Origin: a bacterium
Lineage (GTDB): Bacteria > Electryoneota > Electryoneia > Electryoneales > Electryoneaceae
Length of the DNA: 64,000 bases
Reading direction: 5' to 3'
Assembly (NCBI GenBank): GCA_963675295.2
Contig: CAXXKJ010000002.1
Coordinates: 2,432,001 to 2,496,000, forward strand
In this document: piece after piece, positions 1 through 64,000 of the stretch
How positions within the stretch are numbered: the first letter of the stretch is position 1
Layout of the letters: the number at the start of each line of letters is the position of its first letter
Notes under the pieces: generated by a model
What the model was told of the DNA's origin: nothing
Seen by the model: the letters and a program-made list of their open reading frames with translations, nothing else
Databases searched by the model: none
Program-made: the position numbers and the translations under genes

Positions 1-6
1 GTACCT

Positions 7-732
7 TTGGCAAATTCCGGCTTCACGCCGTTTTTGCGGGCGGATGCGGTGAGTGCGTCCCGCAATGCCCTGCTGAGTGAAAAACGGCAGGTGCTTCACG
101 ATCTCAGCTTGTCGATTGGCGCGGGCGAATGCGTTGCGTTGATCGGTCCGGCCGGGGCGGGGAAGACGACGTTGCTGGAGGTGCTGGCCGGCTTGACGCC
201 GCTGGACTCCGGAAAGTTGCAGCACGAACCGCAAGCGGACGACGAAAAGCACGATTCCGCCGCCGGGTTGGCGTTCCAATTCCCGGAACGGCAGTTCTTC
301 GCCGAGACGGTGCTGGAGGAGATCGCGTACGGGGTCCGAAACGCAGGAGTGGCGAAGGAAACCGCCGGTCGTGTTGCGTTGGAAGCGTTGTGGCAGGTCG
401 GGCTCGGGTTAGAACACGCCGGCCGTAGCCCATTCGACTTGAGCGGTGGTGAAGCACGGCGGGTGGCGCTGGCGATTGTGCTGGCGCGACGCCCGCGATT
501 GCTGTTGCTGGACGAACCGACCGCCGGGCTGGATGTCGCCGACGCGGAGCGGATTGGCGAGTTGATTCAGAAGCAGGTTGAGGACGGTAGTTCGGTGGTG
601 GTAAGCGGGCACGATCTGGATCGTTTCGCCGAGTGGTGCCCACGATGGATTTTGTTGAAAGACGGGACGATTCATCATGACGGCCCGCCTGATGAGATGA
701 GTGACGACGTGCGTAAAACCTTTTGGTCTTGA
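7..732 (+). CDS. ECF/ABC transporter ATP-binding protein (EcfA2/CbiO-like); start near window edge uncertain, possible 3' frameshift
   Basis: Walker A GPAGAGKTT, Q-loop FQFPERQFF typical of EcfA2, signature LSGGE, Walker B LLLLDEPT, H-loop GHD. Confidence 0.85.
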   Translation: MANSGFTPFLRADAVSASRNALLSEKRQVLHDLSLSIGAGECVALIGPAGAGKTTLLEVLAGLTPLDSGKLQHEPQADDEKHDSAAGLAFQFPERQFFAETVLEEIAYGVRNAGVAKETAGRVALEALWQVGLGLEHAGRSPFDLSGGEARRVALAIVLARRPRLLLLDEPTAGLDVADAERIGELIQKQVEDGSSVVVSGHDLDRFAEWCPRWILLKDGTIHHDGPPDEMSDDVRKTFWS

Positions 733-891
733 GATACCCACCGTCAACGCAGCGGGGATCAGGGACGGCAATTCTGGTCTCCGGGTGAAGGTGAACCCGG
801 CCTGATTCCATTTGCGATGGCGTTGTGAAACGGTAACGTTTGGCCTGATTCATCCGTTGCAAGGGTTTGCGGCGGAAAGTGCGAGGAAGCG

Positions 892-2097
892 ATGAAGATT
901 TTGACGTTGAACTGCGGCAGTTCGTCCATCAAGTACCAGCTGTTTACGATTGCTGACGACGAAGAGAAGGTGTTGGCCAAGGGTGCGGTGGAACGCATCG
1001 GGATGAAGGGTGCGATCCTCAAGCACGAGCGGTACGATGGCGACAAAGTCAAGGTCGCGGGTGAAATCGTCGATCATGGCGCGGCGATTGAGTATATCCT
1101 CGCCATTTTGCTGTCGGACAACCACGGCGTGATCCGTAACCGGGAAGAGATCGAGGCTGTTGGACACCGTGTTGTCCACGGCGGCGAAGTGTTTACCGGG
1201 TCGGTGGCGATCAAGCCGGAAGTGATGGAAGCGTTGAACGAGTGCATCGAGCTCGCGCCGTTGCACAACCCGGCGAACATCAAGGGTATCGTCGCCTGCC
1301 AGCGGATGATGAAGAATGTGCCGATGGTCGGTGTGTTCGACACGGCGTTCCATCACACGTTGCCGGATTACGCGTACCTGTACGGCCTGCCGTACGTGCT
1401 GTACAAGCGGTATGGCGTGCGCCGGTATGGTTTCCACGGCACCAGCCATTTCTACGTCGCCAACCGTGCGAGCGCGATGGTCGGCAAGCCGTTGAGCGAG
1501 ATGAAGGTGGTGACCGCGCACCTGGGCAACGGTGCGTCGATGGCCGCAGTCGATCAGGGCAAGTCGATTGACACGACGATGGGTATGACGCCGCTGGAAG
1601 GGCTGCTGATGGGCACGCGTACCGGCGATATCGACGCCGGCGCTGTGCTGCACATCATCGGCCGTGAAGAATTGACACTGGGCGAAGTGAACACGCTGCT
1701 CAACAAGCACAGCGGGCTGATCGGGCTCAGCGGTGTGTCGTCGGACATGCGTGAGATCGAGGAGGAGATGCAGGCGGGCAATGATCGCGCCCGCCTCGCG
1801 TTTGACGTGTTCTGCTACCGGGTGAAAAAGTACGTCGGCGCGTTCGCTGCGGCGATGGGCGGCGTGGACACGCTGGTCTTCACCGGTGGCATCGGCGAGA
1901 ATTCCGACCTGCTTCGGGCAGAAGTCGCGAAGGGGTTGGGCTTCCTCGGCATCGAGATTGATGACGAGAAAAACCAGGTGCGCGGCGGCGAACGTGCGAT
2001 CCACAGCGATTCGAGTAAGGTGAACGTGTTCGTCATTCCGACGAACGAGGAGCTCGTCATCGCGCGCGAAACGAAACGTGTGCTCGCTGAGAATTGA
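892..2097 (+). CDS. ackA: Acetate kinase
   Basis: N-terminal LTLNCGSSSIKY, GHRVVHGG, APLHNP, RRYGFHGTSH, HLGNGAS, FTGGIGEN, IPTNEE motifs. Confidence 0.98.
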   Translation: MKILTLNCGSSSIKYQLFTIADDEEKVLAKGAVERIGMKGAILKHERYDGDKVKVAGEIVDHGAAIEYILAILLSDNHGVIRNREEIEAVGHRVVHGGEVFTGSVAIKPEVMEALNECIELAPLHNPANIKGIVACQRMMKNVPMVGVFDTAFHHTLPDYAYLYGLPYVLYKRYGVRRYGFHGTSHFYVANRASAMVGKPLSEMKVVTAHLGNGASMAAVDQGKSIDTTMGMTPLEGLLMGTRTGDIDAGAVLHIIGREELTLGEVNTLLNKHSGLIGLSGVSSDMREIEEEMQAGNDRARLAFDVFCYRVKKYVGAFAAAMGGVDTLVFTGGIGENSDLLRAEVAKGLGFLGIEIDDEKNQVRGGERAIHSDSSKVNVFVIPTNEELVIARETKRVLAEN

Positions 2098-2127
2098 TCA
2101 GCGGCGTGACAATAACGGGCAAGGCCC

Positions 2128-3159
2128 ATGCATGAAAAACTGACGGAATTGCAGTCCCTGCGGGAGGCGTTCGAGAAGGATATCGCCGCCGTTACCTCGC
2201 AGGACACTCTGGAAGAGGTGCGCGTTCGCTATATCGGACGCAAGGGGTCGATCGCCGAACTGTTCAAGCAGATGGGCAAGATCGATCCGTCGATTCGCGG
2301 TGAGTTCGGCAAGACGCTGAACATGCTGAAGAACGACGCCACTGCGAAGATCGAAGGGATGGCGCGCGAGCTGGAACAGGCGGAAACGCTGGCCGGGTTC
2401 GACCCGACGCTGCCCGCACGTCCGATCGCGCAGGGATCGTACCACCCGATCACGTTGATTGAACGTGAGGTCAAGCGGATTTTCACGCGGATGGGCTTCG
2501 CGATCAAGCGCGGGCCGGAAGTCGAAGACGTGTGGCACAACTTCGACGCGTTGAACACGCCGGACTGGCACCCGTCCCGCGATGAGTCGGACACGTTATA
2601 CCTCGCGGACATCCCGAACATGCTGCTGCGGACCGAAACCAGCCCGGTACAGATCCGCACGATGCAGGCGCAGAAGCCGCCGATCCGGATTGTTGCCCCG
2701 GGACGTGTGTTCCGTAACGACAAGCCCGATCCGACGCACTCGCCGATGTTCACGCAGCTGGAAGGGCTGTACGTGGACAAGGGCGTGACGTTCGCGGATC
2801 TCAAGGGGACGGTGCTGCAGTTCTACCGTCACCTGTTGGGCAAGAACGTAGTGACGCGTTTCCGTCCGCATTTCTTCCCGTTCACCGAACCGTCCGCGGA
2901 AGTGGACGTTTCCTGCCCGTTCTGCGGTGGGGACGGCTGCCGCGTCTGCAAGCACAGCGGCTGGATCGAGGTTGGCGGAAGCGGGATGGTCGACCCGAAC
3001 GTGCTGGAAACGGTCGGCATTGACCCGGAAATCTACACGGGCTGGGCGTTTGGCCTGGGAATCGAACGGATGACCATGTTGCTGTACGGCGTGGATGATA
3101 TTCGCCTGTTCTACGAGAACGACATTCGTTTCCTCTCGCAGTTCGGAGGCCGCCGATGA
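2128..3159 (+). CDS. pheS: Phenylalanine--tRNA ligase alpha subunit
   Basis: NFDALN, LLRTETSPVQIR, FRPHFFPFTEPS, AFGLGIER motifs; overlaps pheT start. Confidence 0.98.
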   Translation: MHEKLTELQSLREAFEKDIAAVTSQDTLEEVRVRYIGRKGSIAELFKQMGKIDPSIRGEFGKTLNMLKNDATAKIEGMARELEQAETLAGFDPTLPARPIAQGSYHPITLIEREVKRIFTRMGFAIKRGPEVEDVWHNFDALNTPDWHPSRDESDTLYLADIPNMLLRTETSPVQIRTMQAQKPPIRIVAPGRVFRNDKPDPTHSPMFTQLEGLYVDKGVTFADLKGTVLQFYRHLLGKNVVTRFRPHFFPFTEPSAEVDVSCPFCGGDGCRVCKHSGWIEVGGSGMVDPNVLETVGIDPEIYTGWAFGLGIERMTMLLYGVDDIRLFYENDIRFLSQFGGRR

Positions 3160-5564
3160 AGATCTCACTGAACTGGTTGCGTGATTTCGTCGACTTCGAC
3201 GAATCCCCCGAAGAAATCGCCGAGATCCTCACATTCCTCAATTTCGAGTGTGAGGGAATCGAACGGATCAAGCGGTATGTGGACGGCGTCGTTGTCGGCA
3301 AGGTGCTGGAAAGCGTTCCTCATCCGAACGCCGACAAGCTGCAATTGACGAAGGTGGACATCGGCGGCGAGGTGCTGCCGATTGTCTGCGGCGCGCCGAA
3401 CTGCCGCGAGGGACTGATCGTCCCGGTGGCCACGGTCGGCACGCAGATCGGCGAATTCACCATTGACGCGCGCAAGCTGCGTGGCGAGATGTCGCAGGGC
3501 ATGATCCTCTCCGAAGCGGAGATGAAGATCAGCGAGAATCACGGTGGCATTCTCGAACTCGGTGCCGGATTCAACGTTGGCGATGATTTCAGCAAAGTGG
3601 TTCCGGCGGAAGACGCCGTGCTCGAATTCGAGATCACGGTCAACCGTCCAGACGCATTGTCGCACATCGGCATCGCGCGTGAACTGGCGGCGCATTGGGG
3701 CCGTCCGCTGCGACTGCCATCGTTCGAGGTGCAGGAGACCAGCTCGCGCAAGGTCGCGGATGAGCTGATGATCGACATCACCGCCCCGGAGCAGTGTCCG
3801 CGCTATGTCGGCCGCAAGGTGACCGGTGTGACGGTGATGGACAGCCCGCTGTGGATGAAGGCGCGGCTGGCGAGCATCGGGCAGCGTCCGATCAGCAACG
3901 TCGTCGACATAACGAACTACATCCTGTTCGAACTCGGGCAGCCGTTGCACGCGTTCGACGCCGGCCAGATCAAGGATGGGCATATCATCGTGCGGATGGC
4001 GAACGAGCGCGAGAAGTTTGTCACCCTCGACGACAAGCCGCGCAAGCTGGTGGCGTCCGACCTGATGATCGCCGACCCGGAGAAAGGTGTGGCGCTCGGT
4101 GGCGTGATGGGCGGCGCGAACAGCGAAGTGACCGACACGACGAAAGACGTGATCATCGAAGCGGCGTATTTCGACCCGCCGACGATCCGAAAGACGGCGA
4201 AGCGGTTGGGTTTGCCGTCGGAAGCATCACGCCGGTTCGAGCGTGGAGCCGATCCGGGCATGCAACCGAACGCTGCCGCACGGTGCGCGGAACTGTTCCG
4301 TTTGCATGCAGGCGCGGAGGTGTTGCAGGGCCAGGTGGATGCGCACCCGGCTCCGGTCGCACGTCCGCCGGTGAGCTACCGTCCGCAGCGCGCGGGCGTG
4401 GTGCTCGGCTTTGATGTGGCGAAAGATGACGCGGTGAAGGTGTTCCAGTCGCTGGAGTTTGGCGTCGAGGACAAGGGTGAGACAGTTGTCGTCACCCCGC
4501 CGAGCTGGCGTCACGATATCGAACGTGAGATCGACCTGGTGGAAGAGGTCGCGCGTCACGTCGGGTACGACAAGGTGCCGACGGCGGAATCGTCGCGTGT
4601 CGTATTGTCGAGTGAGGATCCACCGCTGGAACGGATGCTCGACACGGCGGTCGATACGATGGTCGCGCTCGGATTCCGGGAAGCGAACTGCTCAGCGATG
4701 ACCTCAGGTGAGGATCATGAGGCGTTCGCGGGCGGATTGAAGCCATACGTGATCAACCGCCCGATCAATCCGGAGATGAGTGTCTATCGGGCGTCCCTGA
4801 TCCCGGGATTGCTGCGTGTGGTCGAGCACAACCTGAACCGTGGCTTCGAAGACGTATTCCTGTTCGAAGCTGGGCAGGTGGGTGGTGAAGGCTGGCTGGG
4901 GACCGAAGGCGGCCAGCGGCTGCACCTCGGATTCGCGATGGTCGGCAACTGGATCCCGCAGGCGTACGACCGGGAAGGCGAAGCTGTTGATCTCGCGGAG
5001 GTTAAAACGGTTCTGAATGAACTGGCGCGTGGATTGACGCTTGATTTACCTCTGCGGTTTGACTACACTACTCCAGATAATCTCATGCTCGGCGTCAAAC
5101 TCCTGTTGGAAGATGGCTCATTGACGGGAGTTGCAGGCCAGCTGAAGCCGGAACTTGCAGAACGATTTGGAGTCGAGCGGCCGGTGTATGTCGGTGAGAT
5201 CGACCTTGAGCGTTGGGTCAAGCCGGTGGCGGGCGAGCTTCGGTTGCCCGGTATCCGGGGTGGCTACCAGCGGTTCTCGCGATTCCCGGCGAATGTGCGT
5301 GACGTGGCGTTTGTAGTGCCGATCAGCACCCCGGCAGAAGATGTCCGGGGAGCATTGCTGGAGCACTCAAGCGAGTTGCTGGAAGATGTGGTTTTGTTTG
5401 ATCTTTATAAGGGCAAGCCGTTGGCGTCCGATGAACGCTCGTTGGCGTTCCGGGCAACGTTCCGTGCTCCGGATCGAACGTTGACCGATGAGGACATTGA
5501 TCCGGTCATCGAAGGGATGATCGCTGCAGCGGAGAAATTGAACGGAGTTCGCTTACGGGGGTAG
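3156..5564 (+). CDS. pheT: Phenylalanine--tRNA ligase beta subunit
   Basis: MKISLNWL start, HPNADKL, IVCGAPN, VVDITNY, RRFERG, DIEREIDLVEEVAR, C-terminal FDX-ACB (RDVAF...SLAFR...RTL). Confidence 0.98.
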   Translation: MKISLNWLRDFVDFDESPEEIAEILTFLNFECEGIERIKRYVDGVVVGKVLESVPHPNADKLQLTKVDIGGEVLPIVCGAPNCREGLIVPVATVGTQIGEFTIDARKLRGEMSQGMILSEAEMKISENHGGILELGAGFNVGDDFSKVVPAEDAVLEFEITVNRPDALSHIGIARELAAHWGRPLRLPSFEVQETSSRKVADELMIDITAPEQCPRYVGRKVTGVTVMDSPLWMKARLASIGQRPISNVVDITNYILFELGQPLHAFDAGQIKDGHIIVRMANEREKFVTLDDKPRKLVASDLMIADPEKGVALGGVMGGANSEVTDTTKDVIIEAAYFDPPTIRKTAKRLGLPSEASRRFERGADPGMQPNAAARCAELFRLHAGAEVLQGQVDAHPAPVARPPVSYRPQRAGVVLGFDVAKDDAVKVFQSLEFGVEDKGETVVVTPPSWRHDIEREIDLVEEVARHVGYDKVPTAESSRVVLSSEDPPLERMLDTAVDTMVALGFREANCSAMTSGEDHEAFAGGLKPYVINRPINPEMSVYRASLIPGLLRVVEHNLNRGFEDVFLFEAGQVGGEGWLGTEGGQRLHLGFAMVGNWIPQAYDREGEAVDLAEVKTVLNELARGLTLDLPLRFDYTTPDNLMLGVKLLLEDGSLTGVAGQLKPELAERFGVERPVYVGEIDLERWVKPVAGELRLPGIRGGYQRFSRFPANVRDVAFVVPISTPAEDVRGALLEHSSELLEDVVLFDLYKGKPLASDERSLAFRATFRAPDRTLTDEDIDPVIEGMIAAAEKLNGVRLRG

Positions 5565-5594
5565 TCAGCCTGAGCGACAAGGGGAGACTGGCAG

Positions 5595-5885
5595 GTGGAA
5601 ACTGGAACTGCGCCAGGCTTGGCAGAGCTGAGTACGCTTGAAGAGAAGGTTGATCGCGTTGCGGGGATGCTGGAAGAGCAGCAGGCCCGGAATCGTGAGT
5701 TGACTGCGGAAGTAGAAGATCTGCGCGAACAGTTGTCCGTGCGGGAGACCACCGTGGAAGAGCTTCAGCGGGAGTTGGAGGACGCTCGCAAGCATCGCCG
5801 TGATCCGGCGAAGGAGGAGCTGATCCGCGGGAAATTGACGACCTTGCTGAGCAGGATTGAGTCTCTGGAACAGGAGACGGCATAG
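5595..5885 (+). CDS. Small coiled-coil protein, ZapB-like position
   Basis: 96-aa heptad-rich sequence between pheT and zapA, a conserved neighbourhood; RBS AAGGGGAG before GTG. Confidence 0.7.
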   Translation: METGTAPGLAELSTLEEKVDRVAGMLEEQQARNRELTAEVEDLREQLSVRETTVEELQRELEDARKHRRDPAKEELIRGKLTTLLSRIESLEQETA

Positions 5886-5950
5886 TCGTCGTATGGGGAT
5901 CGTGGAAGTATCCTGGGGGTTGGAACCGGACCTGGACCTGAGGATTATAG

Positions 5951-6256
5951 GTGAACGAGACAGCACAGGTCGTAAACGTTTCGATTTTCGGTAGTGAATA
6001 TCCGATCCGTGCGCGTTTGTCGGATGAAGCATATGTACGTCAGGTTGCGTCGGTCGTGGATGCTCGCATGCGTGAGGTCCACGAGTCGATGAAACCGTCA
6101 TCCACTTTGAAGGTTGCGATTCTGGCGGCCTTGAACATTGCGGACGAATTGCTGACTACCCAGGAGGACAAGAAACGAGTTGACAGCTCGTATCGTGAAA
6201 GGATAACATTGCTTTCCGATCGTCTGGACGAGCTGCTTACGCAGCCGGAGTCCTGA
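5951..6256 (+). CDS. zapA: Cell division protein ZapA
   Basis: VSIFGSEYPI...VASVVDARM...VAILAALNIADELL ZapA signature. Confidence 0.92.
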   Translation: MNETAQVVNVSIFGSEYPIRARLSDEAYVRQVASVVDARMREVHESMKPSSTLKVAILAALNIADELLTTQEDKKRVDSSYRERITLLSDRLDELLTQPES

Positions 6257-6278
6257 TCGGCAGGCATTTACACGACTC

Positions 6279-6458
6279 GATCCCTGCATTTCTTAGCGAC
6301 TTTGATTGAGAACCAACACTCTCAATGGAGGGAGTTCGGCTTCGTTTGTGGCGGGTAGGCCTTGCCGGCAACGGTTGAAGGAAACCTAACACGAATGAGA
6401 GGACACCCAGTTTGGTGAACTAAGCGTTCTCCAATCCACTCGCGGAAATGTGGGGATC
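6279..6458 (+). ncRNA. ssrS: 6S RNA
   Basis: ~180 nt between zapA and rny (known ssrS synteny); 5' GATCCCTGCATTTC (6279-6292) pairs with 3' GAAATGTGGGGATC (6445-6458) using G-U pairs, giving a long closed rod. Confidence 0.85.
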
Positions 6459-6510
6459 AGTGTTTTTCACCGGGACGGGAATCAATTCCGCCCGAAGGAG
6501 ATACAGCGAA

Positions 6511-8073
6511 ATGGATGTGCTCACACTGATTATCGGTGTGCTCGCAGGCGCGGCCGTGGGCGTGGCGGTCGCGTTGGTTCTTCGCAACGTTGCAGACAAA
6601 TCCCGCGTAAACTCCGCCCAGTCGCAAGCAGAAACCATCCTCGACACCGCAAAGAAGGAAGCAGAGAACCTGAAGCAGGCGGCGTTACTGGAAGCGCGTG
6701 ACAAAGCCCTCGCCGAAAAGCAGAAGATGGAAGGTGAGGTTGAGAAGCGCTTTGAGGAAATCCGGCGGGACGAGAAACGTGTCGCCGATCAGGAAATTGC
6801 GGCGGAGAAACGATTCGAGCGGGCGAAGCAACGTGAACGTGAACTGAAAGACCGCGAGCGTACCCTGCGCAGGCAGGAGAAGACAGTAACTGCCAAAGAA
6901 GAAGAGTTAGACACGCTGATTTTACAGCGCCGTGAGATGCTGGAGCAGTTGGCGGGGAAGACATCCGCCCAGGCGTTGGAAGAGTTGCAGGGCATTCTGA
7001 TTGACAAGGCGCGCGCGGATTCTGCGACGATCGTCAAGGAGATCCTCGACGAAGCGCGTGAGAACGCCAACCGTGAAGCGAAGGAACTGATTGTCAATGC
7101 CATTCACCGTAGCGCGGCCGACCACACGGCCGAAATGACGGTGACAGCGGTGGATCTGCCGAACGATGACATCAAGGGACGGATCATCGGGCGTGAAGGC
7201 CGTAACATTCGTGCGTTGGAAGCGGCGACCGGCGTGGATATCATCGTCGATGATACCCCGGAAACGGTTGTCGTGTCGTGTTTTGACCCGGTCCGCCGTG
7301 AGTTAGGCCGGATGGCGCTGGAGAAGTTGATCTCGGACGGCCGGATTCACCCGGGCCGCATCGAGGAAGTGGTGTCGAAGGCGCAGAAGGAGTTGGACGA
7401 ACGCATCTTGGAATATGGCCGTAACGCCGTCCAGGAGGCGAAAGTCCACGGGTTGCACCAGGAACTGATCAAGGCGCTCGGCCGGATGCATTATCGCACC
7501 AGCTACGGCCAGAATCAGCTCCGCCACAGCATTGAAGTCGCGAAGTTGACCGGCATCCTCGCCGCCGAGCTCGGGTTCAACGCGAAGCTCGCGCGCCGTT
7601 GCGGTCTGCTGCATGACATTGGCAAAGCGATCGACCGGGAATCCGAGGGCACGCACGTTCAGCTTGGCGCCCAGTTGGCGAAGAAGTACGGCGAACCGCC
7701 GGAGGTTTTAAACACGATTCAGTCGCATCATGGTGACGTTCCGCCGGACAACGTGTTGAGTGTGCTGGCGGCGTCCGCGGACGCCATCAGCGGCAGCCGT
7801 CCCGGCGCGCGGCGTGAGAGCCTTGAGAATTACGTTCAGCGTCTGCACGACCTCGAGGAAATCGCCAAGGGCTTTGAGGGCGTCAACAAGGTGTACGCGA
7901 TTCAGGCCGGACGTGAAGTTCGCATCATGGTCGAGAATGGCAAGGTGTCGGATGCGTACGCCGAAGTGCTCGCGCATGACATTGCTGAGAAGATCGAGAA
8001 TGAGCTGGTCTATCCCGGCCAGATCAAAGTGACCGTGATTCGCGAGTACCGCGCGAGTGGAGTCGCGAAGTAG
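6511..8073 (+). CDS. rny: Ribonuclease Y
   Basis: N-terminal TM, coiled coil, KH domain [15 protein letters not shown] domain [24 protein letters not shown]; ATG 6511 preferred because the longer ORF start lies inside the 6S RNA. Confidence 0.97.
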
Positions 8074-8093
8074 CGGGAATAGCATTCAGTTTC

Positions 8094-8124
8094 AGAGCCC
8101 GATGCGGAAGCACCGGGCTCTTTT
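8094..8124 (+). terminator. Intrinsic terminator after rny
   Basis: AGAGCCCG...CGGGCTCT stem followed by T-run. Confidence 0.65.
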
Positions 8125-8194
8125 GCATCCGGGCGGGAATCTTTGTTCATTCCCTCACTTCAAACTTGGATCTCATCCTTGAAAGGGGGGTGAC

Positions 8195-9700
8195 GTGAGT
8201 ACGGGCAAACGGATTGAGATCGGCCGGGAACGGTTGACGCTGGAACAGATGAAGCAGGTGGCCGCGGGCGTGGCGAAGGTCGTGCTCAGCGAAGACGCGG
8301 TCGAACGGATGCGGAAATCCAACGAGCTGGTGCAGCAGGTGATCACCAAGGGTGACCCGGTGTATGGGGTCAACACCGGCTTCGGCAAGTTCAGCGAGGT
8401 GCGGATTGACGCGAAGGACCTGAGCACCCTGCAGACGAACTTGATCCGGTCTCACTCCTGCGGGGTCGGGCCGGCGTTGGATGAAGCCATGGTGCGGATG
8501 ATTCTCGTGGCGAAGGCGTCTTCGTTGTCGCGTGGTTTCTCCGGCTGCCGTCCCGAGCTGGCGCAGATGCTCGTCGACTTCTACAACCAGGAGCTGTTGC
8601 CGGTGATTCCGGCGCATGGCAGCGTCGGCGCGTCCGGCGACCTCGCGCCGTTGTCGCACATGACGCTGGTGATGATTGGCGAAGGCGAGGCGACGTATGA
8701 TGGCGAGACGATGTCCGGCGCGGATGCGTTGCAAGCGGCCGGTTTGCAGCCCATCGAACTGGGCCCGAAGGAAGGGTTGAGCCTGATCAACGGGACACAG
8801 GTGTCGACATCGCTGTCGGTGAAGGCGTGGCTGGCGTTGAATGATCTCGTCGCGGCGGCGGATGCAGCAGCTGCGTGGACGCTGGAAGGTGTCGCCGGGC
8901 TGACGTCCGCGTTCGACGCGCGAGTGCACGAAATTCGTGGGCACAGCGGCGCTATCGCCAGCGCGGAACGGATCCGGGGTCACGTTGAGAATTCCCAGAT
9001 CCTCAGCAGCGAAGCGGCTTCGCGGCGGGTGCAGGACCCGTACGCGATCCGCTGCGCACCGCAGGTCCATGGGACGGTGCGGGATGTGCTGGCGAACGTG
9101 CGCGGCATGCTGGAAACCGAGCTGAACGGTGTCACCGACAACCCGCTTGTGTTCCCGGAACAGGGCGACGTAATCAGCGGCGGCAATTTCCACGCCGAGC
9201 CGGTGGCGATGGTCTCGGATCAGCTGGCGATTGCCGGGACGGACTTGGCGTCGATCAGTGAGCGCCGCACCTTCCTGTTGACCGATCCGCAAATCAGCGG
9301 CCTGCCGGCGTTCCTCGTCGAGCACGGCGGTCTCAACAGCGGATTCATGATCCATCACGTGACGCAGGCATCGTTGGTTAGTCAGTGCAAGACGCTGGCG
9401 CACCCAGCGAGCGTGGACAGCATCCCGACATCAGCGGGCAAGGAAGACCATGTCAGCATGGCGACGTGGGCCGGGTTCAAGGCGAACGAGATCATGGATC
9501 GCGCGGCGACGGTGATCTCGATCGAAATGATGGCGGCGGCACAGGCGGTGACGTTGCGCGAGCCGTTGCAGCCGGGGTACAGCATCCAGGCGTTGCAGAA
9601 GGAGCTGCGGACGGTGGTACCGAAACTGGACAGAGACCGCTACTCGAAGCCGGACATTGACGCGGCGGGGCAGTGGTTGCGTGAACGAAACTGGGCGTAA
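8195..9700 (+). CDS. hutH: Histidine ammonia-lyase
   Basis: VYGVNTGFG, NLIRSH (SH specificity motif of HAL), MIO-forming GASGDLAPL, KEGLSLINGT, QDPYAIRC, GGNFH, EDHVSM. Confidence 0.93.
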   Translation: MSTGKRIEIGRERLTLEQMKQVAAGVAKVVLSEDAVERMRKSNELVQQVITKGDPVYGVNTGFGKFSEVRIDAKDLSTLQTNLIRSHSCGVGPALDEAMVRMILVAKASSLSRGFSGCRPELAQMLVDFYNQELLPVIPAHGSVGASGDLAPLSHMTLVMIGEGEATYDGETMSGADALQAAGLQPIELGPKEGLSLINGTQVSTSLSVKAWLALNDLVAAADAAAAWTLEGVAGLTSAFDARVHEIRGHSGAIASAERIRGHVENSQILSSEAASRRVQDPYAIRCAPQVHGTVRDVLANVRGMLETELNGVTDNPLVFPEQGDVISGGNFHAEPVAMVSDQLAIAGTDLASISERRTFLLTDPQISGLPAFLVEHGGLNSGFMIHHVTQASLVSQCKTLAHPASVDSIPTSAGKEDHVSMATWAGFKANEIMDRAATVISIEMMAAAQAVTLREPLQPGYSIQALQKELRTVVPKLDRDRYSKPDIDAAGQWLRERNWA

Positions 9701-9719
9701 TTGACAAAGGTAGTCGGAT

Positions 9720-11258
9720 ATGGCGCGAACGATTTTCACCGGTGCAAAGGTGCACCGTCACGACAGGGCGTGGGGGGACGCCGACGACGAACTGCTGATT
9801 GAGGACGGAAAGGTGGTAGCCACCGTGCGAGGGGACGACCTCTCCTCGGCGGCGGCGGGTACGGACGAGATCGTTCGTTTGCCGGGGGGACGTATCCTGC
9901 CCGGCTTTTTTGACGCGCACCTGCACGTGGACCAGGGCGGACGTCTGCTGGCCAGTCTGCAGTTGCTGGACAAGTCGACAAAGTCGGAGGTGCTGGAGTC
10001 AGTCGCTGAAGCTGCGAAGTCCGGCGAGGGCTGGCTGATCGGGATCGGCTTGAGCGAACACGCGTGGCCGACATTGGCCGAACGGGACCGGGTCTGCCCC
10101 AACCGTCCGCTGCTGCTGCACGCCCGTGACTACCACACGGTACTGATCAACAGCCGCGCGATCGAGGAAATCGGCCTGACTAACGAAACCCCATTGCCGG
10201 AGGGCAGCTGGCAGGAGTTGGATGAGGCTGGATTTCCGCGCGGAATCCTGTGCGAAAACGCCGCCCGGTGGATCGAGCAGTACCTTCCGGAAGAAACGCC
10301 GGAACAGTTGCGTGGCCTGATGCGCAACGCGATGCGGCACCTGTTGTCGCTGGGTATCACTGGTGTCAGTGACGCCGGCGATCCCGCGTCGTACGAGAAT
10401 GGCTGGCTGTGGCTGGAGGAACATGAGGGCCTGCCGATGCACGTCGAGAGCTGGTTGCGTTGCGTGCATTTCGGGGACGACTGCATTGCGCAACCGCGCC
10501 GGATGCAGGGCAAATTGAACCGGTTCCGGCTCAAACTGTTCATTGACGGCGCGCTCGGCAGCCGGACAGCGTGGATGAAGCAGGAATACGCTGACAAACC
10601 GGGCCACACCTCCGGGCCGGTTCCGGATCTAGCGGTGTATGATGCGTTCCTGAAGCGTGGCGCGGAGGCCGGTTGGTCGTTCACGGTGCACGCCATTGGT
10701 GACGCCGGAGTGGACTACGTCGCGGAAAGCCTCGCAGATCTACCCGCCAAAGCCGGACGGCACCGGATCGAGCACATTCAGCATGTGGACGCGGTTTCGA
10801 TACAGAAGTTGCTGGAGTCGGACCTCGCGTTGTCGGTACAGCCGACGCATCGGCTGGACGACCTCGGCATGCTGCGGGATCGTGTCGGCGAACGGGAGAA
10901 GTGGGCGTATCCGTTGAAGAGTCTGAATGTCGCCGACCGTCTGGTGCTGGGCAGTGACTGGCCGGTGGTCGATCCGGACCCACGCCGGACGATCCGTGCC
11001 GCTCTGCTGCCGCGCAAGCCGGGCGAGGGCATGCCGGAACAGCACCTGACGGCCTCTGAGGCTGTGCTGGCGTTGACGCGAAACGCCGCCCGTGTCGCGG
11101 GTTTCCCAAACCTGGGATCGCTGGAGAAGGGGTATACGGCGGACCTGGTGTGGTTGGATCGTGATCCGGGTGATGATCCGCACTCGTGGCTTGAGACGAA
11201 CGTTGGCGCCGTGTGGACCGGAGGCACGCGTGTCAACCGGGACAACGATTTGATTTGA
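9720..11258 (+). CDS. Amidohydrolase-3 family (YtcJ-like) metal-dependent hydrolase
   Basis: PGFFDAHLH, KLFIDGALGSRTA, HAIGD, RIEH, GSDWPV, ADLV motifs. Confidence 0.9.
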   Translation: MARTIFTGAKVHRHDRAWGDADDELLIEDGKVVATVRGDDLSSAAAGTDEIVRLPGGRILPGFFDAHLHVDQGGRLLASLQLLDKSTKSEVLESVAEAAKSGEGWLIGIGLSEHAWPTLAERDRVCPNRPLLLHARDYHTVLINSRAIEEIGLTNETPLPEGSWQELDEAGFPRGILCENAARWIEQYLPEETPEQLRGLMRNAMRHLLSLGITGVSDAGDPASYENGWLWLEEHEGLPMHVESWLRCVHFGDDCIAQPRRMQGKLNRFRLKLFIDGALGSRTAWMKQEYADKPGHTSGPVPDLAVYDAFLKRGAEAGWSFTVHAIGDAGVDYVAESLADLPAKAGRHRIEHIQHVDAVSIQKLLESDLALSVQPTHRLDDLGMLRDRVGEREKWAYPLKSLNVADRLVLGSDWPVVDPDPRRTIRAALLPRKPGEGMPEQHLTASEAVLALTRNAARVAGFPNLGSLEKGYTADLVWLDRDPGDDPHSWLETNVGAVWTGGTRVNRDNDLI

Positions 11259-11320
11259 CCGCGCGGGCCCGGACGCAGTAGACTCCCCGGCAACATTCAT
11301 TGACGAATCGTAACGCGACC

Positions 11321-12721
11321 ATGGCGAAATCAAAGAGTTTCAAGCCTCCGAACACCTACCTGATCCTGTTTACGCTGCTGGTGATTATGGCGGTGCTGAC
11401 ATGGATCGTTCCCGGCGGCCGGTACCAGACCGAGCTCGTGGAAGGCCGCGAGATGGTGGTGCCGGGCTCGTTTGAGCATGTGCCCGCTGAACCGCAGAAC
11501 CTGCTCGACCTGCTCGTCGCCCCGGTCAAGGGCTTTATGGACGCGGCTGAGATCATCGCGTTCGTGCTGATTGTCGGTGGTGCGTTCTCGGTGCTGCAGC
11601 GGACAGAGGCGATTGACGCGATCATCCGCAGATTAGCACGGGCAAGCCGCCGCTCTGCGGCGATCCGGACCGCGATCATCCCGCTCTTCATGGTGCTGTT
11701 TTCACTTGGTGGCGCGGTTTTCGGGATGGCGGAGGAGACGATCCCGTTTGTGCTGATTTTCATCCCGTTGTCTCTGGCGTTGGGCTATGACTCGATTGTC
11801 GGCGCAGCGATTCCGTTCGTGGGGTCGGGCGCCGGATTCGCGGGCGCGTTCCTCAATCCCTTCACCGTTGGCATTGCCCAGGGGATCGCGGATCTGCCAC
11901 TGTTCAGCGGGCTGGAGTATCGTGTTATCGTGTGGCTGGTGACGACAACGATCACGGTGCTGTTCGTCATGCTATATGCCGCACGCATCCGCAAGGACCC
12001 GACGAAAAGCCCGGTGTACGAGATGGACCAGAAGCTGCGGCACACGTTGCATCTCGACATCGACGGCGAAAATTCGGGTACGACGAAGCGTCAGGTGTGG
12101 GTTTTGGCGGCGTTTGGCGTCGCGATGGGGATGCTGGTGTTTGGTGTGCTCCGGCTGGGCTGGTACATCGAGGAGATCGCCGGCCTGTTCCTCGCGATGG
12201 GGATTGTCGTCGGCATCATCGGCGGGATGAAGGGCGGCCAAATTGCGGATGGATTCGAGAACGGCGCGAGAGATCTCGTCGGCGTCGCGGTGATCATCGG
12301 GCTGGCACGTGGAATCCTGATTATCGCGCAGGACGGCCTGATCATCGGCACGATGCTGAACGCGTTAAGCGGTGTCGTCGGAAGTCTGCATCCGGTGGCG
12401 TCCGCGGAGGCGATGTTCGTCTTCCAGTCGCTGCTGAACTTCTTTGTTCCGTCGGGTAGTGGCCAGGCGGCGTTGACGATGCCGATCATGGCACCGCTCA
12501 GCGACCTGGTTGGTGTCTCACGTCAGACCGCGGTGTTGGCGTACCAGTTCGGTGACGGGTTCTCGAACATCATCATCCCGACCTCGGCGGTGCTGATGGG
12601 CGTGTTGTCGCTGGCGAAGATTCCGTGGACGACGTGGGCGAAGTGGATCGCCCCGCTGGTATTGCTGTTGTCGCTCGCCGGAGCGCTATTGCTGATTCCA
12701 ACGTTTTTCTGGGTGTGGTGA
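11321..12721 (+). CDS. YfcC/DcuC-like (C4-dicarboxylate anaerobic carrier family) membrane transporter
   Basis: Many TM segments; TWIVPGG.Y, GMAEE, NPFTVGIAQ.IA, FFVPSGSGQA.LTMPIMAPL, AYQFGDG.SN motifs of YfcC. Confidence 0.9.
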   Translation: MAKSKSFKPPNTYLILFTLLVIMAVLTWIVPGGRYQTELVEGREMVVPGSFEHVPAEPQNLLDLLVAPVKGFMDAAEIIAFVLIVGGAFSVLQRTEAIDAIIRRLARASRRSAAIRTAIIPLFMVLFSLGGAVFGMAEETIPFVLIFIPLSLALGYDSIVGAAIPFVGSGAGFAGAFLNPFTVGIAQGIADLPLFSGLEYRVIVWLVTTTITVLFVMLYAARIRKDPTKSPVYEMDQKLRHTLHLDIDGENSGTTKRQVWVLAAFGVAMGMLVFGVLRLGWYIEEIAGLFLAMGIVVGIIGGMKGGQIADGFENGARDLVGVAVIIGLARGILIIAQDGLIIGTMLNALSGVVGSLHPVASAEAMFVFQSLLNFFVPSGSGQAALTMPIMAPLSDLVGVSRQTAVLAYQFGDGFSNIIIPTSAVLMGVLSLAKIPWTTWAKWIAPLVLLLSLAGALLLIPTFFWVW

Positions 12722-13254
12722 TGCGCAGATTGATCCTGCTCGACCGTGACGGCACGGTCATGGTGAACAAGCATTACCTCGTCGATCCGGAGGGTGTCGA
12801 ACTGATTCCCGGCGTGGCGGAGGGCATTCAGCGACTGAATCAGGCCGGGTATGCCGTCGCGATCATCTCGAACCAGAGCGGCGTTGCGCGTGGGATGATG
12901 ACGGTCAACGATGTCGCCAAGGTCAATGCGCGCCTGCTAGCAGTGTTGCACATTCACGGCGCGGCAGTCGACAACATCTACTTCTGCCCGGAGGTGGATG
13001 ACGATGCACCGTGCCGGAAACCGAACACCGGCATGCTCGAACAGGCAGCGCGGGATATGGATTTGACGCTATCCGATGGTGTGGTGGTCGGGGACAACGT
13101 TGCGGATATCGAAGCAGGCAAGCGAGCCGGGTGCAAGACCGTGCTGGTGCGCACGGGGTACGGGGCAGAGGTGGAGAAGGTGGGGAGAGTGACGCCGGAT
13201 GCGGTGGTGGATTCGCTGCGTGAGGCGGTGGAGTGGATTCTGGCAGAGCTATGA
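12721..13254 (+). CDS. gmhB: D,D-heptose 1,7-bisphosphate phosphatase (HAD-IIIA)
   Basis: LLDRDGT, SNQSGVARG, CRKPNTGML, VGD...DIEAG; ATG overlaps upstream TGA; gmhA nearby. Confidence 0.88.
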   Translation: MRRLILLDRDGTVMVNKHYLVDPEGVELIPGVAEGIQRLNQAGYAVAIISNQSGVARGMMTVNDVAKVNARLLAVLHIHGAAVDNIYFCPEVDDDAPCRKPNTGMLEQAARDMDLTLSDGVVVGDNVADIEAGKRAGCKTVLVRTGYGAEVEKVGRVTPDAVVDSLREAVEWILAEL

Positions 13255-13294
13255 GCTGTGAGCGGTGAGCTATGAGCTATGAGCTGTGAGCTAT
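13246..13294. repeat. 7 x heptamer tandem repeat (GAGCTRT consensus)
   Basis: GAGCTAT GAGCTGT GAGCGGT GAGCTAT GAGCTAT GAGCTGT GAGCTAT; first unit is the end of gmhB. Confidence 0.95.
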
Positions 13295-13299
13295 ACATT

Positions 13300-13386
13300 C
13301 CGGGTACACTTTGGGGACAAAGTGTCCCCGGATCTACTCTGGGGACCAAGTGTGCCCGGATCTACTTTGGGGACAAAGTGTCCCCG
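13300..13386. repeat. Palindromic element family A, three tandem 28-bp units
   Basis: ACTTTGGGGACAAAGTGTCCCCGGATCT at 13308-13335, variant at 13336-13363, partial at 13364-13386; no spacers; a copy occurs at 20341-20368. Confidence 0.9.
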
Positions 13387-13395
13387 TTTCTTATT

Positions 13396-13423
13396 ATTAC
13401 CACGGATTTAAGTCCGTGGTAAT
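13396..13423. terminator. Perfect hairpin between convergent genes
   Basis: ATTACCACGGA-TTTAAG-TCCGTGGTAAT 11-bp stem. Confidence 0.55.
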
Positions 13424-13443
13424 GGTGAATCTTAGCTATATGA

Positions 13444-13877
13444 TCAAGGATCGTCAAACCAAACCACCTGCAACGCCCATTCGTTGAGATACTCCTCAAT
13501 CTGCTCTTTCAGACCCGGTGTATCCGGTGCAGTCGGATAGATCAGACCCGCGCAAACATCGGTACTCTCTTTTCCTTCCACGAATTCGTTGATATACTTC
13601 CACACCTGCCGTCTGTGCGCCCCAAGAGCTTCTTCACATTCTGGGGCTTAATACGATCCCAGTTCGTGCCCTTGATTTCGACGATAACGACATAGTCGGT
13701 CAAGTCATCAACGAACAAGTCCATTCGTCCATGCCGGACGCGTTTCGCCGAACTTGATAGTGGAAGTGGGATTGTTTTCTCATCCTTGACGTGTCCATCT
13801 GCTGACAGCAACCAATCCTGTTGCACTCGCTTGTGGAAGGCTTTGCCATGTTTTAGCTGTTCTGGTTCAGCGATGAT
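13444..13877 (-). pseudogene. Frameshifted small PD-(D/E)XK nuclease-family gene
   Basis: Frame 1: EPEQLKHGKAFH...RMDLFVDD...VVIVEIKGT...KKLLG; after a one-base shift at the G4 run (13620-13623) it continues AHRRQVWKY...LIYP...WFDDP*; G-x-x-x-H, D...EIK and QxxxY motifs. Confidence 0.65.
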
Positions 13878-13910
13878 TCACCCCCACGAATGATCCCGCT
13901 CGAAGGTAAT

Positions 13911-13936
13911 AAAAAACGCCCCGTTTCCGGGGCGTT
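13911..13936 (-). terminator. Intrinsic terminator after gmhA
   Basis: Minus strand AACGCCCCG-GAAA-CGGGGCGTT followed by T-run. Confidence 0.75.
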
Positions 13937-13958
13937 AGGATTCGAAAAGACTTGTGAA

Positions 13959-14537
13959 CTAGCCGTGTAATTCACGTTCACTGAGCTCACACAGCAGATG
14001 CCCGACGAACGAGTGCATCTCCTGGATGCGTTGCGTGTCCTCTGATGGAATAATCACCGCCTGATCGCACAGCGGCGCCAGTTTCCCGCCGGTGTTGCCG
14101 AGGATGCCGAGTACACGCACGCCAAAGGTATGCGCCATCTCGGCCGCATTCAGCAGGTTCGGCGAATTGCCGGAGGTGCTGATCACGATCAGCAGGTCGC
14201 CCTTTTTGCCGAACGATTCCACTTGCCGTGCGAAGACGTTCACGTAGCCGATGTCGTTGGCACCGGCGGTGAGGATCGAGGTGTCGGTGCTCAGCGCCAT
14301 CGCGGGCATGGAGGGCCGGTCGAGGTCATGGCTCAGCCGGATGACCCATTCCGCCGCCCAGTGTTGCGCATCCGCCGCACTGCCACCATTTCCGGCGAGC
14401 AGCAGCTTGTTGCCGGCTTTGAAGGTGTCGATCACCAGTTTGACTGCCGCGACGATGGGTTCCTTGAGCGAATCCATCTGCCGTGCGACGTCAATGTGCG
14501 CGGCCAGGCGTTTGCCGAAAGCGGCGTTCAAATCCAT
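13959..14537 (-). CDS. gmhA: D-sedoheptulose 7-phosphate isomerase
   Basis: GNGGSAADAQH, TAGAND, ISTSGNSPN, TQRIQEMH motifs. Confidence 0.95.
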   Translation of the reverse strand: MDLNAAFGKRLAAHIDVARQMDSLKEPIVAAVKLVIDTFKAGNKLLLAGNGGSAADAQHWAAEWVIRLSHDLDRPSMPAMALSTDTSILTAGANDIGYVNVFARQVESFGKKGDLLIVISTSGNSPNLLNAAEMAHTFGVRVLGILGNTGGKLAPLCDQAVIIPSEDTQRIQEMHSFVGHLLCELSERELHG

Positions 14538-14539
14538 AC

Positions 14540-15844
14540 TTACACCTTGCGACCGATGCCGACGTAGGTGAGCCCGAAAGACTGAACGTACTTCGGATCC
14601 CAGATGTTGCGGCCATCAAAGACCACCTTGTCGGCCAGCTTCTTGGACAGCAGGCCGTGATCCGGGGTGCGGAAATCGTTCCACTCGGTGACCAGTACCA
14701 GCGCGTCCGCGTCTTCCACCGTCTCGTATTCGGATTCGCAGTAGGTGATGCTGTCGCCGAAAATGTCCCTGGCGACGGTCATCGCTTCCGGGTCGAACGC
14801 CTTCACGTTGGCACCTGCCGCGAGCAGCGAGTTGATGATCACGATCGCCGGCGCCTCGCGCATGTCATCGGTGCGCGGCTTGAACGACAGACCCCAGATC
14901 GCGAACGTCTTGCCCTGCAAGTTTCCTTCGTAATGTTTGGAAATCTTGCTGAACATGAGCTTCTTCTGCTCTTCGTTGACGCGCTCGGTGGCTTCGATGA
15001 TCTCGAGGTCGACATCATACTGTTTCGCGGTACGAAGGATCGCCTTGACATCCTTCGGGAAGCAGGAGCCGCCGTACCCGGCGCCGGCGTAGAGGAATGC
15101 CGGACCGATGCGTGAATCGGTGCCGATGCCCTGGCGGACCATGTCGATATCCGCGCCGACTTTTTCGCACAGGCGCGCGATTTCGTTCATGAACGAAATT
15201 CGTGTCGCGAGGAACGAGTTGGCGGTGTACTTGGTCAACTCGGCGGAGACGACGTCCATGTGGATAATGCGGTTGCTCTTCATCATGAACGGGCGATAGA
15301 GCCGGTTGAGGACTTCGTGGCCGATGTCGTTATCCGCACCGATGATCACACGTTCCGGCTTGAGGAAGTCGTTGACCGCGTCGCCTTCCTTGAGGAATTC
15401 CGGGTTCGAGACGACGGTGAAGTCGCTGTCGGTGTGCTTGCGGATCGCCTCGCTGACGAGACCGGCGGTTCCGACCGGGACGGTGCTCTTGTCGACGATG
15501 ATCTTGAACTCGTTCATCGCCTTGCCGATGCTTTCGGCGACGGTGAGCACGTGCTTCAGGTCCGCGCTGCCGTCCTCGTTCGGCGGGGTGCCGACGGCGA
15601 TGAAGATGACGTCACTGCTTTTGACGGCGTCATCGATGTCGGTGGTGAAATGCAACCGTTCCTTATCGATGCCTTCCTGGACCAGGTCTTCCAATCCCGG
15701 TTCGTAGATCGGGATTTCACCGTTCTTGAGCCGGTTGATCTTATCTTCGTCGATATCGACACAGATCACGTGGTTCCCGGTAGACGCGAAGCAGGCGCCC
15801 GCAACGAGTCCGACATAACCGGTACCAACCACCGCGACATGCAT
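14540..15844 (-). CDS. ugd: UDP-glucose 6-dehydrogenase
   Basis: VVGTGYVGL, PIYEPGL, KSTVPVGT, SNPEFLKEG, GYGGSCFPKD, GLSFKPRTDDMRE. Confidence 0.96.
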   Translation of the reverse strand: MHVAVVGTGYVGLVAGACFASTGNHVICVDIDEDKINRLKNGEIPIYEPGLEDLVQEGIDKERLHFTTDIDDAVKSSDVIFIAVGTPPNEDGSADLKHVLTVAESIGKAMNEFKIIVDKSTVPVGTAGLVSEAIRKHTDSDFTVVSNPEFLKEGDAVNDFLKPERVIIGADNDIGHEVLNRLYRPFMMKSNRIIHMDVVSAELTKYTANSFLATRISFMNEIARLCEKVGADIDMVRQGIGTDSRIGPAFLYAGAGYGGSCFPKDVKAILRTAKQYDVDLEIIEATERVNEEQKKLMFSKISKHYEGNLQGKTFAIWGLSFKPRTDDMREAPAIVIINSLLAAGANVKAFDPEAMTVARDIFGDSITYCESEYETVEDADALVLVTEWNDFRTPDHGLLSKKLADKVVFDGRNIWDPKYVQSFGLTYVGIGRKV

Positions 15845-16071
15845 GAGTCACTCCTGAGTTTTCTTGGCACAAAGATTCGTGGAACGCCGGGCAATATACG
15901 CCATCCGCCAGTCTAGCGCCCATCTGTGAGGGTACGATTCAGAGCGCCCGGGGGAGGGCGCACAGGGGCTGATGTTCCAGCCAGCGGAGCCCGAATCGTA
16001 TGGCTCCTGCGGGTGTTGCCGTCCTGTTCACCGCGTACTTTCTTCGATAGGAACGAAATTCGGAATCGTGC

Positions 16072-17106
16072 ATGAAGCTCGCGATACACAACAGTCCCCG
16101 TTCGTACAGCGACCGCTGGATCCGCTGGTGCCGCAGCAACAAGGTCGAGTTCAAGATCGTCGACGCGTATAGCAGCGGCATCCTGAACGATCTCCGTGAT
16201 TGCGACGGGTTCCTCTGGCATTGGCAGCATAATGAGGCGGAACCGTTGTTGTTTGCCACGCGTCTGATCAGGGCAGCGGAGGAGATGGGCCTGCTGGTGT
16301 TTCCGGACACGGCGACCTGCTGGCATTATGACGATAAGGTGGCGCAGAAATATCTGCTCGAGGCGGTCAATGCGCCGCTGGCACCGGTGTGGGTGTTTTA
16401 CGACAGGCAGGCGGCGCTGAGCTGGGCGGCAGAAACGTCCTGGCCGAAGGTGTGGAAGCTGCGTCGCGGGGCTGGATCGAGCCAGGTGAAGCTGCTGCGG
16501 TCACGTGACGAAGCGGAAAAGGTAATCCGGCGAGCGTTCGGACGTGGCTGGGTGCCGGTGGAACGTGCGACCTCGGATGTCGCGATCCGGTTTCGGGGTG
16601 CGGGCGGGTTGCGTGGCAAGATCGACCTGCTCAAGCGTGCGCCGCGCGGCCTGTTGAAGCTGGCTAAACGGCGGAAGTTGGTCGCGCCGGAACGCGGCTA
16701 TTTTTACGCGCAGGAGTTCATCCCGCGGAACGAATTCGACACGCGGATCACGGTCATCGGCGACCGCATCTTCGGTTTTCGCAGGTTTGTCCGTCCGGGT
16801 GACTTTCGCGCGTCCGGAAGCGGGCGGATTGACTACGACGCCAGCGGGGTGGATCTGGAGTGTGTGAAGATCGCGCGGGATGTGGCAAAACGGCTGCGGA
16901 CGCAGAGCTGCGCGTTTGATTTTGTGCACACACCGGACGGCGACCCGTTGATCGTCGAGATCAGCTACGCCTACCTCGCCAGCGCGATCCACAACTGCGC
17001 CGGACACTGGGACAGCGAGCTGAACTGGGTCGAAGGGCCGGTCTGGCCGGAAGATGCGATGATCGAGGATCTCGTGGCCGCGATTGAAGCGAAAACCGGA
17101 CATTGA
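16072..17106 (+). CDS. ATP-grasp (RimK-like) ligase
   Basis: DDKVAQKYLL, KLRRGAGSSQV, YAQEFIP, DTRITVIG, DFRASGSG, AFDF...IVEIS ATP-grasp motifs. Confidence 0.8.
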   Translation: MKLAIHNSPRSYSDRWIRWCRSNKVEFKIVDAYSSGILNDLRDCDGFLWHWQHNEAEPLLFATRLIRAAEEMGLLVFPDTATCWHYDDKVAQKYLLEAVNAPLAPVWVFYDRQAALSWAAETSWPKVWKLRRGAGSSQVKLLRSRDEAEKVIRRAFGRGWVPVERATSDVAIRFRGAGGLRGKIDLLKRAPRGLLKLAKRRKLVAPERGYFYAQEFIPRNEFDTRITVIGDRIFGFRRFVRPGDFRASGSGRIDYDASGVDLECVKIARDVAKRLRTQSCAFDFVHTPDGDPLIVEISYAYLASAIHNCAGHWDSELNWVEGPVWPEDAMIEDLVAAIEAKTGH

Positions 17107-17128
17107 TGTCCGATTTAACGGAAAGTCC

Positions 17129-18301
17129 ATGCGCCGGAAACGCATCTGCCTGTTGATCAACAAGTTAGCCCGTGGTGGGGCGGAGACTCAGTGTGTCCGT
17201 CTCGCGACCGGTTTGCACGCGCGCGGCTGGCGGGTGCGGGTGGTGACGTTGCTGCCGTCAACGGCGTTCACCGATGAGTTGACGGAGGTGGGGATTCCGG
17301 TCGTTGATATCAGCGAGGGGGAGTCGCCCTACCGTCCGCACAACCTGCTGCGCCTGCTGAACCAGTTCTGGAGTTTCAAGCCTGATGTGCTGGTCACCTT
17401 CCTGTACCAGGCGGACGTCGTTGGACGGATGCTCGGCAGCGCGTTCGGGATTCCGGTACGGGTGACGTCGATACGGAACGAGTTCTTCGGCGCGTCCGAT
17501 AAACCGCGCGACCACTGGAGCGTGCGGGCCCGGGAGGAGCTGATCCGTCGCACCGACAGCCGCGCCAGCCTGAGCACGACGAATTCCGAGCTGGCGGCGG
17601 TGAGCCTGATTGAACGCGGGATTGTGCCGTCGCACCGGCTGCGTATCATCCGCAATATGGTCGACCTCGCTCCGTTCACGCCGATGACCGCGGAGGAACG
17701 AACCGCATTCCGTCGTGAACACGGGGCGGAGGGCGATTCCGATTTTGTCTGGGTGCACGCCGGCCGTCTCGAGACGCAGAAGGATCAGGCGACGCTGCTC
17801 AAGGCATTTGCGGAACACTGCAAGACGCACAATCACGCGCGGCTGTGGATTCTCGGAGATGGGGCGCGGCGACAGGAGCTGGAAGCGTTGGCCGGGCAGC
17901 TCGGTGTGACGGATCGTGTGCTGTTCGCCGGGGAACGGCCCGATGTGCCGGACTGGTTGCGGGCGGCGGACGCGTTCGTGCTGTCGTCCAAGTGGGAGGG
18001 CCTGCCGAATGTGTTGCTGGAAGCTGCGGCGGCGCGTCTGCCGGTGGTGAGCACCGATGTTGGCGGGGTACGTGAGGCGATGGGCCCGGACCTTTTCGAG
18101 TACCTGGCAGAAGCGGGATCGGTGGACTCGCTACGTGATGCGATGGACCGCTTGGTGACGCTGCATCGCGACAATCGGCACGAATACGATGTCCTCGGCG
18201 AAACGAATTTCGCGCATGTGCTCGATCGGTTCGGCAGTGGAGGTGTGCTCGATCACTGGGAAGGGTTATTCACGGAGCTGATGCGGGAGAGGCTTAAGTA
18301 G
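17129..18301 (+). CDS. GT4 family glycosyltransferase
   Basis: GGAE, GRLETQKDQ, FVLSSKWEGLPNVLLEA, VVSTDVGG. Confidence 0.92.
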   Translation: MRRKRICLLINKLARGGAETQCVRLATGLHARGWRVRVVTLLPSTAFTDELTEVGIPVVDISEGESPYRPHNLLRLLNQFWSFKPDVLVTFLYQADVVGRMLGSAFGIPVRVTSIRNEFFGASDKPRDHWSVRAREELIRRTDSRASLSTTNSELAAVSLIERGIVPSHRLRIIRNMVDLAPFTPMTAEERTAFRREHGAEGDSDFVWVHAGRLETQKDQATLLKAFAEHCKTHNHARLWILGDGARRQELEALAGQLGVTDRVLFAGERPDVPDWLRAADAFVLSSKWEGLPNVLLEAAAARLPVVSTDVGGVREAMGPDLFEYLAEAGSVDSLRDAMDRLVTLHRDNRHEYDVLGETNFAHVLDRFGSGGVLDHWEGLFTELMRERLK

Positions 18302-18341
18302 CAAGAGATAGTAAAAGATAGTAAAAGATAGTAAAAGATAG
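18299..18341. repeat. 10-bp tandem repeat (TAGTAAAAGA) starting at the GT stop codon
   Basis: TAGCAAGAGA TAGTAAAAGA TAGTAAAAGA TAGTAAAAGA TAG. Confidence 0.9.
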
Positions 18342-18351
18342 GACTCGCGCG

Positions 18352-18558
18352 TGTCATCCTGAACGAAGTGAAGGATCTGGGTTCCAGATGATTTGCTCTT
18401 AAACGCTAAATCATTCAGAACGAAGTAAATGATCTGAATTCCCGATGATTTGCACCTGAATAGCACGTCATTCTGAACGAAGTGAAGAAGATCGGGCTTT
18501 GTTGAGCGTTATCGAAGTTGGATCTTCTTCATTCCACTTCGTTCCATTCAGAATGACA
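18352..18558. repeat. Palindromic element family B cluster (three direct copies with 57-bp period plus one inverted copy)
   Basis: TCATYCWGAACGAAGTRAA..GATC starting at 18354, 18411 and 18468; inverted GATCTTCTTCA...TTCAGAATGACA at 18521-18558. Confidence 0.85.
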
Positions 18559-18598
18559 CCCTCGCACCTTCCATCTTTTACCGATTACCGACCACCGT

Positions 18599-20086
18599 TC
18601 ACCGCCCCTCCACCTTAAACCGCAAACTATCCCCCGGCACGAAACCATACCCTCCCGCTGCGGCACGGACGGTCATCCGGTAGTCTCCGGCGGGCAGTCC
18701 GCCGGGAACGGCCATGCCGAGGTTGGGCCAGGTCAGCCACTCGCCGTTGGTGACCGTCATCCGGCGGTGCCAGACACGTGCACGGGTGCCGTTCGGGCCG
18801 GTCACGTCGGCCCAGAGATGGCCCTCCATCGGCTGTGGGAACTGGTTGTAGATCATGCCGTCGAAGACGACCTCGCCACCGGCGGACGGAATGATCGTCT
18901 GGCGTGGCACCAGCCGGATGATGAACTGCGGCGGGTCGTTGGTCGGGTTTTCGTACCAGTAAATGTGCTCGTTGAACAGATCAACGTCGCCGTCGTTGTC
19001 GATGTCGGCTTTCTCGAGAATGTCCCACATGTACGGATAATTATCGGCGAAAGCATACTGCTGCAGGACAAAGGAATCGCCGTTACCCTGGTTGTAGAAC
19101 ATGTAGCCACACACCGCGACATCGGTATCACCGTCCCCGTCGGCGTCCAGCATGCGGATCGGTTGTCCGAAGGCCAGAGGATCGTAGATACTGCTGGGCA
19201 GGTAGATTTCATGGCGGGCGAAGGTCGTCCCACCCTGGTATTCCCACCACGTGATCTCACCCATGAAAAACTCCGGATCCCAACTGCGAATGGTGGTGAA
19301 ATCCAGGTCGCCATCACCGTCGAAATCGTCAATGTCAAAATAGGAGTACCCGTATCCGTAGGGCGTCGGCAAGACATCGAGCATCACGTAGGCCCACTCA
19401 TCTCCTGTCCATGAAAATACCGCGAGGCCGTTGTTGCGAGACGCGACGAACTCAAGCAGGCCGTCACCGTTGAAATCCACCAGATTGGAGGGGAAGGATA
19501 GCGGACCAAACTCGGGAAAAAACTGCATCTCAAAGCTGCCATCTGGCTGCTGCCACCACGTGTGCAATATAAATTGGTAGTCGGGATCGGTACCGAACAT
19601 GGTGACAAGATCGACGTCACCGTCGCCGTCAATGTCACCCGCGCAGATCGGGCCGCCGCTCTCAAGATTGGTAGCGATCAGGTGATATGTGAATTCTAAC
19701 TCCCCTAAACGCTCGATCCAAGCTATACTTCTGCCGAAAGATGCAACGTACCCATAGAAAACATAGTCTATGTCGCCATCATGATCAAAATCTGAAGTGT
19801 CTGAGAAAGTAACACCCAAGACATTTTCCAGACTATCGGCAGTGTATAAGATCCAATCTGCTGGTAGTCGATTCTCTATGAAATTGCAGTCCGAAAATAC
19901 GCCAGCCAACAAGCCAGCCAGATCAAGATCTCCATCCTGATCCCAGTCATGAATCTCCAGAGAGCCACCAACCAAATCCACTGCAGGGGCAGGTAGTTCA
20001 TGCCCGATCCATTGGGCGGGTGAGGTGGATACACAACACAATGCCAACAGGAGGATGAGGGGAAGTGTGAGCAGGTAGCGTGTCAT
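18599..20086 (-). CDS. Secreted FG-GAP/VCBS-repeat beta-propeller protein with C-terminal Ig-like domain
   Basis: Signal peptide; repeated D-x-D-x-D-G-D-x-D motifs (DWDQDGDLD, DFDHDGDID, DIDGDGDVD, DFNGDGLLE, DFDGDGDLD, DADGDGDTD, DIDNDGDVD). Confidence 0.85.
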   Translation of the reverse strand: MTRYLLTLPLILLLALCCVSTSPAQWIGHELPAPAVDLVGGSLEIHDWDQDGDLDLAGLLAGVFSDCNFIENRLPADWILYTADSLENVLGVTFSDTSDFDHDGDIDYVFYGYVASFGRSIAWIERLGELEFTYHLIATNLESGGPICAGDIDGDGDVDLVTMFGTDPDYQFILHTWWQQPDGSFEMQFFPEFGPLSFPSNLVDFNGDGLLEFVASRNNGLAVFSWTGDEWAYVMLDVLPTPYGYGYSYFDIDDFDGDGDLDFTTIRSWDPEFFMGEITWWEYQGGTTFARHEIYLPSSIYDPLAFGQPIRMLDADGDGDTDVAVCGYMFYNQGNGDSFVLQQYAFADNYPYMWDILEKADIDNDGDVDLFNEHIYWYENPTNDPPQFIIRLVPRQTIIPSAGGEVVFDGMIYNQFPQPMEGHLWADVTGPNGTRARVWHRRMTVTNGEWLTWPNLGMAVPGGLPAGDYRMTVRAAAGGYGFVPGDSLRFKVEGR

Positions 20087-20333
20087 TGTGGACCTCGGTG
20101 GAACCGTGTTGGGTCAATATACGACGGGAGAGTGGGCGCTGGTGCCCGTGATTGTCCGTCACGGCTGTTGGTGATGGCTATCGCGGGTCATCCGAGGGTG
20201 GATCATCCCGGCTGGCGGAGCCATCCGGGGCACGTGACAGGAAACTTTCGGATCAGCCCGCGAACCGGCTACGCCGGGTCACAGGGGCAATCTCGTGCAG
20301 ATGATCAACGACATGAATGTCGTGGGCATGTGA

Positions 20334-20368
20334 CGGGGACACTTTGAGGACAAAGTGTCCCCGGATCT
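20334..20368. repeat. Palindromic element family A, single copy
   Basis: CGGGGACACTTTG-AGGA-CAAAGTGTCCCCG perfect 13-bp stem; 27/28 identical to the unit at 13308. Confidence 0.9.
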
Positions 20369-20370
20369 GA

Positions 20371-20421
20371 ATCAATCCCACCACCAGATCAATCCCACGA
20401 CCAGATCTATCCCACGACCAG
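20371..20421. repeat. 3 x 17-bp tandem duplication of the leuS 3' end
   Basis: ATCAATCCCACCACCAG ATCAATCCCACGACCAG ATCTATCCCACGACCAG; the last unit contains the leuS stop and final codons. Confidence 0.9.
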
Positions 20422-22887
20422 ATTCACCAGCTTACCGGGGACGACAATCGCCTTGCGCAACGACTTGCCTTCCATCAGGCTCTGCACCTTCTCGGAAGCC
20501 AACGCGAGCTTCTCGAGGTCGTCGTTGGACGCGTCCGCCGGGGCGTCGATGCGGTCGCGTAGCTTGCCGTTGACCTGCACGACGAGGGTGATCGTGTTTG
20601 CGACCAGCGCGGACTCGTCGTACGTAGGCCATGCCTGTTGGAACACAAACGGCGTGCCGCCAAGCCGTGTCCACGATTCCTCGCAGAAATGCGGGGCGAA
20701 CGGGGACATGATGCGGATCAGGATGCCGAGCAGGTTGCGGACGGCGTCCGTGTTGACCTTGGCGTCATTCTCCTCGCCGAGCCATTTGTAGAGTTCGTTG
20801 ACCAGCTCCATCATCCGGCTGATGGCGGTGTTGAACGACAGGTTTTCCAGATCCTCGCCGACGGACTTGATCGTGTTATGCAGCGTGCGGAACACGACCT
20901 CCGGGTAGTCATCTTTGTTCAGTTCCACGGACGGTTCGGACTCACCCGGGAAGCGGTTGACGAGACGCCAGACACGGTTGGCGAAACGGTCGATGCCGGT
21001 GATGCCGTCGTCCGACCAGTCGCCGCCGAGGCGGAAATCGCCGGTGAACATCAGGTACATGCGGAAGACGTCGCTGCCGTATTTCTCGATGAACGGTTCC
21101 GGGTTGACGACATTGCCCTTGGACTTCGACATCCGCATGCCGTCCTTGGTGATGATGCCCTGGTGGACCATCTTCGCCGCCGGTTCCGCGACCGGGCTCC
21201 AGCCGATTTCATGCAGGAACCGGGTGATGAAGCGGATGTAGATCAGGTGGCCGGTGCCGTGTTCCGGGCCGCCGACGTATAGCGAGATCGGCATCCAACG
21301 GTTCATCCGTTCCTTGTCAAACGGGACATCGTCCTTGTCCGCCGCGAGGTACCGCAGGTGGTAGAAGGAGGAGTCGACGAAGGTATCCATCGTGTCTGTG
21401 TCGCGTTTCGCCGCGCCGCCGCAGGTCGGGCAGGTGGTGTTGACCCAGTCCTCGAGCGCGCCGAGTGGGGAGGTACCCTTGGGACGGAAGTCGTGGATCT
21501 CGTCCGGCAGCACGACCGGCAGCTGGTCTTCCGGCACAGGGACCACGCCGCATTTCTCGCAATGGATCATCGGAATTGGGCAGCCCCAATAGCGTTGCCG
21601 GCTGACCGACCAGTCGCGGAGACGGTAGGTGACGGTGTGTTTGCCGGCGCCGAGGGTCTCGAGCTTGTCGGTGACAGCTTTCTTGCCGATGTCGCTTGCC
21701 AGACCGGAGAATTGGCCGGAGTTGTGCATGATGCCGGGCTCGGTGTAGGCCTCGGTCATGTCCTCAACGTCGATTGATTCCTTCACCGGCCGGATCACCA
21801 GTTTGATCGGCAGCTTGAACTTGAGTGCGAACTCGAAGTCGCGCTGGTCATGCGCGGGCACGGCCATCACGGAGCCGGTGCCGTACGAGCCGAGCACGTA
21901 ATCCGCGACCCAGATCGGGACGCGTTCATCGTTGATCGGGTTGATGGCGTAACTGCCCGTAAAGACGCCGGTTTTCTCGCGCGTGGTCGAGGTACGATCG
22001 ACCTCGGTGGCGCGCAGGGCGGTCTGGACATAGTCCTCGACTTCGGCCTTGCGTTCGTCGACGGTGAGCTTGTTGACGAGATCGGATTCCGGCGCGAGGG
22101 TGACGTAGCTGACGCCGAAGAGCGTGTCCGGACGGGTAGTGAAAACCTCGATGGAGGTGTCGTCGTGACCTTCGACGCCGAACGTGATGCTGGTGCCCTC
22201 ACTGCGGCCGATCCAGTTTTCCTGGCGCTTGACAGTGCTTTCCGGCCAGTCGATCTCCTTGAGGCCGTTGAGTAGTTTCTCCGCGTACTCGGTGATGCGG
22301 AAATACCACTGTGTCATCTTCTTCTGGATGACGGGGTTGCCGGTGCGTTCGTCCATGCCGTTGATGACCTGCTCGTTGGCGAGCACCGTCTGCAGGGTCG
22401 GGCTCCAGTTGACGAGACCGTCCTTCTGCACGGCGATGCCGTGCTTGAACAGTTGCTGGAACAGCCACTGCGTCCACTTGTAGTAGTTCGGGCGGCTGGT
22501 GACGACTTCCCAGTCCCAGTCGTACATCGCGCCGATCCGTTTCAACTGTTCGCGGATGAACGAGATCGATTCCTCGGTGACGGTTGCCGGGTGAGTGCCG
22601 ACCTTAATCGCGTATGTTTCCGCCGGTAGACCGAAGGAGTCGAAGCCCATCGGCTCGAACACCTTCATGCCCTTCATGCGGAGGTAACGCGCGTGCGTAT
22701 CGACGCCGCCGTAGTTCCACCAGTGCCCGATGTGGAGCTTGCTCGCGGAGGGATAGCTGAACATGACGAGCACGTACTTGTGTTCGCCGCTATCATCATC
22801 GAGATCGACGCTGAAGGCTTTTTCGTCGTCCCACTTTTTCCGCCAAGCGGCTTCGACGTCGTTAAACGGATAGCGATCCTCGCTCAT
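20407..22887 (-). CDS. leuS: Leucine--tRNA ligase
   Basis: MFSYPS...HIGH, QENWIGRSEG, FTTRPDT, GSVMAVPAHDQRD, SRQRYWGCPIP, RMSKSKGN, VQVNGKLR. Confidence 0.98.
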   Translation of the reverse strand: MSEDRYPFNDVEAAWRKKWDDEKAFSVDLDDDSGEHKYVLVMFSYPSASKLHIGHWWNYGGVDTHARYLRMKGMKVFEPMGFDSFGLPAETYAIKVGTHPATVTEESISFIREQLKRIGAMYDWDWEVVTSRPNYYKWTQWLFQQLFKHGIAVQKDGLVNWSPTLQTVLANEQVINGMDERTGNPVIQKKMTQWYFRITEYAEKLLNGLKEIDWPESTVKRQENWIGRSEGTSITFGVEGHDDTSIEVFTTRPDTLFGVSYVTLAPESDLVNKLTVDERKAEVEDYVQTALRATEVDRTSTTREKTGVFTGSYAINPINDERVPIWVADYVLGSYGTGSVMAVPAHDQRDFEFALKFKLPIKLVIRPVKESIDVEDMTEAYTEPGIMHNSGQFSGLASDIGKKAVTDKLETLGAGKHTVTYRLRDWSVSRQRYWGCPIPMIHCEKCGVVPVPEDQLPVVLPDEIHDFRPKGTSPLGALEDWVNTTCPTCGGAAKRDTDTMDTFVDSSFYHLRYLAADKDDVPFDKERMNRWMPISLYVGGPEHGTGHLIYIRFITRFLHEIGWSPVAEPAAKMVHQGIITKDGMRMSKSKGNVVNPEPFIEKYGSDVFRMYLMFTGDFRLGGDWSDDGITGIDRFANRVWRLVNRFPGESEPSVELNKDDYPEVVFRTLHNTIKSVGEDLENLSFNTAISRMMELVNELYKWLGEENDAKVNTDAVRNLLGILIRIMSPFAPHFCEESWTRLGGTPFVFQQAWPTYDESALVANTITLVVQVNGKLRDRIDAPADASNDDLEKLALASEKVQSLMEGKSLRKAIVVPGKLVNLVVG

Positions 22888-23149
22888 AGCGCATCTTCCA
22901 GGCTGTGCAAACTGTCAACAGGAATCGTTCCGGCGAATCCGGACGATGGTCGGTGAAAGTACGTTGTCTGTCTGAGATGGGCAACTGCGAAGGGAGAAGA
23001 AAGGGGAAAAGCGGTCTCACATTGGGGGTTCGAGACAGCGAATTCTTATGGAAGATGGGAGCGAATTCGATTGAACCGGGGCGTGTTGCCGACTATCTTT
23101 CCAATTCCAACAGTTTCGCAGTTCCCGCCGACCCTAGAGGGGGATGACC

Positions 23150-24460
23150 ATGGATGAGGAGTTTGAGGTTCTGATCATTGGAGCCGGGCCTTCCGGCATC
23201 AGTGCCGCCGTCGCGCTTGCGAGAGCGGGAGTGGAAGTTGTGGTGCTGGAGCGTGGGGAATACCCCGGCGCGAAAAATGTGTACGGCGGCATCCTGTTCA
23301 CTCACCAGCTGCTCAAACTGCTTCCTGATGCCATCGACAGTGCCCCGTTTGAGCGTAATGTAACCCGCCGTCGTTTTGGCGCTCTCGCGGATGATCGTGA
23401 AGTCGCGCTCGACCTGAAGGTTGGCCATTGGCGCGAGAAGCCCTACAACCACACGATGACCGCGTTGCGGGGACGCTTCGACCGCTGGTTTGCTGAACAG
23501 GCGGAAGCGGAAGGCGCGCAGGTGTTTGCTGGCTTCATGGCCTCGGAACTGGTTGTGGAAGACGGCCGCGTGGTCGGCGTCAAGGTGAAGCCGGGCGACG
23601 ACGAGATGCGGGCGAAGGTTGTCATCTCGGGCGAAGGGGCCCAGGCGTTCCTCGCGCGCCAAGTCGGGCTGATGCCGCCGAAGTTGCCGCAGCGGCACAT
23701 GATCACCAACGTCAAGGAAGTGATCGGGCTGCCCCGTGAAAAGCTTGAGGACCGGTTCCTGCTCGAGGGCAATGAAGGCGTCGCGATGGAGTATTTCGGC
23801 GAGCCGGTCAAGGGCCACTTCGGGATGGGATTTGTCTACACCAACCAGGAGTCAGTGTCGATCGGGCTCGGGCTGACGGTGCATGACCTGATCACGTCGA
23901 AGGAAACGCTGAACGATTTCCTCGAGCATTTCAAGAATCTGCCGACGATCAGGAAGTTGATCGAAGGCGGCGAATCGCTTGAATATGCTGCGCACATGAT
24001 CCCGGAATACGGGTACAATCACCTGCCGAAGATGAGCATGCCGGGGTTGCTGCTGGTCGGTGACACGGCTGGCTTGATCAACGGCAGCGTTTATCACGAA
24101 GGCACGAACCTCGCGATGGGCAGTGGTCTGGCGGCTGCGGAGACGATCATCGCCGCCAAGGAAGCGGGTCAGGACATCGGTTCGGCCGAAGCGCTGGCGT
24201 CCTACAAGGACAAGCTGGAAAACAACTTCGTGCTCAAGGACATGAAGAAGTTCCGCAAGATTCCGGACTTCTTCAACAGCAAGCCACACATTCTGCGGGA
24301 TTACCCGAAACATGTGACGCAATGGCTGGAAGACTACTTCACCATCAGTGAAACTCCCAAGGACGAGGTCGAACGGGGCATTATCAACAAGGTCAAGAAG
24401 GATATCGGCCTGTTCTCGTTCGCCAAGGATATGTTTGGAGTGGGGAGGTCGGTACGATGA
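23150..24460 (+). CDS. fixC: FixC-family FAD-dependent oxidoreductase (ETF-quinone oxidoreductase-like)
   Basis: IIGAGPSG, ERGEYPGAKNVYGG, APFER, FDRWFA, EYAAHMIPE, VGDTAG; followed by FixX. Confidence 0.88.
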   Translation: MDEEFEVLIIGAGPSGISAAVALARAGVEVVVLERGEYPGAKNVYGGILFTHQLLKLLPDAIDSAPFERNVTRRRFGALADDREVALDLKVGHWREKPYNHTMTALRGRFDRWFAEQAEAEGAQVFAGFMASELVVEDGRVVGVKVKPGDDEMRAKVVISGEGAQAFLARQVGLMPPKLPQRHMITNVKEVIGLPREKLEDRFLLEGNEGVAMEYFGEPVKGHFGMGFVYTNQESVSIGLGLTVHDLITSKETLNDFLEHFKNLPTIRKLIEGGESLEYAAHMIPEYGYNHLPKMSMPGLLLVGDTAGLINGSVYHEGTNLAMGSGLAAAETIIAAKEAGQDIGSAEALASYKDKLENNFVLKDMKKFRKIPDFFNSKPHILRDYPKHVTQWLEDYFTISETPKDEVERGIINKVKKDIGLFSFAKDMFGVGRSVR

Positions 24461-24747
24461 CTGACAATCCAAAGACGATAGAAGACAAGCTGGGCCTGCT
24501 GCAATATCGCACGGACGAAGGGAATTCTCACATCACGGTTGACCAGGAGAAGTTCAAGGCAGATCCAATAAAAGCCATCCTGTATGCGTGCCCGGCGAAA
24601 GTCTATGTGGAAGACACACAAACCGGCGAATGTATCGTCAACTACGAGAACTGCGTCGAATGTGGCACCTGTCATGTCGTAGCCCCAGACTATGTGCGAT
24701 GGTTTTATCCCGAGGGCGGAAAGGGCGTTCACTACCGTTACGGTTGA
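24457..24747 (+). CDS. fixX: FixX-family ferredoxin
   Basis: CPAKVY, CVECGTC, WFYPEGGKGVHYRYG C-terminus. Confidence 0.88.
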   Translation: MTDNPKTIEDKLGLLQYRTDEGNSHITVDQEKFKADPIKAILYACPAKVYVEDTQTGECIVNYENCVECGTCHVVAPDYVRWFYPEGGKGVHYRYG

Positions 24748-25571
24748 TGCCTGAAAATCGACGACTGCCCTTTCTGCCGCTTCTGATTTTCCTTCTCGTA
24801 CTGCTCACCGCGCAGGGAGTGCAGGCACAACCGCAAACGGGCAGTGAACCGGTTGACCGGATCGAACAGTATTATCTCGAAGGACGCCTCGACAAGGCTG
24901 AGCTGGAAGCACTCCGTCTGCTCAACCGTCCGACCGGCCTGACCGAGTTCGAGCGAGGTGAACTCTGCCGCATTCTAGGATTTACGTCCGTTGCCCGGGA
25001 CGAAACCGAACAAGCGAAACAGTACTTTCGTACAGCGTTTCAGTACAATCCGAATATGCGGCTGGACCGGAACCTGACCTCACCGAAAATCCTCTCGGTG
25101 TTTGATGAGGCAAGGATCGAGTTCAAGCAGGTGCGGATTCTCGACCGTGAAGCGCTGGTTAACGATCTCAAGAGCTACCGGCTGCGTGTGGAAGGCGGGG
25201 TACGCTCGCTTCTGTTCCCGGGTCTTGGCCAGTTGCACAAGGGTCACAAGCTTCGCGGCAACATGATGCTCGGCGCGACCGGGATCGCGATCGTGGGGCT
25301 GGTGTATTCGCACGTAATGGTGCTGGATGCCGAGGACCGCTACACGCAAAGCGAAGACCCGATCAGCGCCCAATCCAACTACGACGACTACCTCACCTAC
25401 TGGCAGTGGCGGTACAGCTTTGGCTACGCCATCGCGGCGGTGTGGATCGGCTCAACGCTGGACGCGTTCCTGTCGCCGCCTGCCGAATCAGCGTACGACC
25501 GGATTACGATTGAACTGGCGTACGATCCGCAGTCACGGACTCCAATGGCGGGACTGGCATTCCACTTTTAA
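24747..25571 (+). CDS. Secreted/membrane hypothetical protein (TPR-like helices plus SLLFPGLGQ motif)
   Basis: ATG overlaps fixX stop; signal peptide; TPR-like segment; RSLLFPGLGQLHKG motif and two hydrophobic helices; ends in aromatic F. Confidence 0.65.
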   Translation: MPENRRLPFLPLLIFLLVLLTAQGVQAQPQTGSEPVDRIEQYYLEGRLDKAELEALRLLNRPTGLTEFERGELCRILGFTSVARDETEQAKQYFRTAFQYNPNMRLDRNLTSPKILSVFDEARIEFKQVRILDREALVNDLKSYRLRVEGGVRSLLFPGLGQLHKGHKLRGNMMLGATGIAIVGLVYSHVMVLDAEDRYTQSEDPISAQSNYDDYLTYWQWRYSFGYAIAAVWIGSTLDAFLSPPAESAYDRITIELAYDPQSRTPMAGLAFHF

Positions 25572-25601
25572 CACAGATACAAACCAGATGGTTTGAGATA
25601 G

Positions 25602-25633
25602 AAACGGATCCGGCAGTTGCCGGATCCGTTTTT
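25602..25633. terminator. Bidirectional intrinsic terminator
   Basis: AAACGGATCCGGCA-GT-TGCCGGATCCGTTT followed by T-run. Confidence 0.85.
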
Positions 25634-25644
25634 CTGCGGGGAAG

Positions 25645-25717
<73 letters not shown>

Positions 25718-25876
25718 CAGCTGCTCACCAATGTGAGCTGCAAGAAACACCCGCGCCTTGGGCACGGGTGCAGTAAAGCGGCTCAAATGTAATCGGAACG
25801 GGGCGTGTTCACAAGTACGCCGGGCCGAAGAGTCTCAGGACTCCAGCGCGCTCACGCCCGTTCCGTAAACCACAAA

Positions 25877-26521
25877 TCAGCTTTCGAAGAACGGCGCGAT
25901 GCTCTCGAGCGGAATCTTGAGCGTCTTGACCGACTTCTCCTGGACGACCAGGTGTTCGACAATATGTCCGATCACATCCATGTCGACCGGCTTCGTCAAG
26001 ACGAGGTCGGCCCCGATGCGCAGAGCTTCCTGACCGTTTTCCCTGTTAAGGAAACCGGTGACGACGACGACATGGCAGTTGCGCAGGCGGTTGTCGCTGC
26101 GGATGTCCCGGAGGACGTGGAAACCGTCCAGCCCGGGCATCATCAGGTCCAGGAACACCAGTTGCGGAACGCGGCGGCTCAATTTGCGGCCGGCGTCGTA
26201 TCCGTCGATGGCGTACGTAATCTCGAGCGCGGGGAAGCGTTCTTGCAGGTTGCGCACAAGAGCTGTGCGGGTATCCTCATCGTCCTCGACGACGAGAATG
26301 TGTCCGGTGCTCTCTTCGCTGACAGCCTGGGGGCTCGAGCGTTGCTGATGACGCCGCAGGAACTTGTCCAGCTCCTCACGGTTAATTCTCCGGTGACCGC
26401 CGGGTGTCCGTGCGGCGGGCAGCCAGCCCTTGCGGACCCAGCTGTTCACCGTTTGATGGTGGACACCGACAATCTTGGCAACTTCGAATGTCGACAGTAC
26501 TTCTTTCTTGGAGAGATCCAT
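25877..26521 (-). CDS. Response regulator with N-terminal excisionase-type (HTH_17) DNA-binding domain
   Basis: LSTFEVAKIVGVHHQTVNSWVRKGWLPAARTPGGHRRI followed by REC: ILVVEDD, FLDLMMPGLDG, VTG, KP. Confidence 0.9.
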   Translation of the reverse strand: MDLSKKEVLSTFEVAKIVGVHHQTVNSWVRKGWLPAARTPGGHRRINREELDKFLRRHQQRSSPQAVSEESTGHILVVEDDEDTRTALVRNLQERFPALEITYAIDGYDAGRKLSRRVPQLVFLDLMMPGLDGFHVLRDIRSDNRLRNCHVVVVTGFLNRENGQEALRIGADLVLTKPVDMDVIGHIVEHLVVQEKSVKTLKIPLESIAPFFES

Positions 26522-26702
26522 CTGCCACTCATCCGTTAAATCTTCTAGCGGGCGTTCACGTAATCATAAGAATATATGGCTTGATCCCCCCCGAGAGCAA
26601 CACCTTTTCGGATATTTCGACGTGGTGCTCTCTCCTGGAGCACTAAAAGTTGTAAAGATCCGTAATACCGAGTGGTTGTCCGCAAAACTCGACTCATAGT
26701 CA

Positions 26703-29330
26703 CTATTTAACCAGCTTCAACCTCCGGCTGAGCTTTTCGCTATCTGTCGTTGCGACAACGATATACGTTCCGCTCGCGAGACTGAGACCGTCCTCACTCG
26801 AAGCATTCCATGTCCATTCTGTTACTCCGGCGTTTGTGAATTGTTCACTCGCAAGGGTTGTCACCTCACGGCCGAGCAAATCGTAGATCACCAGAGTCAG
26901 GTTTGACGGAGTTGGCAGATTCATCCGAATTGTCGTTTGCGCGTTGAACGGATTCGGGTATGATATGAGTGTTAGTTCGCTCGAGGTCGGAATTGTCGCG
27001 GGAATATCCTCAACACTCAGGTCACCTAGCAGAATACTGTACATCGAGCGGCCGTGGGTTCCGGCGACCAGGCGGCGTTCGCCCGGGATGAACTCGAGGT
27101 CGAAGACGGCGGACATCGGCAATCCTTCCCCGAGCGCGGCCCAGTTCTGGCCGTAGTCGAGGGACACGAATACGCCGTAGTCGTTGGCGACATACAGCCG
27201 GGCGGTGTCGTGCGGATCAATGATCACGTCGTTGATCGGGCCCTCCGGCAACTGGGTGTCCGGATTGCTACCGGAGACGGATGTCCAGTTCGCGCCGAAG
27301 TCGTCACTGCGGTACAGATGCGGCGTTTCGTCACTGACCCGGTGGCCGGAATAGGCGGCGTAGAATATGTTTGCGGAATCGGGATGGGTCGCGACACGGC
27401 TGACCCACATGTCCGGTAGTGGATCTTGATTGATCTGATGCCACTCGGCGCCGGCGTTGTCCGTGTACCAGACGTTCGCGTCGTCCGTGCCGACAAGGAT
27501 CAGTCCCTGCTGGACACTAGACGCGGAGATGGTGGTGATGGTGCCGTAGGTGAGGTTGCCGGGGTCGTCGCCGTTGGTCAGGTCGCCGGAAATATCGGTC
27601 CAGGACGTGCCCTGATTGTCCGTCTGCCAGATACGGTAAGTGCCGGCATACAGGCGGTCGTAGTTGAACGGATCAAAGCAGTAGGGTGTCATCCAGTTGG
27701 TGCGGTCATCGGCATCGGCCCATTCCAGGTTGATGAACTCGAAGTTTGATCCACCGTCGAGCGACCTCAGCAACGACCCGTTCTGGTAGCAGACGTAGAT
27801 CACATCCGGGTCGCGCGGGTCGACGAGGCAGTAGAAACCATCCGCGCCAAAGATTTTCTCCCAGTTGTCGATGCTGCCGTCCGGGGTGCGCATGGTGCCA
27901 TTGTCCTGCGTGCCGCCGTAGAGCCGCCACGGTTGGCTCGGATCGTGCGTGATGGCGTAAAACTGTGTCGCAGCGAGGGAGCTGAACTGGATTGAGCTGT
28001 CGCCACGGTTCTGCGAGGCGTTGTAGCCGCCGTCGTGCACGCTGATAACCTGACTCGGGTTGTTCGGGTTGATCAGGAAGCCGTGATTGTCAACGTGCGC
28101 ATCTTCGAATACGCGAACCCAGTCAAACCCTCCGTTTGTCGTGCGCAGGATGTACACACCGCCGAAGTACGCGATGTCTGGATCCTCGGGGTCGACGATG
28201 CTCTCGCCGAAATACCAGCCGAAACTGTTGTAGATGTAGTCGTGGTACCATCCGAAGTGGAGTTCGGACCAGGAATCGCCACTGTCAGTGCTTTTCCAGA
28301 CTCCGATGATTTCACCCGGATGGTTACTGTGCGACAGGTAGAGCACGTTCGGGTTTGATGGGGAGATGGCGAGTGATCCGCGCCCGACGTTTTCGTAGTT
28401 CGGGATGCCGTTGGTCAGGTGTGTCCATGTGTCGCCGCCGTCCGCACTGCGCCAGACGCCACTGTTGATGCCCGCGACCATGCGGCGGTCCGGGAAGCGG
28501 TACCGTTGCCACATCACCGCGTACACCGTGTCCGGGTTCAGCGGGTTGATCTCGATATCGACACAGCCGGTGGTATCGTTGAGCGCGAAGACCTGTTCCC
28601 AGGTGTCGCCGCCGTTCTCGGTGCGATAAACGCCACGTTCTTCGTTGAAGCCGAACAGCTTGCCCATCACCGCGACGAAGATGCGGTCACTGTCTGTTGG
28701 GTCGATGACGATGCGGCCGATGTGGTAGGATTCCGGCAGGCCTTTCCAGGTCCACGTTTCGCCACCATCCTCGCTGAGGTAGATGCCGTTGCCGGGATAG
28801 CTGTCACCGGAGGCGTTCGCTTCACCGGTGCCGAACCAGATGCGATCCGGATTCTGCATGTCGATGGCGATCGCACCGCCTGAAAGTGCAAAGTCTTCCG
28901 CGAAGACCGGCTCGAAGTTCAATCCGGCGTCGGTGGATTTGTACACCCCGCCCAACGCTCCGGCCACGTATACGGTGGAGAGCTCGTCCGGATGGACCGC
29001 AACCCCGGTCAGCCGGCCGCCGATATTCGTCGGTCCCTCGAACTGCCACGCTTCGTCAAGCTCGCGCGGGACGCTGTGCAGCCGTTTGGCCTGCAGGCGT
29101 GCGTCCCGGACGGCGTCCATGTTCAGGGTTCCGTCCGGCCCGACGCGCTGCACCATGAACCAATCGCTCGGCTGTTTCACCGGACCACGCTGGTACTGCT
29201 TGAGGTCCTGCAACAGGGCATCAGTGCTGCGATAGGGGAGTCTGCTGTCTGGTTGCGGCACCAGCCAGATCAGAGCTGTCAGAAGCAACGTAGCCGCAAC
29301 CGCTCCAGCGGTGCGTGTAAGGGCAGCCAT
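26703..29330 (-). CDS. Secreted BNR/Asp-box (VPS10/sialidase-like) beta-propeller protein with T9SS-type C-terminal domain
   Basis: Repeated S/T-x-D-x-G-x-T/S-W boxes, GP.NIGGR, GGTQDNG, AGTHGRS; CTD YPNPFN...IYDLLGREV...ASGTY...KLVK. Confidence 0.88.
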   Translation of the reverse strand: MAALTRTAGAVAATLLLTALIWLVPQPDSRLPYRSTDALLQDLKQYQRGPVKQPSDWFMVQRVGPDGTLNMDAVRDARLQAKRLHSVPRELDEAWQFEGPTNIGGRLTGVAVHPDELSTVYVAGALGGVYKSTDAGLNFEPVFAEDFALSGGAIAIDMQNPDRIWFGTGEANASGDSYPGNGIYLSEDGGETWTWKGLPESYHIGRIVIDPTDSDRIFVAVMGKLFGFNEERGVYRTENGGDTWEQVFALNDTTGCVDIEINPLNPDTVYAVMWQRYRFPDRRMVAGINSGVWRSADGGDTWTHLTNGIPNYENVGRGSLAISPSNPNVLYLSHSNHPGEIIGVWKSTDSGDSWSELHFGWYHDYIYNSFGWYFGESIVDPEDPDIAYFGGVYILRTTNGGFDWVRVFEDAHVDNHGFLINPNNPSQVISVHDGGYNASQNRGDSSIQFSSLAATQFYAITHDPSQPWRLYGGTQDNGTMRTPDGSIDNWEKIFGADGFYCLVDPRDPDVIYVCYQNGSLLRSLDGGSNFEFINLEWADADDRTNWMTPYCFDPFNYDRLYAGTYRIWQTDNQGTSWTDISGDLTNGDDPGNLTYGTITTISASSVQQGLILVGTDDANVWYTDNAGAEWHQINQDPLPDMWVSRVATHPDSANIFYAAYSGHRVSDETPHLYRSDDFGANWTSVSGSNPDTQLPEGPINDVIIDPHDTARLYVANDYGVFVSLDYGQNWAALGEGLPMSAVFDLEFIPGERRLVAGTHGRSMYSILLGDLSVEDIPATIPTSSELTLISYPNPFNAQTTIRMNLPTPSNLTLVIYDLLGREVTTLASEQFTNAGVTEWTWNASSEDGLSLASGTYIVVATTDSEKLSRRLKLVK

Positions 29331-29509
29331 GAGAATCTCTCCGCGAAGTTCCGCATCCAGGCGATAAACGGGTACAGCCGGGGGTTGATGCGTATGTTGA
29401 CCCGTTCGAATCGGGTGGTACCTATCGTACGTTACAATAACGTACAGACAGCCTGCGACTCCCGCAAGCAGTGATGACAGGGTGAAAAGTCAATTACGCC
29501 GGAGAGAGC

Positions 29510-29537
29510 AAACCCCGATGAAACTCACCGGGGTTTT
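29510..29537 (-). terminator. Hairpin/terminator downstream of tRNA-Phe
   Basis: AAACCCCG...CGGGGTTT inverted repeat adjacent to the tRNA 3' end. Confidence 0.6.
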
Positions 29538-29541
29538 GGTG

Positions 29542-29614
<73 letters not shown>

Positions 29615-29692
29615 ATCAATGCTTGTTTCGTCCGTCTTGTCTTCTGGCTCATACCTTCAACTCCCTGAACCGTGACGCGTCGAACGGGCAGG

Positions 29693-29722
29693 AAGATAGA
29701 GCAACAAGGGGGATCGTGTCAA
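29693..29722 (-). promoter_or_regulatory. sigma70-type promoter for tRNA-Phe
   Basis: Minus strand TTGACA-N18-TATCTT. Confidence 0.55.
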
Positions 29723-29987
29723 TGCGTGAAACTCCAAATCGGTTCCCTGCTCCCCTTGTCCCTGATTCCGTTGACTAGTAGGCTTGCGATCCGGCTATCA
29801 GCCGGAACAACTGAAGATTGTTCTTCTGCCGTCCAACCTGAATGCTACCTCACCATCTGCTGATCTGATCAGGCGATACGTACTCCATCCGCAACGCAGA
29901 ACAAAGGGGAGATCACCGTCTCATGGTAGACAGATGCAGATGACCGAAGGTGGGAAGGCGACTCCAGACGGGTGGTTGCTGCAAACG

Positions 29988-30018
29988 AAAAACCCTCGAC
30001 GAAGAACGTCGAGGGTTG
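29988..30018 (-). terminator. Intrinsic terminator after the small secreted protein
   Basis: AACCCTCGACG...CGTCGAGGGTT stem with minus-strand T-run. Confidence 0.8.
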
Positions 30019-30051
30019 AATCCGGATGCTCCGGTCTAATTTCGTTTGGCC

Positions 30052-30441
30052 TTAGCCCACCACTTCGATGGTGCAGGAATCCTGATCGGCCAAGTAACCA
30101 TTCTGGCTGTACAGGAACACGTTGAAGGTGTACTCACCCAACGGGGCGCAGTCCGGGATCAGCACGCAATCTTCGCGGGACTGATCGCCACACCAACGCA
30201 GCGTGATGTCGTAGACACCCTGCAGCCAGTAACCACCACTCGGTCCTTCCACATAGACTTCGAGGACGACCGGATGCTGACCCACCAGGTTGTGATCAAA
30301 CGTGATCGTAAAGCAGGCGTACTCGCCCTGCATCACAGTCGGCGTATCACAGGTGATGTCAACATGCGCGTAATACTGCGCTGCTGCCAAGCCTGGCAAC
30401 AGCAGCACTCCAAGGAGGAGCGCAACCGCAAAACTCCGCAT
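30052..30441 (-). CDS. Small secreted single Ig-like-domain protein (129 aa)
   Basis: Strong RBS AGGAGG, signal peptide MRSFAVALLLGVLLLPGLAAA, beta-rich mature part with 6 Cys, own terminator. Confidence 0.8.
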   Translation of the reverse strand: MRSFAVALLLGVLLLPGLAAAQYYAHVDITCDTPTVMQGEYACFTITFDHNLVGQHPVVLEVYVEGPSGGYWLQGVYDITLRWCGDQSREDCVLIPDCAPLGEYTFNVFLYSQNGYLADQDSCTIEVVG

Positions 30442-31327
30442 TTCTTTTTCCCTCCTATTTGATGCCCAAGTTTTTCCGGTGCTCAAACCCAGCTCGCACT
30501 GGGTGTTCGTCTAAAGATAACAACTAAGTCAAGCAAAAGCATGTTTGAAAATGTCAGACGTTAGGTCTTCCGAACTCTCTTCCTCCTGATTGGTTTCTGG
30601 ATCTGATACCCGAATCTATGGATTTCAATGCTTTACGATTCGTAAACCGCGATAATGTTCAAAAAGCCTAAAATTCCTAAAGGCTCTCAAGACCTCCCGG
30701 AGGACCTGTACACCGCGTCAACTCTGTTAGATCTGTCTGAATAGCTAGTATTCAACAGTATCAGAATCGTCAGAAACACGAAATTCAAAAATCACGAAGT
30801 CGTGTCTGCACACCAGCCGGTCCGTTAATCGGATTCGTTCAGCGTCCGCCAATTGACAGTGAGCGGGGCTGAGGTTGTACCGGTGCAGGTCTACTTCACC
30901 CTTTCAAAGACCATCAGTTGTAAGAATACGGGCTTTTTCTCGGTAATGCAACACGAACATGCATTTTTCTGAAGCTCGTACACACTATCAGGGAGCGGTG
31001 TCACCGCCTGCATCTGAGACGTTTTTGTCCAGACTAAGTTCCGTAGAAATTTAAAATTGCCCCGAAGGACGCGGAATATGCTCGTGCTGGTTGCTGGTAG
31101 TCCAGTATTGTTCGACTCTCCTGACTCCAGGGGCAACCGTTTCGGCGGGAGGTATCCCAGGGTGCTCCCCGATGCTGAAAGTGCGATACGGGCAATGGTT
31201 GCGTGCGTCTCAGCATCCATACTTTTTGCATCACTCGGTTTGGACCGGGGTCATGGATTACAGATCATTTGATCTTCATACACAACGATTGTAAAGCAGT
31301 TGAAAAACAAGTACAAGGAGGTAGTTG

Positions 31328-32248
31328 ATGCGCATGCGAATGGGGGGTATGGTCTTATTGGCGGTCGTATTGATGATTGCCACCACGTCTGTCACGAACG
31401 CTCAGTCGTCGGCGGACACCGGTTGGAGTCTCTCAGGTACGTTCAACTTGACCCACACCCAGAGTGCGTACAGCACCAACTGGGATGGTGATGAACAGGG
31501 CCAGATTTCCTGGAAGTCCCAGCTGAATGTGATTGCCGAGAAGCAGCTCAGCGATCTGTTCCACAACCGCAACACGTTGGATCTCGAATACGGTCAGACG
31601 CAGACGCAGGATCGTGATATTGATGCATGGACACGTCCGACCAAGAACGCGGACAAGATCGAGTTCGAGACGGTGCTTCGCTTCACCTTGCACGGATTTG
31701 TGGACCCATACGTCTCGGGCCGGTTCCTCTCGCAGTTCACGGACAAGCGTGCCGGTGACATCGAATGGGTGAACCCGATCACATTGACCGAGAGTGCTGG
31801 TATCGCCAAGACCCTGCTGAAAAACGAGGATAAGCAGCAGGAATGGCTAGCTCGGTTAGGTCTGGGAGTACAACAGCACATCGACCGCAAGGTTCCGACG
31901 GTGGATGCGAACGGCAACCTGGACTATGAGAGCAAGACAACGACCTACGCTGGAATCGAACTGGTGTCCGAACTGTTGAGCCAGGTGATCAACGAGAACC
32001 TGAGTGTCAACAGCAAGCTGATCATCTTCCAGGCGTTCTACAATTCGGAGAAGGACGACCTGGAAGGCCTCGAGAACGAGGATTACTGGCAGTCGCCGGA
32101 CATCGACTGGGAGACGGTGTTCACCGCGAACATCACTAAGGTGATCATGGTCAACCTGACGACCCGTCTGCTGTACGACAAGGAAATCGACAAGGGCGGC
32201 CGGTTCAAGGAAACGCTGGCGGTTGGTGTTACCTACACGTTGTTCTGA
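31328..32248 (+). CDS. Outer-membrane beta-barrel protein (DUF3078-like)
   Basis: RBS AAGGAGG, signal peptide, Q.AY..NW..G motif, LEYGQ, K.AD.IEF, LLYD.., terminal GVTYTLF beta-signal. Confidence 0.75.
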   Translation: MRMRMGGMVLLAVVLMIATTSVTNAQSSADTGWSLSGTFNLTHTQSAYSTNWDGDEQGQISWKSQLNVIAEKQLSDLFHNRNTLDLEYGQTQTQDRDIDAWTRPTKNADKIEFETVLRFTLHGFVDPYVSGRFLSQFTDKRAGDIEWVNPITLTESAGIAKTLLKNEDKQQEWLARLGLGVQQHIDRKVPTVDANGNLDYESKTTTYAGIELVSELLSQVINENLSVNSKLIIFQAFYNSEKDDLEGLENEDYWQSPDIDWETVFTANITKVIMVNLTTRLLYDKEIDKGGRFKETLAVGVTYTLF

Positions 32249-32273
32249 TCCCGAACAGCTAGTTAATGCTGTC

Positions 32274-32301
32274 AAAGCCCACTCATCCGAGTGGGCTTTT
32301 T
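32274..32301. terminator. Bidirectional terminator between convergent genes
   Basis: AAAGCCCACTC-ATCC-GAGTGGGCTTT followed by T-run. Confidence 0.85.
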
Positions 32302-32333
32302 GCGTATTCATCGTCTTGGAACGAGGTTCGGCG

Positions 32334-34862
32334 CTATCTCAGCAGCAGGACTTTTTGGACGTCGCTGCCAGTTCGATTCATAGTTGCCTGAATGAAATAC
32401 AGACCACTTGCGTACTGCGAAGCATCCCAGCTCAGGGTGTGCGATCCCGTGTTGAGATGATCGTCCACCAGTGTAGCGACTTCACGTCCGAGTACATCGA
32501 ATACCCGCACCTCGACCCGGGCTGTTTCCGGAAGGTGCAGTGTAACGCTGGTTGTCGAGTTGAACGGATTCGGCTGAGCTGCGGACAAATGAAGGCTACC
32601 TGCAACCTCAGCGGTGTCCTCGCGGCCTGCTCCTTCCGACCCTCGCAGTGCTTCGAAACCGGTCAATGTCCACTCGTGGAAACCAGCATGACTGTCCCTG
32701 GCGGCGGTTACCTCAAAGGGGAACTCATCTGTCCCCGCGATGTAATCGTAGAACTGTCCGGCGCATAGGTGGTAATTGTACTCACCGACTGGGGCATTCA
32801 TCGGGATGGTTTGCTGGAGATCACTTGCGCCGATGATGGTTCCTGGTCCCATCAGTCGTGTGAGGAGAGTGATCGGCCCGTACAGATTCCCATTGGGTAG
32901 TTCAACCCAGGTCCAGATATCGATACGATAGGGGGAGGGCAGGTAGCTGACCAACTGGGCGTCGTAGCTAAAACTTCCCCCGCGCGGTACGGTCACGGGT
33001 TCGTCGGTATCCAACGAAACACTGATCCAGCCCAGATCCATGCCATCAAAACAATTGTAGATATCGAATGATATCGAATTGGTCACGAATGCGAAATTAT
33101 TGTTGAGTGCGACGCCGAGTGAGGCTAAGTCGCGGTTGTAAAATCCTGTTTCAACCGGGTTTGTGGGATCGCTGATATCCAGCATGCGCATCCCGTTGAA
33201 GCTGTTGGCGAGGCAGACATAATGCTGGAAGACGGACAGGTCATTAATCACCTCGTCGGAAGCCGTGGTGGAAACCAGAACCGGTGCGCCTGGGTCGCTG
33301 ATGTCAACCACGCACATACCCAATGCGTCGTCGCACAAGTACGCATAACCGTTCTGAACTTCGATCGTTCGCGTCTGGGATAGATCCGGCAGGGTTCCGA
33401 CCAGTATCAGTTCTTCCGGATCGGACACGTCGTAGACTTCGAGACCTTCCGGGTCACAAGCCATGTACAGGTAGGGCATGTCAATCGCAATGTCTGAACC
33501 GTCCCCGGTCTCAGTCATTGAGATGAAGCTGGGGTAGAGTGGGTTGACAAGATCGTAGATTCTTAATTCGTCCCCGCCGAGCTTGACGTAAATGTATCCG
33601 TCCACGATCTCAACAGACACTGGTAAGATCTGGCCGAACAGGTTGACGACTTCAGGATGCTCAGGATCATGCAGACTGATGATCGCGACGCCGTCCCGGT
33701 CAGGGACGTACGCATACCCCTCGTGGAGTGCAATCGAATGGCCATGATAGTCGATGTAACAGGAACCGACCGTAACCGGATGCGACAAATCGCTGATATC
33801 GACGATCCGGAATGAATCCCAGAAATCGATCAGATAAGCGAACTGGCCGTCCAGGACGACATTCGTGAGTTGAGTTACAGAACCGTACCGACCAGTCTCA
33901 ACAGGCTCGGTCGGGTCGGATACGTCAATGGTCATTAATCCGTTTTGCTGCGTCGTGATGTAAGCCGATTCGCCTTCCACCGACACGTCACGGATATGGT
34001 CCTCAGAGGCAAACTGTCCGATTTGCGTCGGATCGGCTGGATCGCTGATGTCAATGATATTCATCCAGCCGTTTGAAGTTCCGGAAACAAAGGCATAGTC
34101 GCCGGATACCGCCATGGCGCGCACAAAACCAGAGTTTTCATCCCCAACCTCAAGCGGAGCAGATGGATCGGTCACGTCATACACGTGAAAGCCCGGTGAG
34201 GAACTGCCAACATAAACGTAGTTATCCCGGGCGACGACGGCGTAAAGCAGGCCGAACTGATCTGCGGATCCAAGCAGGGCAGGGTTGGCCGGATCGCTTT
34301 GAACGTCGAGGATATTGAACGTGCGCAGGGATGTGAAATACAGCAGCCCACTCTGCAGATCCATGCCGAGGCTGGTATAATCGACCTGGTAGGATCCCAG
34401 CAGGGTCAGTGATACCGGATCACTGATGTTGATCACCAGGATTTCACCGTTGTCGCAACCGGCGCATGCGAGCTGTGCATCAACCGTGACAGACATGACG
34501 CGGTCGGGAGTGTCGAGGTAGCTGGTTACATAAGGAGTAGTGGGATCGCTTACATCAATCATCCAGAACCGGTTCTGATTATCGCCGACACAGGCGTAAT
34601 CGCCCTGCAGATCCAGCACGTAGGCGTCCAGCGTCTCGGTGCATCGCCCGACTTCATAGGGTGCTGTGGGATTTCTGAGGTCGACGATACACAATCCAGA
34701 AGTTCTGGTCGTGATGTAGGCGAGGCTGTCACGGACAATCACGTCCTGAGTGTTATCCCATTCGTCGTAAAGGGTGCTGACGAGGGAGACGTTGAGGCTG
34801 TCCTGTGCAAGGACGGGCGCAGAAAGCAATATGCAGAAAAGGCAGATGGCAACGAATCTCAT
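32334..34862 (-). CDS. Secreted LVIVD-repeat protein with Ig-like domain and T9SS-type CTD
   Basis: Signal peptide; more than 10 repeats of AY...G...(I/V)D(V/I)SDP..P; CTD PNPFNS...VFDVLGREV...ASGLYFI...QKVLLLR. Confidence 0.88.
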   Translation of the reverse strand: MRFVAICLFCILLSAPVLAQDSLNVSLVSTLYDEWDNTQDVIVRDSLAYITTRTSGLCIVDLRNPTAPYEVGRCTETLDAYVLDLQGDYACVGDNQNRFWMIDVSDPTTPYVTSYLDTPDRVMSVTVDAQLACAGCDNGEILVINISDPVSLTLLGSYQVDYTSLGMDLQSGLLYFTSLRTFNILDVQSDPANPALLGSADQFGLLYAVVARDNYVYVGSSSPGFHVYDVTDPSAPLEVGDENSGFVRAMAVSGDYAFVSGTSNGWMNIIDISDPADPTQIGQFASEDHIRDVSVEGESAYITTQQNGLMTIDVSDPTEPVETGRYGSVTQLTNVVLDGQFAYLIDFWDSFRIVDISDLSHPVTVGSCYIDYHGHSIALHEGYAYVPDRDGVAIISLHDPEHPEVVNLFGQILPVSVEIVDGYIYVKLGGDELRIYDLVNPLYPSFISMTETGDGSDIAIDMPYLYMACDPEGLEVYDVSDPEELILVGTLPDLSQTRTIEVQNGYAYLCDDALGMCVVDISDPGAPVLVSTTASDEVINDLSVFQHYVCLANSFNGMRMLDISDPTNPVETGFYNRDLASLGVALNNNFAFVTNSISFDIYNCFDGMDLGWISVSLDTDEPVTVPRGGSFSYDAQLVSYLPSPYRIDIWTWVELPNGNLYGPITLLTRLMGPGTIIGASDLQQTIPMNAPVGEYNYHLCAGQFYDYIAGTDEFPFEVTAARDSHAGFHEWTLTGFEALRGSEGAGREDTAEVAGSLHLSAAQPNPFNSTTSVTLHLPETARVEVRVFDVLGREVATLVDDHLNTGSHTLSWDASQYASGLYFIQATMNRTGSDVQKVLLLR

Positions 34863-35002
34863 GATATCCCCCATTTGAGCCGTTTCAGCCAAGTGCATTA
34901 GTACAAAGTAAGGAACAGAAATGTGCAGGTGGTCAGGAAGGATCGATTTATTTGAATCTGGATGCTGGAATGTTGAAAGGAAGGGAAGCGCGGGGAAACG
35001 AG

Positions 35003-35035
35003 AAAGGAATCCGCCTAAATTGGCGGATTCCTTTT
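35003..35035. terminator. Terminator downstream of tRNA-Pro
   Basis: AAAGGAATCCGCC-TAAATT-GGCGGATTCCTTT. Confidence 0.8.
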
Positions 35036-35038
35036 GAA

Positions 35039-35115
35039 TGGTCGGGGTGACTGGATTTGAACCAGCGACCCCCTACTCCCGAAGCAGGTGCGCTACCGGG
35101 CTGCGCTACACCCCG
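35039..35115 (-). tRNA. tRNA-Pro(CGG), CCA encoded
   Basis: Minus strand CGGGGTGTAGCGCAGCCCGGTAGCGCACCTGCTTCGGGAGTAGGGGGTCGCTGGTTCAAATCCAGTCACCCCGACCA; anticodon CGG. Confidence 0.97.
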
Positions 35116-35145
35116 ACTCATCTGCCCGTTTTCCGGGCGGCTTTA

Positions 35146-35174
35146 ATTATAGACTCCTCGACCGGCTCTGTCAA
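35146..35174 (-). promoter_or_regulatory. Consensus sigma70 promoter for tRNA-Pro
   Basis: Minus strand TTGACA-N17-TATAAT, exact consensus. Confidence 0.9.
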
Positions 35175-35237
35175 TGCCGTTTCTCCCCGCAAGAGACACC
35201 ATCTAAGACGACCCGCAACCCGTGAAAATCAGGGCAT

Positions 35238-35269
35238 AAAAAGAGGAAACCGGCCGGAGGCCGGTTTCC
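35238..35269 (-). terminator. Intrinsic terminator (second, minus strand)
   Basis: GGAAACCGGCC-TCC-GGCCGGTTTCC followed by TCTTTTT on the minus strand. Confidence 0.8.
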
Positions 35270-35318
35270 CTGGCATGGGGACAGCGTTAAGGGGATTACG
35301 CTGTATAGGGGTCGTAGT

Positions 35319-35621
35319 AAAAAAGAGCCGGTGAACTCACGGAAACCGTTGGGATAGGAATCACCGGCTCTTCAGCCTGAACCCGTGCGAGTGAACCGTG
35401 CAAATCAAATGCGCCCATCGTCGGACAGCAGTCAGTCGTCAAATCATGGGAGAAGATGCTCGTCAGCAGTGCAAGGTGGCCCGTGCAGGAATCAGTGCGT
35501 GTCAACCGTACAGTGTTCAGTGCGTGTTAACCGCTCAGGTAACCGTGCGTGTAAGCAGTAGCGTCTCGCCGATGGATGCTGTGAAAGAACCAAACCGTAA
35601 CTCGTGCAACTCAGGGTTCAC
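35319..35621 (-). ncRNA. Candidate sigma-54-dependent sRNA with repeated GCAC/CGGUU motifs
   Basis: Lies between a -24/-12 promoter and a terminator (AGAGCCGGTGA...TCACCGGCTCT plus T-run); no RBS-led ORF; 8 GCAC and 6 CGGUU copies; 5' UGAACCC pairs with GGGUUCA just before the terminator. Confidence 0.6.
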
Positions 35622-35630
35622 TCGTACACG

Positions 35631-35647
35631 CTGCAATTCATATGCCA
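35631..35647 (-). promoter_or_regulatory. sigma-54 (RpoN) -24/-12 promoter
   Basis: Minus strand TGGCAT-ATGAA-TTGCA versus consensus TGGCAC-N5-TTGC(A/T); GG and GC correctly spaced. Confidence 0.75.
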
Positions 35648-35857
35648 TCGACTCAAAATCGGACATCCGGGTGGGGTATTTCGGGGCGAAACGTGAAGCA
35701 AATGTCAGTCCAGAATGTTAGCGTCGTGTTAAGAGGCCGTCCTGATTAAGGGATACAGCCAAATTCACAAGCTGTGGCGCGAAGGAGCCGCTCTGGCTCT
35801 CGGGGGACTGAAGCGGGCAGTCATTCTCACAGGCAACGGGATCTGACCGTGAATCTC

Positions 35858-35892
35858 GTGCATATCGTGCACAGCGCGCGCAAAAAATGCAC
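35858..35892. promoter_or_regulatory. Tandem palindromic sites, putative enhancer (UAS) for a sigma-54 activator
   Basis: GTGCA-TATCG-TGCAC (35858-35872) and GCGCA-AAAAA-TGCAC (35878-35892), 20 bp apart, ~240-270 bp upstream of the predicted start. Confidence 0.6.
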
Positions 35893-35909
35893 GCGATGCG
35901 TCCGAGGCG

Positions 35910-38210
35910 CTAGAACTCAGCACTGACGCCAATTGAGGGCAGCAGGCCGATGGATTCGTCCACGATTGCCCGGTTTTCGCGTTCATCCCAGCGCGGAGCT
36001 CGTTCGTAGGGATTCTGATACACGTTCTGAACGTCAACGTACGCGATCAGGGTCCAACGATCAAAGAACCAGCGGCGGTCAACGCGCACGTCCAGGCTGT
36101 GGTTGATGCCGGTACGTTCGGTGTTGAACTTGGCAGGATCCTGGCTGCCGTCCGGCTCGAACGGGGTGTACGGCGACCCGGTGGCAAGGCGGAACTTGAA
36201 GGAGGTTTCCCAGTGGTTGCTGAAGATGAAGCCGCCGCCAATGTTGAACAGCCAGCGCTGATCGAACGAAGATGGGCGTTCGATCCCGTCCAGCGCGGTG
36301 AAGTAGGTTTCACTCCACGTCAGGCTGGCGATCGCGTAATGCGGATTGTCGCCGGCCCGTTTTTGCGCGAACAGCTCGACACCGCGTGACCAGCCTTCAC
36401 CCGCGCTGACCAACCTGTCGAATCCATACGCCGCGAAACCGTCCTGCGTGCCGCTGTAGCCCGCGCCGGTACTGGCGAGCACCAGCCATGGACGGTCCAG
36501 ACTCGCTGGATAGTTAAAGTAGTCCTTGTAGAATCCTTCGACGCTGACTTTGACATCACTGCGCAACAGGTAATCGACTCCGGCGACCAGTTGGTCGGCA
36601 CCGATCTGCTCCAGCTGCGTGTTCGCCGGTTCGCTGAGCCAGACATAGCTCGGTGCCTGGTGGTAGCGTCCGACGGACAGAGTCAGGTTGCTGCGTGTGG
36701 TCAGCGGATAGAGAGCGGACAGGCGAGGTGAAAACGCGAATCCGTCATCGAGCAGGTCGAAGTAGTCGGCGCGGACACCGCCGGTCAGCCGCAACAGCCC
36801 GAACCGGCGTTCGATCTCGGCGTACGCGGCGGACTTGAATGACGACTGCTGGTACGCTCGGTCAAGGTCCAGCGAACCGCCGTAGGTGTCGTCATAATCG
36901 GGCAGGTCGACGTTGACATCGACAGCGGCGAAGGTTTGCTGAACGCCGGTGGTCAGGCGTGTGTCGTCATCCAGGTCGACCACGACTTCGCCGGTGACCG
37001 TGGTTTCCTGCTCGCGGGAATCGTTGCTGAAGATTTCGGCCAGCAACGTATCGCGCTGAGTGATCTGAAAGTCCTGCAGCGAATGGCTCAGTCCGACGGT
37101 CGAATAGCCCCAGTCGAAGAAGTGCTGCCATTTGAGCCCGCCGAGGGACAGGATCTGGTCGGATTCCGGGACACGGGAATTGTCGTAACGCTGATCGGCG
37201 TCGTCGTTGAGCAGGACGACGTTGTCGAGCGCGGCGATGCCGAGCACGGTAATGCGGTCACGATCGGTCAGTTGATAATCGGTACGCGCGAGGAAGTCCC
37301 AGTATTCCGGCACGAAGGCGAAGCCGGCGGACTTGAAGATGAAATCAAGATAGCTGCGTCGGGCGGAGAAGATGAACGATCCGCGGTCGCCGTCCACCGG
37401 CCCCTCAAGGTTGAGGCCGAACTGGGACGCAGAGATGGTCGCCTTGCCGCCGATGCGGTCGTCACGGCCCTCTCGCAGATCTACCCGCAGTACGCTAGAC
37501 AGCTTATCGCCGTATTCCACGCCGAACCCGCCGGTGGAGAAGGTGGTTTCCTCGATGAAGTCAAGGTTGATAAAGCTCTGCGGGCCGCCGGTTGCACCCT
37601 GGGACCCGTAGTGGTTGATGTTCGGGATTGGGAAGCCGTCCACGATGAACAGGTTTTCGCTCGGCGCTCCGCCGCGCACGATCAGATCGTTCCGTCCCGG
37701 TGAAACCTGCGCGATGCCGGGCAGGATCGAGATTGCGCGGACCACGTCTTCAAAGCCACCAGGCAGACGGCGGATCTCTTCATTGCCCTGTACCACGGTG
37801 CTGATCTGGGTTTCGTCACGTGAAGAGAAGAATCCGGGGGTGAAGGTGACCGTTTCCAGCTCGACGGCGGATGGTTCCAGTTGCACATCGAGTTTGATCG
37901 GACGCGCCGACGAGATCGAGATGTCGGTTTCCACGACCTGCGCGAACCCGACGGCGGAAAACTGGATCGCGTAGACGCCGGGCGGCACGTTGGCCAACTG
38001 GTAGTTGCCATCGAGATCGGAGGCAGTCCCGCGTTCCGTTCCGAGGATCAGGACGTTGGCGCCGGCAATCGGCTCGTTGGTCTTGGCGTCCGTGATGGTG
38101 CCGTGTATCTCACCGGACGGCTGGGCGTGGCCCAGACCGGTGAACCCGGCCAGTAGCAGTGCAAGGAAGACAGGAAAGCGTACGAACGCAGTTGCGAATC
38201 GGGTGTTCAT
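35910..38210 (-). CDS. TonB-dependent receptor with N-terminal carboxypeptidase-regulatory-like domain
   Basis: G.ITDAKTNEPIAGANV...GTASDLDGNY; plug LPG...LIVRGG..SEN...DGFPI.N..H; GGFGVEYGDKLSSV; C-terminal AEF; alternative start 38252. Confidence 0.9.
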   Translation of the reverse strand: MNTRFATAFVRFPVFLALLLAGFTGLGHAQPSGEIHGTITDAKTNEPIAGANVLILGTERGTASDLDGNYQLANVPPGVYAIQFSAVGFAQVVETDISISSARPIKLDVQLEPSAVELETVTFTPGFFSSRDETQISTVVQGNEEIRRLPGGFEDVVRAISILPGIAQVSPGRNDLIVRGGAPSENLFIVDGFPIPNINHYGSQGATGGPQSFINLDFIEETTFSTGGFGVEYGDKLSSVLRVDLREGRDDRIGGKATISASQFGLNLEGPVDGDRGSFIFSARRSYLDFIFKSAGFAFVPEYWDFLARTDYQLTDRDRITVLGIAALDNVVLLNDDADQRYDNSRVPESDQILSLGGLKWQHFFDWGYSTVGLSHSLQDFQITQRDTLLAEIFSNDSREQETTVTGEVVVDLDDDTRLTTGVQQTFAAVDVNVDLPDYDDTYGGSLDLDRAYQQSSFKSAAYAEIERRFGLLRLTGGVRADYFDLLDDGFAFSPRLSALYPLTTRSNLTLSVGRYHQAPSYVWLSEPANTQLEQIGADQLVAGVDYLLRSDVKVSVEGFYKDYFNYPASLDRPWLVLASTGAGYSGTQDGFAAYGFDRLVSAGEGWSRGVELFAQKRAGDNPHYAIASLTWSETYFTALDGIERPSSFDQRWLFNIGGGFIFSNHWETSFKFRLATGSPYTPFEPDGSQDPAKFNTERTGINHSLDVRVDRRWFFDRWTLIAYVDVQNVYQNPYERAPRWDERENRAIVDESIGLLPSIGVSAEF

Positions 38211-38287
38211 ATCGTCTCTGATCGGTGAACGGTCGTAGAATAACTGTTTCATTTAGACGCAGATGCCGGTCAGAAGTTGCCTCGAAA

Positions 38288-39166
38288 TTATCCGATACGG
38301 AATGGCGTGGAGACCGTGCCCTCGAACACCTTCACCGCTTCGCCCTCGAGGATCGCGTATTCCCAGTCCTTGCCGATGGTAACCGCGAGCATGCCGCCCG
38401 GCATGCGGACGGTGACCGGTTCATCGTACGGGAACATGTTCTGCGCTACCGCGGCTCCAACGGCGGCGATGGCGCCGCTACCGCAGGCGAGGGTCGGGCC
38501 GACACCGCGTTCATAGACGACGAGTGCGAGTGTGTCCTCGGCTTCACGGCGCGCAAAACCGACATTCACGCCTTCGGGGAAGATGTCCGTGTGGATCGCC
38601 ATGCGGCTTCCGATCTCGTGAACGTCTTCACCTTCCCACATCTCTGTGTTGAAGAGGACGAAATGCGGATTGCCGACTCCGACGGCGGTGCCATAGAACG
38701 GTTCGGCGAGGCCCGGCACGGAGACAGGCACGTGAATCGTCTTTGCGCCACCCTTGAACTGTGCGTCTTTCGGATCGAAAGAAGGGACCGGCATCGAGAT
38801 CTGGATGCGGTCGTTTTCGACGAATCGTGCCGCGACGATCCCCGCGCCGGTGAGGATGTTGACGCTGTCGGCGTCCTGGATCGGTTCGCCCAGGTCGGCG
38901 AGGTAGCGCATCAGGCAGCGCAGGCCGTTACCACACATCTCAGCGGGGGAACCGTCTGCGTTGAAATAGCCCATGCGGTAGTCGGCGCTACCGGAGTCGC
39001 GCACGGCGACGATGAGGCCGTCCGCGCCGATGCCGTGGTGACGGGTGCACAGGGATGCGATGGTGTCGCTGTCCAGCGCGGACCAGATTCGACGGTCGTC
39101 ATCGAGGTTGTTCACCATGATGAAGTCGTTTCCGGCGCCGTGATATTTGAAAAAGGATAAAGTCAT
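38288..39166 (-). CDS. dapF: Diaminopimelate epimerase
   Basis: FFKYHGAGNDF, GIGADG, FNADGS.AEMCGNG, GNPH, ERGVGPTLACGSG. Confidence 0.96.
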   Translation of the reverse strand: MTLSFFKYHGAGNDFIMVNNLDDDRRIWSALDSDTIASLCTRHHGIGADGLIVAVRDSGSADYRMGYFNADGSPAEMCGNGLRCLMRYLADLGEPIQDADSVNILTGAGIVAARFVENDRIQISMPVPSFDPKDAQFKGGAKTIHVPVSVPGLAEPFYGTAVGVGNPHFVLFNTEMWEGEDVHEIGSRMAIHTDIFPEGVNVGFARREAEDTLALVVYERGVGPTLACGSGAIAAVGAAVAQNMFPYDEPVTVRMPGGMLAVTIGKDWEYAILEGEAVKVFEGTVSTPFRIG

Positions 39167-39172
39167 GAAATC

Positions 39173-39318
39173 GGGCTCTGGGCTTGGGGCTCGGGGGCTC
39201 TTGGTTTTGGCCATAGGCGACAGACTATGGGCTGCAGGCTATGGGAACTGATTACTGACAACTGCACAGTGAATACGGATCGCTACCAACTGTTCACTGA
39301 CAACTGAGCACTGGCAAC
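39173..39318. repeat. Degenerate heptamer repeat tracts
   Basis: GGGCTCT GGGCTTG GGGCTCG; AGGCGAC AGACTAT GGGCTGC AGGCTAT; ACTGATT ACTGACA ACTGCAC; ACTGTTC ACTGACA ACTGAGC ACTGGCA. Confidence 0.7.
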
Positions 39319-39331
39319 ATACCGATTTCCA

Positions 39332-40156
39332 TCATTCCGGTTGCCGCCAACCGCCGGAGACGTCGAGCACCGCGCCGGTCACGTAGGATGACGCGGGCGA
39401 CAGCAGGTACAGGATCGCGTCGGCGATATCTTCGTAGCTGCCGTGGACGCCAAGTGGATGATCGGAACTGGCGTTGGTTTCACGCGCGGTATCGCGATCA
39501 ATATCCTTGTGCACGATGTGGCCGGGCGCGATCACGTTGACGGTAATGCCGTGCTTGACTTCTTCAAGGGCCAGCGTGCGAGCGAGCGCAACGAGGCCGG
39601 CTTTTGCGGCAAGGTGCGGGCCGTGGTCGACCATCGGCGTCGTGTACTGTGCGCCAGCCATGGCCATGCCGATGATCCGTCCACCCTTGCGGGCGAGGCG
39701 GAGGTCCGGCAGGGCGGCTTGAACGCACTCGAAGAAACTGGTCAGGTTGCCGTGCAGCATCGAGTCAAATTCAGCACGCGAATGCTTGCTGATGGGTTTC
39801 CTCACATAGGGTCCGGCGAGATGCAGCAGGCCGTGCACATTGCCGAGGGAGGCGTGAATCCGGGCGACGGCGTCCGAGGCGACATTTTTCTTGCTCAGGT
39901 CGCCGTGGGTGACCAGCGCGGACCCGCCGGCATCGCGGATTTCGTCCACCAGCTTTTCCGCCAGCTTGACGTTCTTGTTCGCGTGCAGGGCGAACTTGAG
40001 GCCGGTAGCTTCATGCAGTTTGCGGCAGATTCCGGGCCCGAGGCCGCCGGAGGCTCCGGTGACCCAGAGGACTCGTCCCTCGAGGCTCGTCAATCCGAAC
40101 GGGTCAGTGTCCGACATCGGCGAACCCGTCGGTCGTCGTATCGCTTTCTTAACCAT
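39332..40156 (-). CDS. Short-chain dehydrogenase/reductase (FabG-like); alternative start 40117
   Basis: VTGASGGLG, GITVNVIAPG, EDIADAILYLLS..SSYVTG..LDVSGG; catalytic motif reads HLAAK. Confidence 0.9.
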   Translation of the reverse strand: MVKKAIRRPTGSPMSDTDPFGLTSLEGRVLWVTGASGGLGPGICRKLHEATGLKFALHANKNVKLAEKLVDEIRDAGGSALVTHGDLSKKNVASDAVARIHASLGNVHGLLHLAGPYVRKPISKHSRAEFDSMLHGNLTSFFECVQAALPDLRLARKGGRIIGMAMAGAQYTTPMVDHGPHLAAKAGLVALARTLALEEVKHGITVNVIAPGHIVHKDIDRDTARETNASSDHPLGVHGSYEDIADAILYLLSPASSYVTGAVLDVSGGWRQPE

Positions 40157-40327
40157 GCACGGAGAGTACGTAGTTTCCCGGCGTACGGCAAGGGGAATGT
40201 GAAATTTCCGTAACCGCTCTCAGGAGTCGAACTTGCCCGCTCGATCTGGTGACCCGATATTCCGCTCATCGTGAGCGGGACGCTCGTTCACATTCCCTCC
40301 CCGACAATTCAGCAGAATGAGGTTTTC

Positions 40328-42343
40328 ATGGCCGCCCAGACGTTTTCCTGGACCGAGCAAGATGAGGTTTCGGTCAACGCGATCCGGATGTTGAGCGCGG
40401 AGATGGTGCAAAAAGCAAACAGCGGCCATCCGGGGATGCCGATGGGGTTCGCCTTGCCAGCGCATCTGCTGTGGACGCGATTCCTCAAGTTCAATCCGGA
40501 TAATCCGTTCTGGCCTGCGCGTGACCGGTTCATCCTCTCCTGCGGGCACGGCAGCGCGTTGTTATACAGCCTGCTGCACCTCGCCGGGTATGACCTCAGC
40601 GTGGATGATTTGAAACAATTTCGCCAGCTCGGAAGCCGTACCCCGGGGCACCCGGAATTTGGTGTCACGCCAGGCGTGGAGACCACAACAGGCCCACTGG
40701 GACAGGGTGTGGGGAACGCAGTCGGGATGGCGATGGCGCAGCGGTACATCCGTGAATCTCTCGGCCATACCGAACAGTTTAACCCACTCGAGCACTATGT
40801 CTATGTGATCGCCAGTGACGGCGATCTGCAGGAAGGCGTCAGCGCGGAAGCGAGCAGCTTGGCCGGTCGGCAGAAACTGGGCCGGTTGATCATGCTGTAT
40901 GATGACAACAGCATCAGCATCGACGGCGGCACCGACATGGCGTGGTCGGAAGACGTCTGCAAGCGTTACGAAGCGTACGGTTGGCACACACAGTCCGTTG
41001 ATGGCGACGACGCGGAGGCGTTGTATTACGCGATCCAGCGGGCGCAGATGGAGATCGACGCACCGTCCCTGATCAAGGTGTCGACGCACATCGGCTACGG
41101 CAGCCCGAACAAGCAGGACTCGCCGTCCTCACATGGCGCGCCGCTGGGTGACGAGGAGCTGAAGCTGACGCGTGAAAAGCTCGGTTGGACGCTGGAACCG
41201 TTCGAGGTGCCGGACGAGGTCTACGAAGTTTACGCCGAAGTGGCGGATCATGGCCGTGATGCGCACGAGGCGTGGCTGCAGAAGCTGGACACGTGGATGG
41301 AGGGGTTGGCTGGCCGCCGTGAGCTGTGGGATCATCTTGTTGGTGGCGGTGACCGTGATTATGTCACCGAAAAGATGCCAACCGATTTCGAGCTCGACAC
41401 TCCGGTCGCAACGCGTGGCGCGTCGGGCAAGGCGTTGAACTTCATCGCTGAGCGCGACCCGGGCGTGATCGGTGGCTGCGCGGACCTCGCGGGATCGGTC
41501 AAGACGATGGTCAAGGGCGATCCATTCCTGCCGGAAATCAAGGGCGGACGCAACATCTTCTTCGGCATCCGTGAACACGGTATGGGCGCGATCGCGAACG
41601 GCATGGCGTTGTACGGCAGTCTGCGCCCGTACACCGGCACCTTCCTGATCTTCAGCGATTACATGCGTCCGTCGATCCGTCTGGCGGGGCTGATGAACCT
41701 GCCGGTGATCTTTGTCTTCAGCCATGACAGCATTGGAGTTGGCGAGGACGGCCCGACGCACCAGCCGGTGGAACATTACGCCGCCCTGCGAGCGATTCCG
41801 AACCTGTGGGTTGTCCGTCCCGGCGACGCGGCGGAGATGATGTACGGCTGGAAGCTGGCGTACGATCGCACGGACGGTCCGACGGCGATCCTGTCCACGC
41901 GTCAGAAGCTGCCAATCATCGACCGCAGCAAATTCGCTTCGGTGGACAATGTGGCGCGCGGCGGGTATGTGCTGGCGGACGCCGACGGTGGCAAGCCAGA
42001 CTTGATCCTGCTCGCGTCTGGCAGTGAGGTGGGGCTGGTGATGCAGGCGTGGGAGACACTGACCGCGGAGGGCGTCAAGGTTCGCGTTGTCAGCATGCCG
42101 TGCTGGGAAGCGTTCGAAGAGCAGGATAACGAGTACAAGCAGTCCGTGTTGCCGCCGGATGTGACGAAGCGGCTGAGTGTCGAGGTCGGTGTGTCGCAGG
42201 GCTGGGAACGGTATGTCGGCACGGACGGCGCATGCATGTCGCTGGATCGGTTCGGCGCGTCCGCACCCGGTGCGAGCCTGTTCAAAAAGTTCGGATTTAC
42301 CGTTGATGCCGTGGTGGAGAAGGCGAAGGCACTGCTCGGCTAG
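40328..42343 (+). CDS. tkt: Transketolase
   Basis: [56 protein letters not shown]. Confidence 0.98.
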
Positions 42344-42372
42344 GCTTCTTCCCGGAGTTGATCAACGTCAAG

Positions 42373-42406
42373 AATGCCACGGACCGACATCCGTGGCATT
42401 TGTTTT
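42373..42406 (+). terminator. Terminator after tkt
   Basis: AATGCCACGGA-CCGACA-TCCGTGGCATT followed by TGTTTT. Confidence 0.75.
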
Positions 42407-42454
42407 GGTATCTGGGGTGATGCAGTCGCAGTGTAGATCGAATCAGCAGGAAAC

Positions 42455-42492
42455 CAGATCCTTCATCCGATACGGCTGGATTCAGGATGACA
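42455..42492. repeat. Palindromic element family B, solitary half copy
   Basis: CAGATCCTTCA-(15 nt)-TTCAGGATGACA matches the reverse complement of the arms of the 18352 unit. Confidence 0.7.
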
Positions 42493-42535
42493 CCGTTTGC
42501 CACAGCCCACAACCCGCAGCCCGCAGCCTGAATAC

Positions 42536-43894
42536 CTACCAGTTTATCCGCACGATCTCACCTCGCTGCAGCGCGTCGCCGTTGACGATCATATCCGCAT
42601 CCTGCCCGGTCGTGTCGGGATCGGCCAGATCAGTCGTGGCATCAGCGGAAAGCGCTTTCGCCTGTTCGCCCCATGCCTGCCAGCGTTGCCACAGCTCTCC
42701 ATTCTCGGCTTTAGCGGCATCGGGAACAGAAAGTGCGCCCGCGAGTTTGGCGAAGCGTTTGATGGCATCCTGAGACTTCAGAAGGCGAGACAGAGTCGCT
42801 GGTTTCGCGTCCAGCTTCACGTAAAGGTCGAACTGCTCGGGCTGGTGCGATCCGGTGAGCTGAGTTCCCTCGACGACAACCACGTTCCCCGCCCGCGATC
42901 GCAACGGTTTCCGGTCGCCTGTACTCAAGGGCAGCGACACGTCGATCATGCGGTTGTTCCGATCCCGCAGCAACTCGGACACGGTGTCCCACGGGTACGC
43001 CTGTTGGATCCAGCCGGGGGACGTGTCGGTATCGTGCGCTGGGATGCGCAGATCGTCCATCCGAACCGCAGCCGAGATCACGTTGAGGTCGGTCAGCTCG
43101 TTGAGGATGTGCTGCGTCAATGGGAAGGACAGGGCCGGATGCGGGGAATCGAGCGCGATCACGAACGGCTTGTCCAGCGGACGGAGCTGGTTGGCACGTG
43201 CGGCGATGCGTGCACCCAGTTCCCGCACCGGATTGAACAGGAACAGCAGGTGACGGATATCCTCGACCCAGGTCGCGGTGCCGAACAGTTCGTCACGATT
43301 GCCGTAGCCGTACAATGCCCCGACGGCGGGCAGATCGTTGGCATGCGCGGCATCGACGTCGTAGGCACGGTCGCCGATCACGACCGCTTTGCCGCCCAGT
43401 TCGCGCACCGTATCCGCAATGTGGTCGGCTTTCGTTGACCGTTCCCGATCTCCGATACAGGAGGCACGATCCAGATGTTTGCGGATGTTTTGCGTGTCGA
43501 TCACGGCGTTGAGGTACGGGCTGCCGCAGTTGGATACAAGCGCCAGCTTGTAGCCCCGTCGACGCAGGGTTTCAAGGGTGTGGATGGTGCCGGGGAAGGT
43601 GATGCGCTCGTTCTGCAGTTGCTGGTGTTCTTCCTCGAAAATGATCGCGCGGAAGGCTTCCCAGTCGTCCACATGCCGGTCATCGAGCAGGCTGCGGTAG
43701 AACACGTCCGACGGAGCGCCGATCCCGGCGACGAGCTGTTCGTCGGTCATCTCCGGGGCGGTTTCGCCGTACTGCTGGTAGAAGCGGGTGAGGCCGTTGC
43801 GCAACGACTTCAGCGCAATTTTACCGCTGCTGATGAGCGTGCCATCCATATCGAAGATGAGGGTGCGCACACCCGCGAGATCCGGATGAATCAT
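42536..43894 (-). CDS. HAD-family phosphatase fused to a degenerate uridine-kinase-like domain
   Basis: LIFDMDGTL, LVSN, K, IGDRAYDV HAD motifs; C-terminal part VIALDS...VRMDD...VVVVEG...FDLYVKLD...ADMIV follows the UK/PRK fold order. Confidence 0.8.
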   Translation of the reverse strand: MIHPDLAGVRTLIFDMDGTLISSGKIALKSLRNGLTRFYQQYGETAPEMTDEQLVAGIGAPSDVFYRSLLDDRHVDDWEAFRAIIFEEEHQQLQNERITFPGTIHTLETLRRRGYKLALVSNCGSPYLNAVIDTQNIRKHLDRASCIGDRERSTKADHIADTVRELGGKAVVIGDRAYDVDAAHANDLPAVGALYGYGNRDELFGTATWVEDIRHLLFLFNPVRELGARIAARANQLRPLDKPFVIALDSPHPALSFPLTQHILNELTDLNVISAAVRMDDLRIPAHDTDTSPGWIQQAYPWDTVSELLRDRNNRMIDVSLPLSTGDRKPLRSRAGNVVVVEGTQLTGSHQPEQFDLYVKLDAKPATLSRLLKSQDAIKRFAKLAGALSVPDAAKAENGELWQRWQAWGEQAKALSADATTDLADPDTTGQDADMIVNGDALQRGEIVRINW

Positions 43895-43931
43895 GGTGGA
43901 GTCGTACTCCGGTCAAGGTCTGTTTGAAATG

Positions 43932-43959
43932 AAACAAGCCCGGATGATTCCGGGCTTGT
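43932..43959 (-). terminator. Terminator after the LVIVD lipoprotein
   Basis: ACAAGCCCGGA-TGAT-TCCGGGCTTGT. Confidence 0.65.
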
Positions 43960-43986
43960 GAAGGTACATCATCCAGTACGCAAGTC

Positions 43987-45114
43987 CTAGTACAGCAGAC
44001 GCACGGTTGTCAGCCCGTCCAGTTCCGAGCTGATGATCGCGAGGCCCTCGTCCACGAAGATCAGGTCGGTGGGATTTCGCAGCTCGATCCAATCCATCAG
44101 CACCGGATCGGATGGATCGCTCACGTCGAGGAAGTAGACCCCGTCGAATTCGTCAATCACCGCGAGCCGGTGTTCGTTGATTTCGACTCGGAAGGCGTGG
44201 TCCAGTCCGTCAATCTTCCACGTTGCGACCAGCTCCGGGGTAGTGATGTTGGTGGCGTCGATGACTGACAGGCCGCCGATGCCATCCGCGACGTAGACGT
44301 AGCCGTCTTCGTAAACCAGCCCCTGAGCCTCGCCCGGAGTGTCGATGTCGGACAGCCAGATTCCGTCCTCTTCTTCGACGGCGTCGGAGATGTCGGCAAA
44401 ACCCACACCGTAGTCTTTGAGTCCGACGGCCACGGTGTAAATGTCTTCCATCACGGCGACACCGGCCTCGGCAACACCCGGCCAGTTCAGCGTCATCCGC
44501 TCATCCCAACTCATGACACGGAGGGTGTCCACCGGGAAAACGATTTTATCGGTCGAATCGAGGTACACGTTGAATACCTGGATGCCGTCGGAACCGTCAC
44601 AGACCAGTGTGCGGGCCACGTCCACCAGCGCCCACGGTGCATCCGTGAAGTTGCGGCTTGTCGCCGAATCCTCAAGCGCGAAGCTGAGGATCTCGGTGAC
44701 CCCACCGCTGCCGAACGTCGTCGACAGGTCATTTTCGAGCGAATCGAGGAAGTAAATGATGTTGATGTCACTGAGTGCCACAACAATGGCGTTCACTTCC
44801 GGAATCGCGTTGACCATCTGGGCGCGGTCGCCCGTGTGCAGGACACGGGACAGCACCAGGTTCGTCGGGTCGGAGGCGTCGTAAATGCCGACACCGCCCG
44901 AACGTTCCGCGACATACAGTGTATCACCTTCGAGATCCATATCCATCGCCCAGCCGCGGGTGCTGTAGTGGCCCTTTACATCGTAATAGGATGTTGGACT
45001 TGTGTCGCCACCGCCGTAAGGGGAGGACGGTGATCCGCAGCCGCTGATGAATGCCATCAGCATCAGGCTGAGGAGCAGACCTGGGAGCAGTCGAATCAAA
45101 GTGGTGCCGTTCAT
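43987..45114 (-). CDS. LVIVD-repeat lipoprotein
   Basis: Lipobox FISG-C; LYVA...GVGIYDASDP, YVYVADG.GGLSVIDA, GVYFLDVSDP repeats. Confidence 0.8.
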   Translation of the reverse strand: MNGTTLIRLLPGLLLSLMLMAFISGCGSPSSPYGGGDTSPTSYYDVKGHYSTRGWAMDMDLEGDTLYVAERSGGVGIYDASDPTNLVLSRVLHTGDRAQMVNAIPEVNAIVVALSDINIIYFLDSLENDLSTTFGSGGVTEILSFALEDSATSRNFTDAPWALVDVARTLVCDGSDGIQVFNVYLDSTDKIVFPVDTLRVMSWDERMTLNWPGVAEAGVAVMEDIYTVAVGLKDYGVGFADISDAVEEEDGIWLSDIDTPGEAQGLVYEDGYVYVADGIGGLSVIDATNITTPELVATWKIDGLDHAFRVEINEHRLAVIDEFDGVYFLDVSDPSDPVLMDWIELRNPTDLIFVDEGLAIISSELDGLTTVRLLY

Positions 45115-45143
45115 GGGTGCTTCCTTTGCGCGTGCAATTGCAG

Positions 45144-46571
45144 TCAACGTGAACGTTGCAAAGTAGAATCTTCCTGATTCTCACGCAACCGGAGTCGGCG
45201 CAGAGCACCGATTACGTAGAAACTGCCGGTTGCGACGATCAAGTCATCCGGATGAGCCAGTTCAAACGCCAGGTCAAGCGACTCGTGCAGCATGACCGTC
45301 CGGCACTCAAAGCCGCGTTCGCGCACGATTTCCGCCAGCTCATCCGCTTCCATCGAACGCGGGGATTCGGCGCGGGTTGCGAGCACCAGCCTCGGCGCGG
45401 TGCTGAAGCAGTCAAGGAACTCCTTCGGATGCTTGTCTCGGTTCATGCCGAGGATCAGGATACGCGGACGTTTCGGAAAGATCTCATCGAGCAGGTTGCT
45501 CAACGCTGTCGCGCCCTGATCGGTGTGAGCACCGTCGATCATCAGGGTCGGATTATGGCCGAGGATTTCCCCGCGTCCCGCCCAGCGAGTCTTTGCCAGT
45601 CCGGTGCGTATATCGTCTTCGCTGATGCGGAAGTGACTGTCAAGGTGAAGCCGGTCTGCGGCGGCGACGGCAACAGCGGCGTTCTCCGCCTGGTGCCTGC
45701 CGAGCAGTGGAGTGCGGATGCCGGTGTGGGTACGTGACGGTGTGCTGACAGTGAATTCGGTTCCCTCCGAAGAAACCAACACGTTTTCAATTCGGATTTC
45801 ATGTCCCAGCCGCCAGCATTCGACGCCAACCTCGCGGCAGCGGTCCTCGAGCACACGCAGGGCACTCTCGGGCTGATGAGACACAATCGCCGGACCACCA
45901 GGTTTGATGATCTGGCCCTTGTCGTCCGCGATTTTCTCGACGGTATCGCCCAGGATATGGGTGTGGTCGAGTCCGATCCGTGTGATGATCGACAGCAGGG
46001 GGGAGACGACGTTGGTTGCGTCCAACCGCCCGCCCATGCCCACCTCGACCAGTGCCACGTCAATGTCCGAATGCTGAAAGGTGACGAACGCCAGCGCGGT
46101 CAGCAGTTCGAACACGGTCCGGTAGTTGGCCTGGCTCATGCGTTTGTCGGCAATCGGACGGATATGTTCGTACATCTCGGCGAAACGGTCTCGGGTGAGG
46201 TCATTTCCATCGATACGGATGCGTTCACGGACCTCGACGAGATGCGGCGAGACTGTCATTCCGGTGCTGGCACCCGCCTGCAAAAGGATCGCCTCGAGCA
46301 TCGCTAGCGTTGACCCTTTGCCGCGCGTACCGGTGATGTGCACTGTTGGTTTCGCGAGATGCGGATTGTCCAGTTCGGCGAGAAACGCCCGGTAAGAGTC
46401 GAGCGAGCGATCAACCCGTGCGAAATTGACGGGATCAAGCGCTTCAGTGTTCAGCCTTCCGTAGAGGTGCAACAGGGCGGAGGCGTAACCATCGTGCAGA
46501 GTGAATCCAGCATCAAACTCCGCGGGATGTGTATTCGGTGCGGGCAGTGGGCCGCGGGTGGGTTCGCTCAT
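45144..46571 (-). CDS. folC: Folylpolyglutamate synthase/dihydrofolate synthase
   Basis: HITGTRGKGST, SPHL...RERI, EVGMGGRLDATNV, IGLDHT.ILG, HQAENA, W.GR.E, DGAH, TGSFY. Confidence 0.95.
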   Translation of the reverse strand: MSEPTRGPLPAPNTHPAEFDAGFTLHDGYASALLHLYGRLNTEALDPVNFARVDRSLDSYRAFLAELDNPHLAKPTVHITGTRGKGSTLAMLEAILLQAGASTGMTVSPHLVEVRERIRIDGNDLTRDRFAEMYEHIRPIADKRMSQANYRTVFELLTALAFVTFQHSDIDVALVEVGMGGRLDATNVVSPLLSIITRIGLDHTHILGDTVEKIADDKGQIIKPGGPAIVSHQPESALRVLEDRCREVGVECWRLGHEIRIENVLVSSEGTEFTVSTPSRTHTGIRTPLLGRHQAENAAVAVAAADRLHLDSHFRISEDDIRTGLAKTRWAGRGEILGHNPTLMIDGAHTDQGATALSNLLDEIFPKRPRILILGMNRDKHPKEFLDCFSTAPRLVLATRAESPRSMEADELAEIVRERGFECRTVMLHESLDLAFELAHPDDLIVATGSFYVIGALRRLRLRENQEDSTLQRSR

Positions 46572-46578
46572 GGATAGG

Positions 46579-47310
46579 TCAGAATGGCCTGTGAAGGAGT
46601 TTCAGCACCTGTTCGATGCGCTTTTTGTTGAACGCCGGCTCGTGGCGCATGTTTATCACATAGCGTGCGTCGACGGAGGTCAGCCGCGCGAGTTCACGGT
46701 CCTCTTCATAGATGGCAAACTTGGCGATACCAATCAGTTGCGGCATCTTCATGCGTAGGGCACGGAGTTCATCCGAATCGAGGATGGCATTCACAATTGG
46801 AAATGATTCCACGTGCGAGAGGATTGACAGGTAGCCCTCTTCCTCGGTGTTGAGCGCGTTGATCAACGCTTCGAGGAAACGCTTTGGATCGCCGGTAACA
46901 TGCGCGCGCTGCAGACCCATCCGTTGCATGTAGGCAAGGATCTGGCGACCGCGCATCATGTTGATATCGTAAATGATAAAGTCTTTGAGCGGTCCGGCTG
47001 GCGCTTTCGGTTCGGCAGGCTTGGCCGTTGCGCCGGCACCCTTGCTTCCGGACGGCGCGGGAATGTCGGGATCATCCGGCAGATCCAACTCTTTTTCACG
47101 CCGGGCGATACGCGCTTTCAGTTCGCTGAGACTGCTGCCGTGGGATCGGGGAGGACGTCCGACCGGTCGACCACCCCCGCCGCCACTCGGCGTGCTTGCG
47201 GGAGCTGCGCCACCTCCGCCTCCACTCATCGCCTTCGATACGCGTTCCAGAACTTTCGGGTCGATTTGCTTCCTGAGTTCTTCCAGTTCGCGTTTTTTTG
47301 CTTCGTCCAT
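46579..47310 (-). CDS. Hypothetical protein (Gly/Pro-rich N-half, receiver-like C-half)
   Basis: 243-aa ORF with normal codon bias, co-oriented and 7 bp upstream of folC. Confidence 0.7.
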   Translation of the reverse strand: MDEAKKRELEELRKQIDPKVLERVSKAMSGGGGGAAPASTPSGGGGGRPVGRPPRSHGSSLSELKARIARREKELDLPDDPDIPAPSGSKGAGATAKPAEPKAPAGPLKDFIIYDINMMRGRQILAYMQRMGLQRAHVTGDPKRFLEALINALNTEEEGYLSILSHVESFPIVNAILDSDELRALRMKMPQLIGIAKFAIYEEDRELARLTSVDARYVINMRHEPAFNKKRIEQVLKLLHRPF

Positions 47311-47580
47311 GAAAATCCCGGGGTCTTGTAGTCCAGCCGAACGCAGCCGTCAGCAGGTGGATTAGCGATGAATGTTTTTTTTGCGAAACCTGTAACCTGC
47401 AAAATGTGAAATCTGAACGAATAAAACAACAGGAGTCAGGTACATTGTGGAAATCATCAGTACTCGTGAAACAGGCTGTGAAACATGCCCCGGACCTTTG
47501 TCTCCGGGCACACCGATGGGTTTTGCAGCGGTGCATGGTGACTGTACCTTGCGGGTTGGCCAGCATTACGGGGAATTCGA

Positions 47581-48354
47581 GTGCCCAAGCTCCACAAGAG
47601 TAACGCGTTGATTCTGAAACGCATCCGTCACGGCGATACCAGCTTGATTCTGCACGCGTTTACACGCGATCATGGACGGGTGCCGTTTATCGCCAAAGGC
47701 GCGCGTTCCGGCGGGAGACGGCCGCCGGTGCCGCTGGTGCCGGTGGTGGAGCTGGAATTCATCTGGGCAACGTCGACCCGGTCTGAATTGCAGCTGCTCC
47801 GTGAGTGGTCGCTGGTGGATGGATTCGGCCCGGTACACGCCGATTTTACCCGACTGGCGTGGGCGCAGGCGGGGATCGAGGTGCTGGGGCGGACGTTATC
47901 CGGTGAGGAGGAACACCGTGACCTGTTCGACCTGACGCTGACCTATCTGCACGCGTTGGGCGAAGCGACCACCCGCTACGAAAACCTGTTCATCCTCTTC
48001 CGGCTGTTTGCGTTGCGCGAACTGGGGTATGAGCTGAGTCTCGATGCGGATGGCGATTCTTCGCAGCCGCTGGTGTTTATCCCGGGGCAGGGGCTAGTCC
48101 CGGCAAGGCAGGTGGACTCGTCGCGGGATGTCGGGATGCGTGTCGCGCCGGGAAGCATCAAAAGCCTGGAAATGCTGCTCAAGCAGGGGTTTGACAATGC
48201 AACCCGCTTCAAGTTGACCCGGGACGCGCACGATGAAATCGACCGGCTGCTGAATGCGGCGTACCGGTATAGTTTCGACCGCTGGGGCAAGCTGGAAAGC
48301 CTGAAGTTGTTGACGCCGTACACGGAATCGCCGTCACAAAGTGAACACCGTTGA
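47581..48354 (+). CDS. recO: DNA repair protein RecO
   Basis: ALILKRIRHGDTSLILHAFTRDHGRV.FIAKGAR OB-fold; ELGY; C-terminal LESL; zinc-finger Cys absent. Confidence 0.9.
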   Translation: MPKLHKSNALILKRIRHGDTSLILHAFTRDHGRVPFIAKGARSGGRRPPVPLVPVVELEFIWATSTRSELQLLREWSLVDGFGPVHADFTRLAWAQAGIEVLGRTLSGEEEHRDLFDLTLTYLHALGEATTRYENLFILFRLFALRELGYELSLDADGDSSQPLVFIPGQGLVPARQVDSSRDVGMRVAPGSIKSLEMLLKQGFDNATRFKLTRDAHDEIDRLLNAAYRYSFDRWGKLESLKLLTPYTESPSQSEHR

Positions 48355-48378
48355 CAGTGCACAAAACGATCTGAACCG

Positions 48379-50196
48379 ATGACCTTTTTCCGCCGCTACC
48401 TGACGTATCTCAAGCCGCACAGCCTGCGCATCTTCGGGATGTTCCTCGCCGGGCTGGGGTTTGTCGCGCTCTCCGGTGTAGCCTACTGGATGGCGGCGGA
48501 TTTCGTGCAGGCGTTGTTCACAGGTCAGGCTCAGGTCCCGGCGCTACCCGACGAACCGCTCAGCTTCCTCAACCTGACCGACTACCTCGCCCATTACAGT
48601 GCGAACCTGGTGATGGCGGACAGTCCGTTGGATACGTTGAAGCGGGCGATTCTGTTTATCGTGATCGCGTTCGCGTTGAAGAATCTCGCGCTGTACCTGC
48701 AGCTGGTGCTGTCGGCCTCCGTGGAACAACGCATTGCGCGGCGCATGCGGGATGAATATGTCGAACACCTGCTGAACCAGGACCTCGCGTTTTTTCACCG
48801 CCGTCAGTCGGGCGATCTGATCTCGAGCGGCATTAACGATATCACCGTGCTCAACGCCGGCCTCGCGGAGAGTTTCGGCAAGTTGCTGCGCGATCCACTT
48901 ACCGCGATCCTGTTTCTCGTGTTGTTGCTGTCGATCTCGTGGCAACTGACGCTCGCGGCGGTGCTGATCGCGCCGATCACGGGGGTTGTCACCAACGCCA
49001 TGGGTGGCAGCCTGAAACGGAAGTCGAAGCGGACGCAGGAACGTGTCGGCGCGGTCACCGCACGGTTGAGTGAAGCGTTGTATGGCATCCGCATCGTGCA
49101 GGCGTACGGTGGCGAAGACAGCGAGATCCGCCGGTTCGAGCAGGCGACGAACGAGCATTTCCGGCAGGCAATCGGCAAGGAGCGGTTGCGGCGGATTGTG
49201 TCGCCGATGCGGGAGTTTGTCGGCGTGCTGGTGATTGCGGTGATCCTGCTGGTCGCGGGCGGACAAGTCCTCGGCGGGCAATGGCTGGTGGCGGATCAGT
49301 TCGTCCGCTTCCTCGTGTTACTGTTCGGTTTGCTCGCGCCGATTACCAGCCTCGGCGAGGTGCAGGCACGGCTCAAAGTCGCGGAAGGCGCGGCGGAGCG
49401 TGTGTTCGACCTGCTGGACGAACCGTATTCGATCCAGGATGTGGCAGGCGCGGAAAAAGCGTCGCGTCCCGACGCGCAGCCCGGTGTCGAGTGCAAGCAT
49501 GTCAGCCTCGCGTATTCGGATGACCGTGCGTTGGCGCTACGAGACGTGACGGTCACGATCCAGCCCGGCGAGCGGGTGATCCTCGCGGGACGGTCTGGTT
49601 CCGGCAAAAGCAGCTTTCTCAACCTGTTGCCACGTTTTTATGATCCCAGCGAGGGGACGATCCTGATAGGCGGCCGGGACACCAGCAGCCTGCCGATCGC
49701 GAAACTTCGCCGCCTGTTCGGGATTGTCACTCAGGAGATCGTGCTGTTTCAGGATACGGTGGCCGGAAACATCGCGTACGGTTCGCCGGAGGCGTCGCGG
49801 GATGCGATTGAACGCGCGGCGACGCTGGCGCACGCGGACGAGTTCATCCGTGACCTGCCGCAGGGCTACGACACTGACCTCGGTAACCTTGGCGAACGGT
49901 TGAGCGGCGGCCAACGGCAACGGATCGCGATTGCGCGGGCGTTGCTGCATGATCCACCGATCCTGCTGTTTGACGAAGCCACGTCGGCGCTGGACGGCGA
50001 CGTCGCGGGGGAGATCGAACGGACGCTGCGCGAGGTTTCGGTGGGAAAGACAGTACTGATGGCGACGCACCGGCTGGATGATCTCGACCCGGATGAGCGT
50101 GTGCTGTTGTTTGAACAGGGGCGGTTGATCGCGGACATGAAGCACGGCGAATTGCTGCGTTCAGATACCGACTATCACATCCTCGCGCGGCACTAG
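48379..50196 (+). CDS. ABC exporter, MsbA-like (TMD plus NBD)
   Basis: 6-TM domain, GRSGSGKSS, LPRFYDP, LSGGQRQRIAIARA, FDEATSALD. Confidence 0.88.
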   Translation: MTFFRRYLTYLKPHSLRIFGMFLAGLGFVALSGVAYWMAADFVQALFTGQAQVPALPDEPLSFLNLTDYLAHYSANLVMADSPLDTLKRAILFIVIAFALKNLALYLQLVLSASVEQRIARRMRDEYVEHLLNQDLAFFHRRQSGDLISSGINDITVLNAGLAESFGKLLRDPLTAILFLVLLLSISWQLTLAAVLIAPITGVVTNAMGGSLKRKSKRTQERVGAVTARLSEALYGIRIVQAYGGEDSEIRRFEQATNEHFRQAIGKERLRRIVSPMREFVGVLVIAVILLVAGGQVLGGQWLVADQFVRFLVLLFGLLAPITSLGEVQARLKVAEGAAERVFDLLDEPYSIQDVAGAEKASRPDAQPGVECKHVSLAYSDDRALALRDVTVTIQPGERVILAGRSGSGKSSFLNLLPRFYDPSEGTILIGGRDTSSLPIAKLRRLFGIVTQEIVLFQDTVAGNIAYGSPEASRDAIERAATLAHADEFIRDLPQGYDTDLGNLGERLSGGQRQRIAIARALLHDPPILLFDEATSALDGDVAGEIERTLREVSVGKTVLMATHRLDDLDPDERVLLFEQGRLIADMKHGELLRSDTDYHILARH

Positions 50197-50212
50197 GGTT
50201 ACAAGTTGAGAC

Positions 50213-50428
50213 AAAAAAGAACCGCTCGGAGGGTCCGGGCCGAACGGTTCAGGGGCGCCAAGGTGGCGCAAGACGGGATGTGGAGGGTATTCCCGTCGGG
50301 GTAGTAGGAGGCGGTGGGTCAGACCGCCTGTTGTGCTTTCAGTGATAGGACAGCTCAACGGCCCTGGAGGTTGCAGTCTCTGGGAGAAAAAAGAGAGCCC
50401 GGGAGCTGAAGACGACCAAACGAAAACG
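50213..50428 (-). ncRNA. Candidate multi-hairpin sRNA with CCUCC motifs
   Basis: Four consecutive hairpins ending in a minus-strand terminator with 6 T, although both flanking genes are on the plus strand; 5' end uncertain. Confidence 0.5.
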
Positions 50429-50454
50429 TAACTCAAGACTATTTGGAATGATCC

Positions 50455-51252
50455 ATGATTGATACACATGTCCATCTGACATGGAGAACCTTCGACGGAC
50501 AGGTCGAGGAGGTGGTGCATCGGGCGAAGGAAGCAGGCGTGCGTGCGATCATCGATCTCGGCACCGATGTCACCACCTCGAAGCAGTGCCGTGAGCACGC
50601 CCATCAGTTCGACAACGTCTGGTTCGGCGCGGGGATTCATCCGAACGACGCCGGCAGTGCACGATCCGGCGATCTTGATCTGGTGATGGCGTTATGCTCG
50701 GATGACCGCTGCGTCGCGGTCGCGGAGATTGGTCTCGATTTCTACCGCGATCACACTGAACCGGAGGTTCAGGAACGTTGGTTCGCGGAGCAGTTGCAAC
50801 TCGCGAAGGATCTCGACAAACCGGTGGTGATTCACGACCGGGAAGCGTCGAAGCGGCTGCTGGAGGTGCTGGACGATGTCGGGTACGACGGCATCGACGG
50901 CCCCGGCGGGGTGTTTCACTGTTACGCCGGTGACGAAGCGATGACGAAGCAAGTGCTGGATCGTGGCTTCCACATCTCGTTTACCGGGAACATCACGTAC
51001 AAGAAGTCGGATCGTCCCGAGATCGCGAAACTGATTCCGTTGGACCGGCTGATGATCGAGACGGACAGCCCGTTCATGGCACCGGTACCGCGTCGTGGCA
51101 AGACTAATGAACCGGGCTATGTCGGTTATGTCGCCGGTGCGTTGGCGAAGGCGCACGGCGTCAGCCTGGACAAGGTGATTTACGAGACGACACAGACGGC
51201 GGTGAAGTTGTTCCGTCTGCCGGAAACGTTGCTTGAGGGGCTGGAGGCGTGA
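50455..51252 (+). CDS. tatD: TatD family DNase
   Basis: MIDTHVHL, GIHP, EIGLDF, VIHDRE, VFHCY, IETDSPF. Confidence 0.95.
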   Translation: MIDTHVHLTWRTFDGQVEEVVHRAKEAGVRAIIDLGTDVTTSKQCREHAHQFDNVWFGAGIHPNDAGSARSGDLDLVMALCSDDRCVAVAEIGLDFYRDHTEPEVQERWFAEQLQLAKDLDKPVVIHDREASKRLLEVLDDVGYDGIDGPGGVFHCYAGDEAMTKQVLDRGFHISFTGNITYKKSDRPEIAKLIPLDRLMIETDSPFMAPVPRRGKTNEPGYVGYVAGALAKAHGVSLDKVIYETTQTAVKLFRLPETLLEGLEA

Positions 51253-52043
51253 GGAGCAAATCGCGCGGACGAGGACTGGAAGCACGGTCGAAGCGGGTGG
51301 ATGTTGCCCCGTATACGATGCTTGCGCAGTTCTACGACGAGGTCATGGACCACGTCAACTACCGCGCGTGGGCGTCCTACATCGACAAAATGGCGGTCAA
51401 GAAACACGGTCTCCGTCGTGGACGGGCAATCGACTTTGCCTGTGGAACCGGCACGTTGCTGACCTACCTCGCACGGTTGGGTTGGGACACGGTCGGCGTC
51501 GATGCCTCGTCTCCGATGGTCGAGGAGGCGAAAGCGATCAAGCCGCCGCGTGGGCGTGTCATGCAATGGGGCGTGTACTCGTTCCTGGAAACGCCGGATG
51601 TCGAACCGTGCGACCTCGGGATCTGTGTCTACGATTCATTGAACTACCTGCTGGACGAGGAGGAAGTCGCGACGTTTTTCCGCAACGCGCGCCAGGTGAT
51701 CCGTCCCGGCGGATTGCTGGTCGTTGACCTGAGCACCGAAATCAACAGCCGCATCCATTTCAATGGGTCGGCGATGGAGGAACACCTCAAGGGCGGATCG
51801 TACCGCAGAATCACCCGTTACGACGAAGAGGAACGCATCCAGCATAACGTGTTCAACATCTACCCGGACGGCGAGGACACGGTGTACGTCGAACATCATC
51901 AGCAGCGGATCTACATGATCCAGACGGTGTTGGATATCGCGAAAGAGAATGGATTTCAACCGAAGAACGTGTATCACGAACTGACGTTCAAACCGGGTGA
52001 CGAGACCAGCGACCGGATTCACATCGCGGCGGAGCCGGTATGA
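51249..52043 (+). CDS. Class I SAM-dependent methyltransferase
   Basis: IDFACGTG, GVDASSPM, DSLNY, RPGGLLVVD. Confidence 0.9.
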   Translation: MRSKSRGRGLEARSKRVDVAPYTMLAQFYDEVMDHVNYRAWASYIDKMAVKKHGLRRGRAIDFACGTGTLLTYLARLGWDTVGVDASSPMVEEAKAIKPPRGRVMQWGVYSFLETPDVEPCDLGICVYDSLNYLLDEEEVATFFRNARQVIRPGGLLVVDLSTEINSRIHFNGSAMEEHLKGGSYRRITRYDEEERIQHNVFNIYPDGEDTVYVEHHQQRIYMIQTVLDIAKENGFQPKNVYHELTFKPGDETSDRIHIAAEPV

Positions 52044-52699
52044 TCGAGCTGATGCGGGTGAGCAAAATATATGATCGCGGGCGCGGCGTCCGTGACGTCA
52101 GCTTCCGCATCAACAAGGGCGAATGGGTGCTGCTGGTTGGTGGATCCGGCGCGGGTAAGTCGACGATCCTGCGGATGATGTACGGCGCCCTGCGTCCCGA
52201 CAGCGGGGACGTGATCGTCGGCAGTCACCGTCTGTCACAAGTGAAGGACAAGGATCTACCCACTGTCCGCCGCCTGCTCGGTATCATCGACCAGGATCTG
52301 ACCCTGGTCGCGGATCGTAGTGTCTACCGCAATGTCTCCCTCGTTGGCGAAGTCCTCGGCTGGACGAAAAAACAGACCAAGGTGCAGGCGCTTCGTGTGC
52401 TGAACCGTGTTGGCCTGCACGCCCACCTCGACCAGTATCCGAAGAACCTCAGCCGTGGTGAGATGCGGCGGCTGGCTATTGCCCGAGCGCTGGTCGCGCA
52501 ACCGTTCGCGTTGATCGCGGACGAACCGTTGATCCATCTGGACCACGAGACCGCCACCTCGATTGTCGAACTGCTGGCGAAGATTCACGCACAGGGCACC
52601 TCGATTGTGCTCGCAACCCATCGCGCTGAACTGTTCGACGGCTACCCGGTGCGGAAGCTGTATGTCGAACAGGGTGAGTTGCGGGAGGAGACGCGATGA
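52040..52699 (+). CDS. ftsE: Cell division ATP-binding protein FtsE
   Basis: GGSGAGKST, LS.GE.RRLAIARA, IADEP, ATH; upstream of ftsX. Confidence 0.88.
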   Translation: MIELMRVSKIYDRGRGVRDVSFRINKGEWVLLVGGSGAGKSTILRMMYGALRPDSGDVIVGSHRLSQVKDKDLPTVRRLLGIIDQDLTLVADRSVYRNVSLVGEVLGWTKKQTKVQALRVLNRVGLHAHLDQYPKNLSRGEMRRLAIARALVAQPFALIADEPLIHLDHETATSIVELLAKIHAQGTSIVLATHRAELFDGYPVRKLYVEQGELREETR

Positions 52700-53538
52700 G
52701 CGGCGGATTCATCCTGCGGGAAGGGTGGGTGGCGTGGCGTCGCAGCGGCCTCGCCGGCAACCTGGCGATGATCGCGCTGGCGGTGGTGTCGGCGTTCATC
52801 ATGCTGTTCTCAGGATTCCAGCAGACGGTTGATATCGCACGGGACCGGTTGCTCGGTGGTTTCGAGATCGAGGCGTTTCTGCAGCCGGGCCGGGAACGCA
52901 ACCTGGACGAGGTGAGTACCCGGCTTGGGAATCGGGACGGTGTCCGTGAAGTCGAAACCATTACCCGGGAACAGGCGGCGGAATTGTTCGCTGAGCGGCA
53001 CGGAGAGGACTTGACCGGCCTGCTCGCCGAGAATCCTCTCCCGGCTTCGGTCATCCTACGGTATGATCCGGGTGCGATCTCGGCAGACCGGTTGGCGATG
53101 GAAGCCGATGAAATTATCGCCGATCCGGACATCGAGGACGTCGCATTTGAGGGTGAGCTGCTCGCCCGATTTGAACAGTTAAGCGGCCAGGTGCTGCTGA
53201 TTGCCGGGATCGCCGGCGCGGTGATCGTGCTGATCTCGGTGCTGTTGACCGTGCAGGCGGTGAAAGTCGCGGCGAAGACCGGCGAATCCTGGGCGCGGGC
53301 GGTGTTTCTCGTTGGCGGGACGCACGGCCAGGTGCGTGGCCCGTTGGCGGTCAGTGGCCTGTTGATGGGACTGTTCGGCGGCTTGATCGGAGTGTTGTTG
53401 ATCGGCGGGGCGCAGTGGTTTCTGGCGTCGTCTCCGTGGATTGCGACTCCGGCGCTCCGTGCAATTGTGTCTGCTCTGGTGCTTCCAGCGCTTGTGGGTT
53501 GGCTTGGGGCGGCCCGGCGAGTGCGTGCCGGTGGTTGA
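52696..53538 (+). CDS. ftsX: Cell division permease FtsX
   Basis: TM1, periplasmic domain with ITREQA and ENPLPAS, three C-terminal TMs with LVGGT. Confidence 0.85.
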   Translation: MSGGFILREGWVAWRRSGLAGNLAMIALAVVSAFIMLFSGFQQTVDIARDRLLGGFEIEAFLQPGRERNLDEVSTRLGNRDGVREVETITREQAAELFAERHGEDLTGLLAENPLPASVILRYDPGAISADRLAMEADEIIADPDIEDVAFEGELLARFEQLSGQVLLIAGIAGAVIVLISVLLTVQAVKVAAKTGESWARAVFLVGGTHGQVRGPLAVSGLLMGLFGGLIGVLLIGGAQWFLASSPWIATPALRAIVSALVLPALVGWLGAARRVRAGG

Positions 53539-53549
53539 ACCGTGCTCGC

Positions 53550-53579
53550 TTGACAGGGTTTCAGATCACCCGTTATACT
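53550..53579 (+). promoter_or_regulatory. sigma70-type promoter for hrcA-grpE-dnaJ
   Basis: TTGACA-N18-TATACT. Confidence 0.7.
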
Positions 53580-53622
53580 ACTAAGCTATCGCAGGATTGA
53601 ATTGAGTGGAGCATTTCGTACG

Positions 53623-54678
53623 ATGTCGCACGTGCCAGGACTGAACCGTGACCTGAACGAACGCGAGCGGGCTGTGTTTACAGCCTTGCTGCAGGAGTAT
53701 TTGTTCACGGCGCGCGCGGTGGGTTCTCGCACGTTGAGCAAGCGGCTGGCGATGGAGTTGTCGCCGGCGACGATCCGCAACGTGATGGCCGACCTCGAGG
53801 AGCTCGGACTGCTCAAGCAGCCGCACACCTCGGCGGGCCGTGTTCCGACCAACCTCGGCTACGGGCTTTATGTCGATGCGATGATGGAGCGGGTCGAGGT
53901 CGGGCATGATGAGCGTCAGACGATCATGCGCGCGCTGGAAGAGGTCGCGATCGGCGGGATCAATGACGTGCTTGACCGCACCAGCGATGCGTTGGCGCGA
54001 ACGAGTGCGTTGATCGCGGTGGTGTTGACGCCGCAGCTGGCTGAGGGCATCCTGCACCGGATCGACATGGTCCGGATCGCCTCGGGCCGCTTGATGGTGA
54101 TTCTGACCATTCGGAACGGCTTCGTGCGCAACATCTTGCTCAATATCGCATCCACGCTCGAGGACGCCGAGATTGACGGCGCTGTGCGCGTGCTGAACGA
54201 GCGCCTGGCCGGGTTGAAGCTGGGTGAGGTACGGACCAGCATCGCCCGCCGGATGGCCGGCGTCCAGCAGCAGGGACGCCCGTTGTTGAAGCTCGTGGTC
54301 GATTCAGCGGATCACATTTTCCGCGAGGATCGAGTCGGAGAGATTCATGTGGACGGCGCAAGCAACGTCTTCTACCAGCCCGATTTCGCGGATCTGGATC
54401 AGACGCGTGCGGTGATTGAGGTGCTGGAAGACCGTGACGTGATCCTGCACCTGCTGAACACGGGCCAGCATCAGACAGAACACGGTGTGCGCATCAGCAT
54501 TGGGGAAGAGACGGGTCAACAGGTGCTGGAAGGCTGCAGCGTTGTTGCGGCCAGCTACAGCATCGGCGACACCGAGGGCACGCTCGGCGTCATCGGCCCA
54601 ACCCGAATGAATTACGCGCACCTTTCATCCCTGGTGAAATTCGCCGCGGAAGCGGTTCAACTACGTGTCGAAACCTGA
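53623..54678 (+). CDS. hrcA: Heat-inducible transcription repressor HrcA
   Basis: VGSRTL, SPATIRNVMADLEELG, PHTSAGRVPT, GVIGPTRMNY. Confidence 0.97.
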   Translation: MSHVPGLNRDLNERERAVFTALLQEYLFTARAVGSRTLSKRLAMELSPATIRNVMADLEELGLLKQPHTSAGRVPTNLGYGLYVDAMMERVEVGHDERQTIMRALEEVAIGGINDVLDRTSDALARTSALIAVVLTPQLAEGILHRIDMVRIASGRLMVILTIRNGFVRNILLNIASTLEDAEIDGAVRVLNERLAGLKLGEVRTSIARRMAGVQQQGRPLLKLVVDSADHIFREDRVGEIHVDGASNVFYQPDFADLDQTRAVIEVLEDRDVILHLLNTGQHQTEHGVRISIGEETGQQVLEGCSVVAASYSIGDTEGTLGVIGPTRMNYAHLSSLVKFAAEAVQLRVET

Positions 54679-54688
54679 GATTTGACGT

Positions 54689-55282
54689 TTGGCAAAGATG
54701 AGCAAGAAAGACAAACAACAGGCTGAAGCGGCGGAAAACGCCGCGTCAACGGCTGAAGAGACGAAGCACATCAACATCACCGATGACGGTGCCACGATTG
54801 AGGAAAATGATCTCGACCGCCGCATCACCGAGCTGACGGAAGAAAACGACCGTCTCCGGGACCAGATGTTGCGTGCCCGTGCGGAATTCGAGAATTTCCG
54901 CCGCCGGAAGATCCGTGAGTTCGAAGAATTCAGCGCGTTGGCCAACGAGAGCCTGATCGAGGATCTGTTGCCGGTGCTGGATGACTTCGCGCTGCTGATT
55001 CACAATGCCGAGGACAAGAAGGACGTTGCCGGATTGCTGGAAGGTGCGAAGCTGATTCAGCAGAAATTCAGCGACACCTTGCGTAAGCGCGGGTTGGAAG
55101 AGGTTGAGGCGGAAGGTAAGCCGTTCGACCCGGAGTTGCACGAAGCGTTGCTGACAACGCCCAGTCCGGACGCCGAACCCGGAACCGTTTTGAATGTACA
55201 CCAGACCGGCTACAAACTCGGCAACAAGCTGATCCGCCCGAGCCGGGTGATCATCGCCGCTGCATCTGACCAGGAAGGCTGA
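54689..55282 (+). CDS. grpE: Nucleotide exchange factor GrpE
   Basis: [33 protein letters not shown]...IRPSRV. Confidence 0.96.
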
Positions 55283-55283
55283 A

Positions 55284-56438
55284 ATGGCCCAGCGAGATTA
55301 TTATGAAGTCCTCGGTGTAGAGCGCAGCGCGGGCGAAGCAGAGATCAAGAAGGCATACCGCAAATTGGCGATGCAGTACCATCCCGACCGGAACAAGGGG
55401 GATGCGGACGCGGAAGCCAAGTTCAAGGAAGTCGGCGAGGCGTACTCGGTTCTTTCCGATGCTGACAAGCGCGCCCGGTACGACCGTTTCGGGCACGCTG
55501 GCCTAGGCGGAGCAGCAGGCGGGCCTGGCGGATTCGGCGGTGGTGTCGACATCGACCCGTTCGAGATCTTCAGCAGCATTTTTGGTGGCATGGGCTTCGG
55601 CGACATCTTCGGCGGCGCGGGCGGTGGACAGCGTGGCCGTCGCACGATGAAGGGCCGTGACCTGCGCGTCGACCTCGCAGTGACCCTCGAGGAAGTCGCA
55701 GAAGGGGTGACCAAGAAGATCAAGGTCAACCGCTACGAGCGTTGTGTCGAATGCGGTGGCTCCGGCGCACGGGACCGTACCGCGACTGAGACCTGCCCGA
55801 CCTGTCGAGGTGCGGGTGAGGTTCGCCAGGTGACGCGGTCGTTGCTCGGCCAGATGGTCAATGTCAGCACCTGCCCAACGTGCAACGGACGCGGCGAGGT
55901 GGTGAAGGATCCGTGCCAGGTGTGTCACGGAGAAGGCCGCAACAAAAACGCGTCGACGATCGAGATCAATGTGCCCGCCGGTGTCGAGAAGGGCAATTAC
56001 ATGACCATGCGCGGCGAGGGACATGCCGGCCCGCATGGTGGTCCGTCAGGCGACCTGATCATCGTGTTTGACATCAAGAAGCATGATCAGTTCGAACGCC
56101 ACGGCGACGATCTGCTTTACGGCCTGCATATTTCGATCCCGCAGGCAGTGCTCGGTGGAGAGGTTGAGGTGCCGACGTTGAACGGGTCGGTCGAGGTGGA
56201 CATTCCCAGTGGCACGCAGGCGGGTAAGATCCTGCGACTGCGTGGTAAGGGGTTGCGACACCTGAACAGTTCCGGCAAGGGTGATTTGCTGGTGCAGGTG
56301 AACGTATACATCCCGACCAAGCTGAGTTCGGAAGAGCGCGAGGTGTTTGAGTCACTGAAGGATATGGACGGTGTGCAGCCTCCGAAGGATGGTGACCACA
56401 GCTTTTTCCAGAAAGTGAAGAACGCGTTCTTCAAGTAA
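55284..56438 (+). CDS. dnaJ: Chaperone DnaJ
   Basis: J domain with HPD, G/F region, four CxxCxGxG repeats. Confidence 0.98.
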
Positions 56439-56449
56439 TCGAGTGAGTG

Positions 56450-56478
56450 ACGGCGTGTTGTCAGCAACACGCCGTTTT
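56450..56478 (+). terminator. Terminator after dnaJ
   Basis: ACGGCGTGTTG-TCAG-CAACACGCCGT followed by TTT. Confidence 0.8.
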
Positions 56479-56521
56479 GTTGACCTGTGCCATTCGCCAA
56501 GATCCAACGTGGGGATCAACG

Positions 56522-57154
56522 ATGAATCGGGAGCAACGCAAGCCGTCGTTCGCACTGACCGAGATGGAGAAGCGAACTCTCTTCGTGCTGGCGTTGCTGC
56601 TGGTAATCGGGCTGGTCGCAAAGCAGGTTTTGCGGTGGACAGATGGTGGGGAAGGCGTCGTAATCCAAGGCGCTCCGCCGGTTGCGGCGCTTCCGGAGGA
56701 CTCCATGTCGACGGAAGCACTCCCGGGCGGGAATGCCTCAGGTTCACTGGCACCTTCCACGTCTGACGATGTACCTTCCGTTTTGCATGCCTCCTCTTCG
56801 GGGGAATCCGTTTCGGAGACTCCGGGTGGAGGTGATGGGGATCGGTCTACATCCGATCCCGGGCGCTGGAGCGACGTTTCTCCACAACTGCAGCAGGATC
56901 AGGTCAAAGTACGTGTGGGTGAGGAATCCGCTGAACCGTCAACACGGGCGCAGCGGTTAAACCTGAACACGTGTACGGTGTCCGAGCTGGAGAGTATTCC
57001 CGGCATCGGTCAGGTTCTGGCCTCACGAATCCTGCAGTGGCGAAGCGAACACGGTGCCTTCCAGCGGCTGGAAGACCTCCTGCTGGTTGAAGGAATAGGC
57101 GAGAAACGGCTGGCCACGTTGCGGCAGCATGTCGACGTCCAGCCTGGTCACTAG
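56522..57154 (+). CDS. comEA: ComEA-family helix-hairpin-helix DNA-binding protein
   Basis: N-terminal TM, low-complexity linker, LNLNT....ELESIPGIG..LA.RI...R...G.F..LEDLL.V.GIGEK. Confidence 0.88.
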   Translation: MNREQRKPSFALTEMEKRTLFVLALLLVIGLVAKQVLRWTDGGEGVVIQGAPPVAALPEDSMSTEALPGGNASGSLAPSTSDDVPSVLHASSSGESVSETPGGGDGDRSTSDPGRWSDVSPQLQQDQVKVRVGEESAEPSTRAQRLNLNTCTVSELESIPGIGQVLASRILQWRSEHGAFQRLEDLLLVEGIGEKRLATLRQHVDVQPGH

Positions 57155-57175
57155 TGGAGAGTAAGGGGAAGCACG

Positions 57176-58456
57176 ATGGCTGAAACCCGTCACTATGAAC
57201 CACGCGGCAGTTGGATTTTGAAGATCCTGATTGTGATTCTCGTTGTCGCCCTGGTCGCGAGCGTGCTCTATCCTCAGAAGTTGTGGCAGAAGCAGGACGA
57301 GTTGACCGCGGCGAGCCGTCTCACGATGGACAACCTGAACTTTGTGGTTCAGCGCTATCATGAGGCAACAGACAGCTACATCGCGGATCTCGACAGCCTG
57401 CTCCGGTTCATGGAGAACGATTCGATCGCGGTCAAGCGCGCGACGTTCGAAATGGACAAGATGTCGCTGTATGATGCTCCGTACGACTCGTTCATCGTCG
57501 ACTTCTCGGACAAGTTCCACTTCTCCGAAATCATGACGGAAGCGTACAGCCAGGGGCAGATGGTCAGCGAAGACCAGATGGAGAGCGCGCTGGTCGATTC
57601 GATCCTGATCAAGATGATGCCGAAGCCGGAATTTGAAGGTGTTGTCCGTCCGGTGCTGTACAAGATGGTGTCGCCGCAGGATCTGCATTATTACTACCCG
57701 ATGCAGGGTGACGATGACACGCGTTTGATCGTCTGGGGTGACGGCAAGATCACCCGTGACTACCTGCCGTACGAAGAGTACCTCGTCCCATCCAAGGAAT
57801 ACCTGTTGACGATGCCGTTGTCTGAGCTTCGCAACGATCCGATTACCGGTACCGAGTACCTGCTGAACCTCAACACCCGGTTGTCAATCGAAGGCAAGAT
57901 CGATTACAACATGGTCAGCCGCGGTGAGCCGGAAAACCCGGTACTGGGAAAGGAGCTGTACACCAACCTGTTTGTGAACCGGTTGGCGCGTCAGGCTCGT
58001 GCGCGTCTCGAGCAGGACATGCAGAAGGACACCACGCTGTACGAGATGCAGCTCGAACTGCAGGGTGACTACTTCGAGGTGGAAATCGAACTGTTGTCAC
58101 CGCGCAAGACGACGACCGTGGAGGCGAACACCGAAGTGATGACTCCGGTGGATTCGGTAGCATCCTACCAGGATATCGACCGTCTGCGCGACATGCTGTT
58201 CACCGTACAATATGACAGCCTGATCCGTGTCTGGACCGACCTTGAGGCGGTGCAGGATGTGATTGCCAAGCTGACGTACACCGAGACGATCGGTGTGACC
58301 AAGATTGACACGATCGGCGTTACGATCCGTCCGCAGATGGGCGAAGAATACGATCTGCCGTCGGAGGGATTCCTCGAATCGATCTTCACCGTCGGCCCGA
58401 TCGAGAATCCGGGTTACATTGAGAACAACGACTTGTCGTGGAGCGAAACCCGCTGA
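57176..58456 (+). CDS. Hypothetical membrane-anchored protein with pilin-like N-terminus
   Basis: RBS AAGGGGA; RG followed by a hydrophobic helix and an amphipathic helix; strong codon bias. Confidence 0.7.
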   Translation: MAETRHYEPRGSWILKILIVILVVALVASVLYPQKLWQKQDELTAASRLTMDNLNFVVQRYHEATDSYIADLDSLLRFMENDSIAVKRATFEMDKMSLYDAPYDSFIVDFSDKFHFSEIMTEAYSQGQMVSEDQMESALVDSILIKMMPKPEFEGVVRPVLYKMVSPQDLHYYYPMQGDDDTRLIVWGDGKITRDYLPYEEYLVPSKEYLLTMPLSELRNDPITGTEYLLNLNTRLSIEGKIDYNMVSRGEPENPVLGKELYTNLFVNRLARQARARLEQDMQKDTTLYEMQLELQGDYFEVEIELLSPRKTTTVEANTEVMTPVDSVASYQDIDRLRDMLFTVQYDSLIRVWTDLEAVQDVIAKLTYTETIGVTKIDTIGVTIRPQMGEEYDLPSEGFLESIFTVGPIENPGYIENNDLSWSETR

Positions 58457-59868
58457 CCGACGTTAGTTCACAAGAAGCGAAGCGCCCCCCGAGATACCGC
58501 CTGAGTTGGGACTCGCGGGGGCTTGTTCTTGAGGAGCGACAACCGGATCAGACCTACGTTGTCCGGGCGTCCTCTGCGATAACGTTTCCACCGACACCGC
58601 TTGCCGCAACCCATCCTGAGCTGGGCAAGGTTGTTGAACGGACGATTGTCCAGTTTATGCGTGGCTGGTTGCACGGTGTGGAAAAAATCAGTGTGGCGTT
58701 TTCCCCGCCCTGGGGCAACGCCTGGAAGATTCCTGTCGGCGAACTCAGCGGCGAAGATGTTCGCGAGCACGTCGAGTGGGAACTGCAGCAACGCCTGAAA
58801 GATTCCCTGCACAGTAACATTTTTGCCTGGAACCGGGTGAACGGCGAGGCATATGCCGTCGTCATTCGTCCGGAACTGCTGTCCTTCTGGGAAGATCTAC
58901 TCCGAAACCGTGGTCTCGAACTCAGCTCGGTGACCATCACGTCCGGCCTGGTCGAGCAGGAAATCGAAGAGGAAGCGGATCTGCTTCCATTGCTCCATCT
59001 GTGGCAGTCCAAGGACGAACCCGAAAACAACGGCGTTGACCATTCGATTGATGTTCAGCTGCCTTTGGATGACGCTGAGGATGAAGAGGTTCTCGAAGCT
59101 GATGTCGAGGATGAAGAAACAGTTAAACTGAACGCGGATGCCCTGAGCCAGCACCTGTCCGTCGATGAATTGGACGACGTTGAATTTGAGCCGTTAAAGC
59201 CCAGCCGGGAGCGCGGATTCCTGCCGTGGATGCTCGGTGCGGTTGGTGTGCTGGCGGTTGTCGCGGTGCTGATCTGGTTCTTCCGGGACCCGTTGATGGG
59301 CTTGTTGCAACCGTCCGCGGAGACGACCGAACTCGCTGAGTCTGTGCCTGAAGAAGACGGCATCGTAGATCAGGGAACCGGGGTGGCTGAGACTACTCCT
59401 GCAGGGACTGAGGCATCTTCCGCCGTGCTGCAGCAACGTGCGGGGTATGTACTCGACCGGCTGTTCGCTCAGGCGTTTGAGCAGAATGTCAACCTCAGTG
59501 GCGTGATTCTGCAGGGACGGGAAGTGCTGTTTGAGGCCTCCGGCGATGATGCGACGCTGAACGCGTGGAAAGCGGCTGCGTTCTCCGGACTGTCGATGAC
59601 GCCACAATCCTACGAGTCACGCGGCGGATCGTACCAGTTGGATTCGGTCATGCTGCCGGACATCCCGGAAACTCAGCTGACGGTAACCGAATTCGACCTG
59701 CTGGCATCGGATGCCGGCCTGATCGCGACGGGTGCGGGCTTGTACACCGCGAACCGTGCCGCGTTGACCTCGTTGTTCAACCGGATGGCGGAAACGGGCG
59801 AGCGTCCTTGGCGGCTGTCCGTCCACAAAACCGGCGCTGACTCCTACCACGTGTTGATGATGCCATGA
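58438..59868 (+). CDS. Hypothetical bitopic protein, PilM/GspL-like cytoplasmic domain; start uncertain
   Basis: ISVAFS...IP..LS.ED....VEWELQQ...AVVIR......LL...GLEL pattern, acidic linker, one TM, periplasmic domain. Confidence 0.6.
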   Translation: MERNPLTDVSSQEAKRPPRYRLSWDSRGLVLEERQPDQTYVVRASSAITFPPTPLAATHPELGKVVERTIVQFMRGWLHGVEKISVAFSPPWGNAWKIPVGELSGEDVREHVEWELQQRLKDSLHSNIFAWNRVNGEAYAVVIRPELLSFWEDLLRNRGLELSSVTITSGLVEQEIEEEADLLPLLHLWQSKDEPENNGVDHSIDVQLPLDDAEDEEVLEADVEDEETVKLNADALSQHLSVDELDDVEFEPLKPSRERGFLPWMLGAVGVLAVVAVLIWFFRDPLMGLLQPSAETTELAESVPEEDGIVDQGTGVAETTPAGTEASSAVLQQRAGYVLDRLFAQAFEQNVNLSGVILQGREVLFEASGDDATLNAWKAAAFSGLSMTPQSYESRGGSYQLDSVMLPDIPETQLTVTEFDLLASDAGLIATGAGLYTANRAALTSLFNRMAETGERPWRLSVHKTGADSYHVLMMP

Positions 59869-60422
59869 GACTGACCGGCGGGGAAGGAAAAGGCCGGGTC
59901 CTGTTTGACGCTCCAGACAATGTGCGCCCCACCTCCGGCCGGATTCGCGAACAACTGTTTTTCATGCTGCGTGATCGTCTAGAAGGCGCTCGTGTGCTCG
60001 ACCTGTTCGCCGGGACCGGATCGCTCGGCCTCGAGGCAATCGCTCGTGGTGCGGAGATGGCGACGTTCGTTGAGAAAAACCGGGAAGCGCTGCGGGTGAT
60101 CCGCGGTAACCTCGAGCGTTGCAAGTTCACCGACCGCGCCAAAGTTGTCACTGGTGATGTCTACCAACGTTTGCGTCAGCCATTACAACTGCGCGGTCCG
60201 TTCGACCTCATCTTCGCCGATCCGCCGTATGACGATCCCGCGTTGACCGCGTTGCTCGAAGTGTTGCGCGATCAGCGTCTGCTCACTGACGATGGCCTGT
60301 TCGTTTACGAAACCCGCCACATCGTTGATCCGGAGGAGATGGAAGGTTGGATCCTCGACGATGACCGCAAGGTGGGAGGGACACGCCTGCACTTCTACGC
60401 TCCCGACCCTGACTGGGAGTAA
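59865..60422 (+). CDS. rsmD: 16S rRNA m2G966 methyltransferase
   Basis: MRLTGG..KGR, VRPT, VLDLFAGTGSLGLEA..RGA, IFADPPY. Confidence 0.95.
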   Translation: MRLTGGEGKGRVLFDAPDNVRPTSGRIREQLFFMLRDRLEGARVLDLFAGTGSLGLEAIARGAEMATFVEKNREALRVIRGNLERCKFTDRAKVVTGDVYQRLRQPLQLRGPFDLIFADPPYDDPALTALLEVLRDQRLLTDDGLFVYETRHIVDPEEMEGWILDDDRKVGGTRLHFYAPDPDWE

Positions 60423-60428
60423 TTCGGG

Positions 60429-62216
60429 TTACTCGTCCACCGTTTGCCGCACGCCTGGCAATGCCGGGCCGATCCGTGGCTCAACCTTCGGAATGAGCAG
60501 GATCGGATCGCCGTGAATCTGGTACTCACGTGCCATCTCGGTGGCTGGTGGATAGGTGGGGTCGATTCGAACCGCCCACCGAATGTAGTCCGCGACCTTG
60601 ATCGTGAACGTTTCCTGCCGCAGGAATTCTGCCCGTTGGATGAACATCCTCGAATAGTCACGGATGGTTTGCTGCACTAATGGGCGCTCATCTGCCCGCC
60701 GGTATACCGGACCGAGGTTCAGCCCTTCAAACAGGAAGGGGTAGGTTTTTCCCGCATACACCCGCCACAGCAACCCCTCCGGCACCAGCGGCACCTCGGG
60801 TCCCGGATCGAGCTCGGAGCTGAACAACACGCCGCTGGTCAATGACTGCTGGGCGTCCTTAATCCATGCGCTGAAGAACTGCAGGCTGGCGCGTTCACGC
60901 TGGATGGGATCTGTACTGGTTGACAGCGTTTCCCGCAACTCGGCATAACTCGCCAGCGCACGCTCGGTTTGCAGCAACGTATCCAGGTGAAACGATTCGA
61001 GATACCGGGAACAGCTCAGCAATGTCGGATCGACCAGGATCAGGTCAGGCCGAAGATCCATCGCCCGTTGCATATAGAGATACGGCGCCAGCAAGCGTTC
61101 GTGATCGGTTGTCGCGATCAGGGTTTCGTAGCGCTGGGTGGCCATCACGTTACGTGCATGAATCTGCCATAAGTCTTCGCCGTGACGGTTGATCGACGGT
61201 CCCTGAACGAACCAGATCGCGGGAATCAGCAGCCATACGGTCAGGTTCAATCCGCGCGGCAGCCGGTTGAACAGCACTGCCAGCCCGACCGTGGTCAGTC
61301 CCGCCACCAGCATCCCCACAAGGATTGCGGCGAATTGGGTGGAAAACTGGAAGAGGGATGCCAGATTGATGAAACCGAGGACCAGGATGCCGGGCACGAT
61401 CCAGTTTCGCTCGGCACGAATGATGGCAACGACGACAAACAAAAGGGCGACGGGCGTCAGCGCGTGCAGCTTGCTCCACATCAGCAGATTGAACCCGTTG
61501 AGGTCGGCTGGGATGTTCGGCGGTTGACTGAAGAGGCCGTTCAGCGTGAAAACCGGATTCAACGTTGGCAGCAGGAACAGAAACAACGGTATCAGGCCGG
61601 CCAAGAGGGCGGGAATCCACCCGGTTCTGCCGCGTCGTTGCAGCAAGAGCCAGACATGGAGTGGCAACAGGAACACCACAGCGGCGTGCGCGGTAAGCGC
61701 CAGGCCAAACAACAGTGCGGAAAGCAGGCGCGGTCGGTCGTTATCGTACTCCATCACCAGCCACAGAGACGCCAGCACCAGTGCCAACGCCAGCGGGGCC
61801 GGGTTGAGTGTCAGCGCTGCTGTCCAGGTTGTCTGTGTGATCCCGGCCAGCGTTCCGGCAAACATCGCCAGCGAACTCGCACCCCATGGCACGACACGGT
61901 TGATCCCCCGATACATGAACAGTGCGAAGAATCCGGACGCCACAGCCATCAGCACCACATTGAACCATCCAGCGATGACATGCGGCAAGATGTTTGAAAT
62001 CGGAATCGACCCCAGCAGCAGCAGGATCGTGCGGTATAACGGGGAGATCACAGCGCTGGCCGGTTCACCAGTGGCGGTGAGTACATTCGCCCATCCGGCG
62101 GCGACACCAGGACCGACAACGTTGAGTTGTGTCATCCCGTAGGCGCCGAGACTGAACAGAAACGGCACGGCGAAGATGAACCACGGGCGGGGAGTAGGTT
62201 CGGATCGGATCGTCAC
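60429..62216 (-). CDS. Polytopic membrane protein (DUF2723/GT-C-like); start uncertain
   Basis: About 10 TMs, SPLY.., LLFGLALTAH, C-terminal soluble domain PYLYMQ...RPDL and PEGLLWRV. Confidence 0.6.
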   Translation of the reverse strand: MTIRSEPTPRPWFIFAVPFLFSLGAYGMTQLNVVGPGVAAGWANVLTATGEPASAVISPLYRTILLLLGSIPISNILPHVIAGWFNVVLMAVASGFFALFMYRGINRVVPWGASSLAMFAGTLAGITQTTWTAALTLNPAPLALALVLASLWLVMEYDNDRPRLLSALLFGLALTAHAAVVFLLPLHVWLLLQRRGRTGWIPALLAGLIPLFLFLLPTLNPVFTLNGLFSQPPNIPADLNGFNLLMWSKLHALTPVALLFVVVAIIRAERNWIVPGILVLGFINLASLFQFSTQFAAILVGMLVAGLTTVGLAVLFNRLPRGLNLTVWLLIPAIWFVQGPSINRHGEDLWQIHARNVMATQRYETLIATTDHERLLAPYLYMQRAMDLRPDLILVDPTLLSCSRYLESFHLDTLLQTERALASYAELRETLSTSTDPIQRERASLQFFSAWIKDAQQSLTSGVLFSSELDPGPEVPLVPEGLLWRVYAGKTYPFLFEGLNLGPVYRRADERPLVQQTIRDYSRMFIQRAEFLRQETFTIKVADYIRWAVRIDPTYPPATEMAREYQIHGDPILLIPKVEPRIGPALPGVRQTVDE

Positions 62217-62349
62217 AGGTTTCGCTTCCTCTTGCTGCGAGAACTTAGCGGCAGGCATCCGGCACGGCAAGCCCATGGAAGATGGCTCGAGGCACCCACC
62301 GGGCCCCGGCTATCGTGTATATTCTGTTGGTTTTGCATGGAGAAAGACG

Positions 62350-63228
62350 ATGCGGTTGACGATGATGATTTCCGGGGAGATCCCGGAATTGTTCATTTTA
62401 ACGGATGACGGGCGGCATGTTCGTGTCGCGGATCTGCTCAAGGCAGCGGACACGGTTTCGTTTCACCTGCGCGATCCGGAACATCCTGCGATGACGGACG
62501 TTTTCCGCTCGGGGGATGTGTCCGCAAGCCTGGCGTGGCTGGAGCAACTGGCCGGATCGGCTTCAGGATTCGACATCAGCGGCTGGTCTTGGTCGGTTCC
62601 GGATACCGGCGGCTCGCTGTATTGTGTTGGCCGGAATTACGCCGCGCACGCCGCCGAGCTCGGCAACAAGGTTCCGGGCAAGCCGATGTTCTTCATGAAG
62701 TCCCGTGGCTGCCTCACCGCCAATGAATCGACGGTAAATCGTCCGGTGGAAAGCGACCGCGTGGATTACGAAGGGGAGCTGGCGCTGATCATCGGTGAAG
62801 CGTTGCGTGGGCCGATCAACGAACAACAGGCGCGCCGGGCGATTGTCGCAGTAACGTTGCTGAACGACATCTCCGACCGCGCGGAGCAGAACAAGGCGAA
62901 GGACGCTGGCAAGCCGTGGTTCCGTGCGAAAGCCCGGATCGGATTTGCGCCGATGGGGCCGTGGTTGCGTACGGTGGATAAATCGCGGGATCTGCGCGAC
63001 TTTACGTATCAGACAGTATTAAACGGTGAGGTGGTGCAAGAGGGTGATCCGTCGTTGTGGTTGTGGGATGCGGTTACGGTTGTGCGGGATTTGAGCGAAA
63101 CGTCCGGGTTGGAAGCCGGTGACGTGATCGCAACTGGTACACCTGCCGGTGTTGGACCGATGCAGGTGGGCGATGTGGTCGAAGTACGGAGCTCCGAAAT
63201 TGGAACTCTTCGGACTCTCATTGGCTAG
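62350..63228 (+). CDS. Fumarylacetoacetate hydrolase family protein
   Basis: CVGRNYAAHAAE, PMFFMK, DYEGELA, NDISDR, GDVIATGTPAGVG. Confidence 0.93.
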   Translation: MRLTMMISGEIPELFILTDDGRHVRVADLLKAADTVSFHLRDPEHPAMTDVFRSGDVSASLAWLEQLAGSASGFDISGWSWSVPDTGGSLYCVGRNYAAHAAELGNKVPGKPMFFMKSRGCLTANESTVNRPVESDRVDYEGELALIIGEALRGPINEQQARRAIVAVTLLNDISDRAEQNKAKDAGKPWFRAKARIGFAPMGPWLRTVDKSRDLRDFTYQTVLNGEVVQEGDPSLWLWDAVTVVRDLSETSGLEAGDVIATGTPAGVGPMQVGDVVEVRSSEIGTLRTLIG

Positions 63229-63507
63229 CCCGGGGTACGGAGCAATCAGGGCGGATTTGTTATCAGTATTTTGGATAAATAAATAAGCAATGTTAACATA
63301 GTGTAGAAAATTGTATAGTCTTCTGCCTCTTTAATTCCGGTGAGCGTGCCGCTCGTATTCCGCAGGTTGGTTAGTTTTCGGGTAAAAACAGCTCGTGATA
63401 GTTGAAAATGCGTGATTTCGGAGGTTGACTTTTTTTGTGGGATAATGTTACATTTGTCGTGGTTCTAGATAAGTTCTCGTTTACTTTTAGCGATAAAATG
63501 CTATATT

Positions 63508-64000
63508 ATGGACACATCCACTTCGCCACAATCCTCACAATTTCGGAAGCAGGTGCTGCGAGAGGCCTTGCCTGAACTGTTGAAAGGAAACAGTTCGGAT
63601 GAGGAGATGATCCAAAGTGCCGCGAACTGGTGGCAAAGCTCTGGACCGAATTCGGTTCCTCCACGCGACTATCTCTACTACATCACGCAGCTTAACGACT
63701 ATGCACGTTGGCGCGCCTCGAAGCTCGGCCAGCTGCATGAGAGTGCCGTTTCGTATTCGGAATCGTCGTTTCTGCCGGACCCTTTCCAGCAATTTCTGCG
63801 CGAACGCTCGTACACTGTTTCCGAGTTGCCTGGCGATACGGGACTGCGGCTGGAACATGGTCTACGCACCCTGGTCGGCGATTCACGTATCTGGCGGGAT
63901 GTAATCGGTGTGGTGCAGGGGGCGGCATTCAGCGACGTACCGACGTTGATCAACGGTGAGGTTGGCACTGGCAAATCGCAAATCGCTCGTGTGATTCATG
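63508..64000 (+). CDS. Partial sigma-54-dependent activator (bEBP), truncated by the window edge
   Basis: Not in the ORF track; my translation from ATG 63508 is open to the edge and ends LVGDSRIWRDV...AFSDVPTLINGEVGTGKSQIARVIH, the start of a sigma-54 AAA+ domain with Walker A. Confidence 0.85.
   Translation, partial: MDTSTSPQSSQFRKQVLREALPELLKGNSSDEEMIQSAANWWQSSGPNSVPPRDYLYYITQLNDYARWRASKLGQLHESAVSYSESSFLPDPFQQFLRERSYTVSELPGDTGLRLEHGLRTLVGDSRIWRDVIGVVQGAAFSDVPTLINGEVGTGKSQIARVIH

Follow-up and report, generated by a model that had tools for sequence, protein, structure and literature searches.

A conserved non-coding RNA gene with a putative sigma-54 promoter and reiterated GCAC-N-G motifs: a possible multivalent decoy

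Several described bacterial RNAs provide a framework for interpreting the locus presented here. The promoters of CsrB and RsmX-Y-Z depend on GacA/UvrY and not on sigma-54, GlmY is a protein decoy, NrsZ is assembled from three stem-loop modules of tens of nucleotides, and crcZ adjoins cbrB. CrcZ itself is a non-coding RNA with a reiterated motif that acts as a decoy and depends on sigma-54 and CbrB (PMC4063720). Riboregulation is almost unexplored in the phylum of the genome studied here; a 2022 survey table holds one annotated sRNA for Calditrichaeota (PMC9029176), and a literature search, with supplementary files outside its scope, returned no description of the RNA reported below.

The window, by which we mean the whole stretch of 64,000 nucleotides that was analysed, belongs to a genome here called G000; on its minus strand, from about 35621 to 35319, lies a real gene for a conserved non-coding RNA. 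We are highly confident that this is a genuine sRNA of the sigma-54 type, its dependence on sigma-54 being predicted from the promoter sequence. By analogy, the RNA would work most like CrcZ among known systems. With CrcZ and CrcY it would share a sigma-54 promoter, a dedicated activator and reiterated single-stranded motifs and, with CrcZ, in one part of its family (f5), the placement of the RNA gene beside regulator genes. The differences are nonetheless substantial: CrcZ motifs are A-rich (AANAANAA), whereas the motif here is GCAC-N-G and AANAANAA is absent from all five close homologs; CrcZ titrates Hfq/Crc, and no Hfq gene was found in G000; the CrcZ activator is a two-component response regulator, in contrast to a GAF-type candidate with a Ser/Thr kinase; and CrcZ is a Pseudomonas RNA, while the present one lies in another phylum and has no Rfam match.

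The CsrB and RsmX-Y-Z RNAs resemble it in their variable motif valency across species, in the single copy carried by the terminator loop and in the decoy logic. They titrate CsrA/RsmA, however, for which the 92.8%-complete G000 holds no PF02599 match, and CsrB motifs occupy many hairpin loops rather than a regular lattice in linkers; GGA motifs of the CsrB/RsmZ type number 0 in G000, G001 and G002, 3 in G003 and 6 in G007. The window's RNA belongs to neither the CrcZ nor the CsrB/RsmZ group: it lacks A-rich and GGA motifs, its genome yielded neither an Hfq nor a CsrA gene, and Rfam gives no match for it. Qrr (LuxO) and GlmY (GlrR) are similar in having a dedicated activator and one or few sRNA promoters per genome, but neither has the repeat-array anatomy, and Qrr needs Hfq, not found in G000. 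NrsZ (PMC4253122) is likewise a modular repeat RNA whose transcription needs sigma-54 and an enhancer, as is predicted here, yet the units here are 11-13 nt long, unstructured and up to 23 in number, and the contigs give no sign of processing. What is new here is the motif, the lattice, the candidate GAF activator with its Ser/Thr kinase, and the phylum. Our work defines an RNA family with a once-per-genome promoter module, a probable sensor-kinase-activator cascade and a sharply defined motif, and would, if the predicted control holds, show sigma-54 signalling turned into post-transcriptional control outside Proteobacteria.

The RNA gene, its promoter and its conservation

Table 1. Features of the RNA locus (window coordinates)
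Feature	Position	Strand	Remarks
Candidate distal enhancer (UAS) palindrome	35878..35892	-	Minus-strand reading GTGCATTTTTTGCGC; plus-strand GCGCAAAAAATGCAC
Candidate proximal enhancer palindrome	35858..35872	-	Minus-strand reading GTGCACGATATGCAC; plus-strand GTGCATATCGTGCAC; 20 bp from distal
Block CATTCTGGACTGACATTTGCTT between enhancer and promoter	35695..35716	-	Kept in 3/5 homologs (G000, G001, G002)
Putative sigma-54 promoter, -24/-12 box TGGCATATGAATTGCA	35632..35647	-	GG-N10-GC spacing
Non-coding RNA, ~303 nt	35319..35621	-	8 GCAC (7 GCACKG) and 6 CGGUU
Most conserved core GCACGGUUCACUCGCACGGGUUCAGGC	35375..35401	-	Two motif units 13 nt apart; nearly invariant in 5/5 homologs
Intrinsic terminator	35319..35372	-	12-bp stem, 26-nt loop with ACGGUU, then U tract
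Hairpin (CAGCG...CGCUG) and second terminator	35235..35318	-	Kept in 5/5 homologs; unique in genome
RNA-library contigs	35374-35604 (0 differences), 35383-35608, 35408-35606, 35388-35608		Strand not given by contigs

The control region has the anatomy expected of an activator-dependent promoter. Activator sites of the sigma-54 class are inverted repeats, usually paired, 70-250 bp upstream, and the candidate palindromes are a pair of this kind, at -245 and -225 relative to the predicted +1 and separated by a spacer of ~210 nt from the box TGGCATATGAATTGCA. Single GYGCA-N5-TGCRC palindromes occur 27 times in the 4.81-Mb genome, against ~18 expected under uniform composition, and only one pair of them lies 10-60 bp apart, the one at 35858-35892. 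A lone palindrome beside another bEBP gene of G000 was rejected, being the sigma-54 box TGGCGCAACACTTGCA and not an enhancer. The promoter box itself matches 10 of the 11 positions of the consensus TGGCAC-N5-TTGCW. Sigma-54 promoters start transcription ~12 nt past the -12 GC, so the GG-N10-GC box at 35647-35632 places +1 near 35621, where the 5' stretch of the RNA opens with GUGAACCC. The palindrome pair, the box and this predicted start had all been proposed in a first-pass annotation of the window, and pair and box are present where it placed them. G000 carries rpoN in single copy (one Sigma54_DBD match, 177 bits) and a large set of bEBP genes (25 PF00158 matches, ~20 of them strong). The block CATTCTGGACTGACATTTGCTT, in an alignment read by eye, shows no conservation in G003 or G007; that it is a site for an architectural protein is a guess.

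At the other end of the gene, the terminator arms (35372-35361 and 35334-35323) and the T6 run at 35324-35319 bear out the hairpin and U tract of the earlier annotation, with a stem of 12 bp where 11 bp had been given. A simple terminator scan missed this hairpin because its 26-nt loop exceeds the limit of the scan. The second terminator, placed by such a scan at 35270-35244, belongs to an element that is either a read-through tail or a separate element, and no RNA-library contig covers it. Gene order at the locus is dapF, the RNA and tRNA-Pro(CGG), and in G000 and G001 alone the gene for a TonB-dependent receptor has been inserted between dapF and the RNA; the tRNA gene lies at 35039-35115, 200 nt downstream of the RNA, and has its own perfect TTGACA-17-TATAAT promoter. 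The CarboxypepD_reg-TonB receptors of G000, together with its T9SS sorting domains, fit the FCB group.

Close homologs were sought by BLAST over 61 relatives and with a covariance model of the 3' domain (R1, built on the core), which matched 5 of the 16 genomes of the family. The locus was found in five genomes, G000-G003 and G007, from 2 of 11 genera (g1 and g5). The comparison with relatives that the first-pass annotation had proposed as a check came out in its favour for the -24/-12 box, the upstream sites, the motif content and the terminator. All five homologs keep two GYGCA-N5-TGCRC palindromes 20 bp apart in the equivalent place, the TGGCAY-N5-TTGC box, the core GCACGGUUCACNCGCACGGGUUCAGGC and an invariant ACGGUU in the terminator loop, and the 5' and 3' ends of the RNA are kept with the terminator across the two genera. 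The terminator stem is paired in 100% of cells and includes one compensatory change of G-C to A-U in two of the five sequences, covariation being weak overall because there are only five close homologs. A long-range pairing of UGAACCC with GGGUUCA, earlier proposed to close the motif region into one large loop, does form in the MFE fold of four homologs; it is absent from G007 and has no covariation support, since both sides are invariant in the four and G007 lacks the 5' part.

The earlier call of a non-coding transcript with no RBS-led frame also stands, as no reading frame is conserved across the five homologs and G000 differs from G001 by three single-column indels. A search of Rfam 15, suggested as a check on novelty, gave the RNA no match at the gathering score or at E<=10, with tRNA-Pro(CGG) the only match in the region. 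Scanning genome contigs with a pattern of the 3' core returned only four relatives, all already known. Six places in metagenome contigs, reached with a looser pattern, had weak R1 scores; the four that were read are GC-rich and ORF-like, and all six were taken as chance matches.

Metatranscriptome assemblies contain this RNA. A word search with a 2.5-kb query, of which each run shared a small part, led to four runs from four studies (three of them 2020 wetland libraries that may be one campaign), each with one contig lying wholly inside the predicted RNA; such contigs are silent on strand, ends and level, and DNA can be present in an RNA library. The first-pass annotation had asked for a minus-strand transcript starting near 35621, and the contigs agree with it in place, while they are strandless and all end between 35604 and 35608, falling 13-17 nt short of the predicted +1. 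They show no loose ends there, a weak hint as to the 5' end of the RNA. The contigs that cover the tRNA-Pro region show mismatches and loose ends and were rejected as tRNAs of other organisms. The flanking TonB-receptor and LVIVD genes are without contigs, and uncovered parts carry no evidential weight. With the proviso on DNA just given, occurrence in rhizosphere and wetland metatranscriptome assemblies indicates that the RNA is made in nature.

Motif array and phylum-wide family

As read from the sequences, the repeat motif is GCAC-N-G, often GCACGGUU, on an 11-13-nt lattice. Its statistical weight lies in the hexamers rather than in plain GCAC. The eight GCAC copies of the first-pass annotation are present, but their presumed rarity is not: against a mean of 1.3-1.7 per 303 nt within the window, another window stretch also reaches 8 and genome windows go up to 11, so that the plain count is not exceptional. 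The hexamer counts are exceptional; the seven GCAC(G/U)G and six CGGUU of the same annotation are likewise present. At seven, GCAC[GT]G stands higher here than anywhere else in the genome, where the mean is 0.195 and the runner-up has 4; ACGG[GT]T, at six, also tops the genome, with 5 in second place. The variable part of the window's RNA holds five GCAC[GT]G against 0.4 expected, a number reached in 0 of 1000 dinucleotide shuffles. Across the five homologs the central part, taken after removal of the conserved 3' 112 nt, is poorly alignable and contains indels, yet it retains the motifs, with 5, 5, 3, 2 and 9 copies of GCAC[GT]G against 0.1-0.6 in shuffled sequence.

The motifs are confined to one strand. 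The window's RNA has eight GCAC, seven GCAC[GT]G and six CGGTT against no GTGC, the five close homologs have 5-14 GCAC against 0 GTGC and 3-8 CGGTT against 0 AACCG, and 25 family members together have 211 GCAC against 11 GTGC, a tally in which RNA ends are approximate and some flank is counted. With no complement inside the RNA, the motifs cannot be hidden in perfect helices; partition-function folds predict an unpaired probability of 0.31-0.52 for them, no higher than the background of 0.36-0.46. Their arrangement is periodic: 79 of 187 spacings between consecutive GCAC starts are 11-13 nt, where 2000 trials of random placement average 10.6 and never exceed 22. The commonest spacing is 13 nt, and a second peak stands at 24-25 nt (25 members). 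The 13-nt unit carries information only at GCAC, at the G at +6, at UU at +7/+8 and at the C at +11; the spacer positions hold little, and the base in front of GCAC varies at random (C 54, G 54, T 53, A 50). The window's own spacings (59, 25, 25, 12, 14, 71 and 13 nt) fit this lattice. G000 has a single further strand-specific cluster of at least four GCACGG, within a coding region, and no other intergenic occurrence of the bipartite motif unit was found.

Judged by promoter module, position and motifs, on which membership across families rests, the window's RNA is a short member of a phylum-wide RNA family. The phylum set comprised 79 species genomes from 9 families, and the module (YGCA-N5-TGCAC site, sigma-54 box, GCAC-rich RNA) is present in 26 of these genomes and 5 of these families: seven genomes each in f1, f3 and f5, four in f6 and one in f9. 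None was recognised with these patterns in f2, f4, f7 or f8, which is not proof of absence. A strict motif-cluster pattern matched 8 of the 79 genomes, and its reversed control only G008; this count is a lower bound because G000 and G003 themselves fail the pattern. The new cluster loci have a TGGCAT-N5-TTGC box before the cluster, RYGCA-N5-TGCAC palindromes upstream, and RNAs of several hundred nucleotides (ends approximate) with 11-23 GCAC. The control-module pattern GCA-N5-TGCAC-N50-70-TGGCAY-N5-TTGY matched 20 places in 19 of the 79 genomes, against 1 for its reversed control, and the module occurs nearly always once per genome. Eleven of the 13 places new to the search lead into stop-rich, GCAC-bearing sequence, most of it ending in a hairpin and T tract, while two (G038 and G062) lead into signal-peptide ORFs.

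All 15 tabulated members have the TGGCAY-N5-TTGY box upstream of the RNA, and the number of GCAC copies ranges from 0 to 23 across the family. The short f5 RNAs, of ~180 nt with 0-3 GCAC, are not joined to the rest by alignment, and RNA ends are approximate outside the genus of G000. Among the short members, G029 has 0 copies, G024 has 1, G042 and G045 have 2 each and G019 has 3, which means that high valency is no family-wide requirement. Five larger members and G007 had no Rfam match at E<=1.

Candidate activator, kinase and membrane protein

Gene order in f5 points to a regulator. In all six readable loci of this family a bEBP of GAF-AAA+-HTH_8 architecture is followed by a PEGA-domain Ser/Thr kinase, X (our name for a gene of ~230 aa), the TGCAC sites, the sigma-54 box and the RNA; a seventh locus, G029, is interrupted by contig ends. 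G000 has orthologs of activator, kinase and X. The activator ortholog, again GAF-AAA+-HTH_8 (G000:C2:4277544-4279088), aligns over its full length at 53% identity, scores 520 bits where the next paralog has 289, and carries a nearly identical HTH; the kinase ortholog directly adjoins it. In G000 a distance of 1.8 Mb separates the activator gene from the RNA, near which no bEBP gene was found. Orthologs of the activator occur in 74 of the 79 genomes (E<=1e-100); by NCBIfam the protein has a NifA-like architecture and scores below every equivalog cut-off.

X is a membrane protein in which TPR and DUF5683 give weak signals. At 11 of 22 further loci searched, a homolog of X immediately precedes the promoter module (all seven f3 RNA loci, G008, G015, G029 and G062). 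In G000, X corresponds to a 327-aa protein at window positions 24588-25571, 10 kb from the RNA on the opposite strand, where it adjoins the FAD oxidoreductase that also stands beside it in G008 and G015. The idea that X is part of the kinase was dropped, as BLASTP of the 327-aa protein against both kinases gave nothing and X is a separate gene in f5. From gene order in kin, a conserved HTH matched by a conserved half-site and a single-copy module, we infer that kinase, X and GAF activator form a sensory cascade for the promoter. Regulation of this RNA promoter by the GAF-type activator is, in our estimate, slightly favoured; the gene order that links them comes from one family, f5, whose members are kin and not independent.

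A multivalent decoy and its alternatives

These features suggest a model in which the GAF activator, probably working with the neighbouring Ser/Thr kinase and the TPR/DUF5683-like membrane protein, would fire on the palindromes at 35858-35892, upon which sigma-54 RNA polymerase would transcribe the RNA from the box at 35647-35632 up to the hairpin and U tract at 35372-35319. The induced array would then bind and titrate a factor recognising GCAC-N-G and so free the other targets of that factor, for which the likeliest candidate would be an oligomeric RNA-binding protein from a family whose RNA binding has yet to be recognised. That the RNA acts in trans follows from its own promoter and terminator, the lack of an ORF and motifs not sequestered by perfect pairing. 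We hold multivalent decoy action itself only tentatively, at somewhat under an even chance. The features that favour it are turnover of motifs with kept identity, up to 23 copies, the copy in the terminator loop and the fixed lattice; the near lack of repeats in the short family members speaks against it. That the lattice outlasts the divergence of its spacers points to a constraint of geometry, for instance an oligomeric binder, although the lattice could instead be the trace of tandem duplication.

The choice of partner is narrowed by the protein complement of G000. Searches of this 92.8%-complete genome yielded no gene for Hfq, ProQ, CsrA (PF02599) or RRM_1, and KhpA stayed below its cut-off, so the decoy model needs a protein outside these families. 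The phylum appears to lack Hfq, ProQ, CsrA and RRM, as judged from G000, the one genome checked. Of the two kinds of partner that the first-pass annotation had put forward, an RRM protein is thus without support in G000; for a cold-shock-type protein there are five CSD matches, the only RNA-binding family found among those searched, and nothing ties any of them to the RNA. No candidate for the motif-binding protein emerged in G000. These same gaps make the RNA a ready bait for a new RNA-binding protein. More speculatively, and to be taken as a possibility somewhat weaker than decoy action as such, a eukaryote-like Ser/Thr kinase and the GAF activator may induce a GCAC-lattice RNA whose sites, with their period of 11-13 nt, wrap or line an oligomeric RNA-binding protein of an unrecognised family and titrate it, as the phylum's own global post-transcriptional switch; if true, sponge systems would be of three kinds, with this one joining Csr/Rsm and Crc/Hfq.

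The main competitor of the decoy is a base-pairing RNA with a reiterated seed (GCACNG or ACGGUU), the units of which would pair with CNGUGC or AACCGU in mRNAs or in another sRNA. The lack of an internal complement leaves the motifs free to pair, the short family members, in which a hairpin at the 5' end and the terminator enclose only one to three conserved single-stranded motifs, have the classic layout of a seed sRNA, and pairing is the mode of action of Qrr, which is sigma-54-dependent, as it is of sigma-54-dependent NrsZ (PMC4253122). Complements of the motif are nonetheless not enriched near G000 ORF starts (18 AACCGTGC against 23 for the sense word), and with the ORF antisense to the RNA itself set aside, ~40 complements of 11-mers compare with 26 and 40 in controls, in a test that is crude in guessing ORF starts and counting perfect k-mers only. 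The anti-motif forms no genomic cluster in G000. Arrays with 10-23 copies at a fixed spacing of 11-13 nt are, moreover, not known from seed RNAs. Pairing thus strikes us as rather unlikely, though it outranks the idea of a precursor or scaffold, in which the array would be cut into unit-length small RNAs or would assemble a ribonucleoprotein. The modular and periodic build speaks for the latter, and NrsZ is a processed, modular, sigma-54-dependent RNA (PMC4253122); yet contigs of 199-231 nt span several units uninterrupted, and no processing enzyme is linked to the locus. Units of 11-13 nt are, to our knowledge, too short for known stable sRNAs, and we regard a precursor or scaffold as improbable.

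Two further readings carry far less weight. The RNA might bind its own activator or sigma-54 as a feedback decoy, which we consider very improbable. Here the UAS half-site TGCRC does resemble the RNA motif NGCAC, and GCACGGTT lies within the Geobacter RpoN promoter consensus TTGGCACGGTTTTTGCT (PMC2725144). Against this, the base before GCAC is random, and neither TGCAC nor GGCAC is therefore selected; the modal spacing is 13 nt rather than the 11 of a -24/-12 element; and the candidate sigma-54 boxes of G000 are mostly TGGCAT with no GG following, observations on which promoter or enhancer mimicry by the RNA was rejected. HTH and RpoN-box domains, moreover, bind duplex DNA. Slimmest of all is the chance that no functional RNA exists and that the locus is a DNA-level repeat, a tRNA-Pro leader or a small protein gene. 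A leaderless GTG frame does start at +1 in three of the five homologs (28, 42 and 33 aa), but these frames differ in length and end and are lost in the other two, and the three indels between G000 and G001 argue against coding as well. The tRNA-Pro gene lies close enough downstream to suggest a leader, but two terminators and the tRNA's perfect promoter intervene, and family members elsewhere have no downstream tRNA. The strict strand asymmetry of the motifs and their place between promoter and terminator indicate an RNA.

Conserved sequences flanking the RNA

The GCAC-RNA, the non-coding RNA with GCAC repeats, is followed by a second conserved element that is kept in all five homologs (5/5) and occurs only once in the genome. 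Read on the minus strand, this element consists of a hairpin, CAGCG...CGCUG, whose loop varies in length, followed by CCCCAUGC and then by a strong second terminator at 35270-35244. The element may be a tail that is added to the RNA by read-through, or it may be independent of the RNA. On the promoter side, a block located between the enhancer and the sigma-54 box is conserved only in G000 (the genome of the window), G001 and G002, and does not fit the IHF consensus.

Features of the window discussed in this part
Feature	Window positions	Strand	Remarks
6S RNA, RF00013	6278-6460	+	53 bits, exceeding the gathering score of 46.4
FAD oxidoreductase	23144-24460	+	adjoins the 327-aa membrane protein gene
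327-aa membrane protein	24588-25571	+	weak TPR and DUF5683 signals
tRNA-Pro(CGG) and own promoter	35039-35115 and 35146-35174	-	
Second conserved element	35235-35318	-	between the terminator of the RNA and the tRNA-Pro promoter
Block CATTCTGGACTGACATTTGCTT	35695-35716	-	between enhancer and promoter of the RNA

Neighboring genes

Since the RF00013 match scores above the gathering score, the genome carries an ordinary 6S RNA alongside the GCAC-RNA. The tRNA-Pro(CGG) gene has a promoter of its own, with a perfect TTGACA-17-TATAAT. In families f3, f5 and f9 and in genus g6, the promoter of the GCAC-RNA is immediately preceded by a homolog of the 327-aa membrane protein; in G000, the gene and the RNA now stand ~10 kb apart.

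Extended family members and sigma-54 boxes before open reading frames

A conserved 3' block, with ...GCCCGGGUAUCG... and ...CAACCCGCUGAUGAG...ACGAUC among its sequences, is common to the long RNAs of family f3; it is carried in the 3' parts of L067, L094, L095, L098, L099 and L100 and is missing from the RNA of the window. This block is possibly an added structured domain. The shorter stretch of the G050 locus (L053), of which L067 is the longer stretch, gave no Rfam match at E<=1.

In two genomes (L097 in G038 and L107 in G062), the module of TGCAC site and sigma-54 box precedes not an RNA but open reading frames with signal-peptide-like starts, an arrangement suggesting that, in some genomes, genes for secreted proteins may be further targets of the GAF-type activator. 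A palindrome screen also turned up, outside the window, the sigma-54 box TGGCGCAACACTTGCA (G000:C2:2787481-2787496), which immediately follows another bEBP gene and precedes a 619-aa open reading frame.
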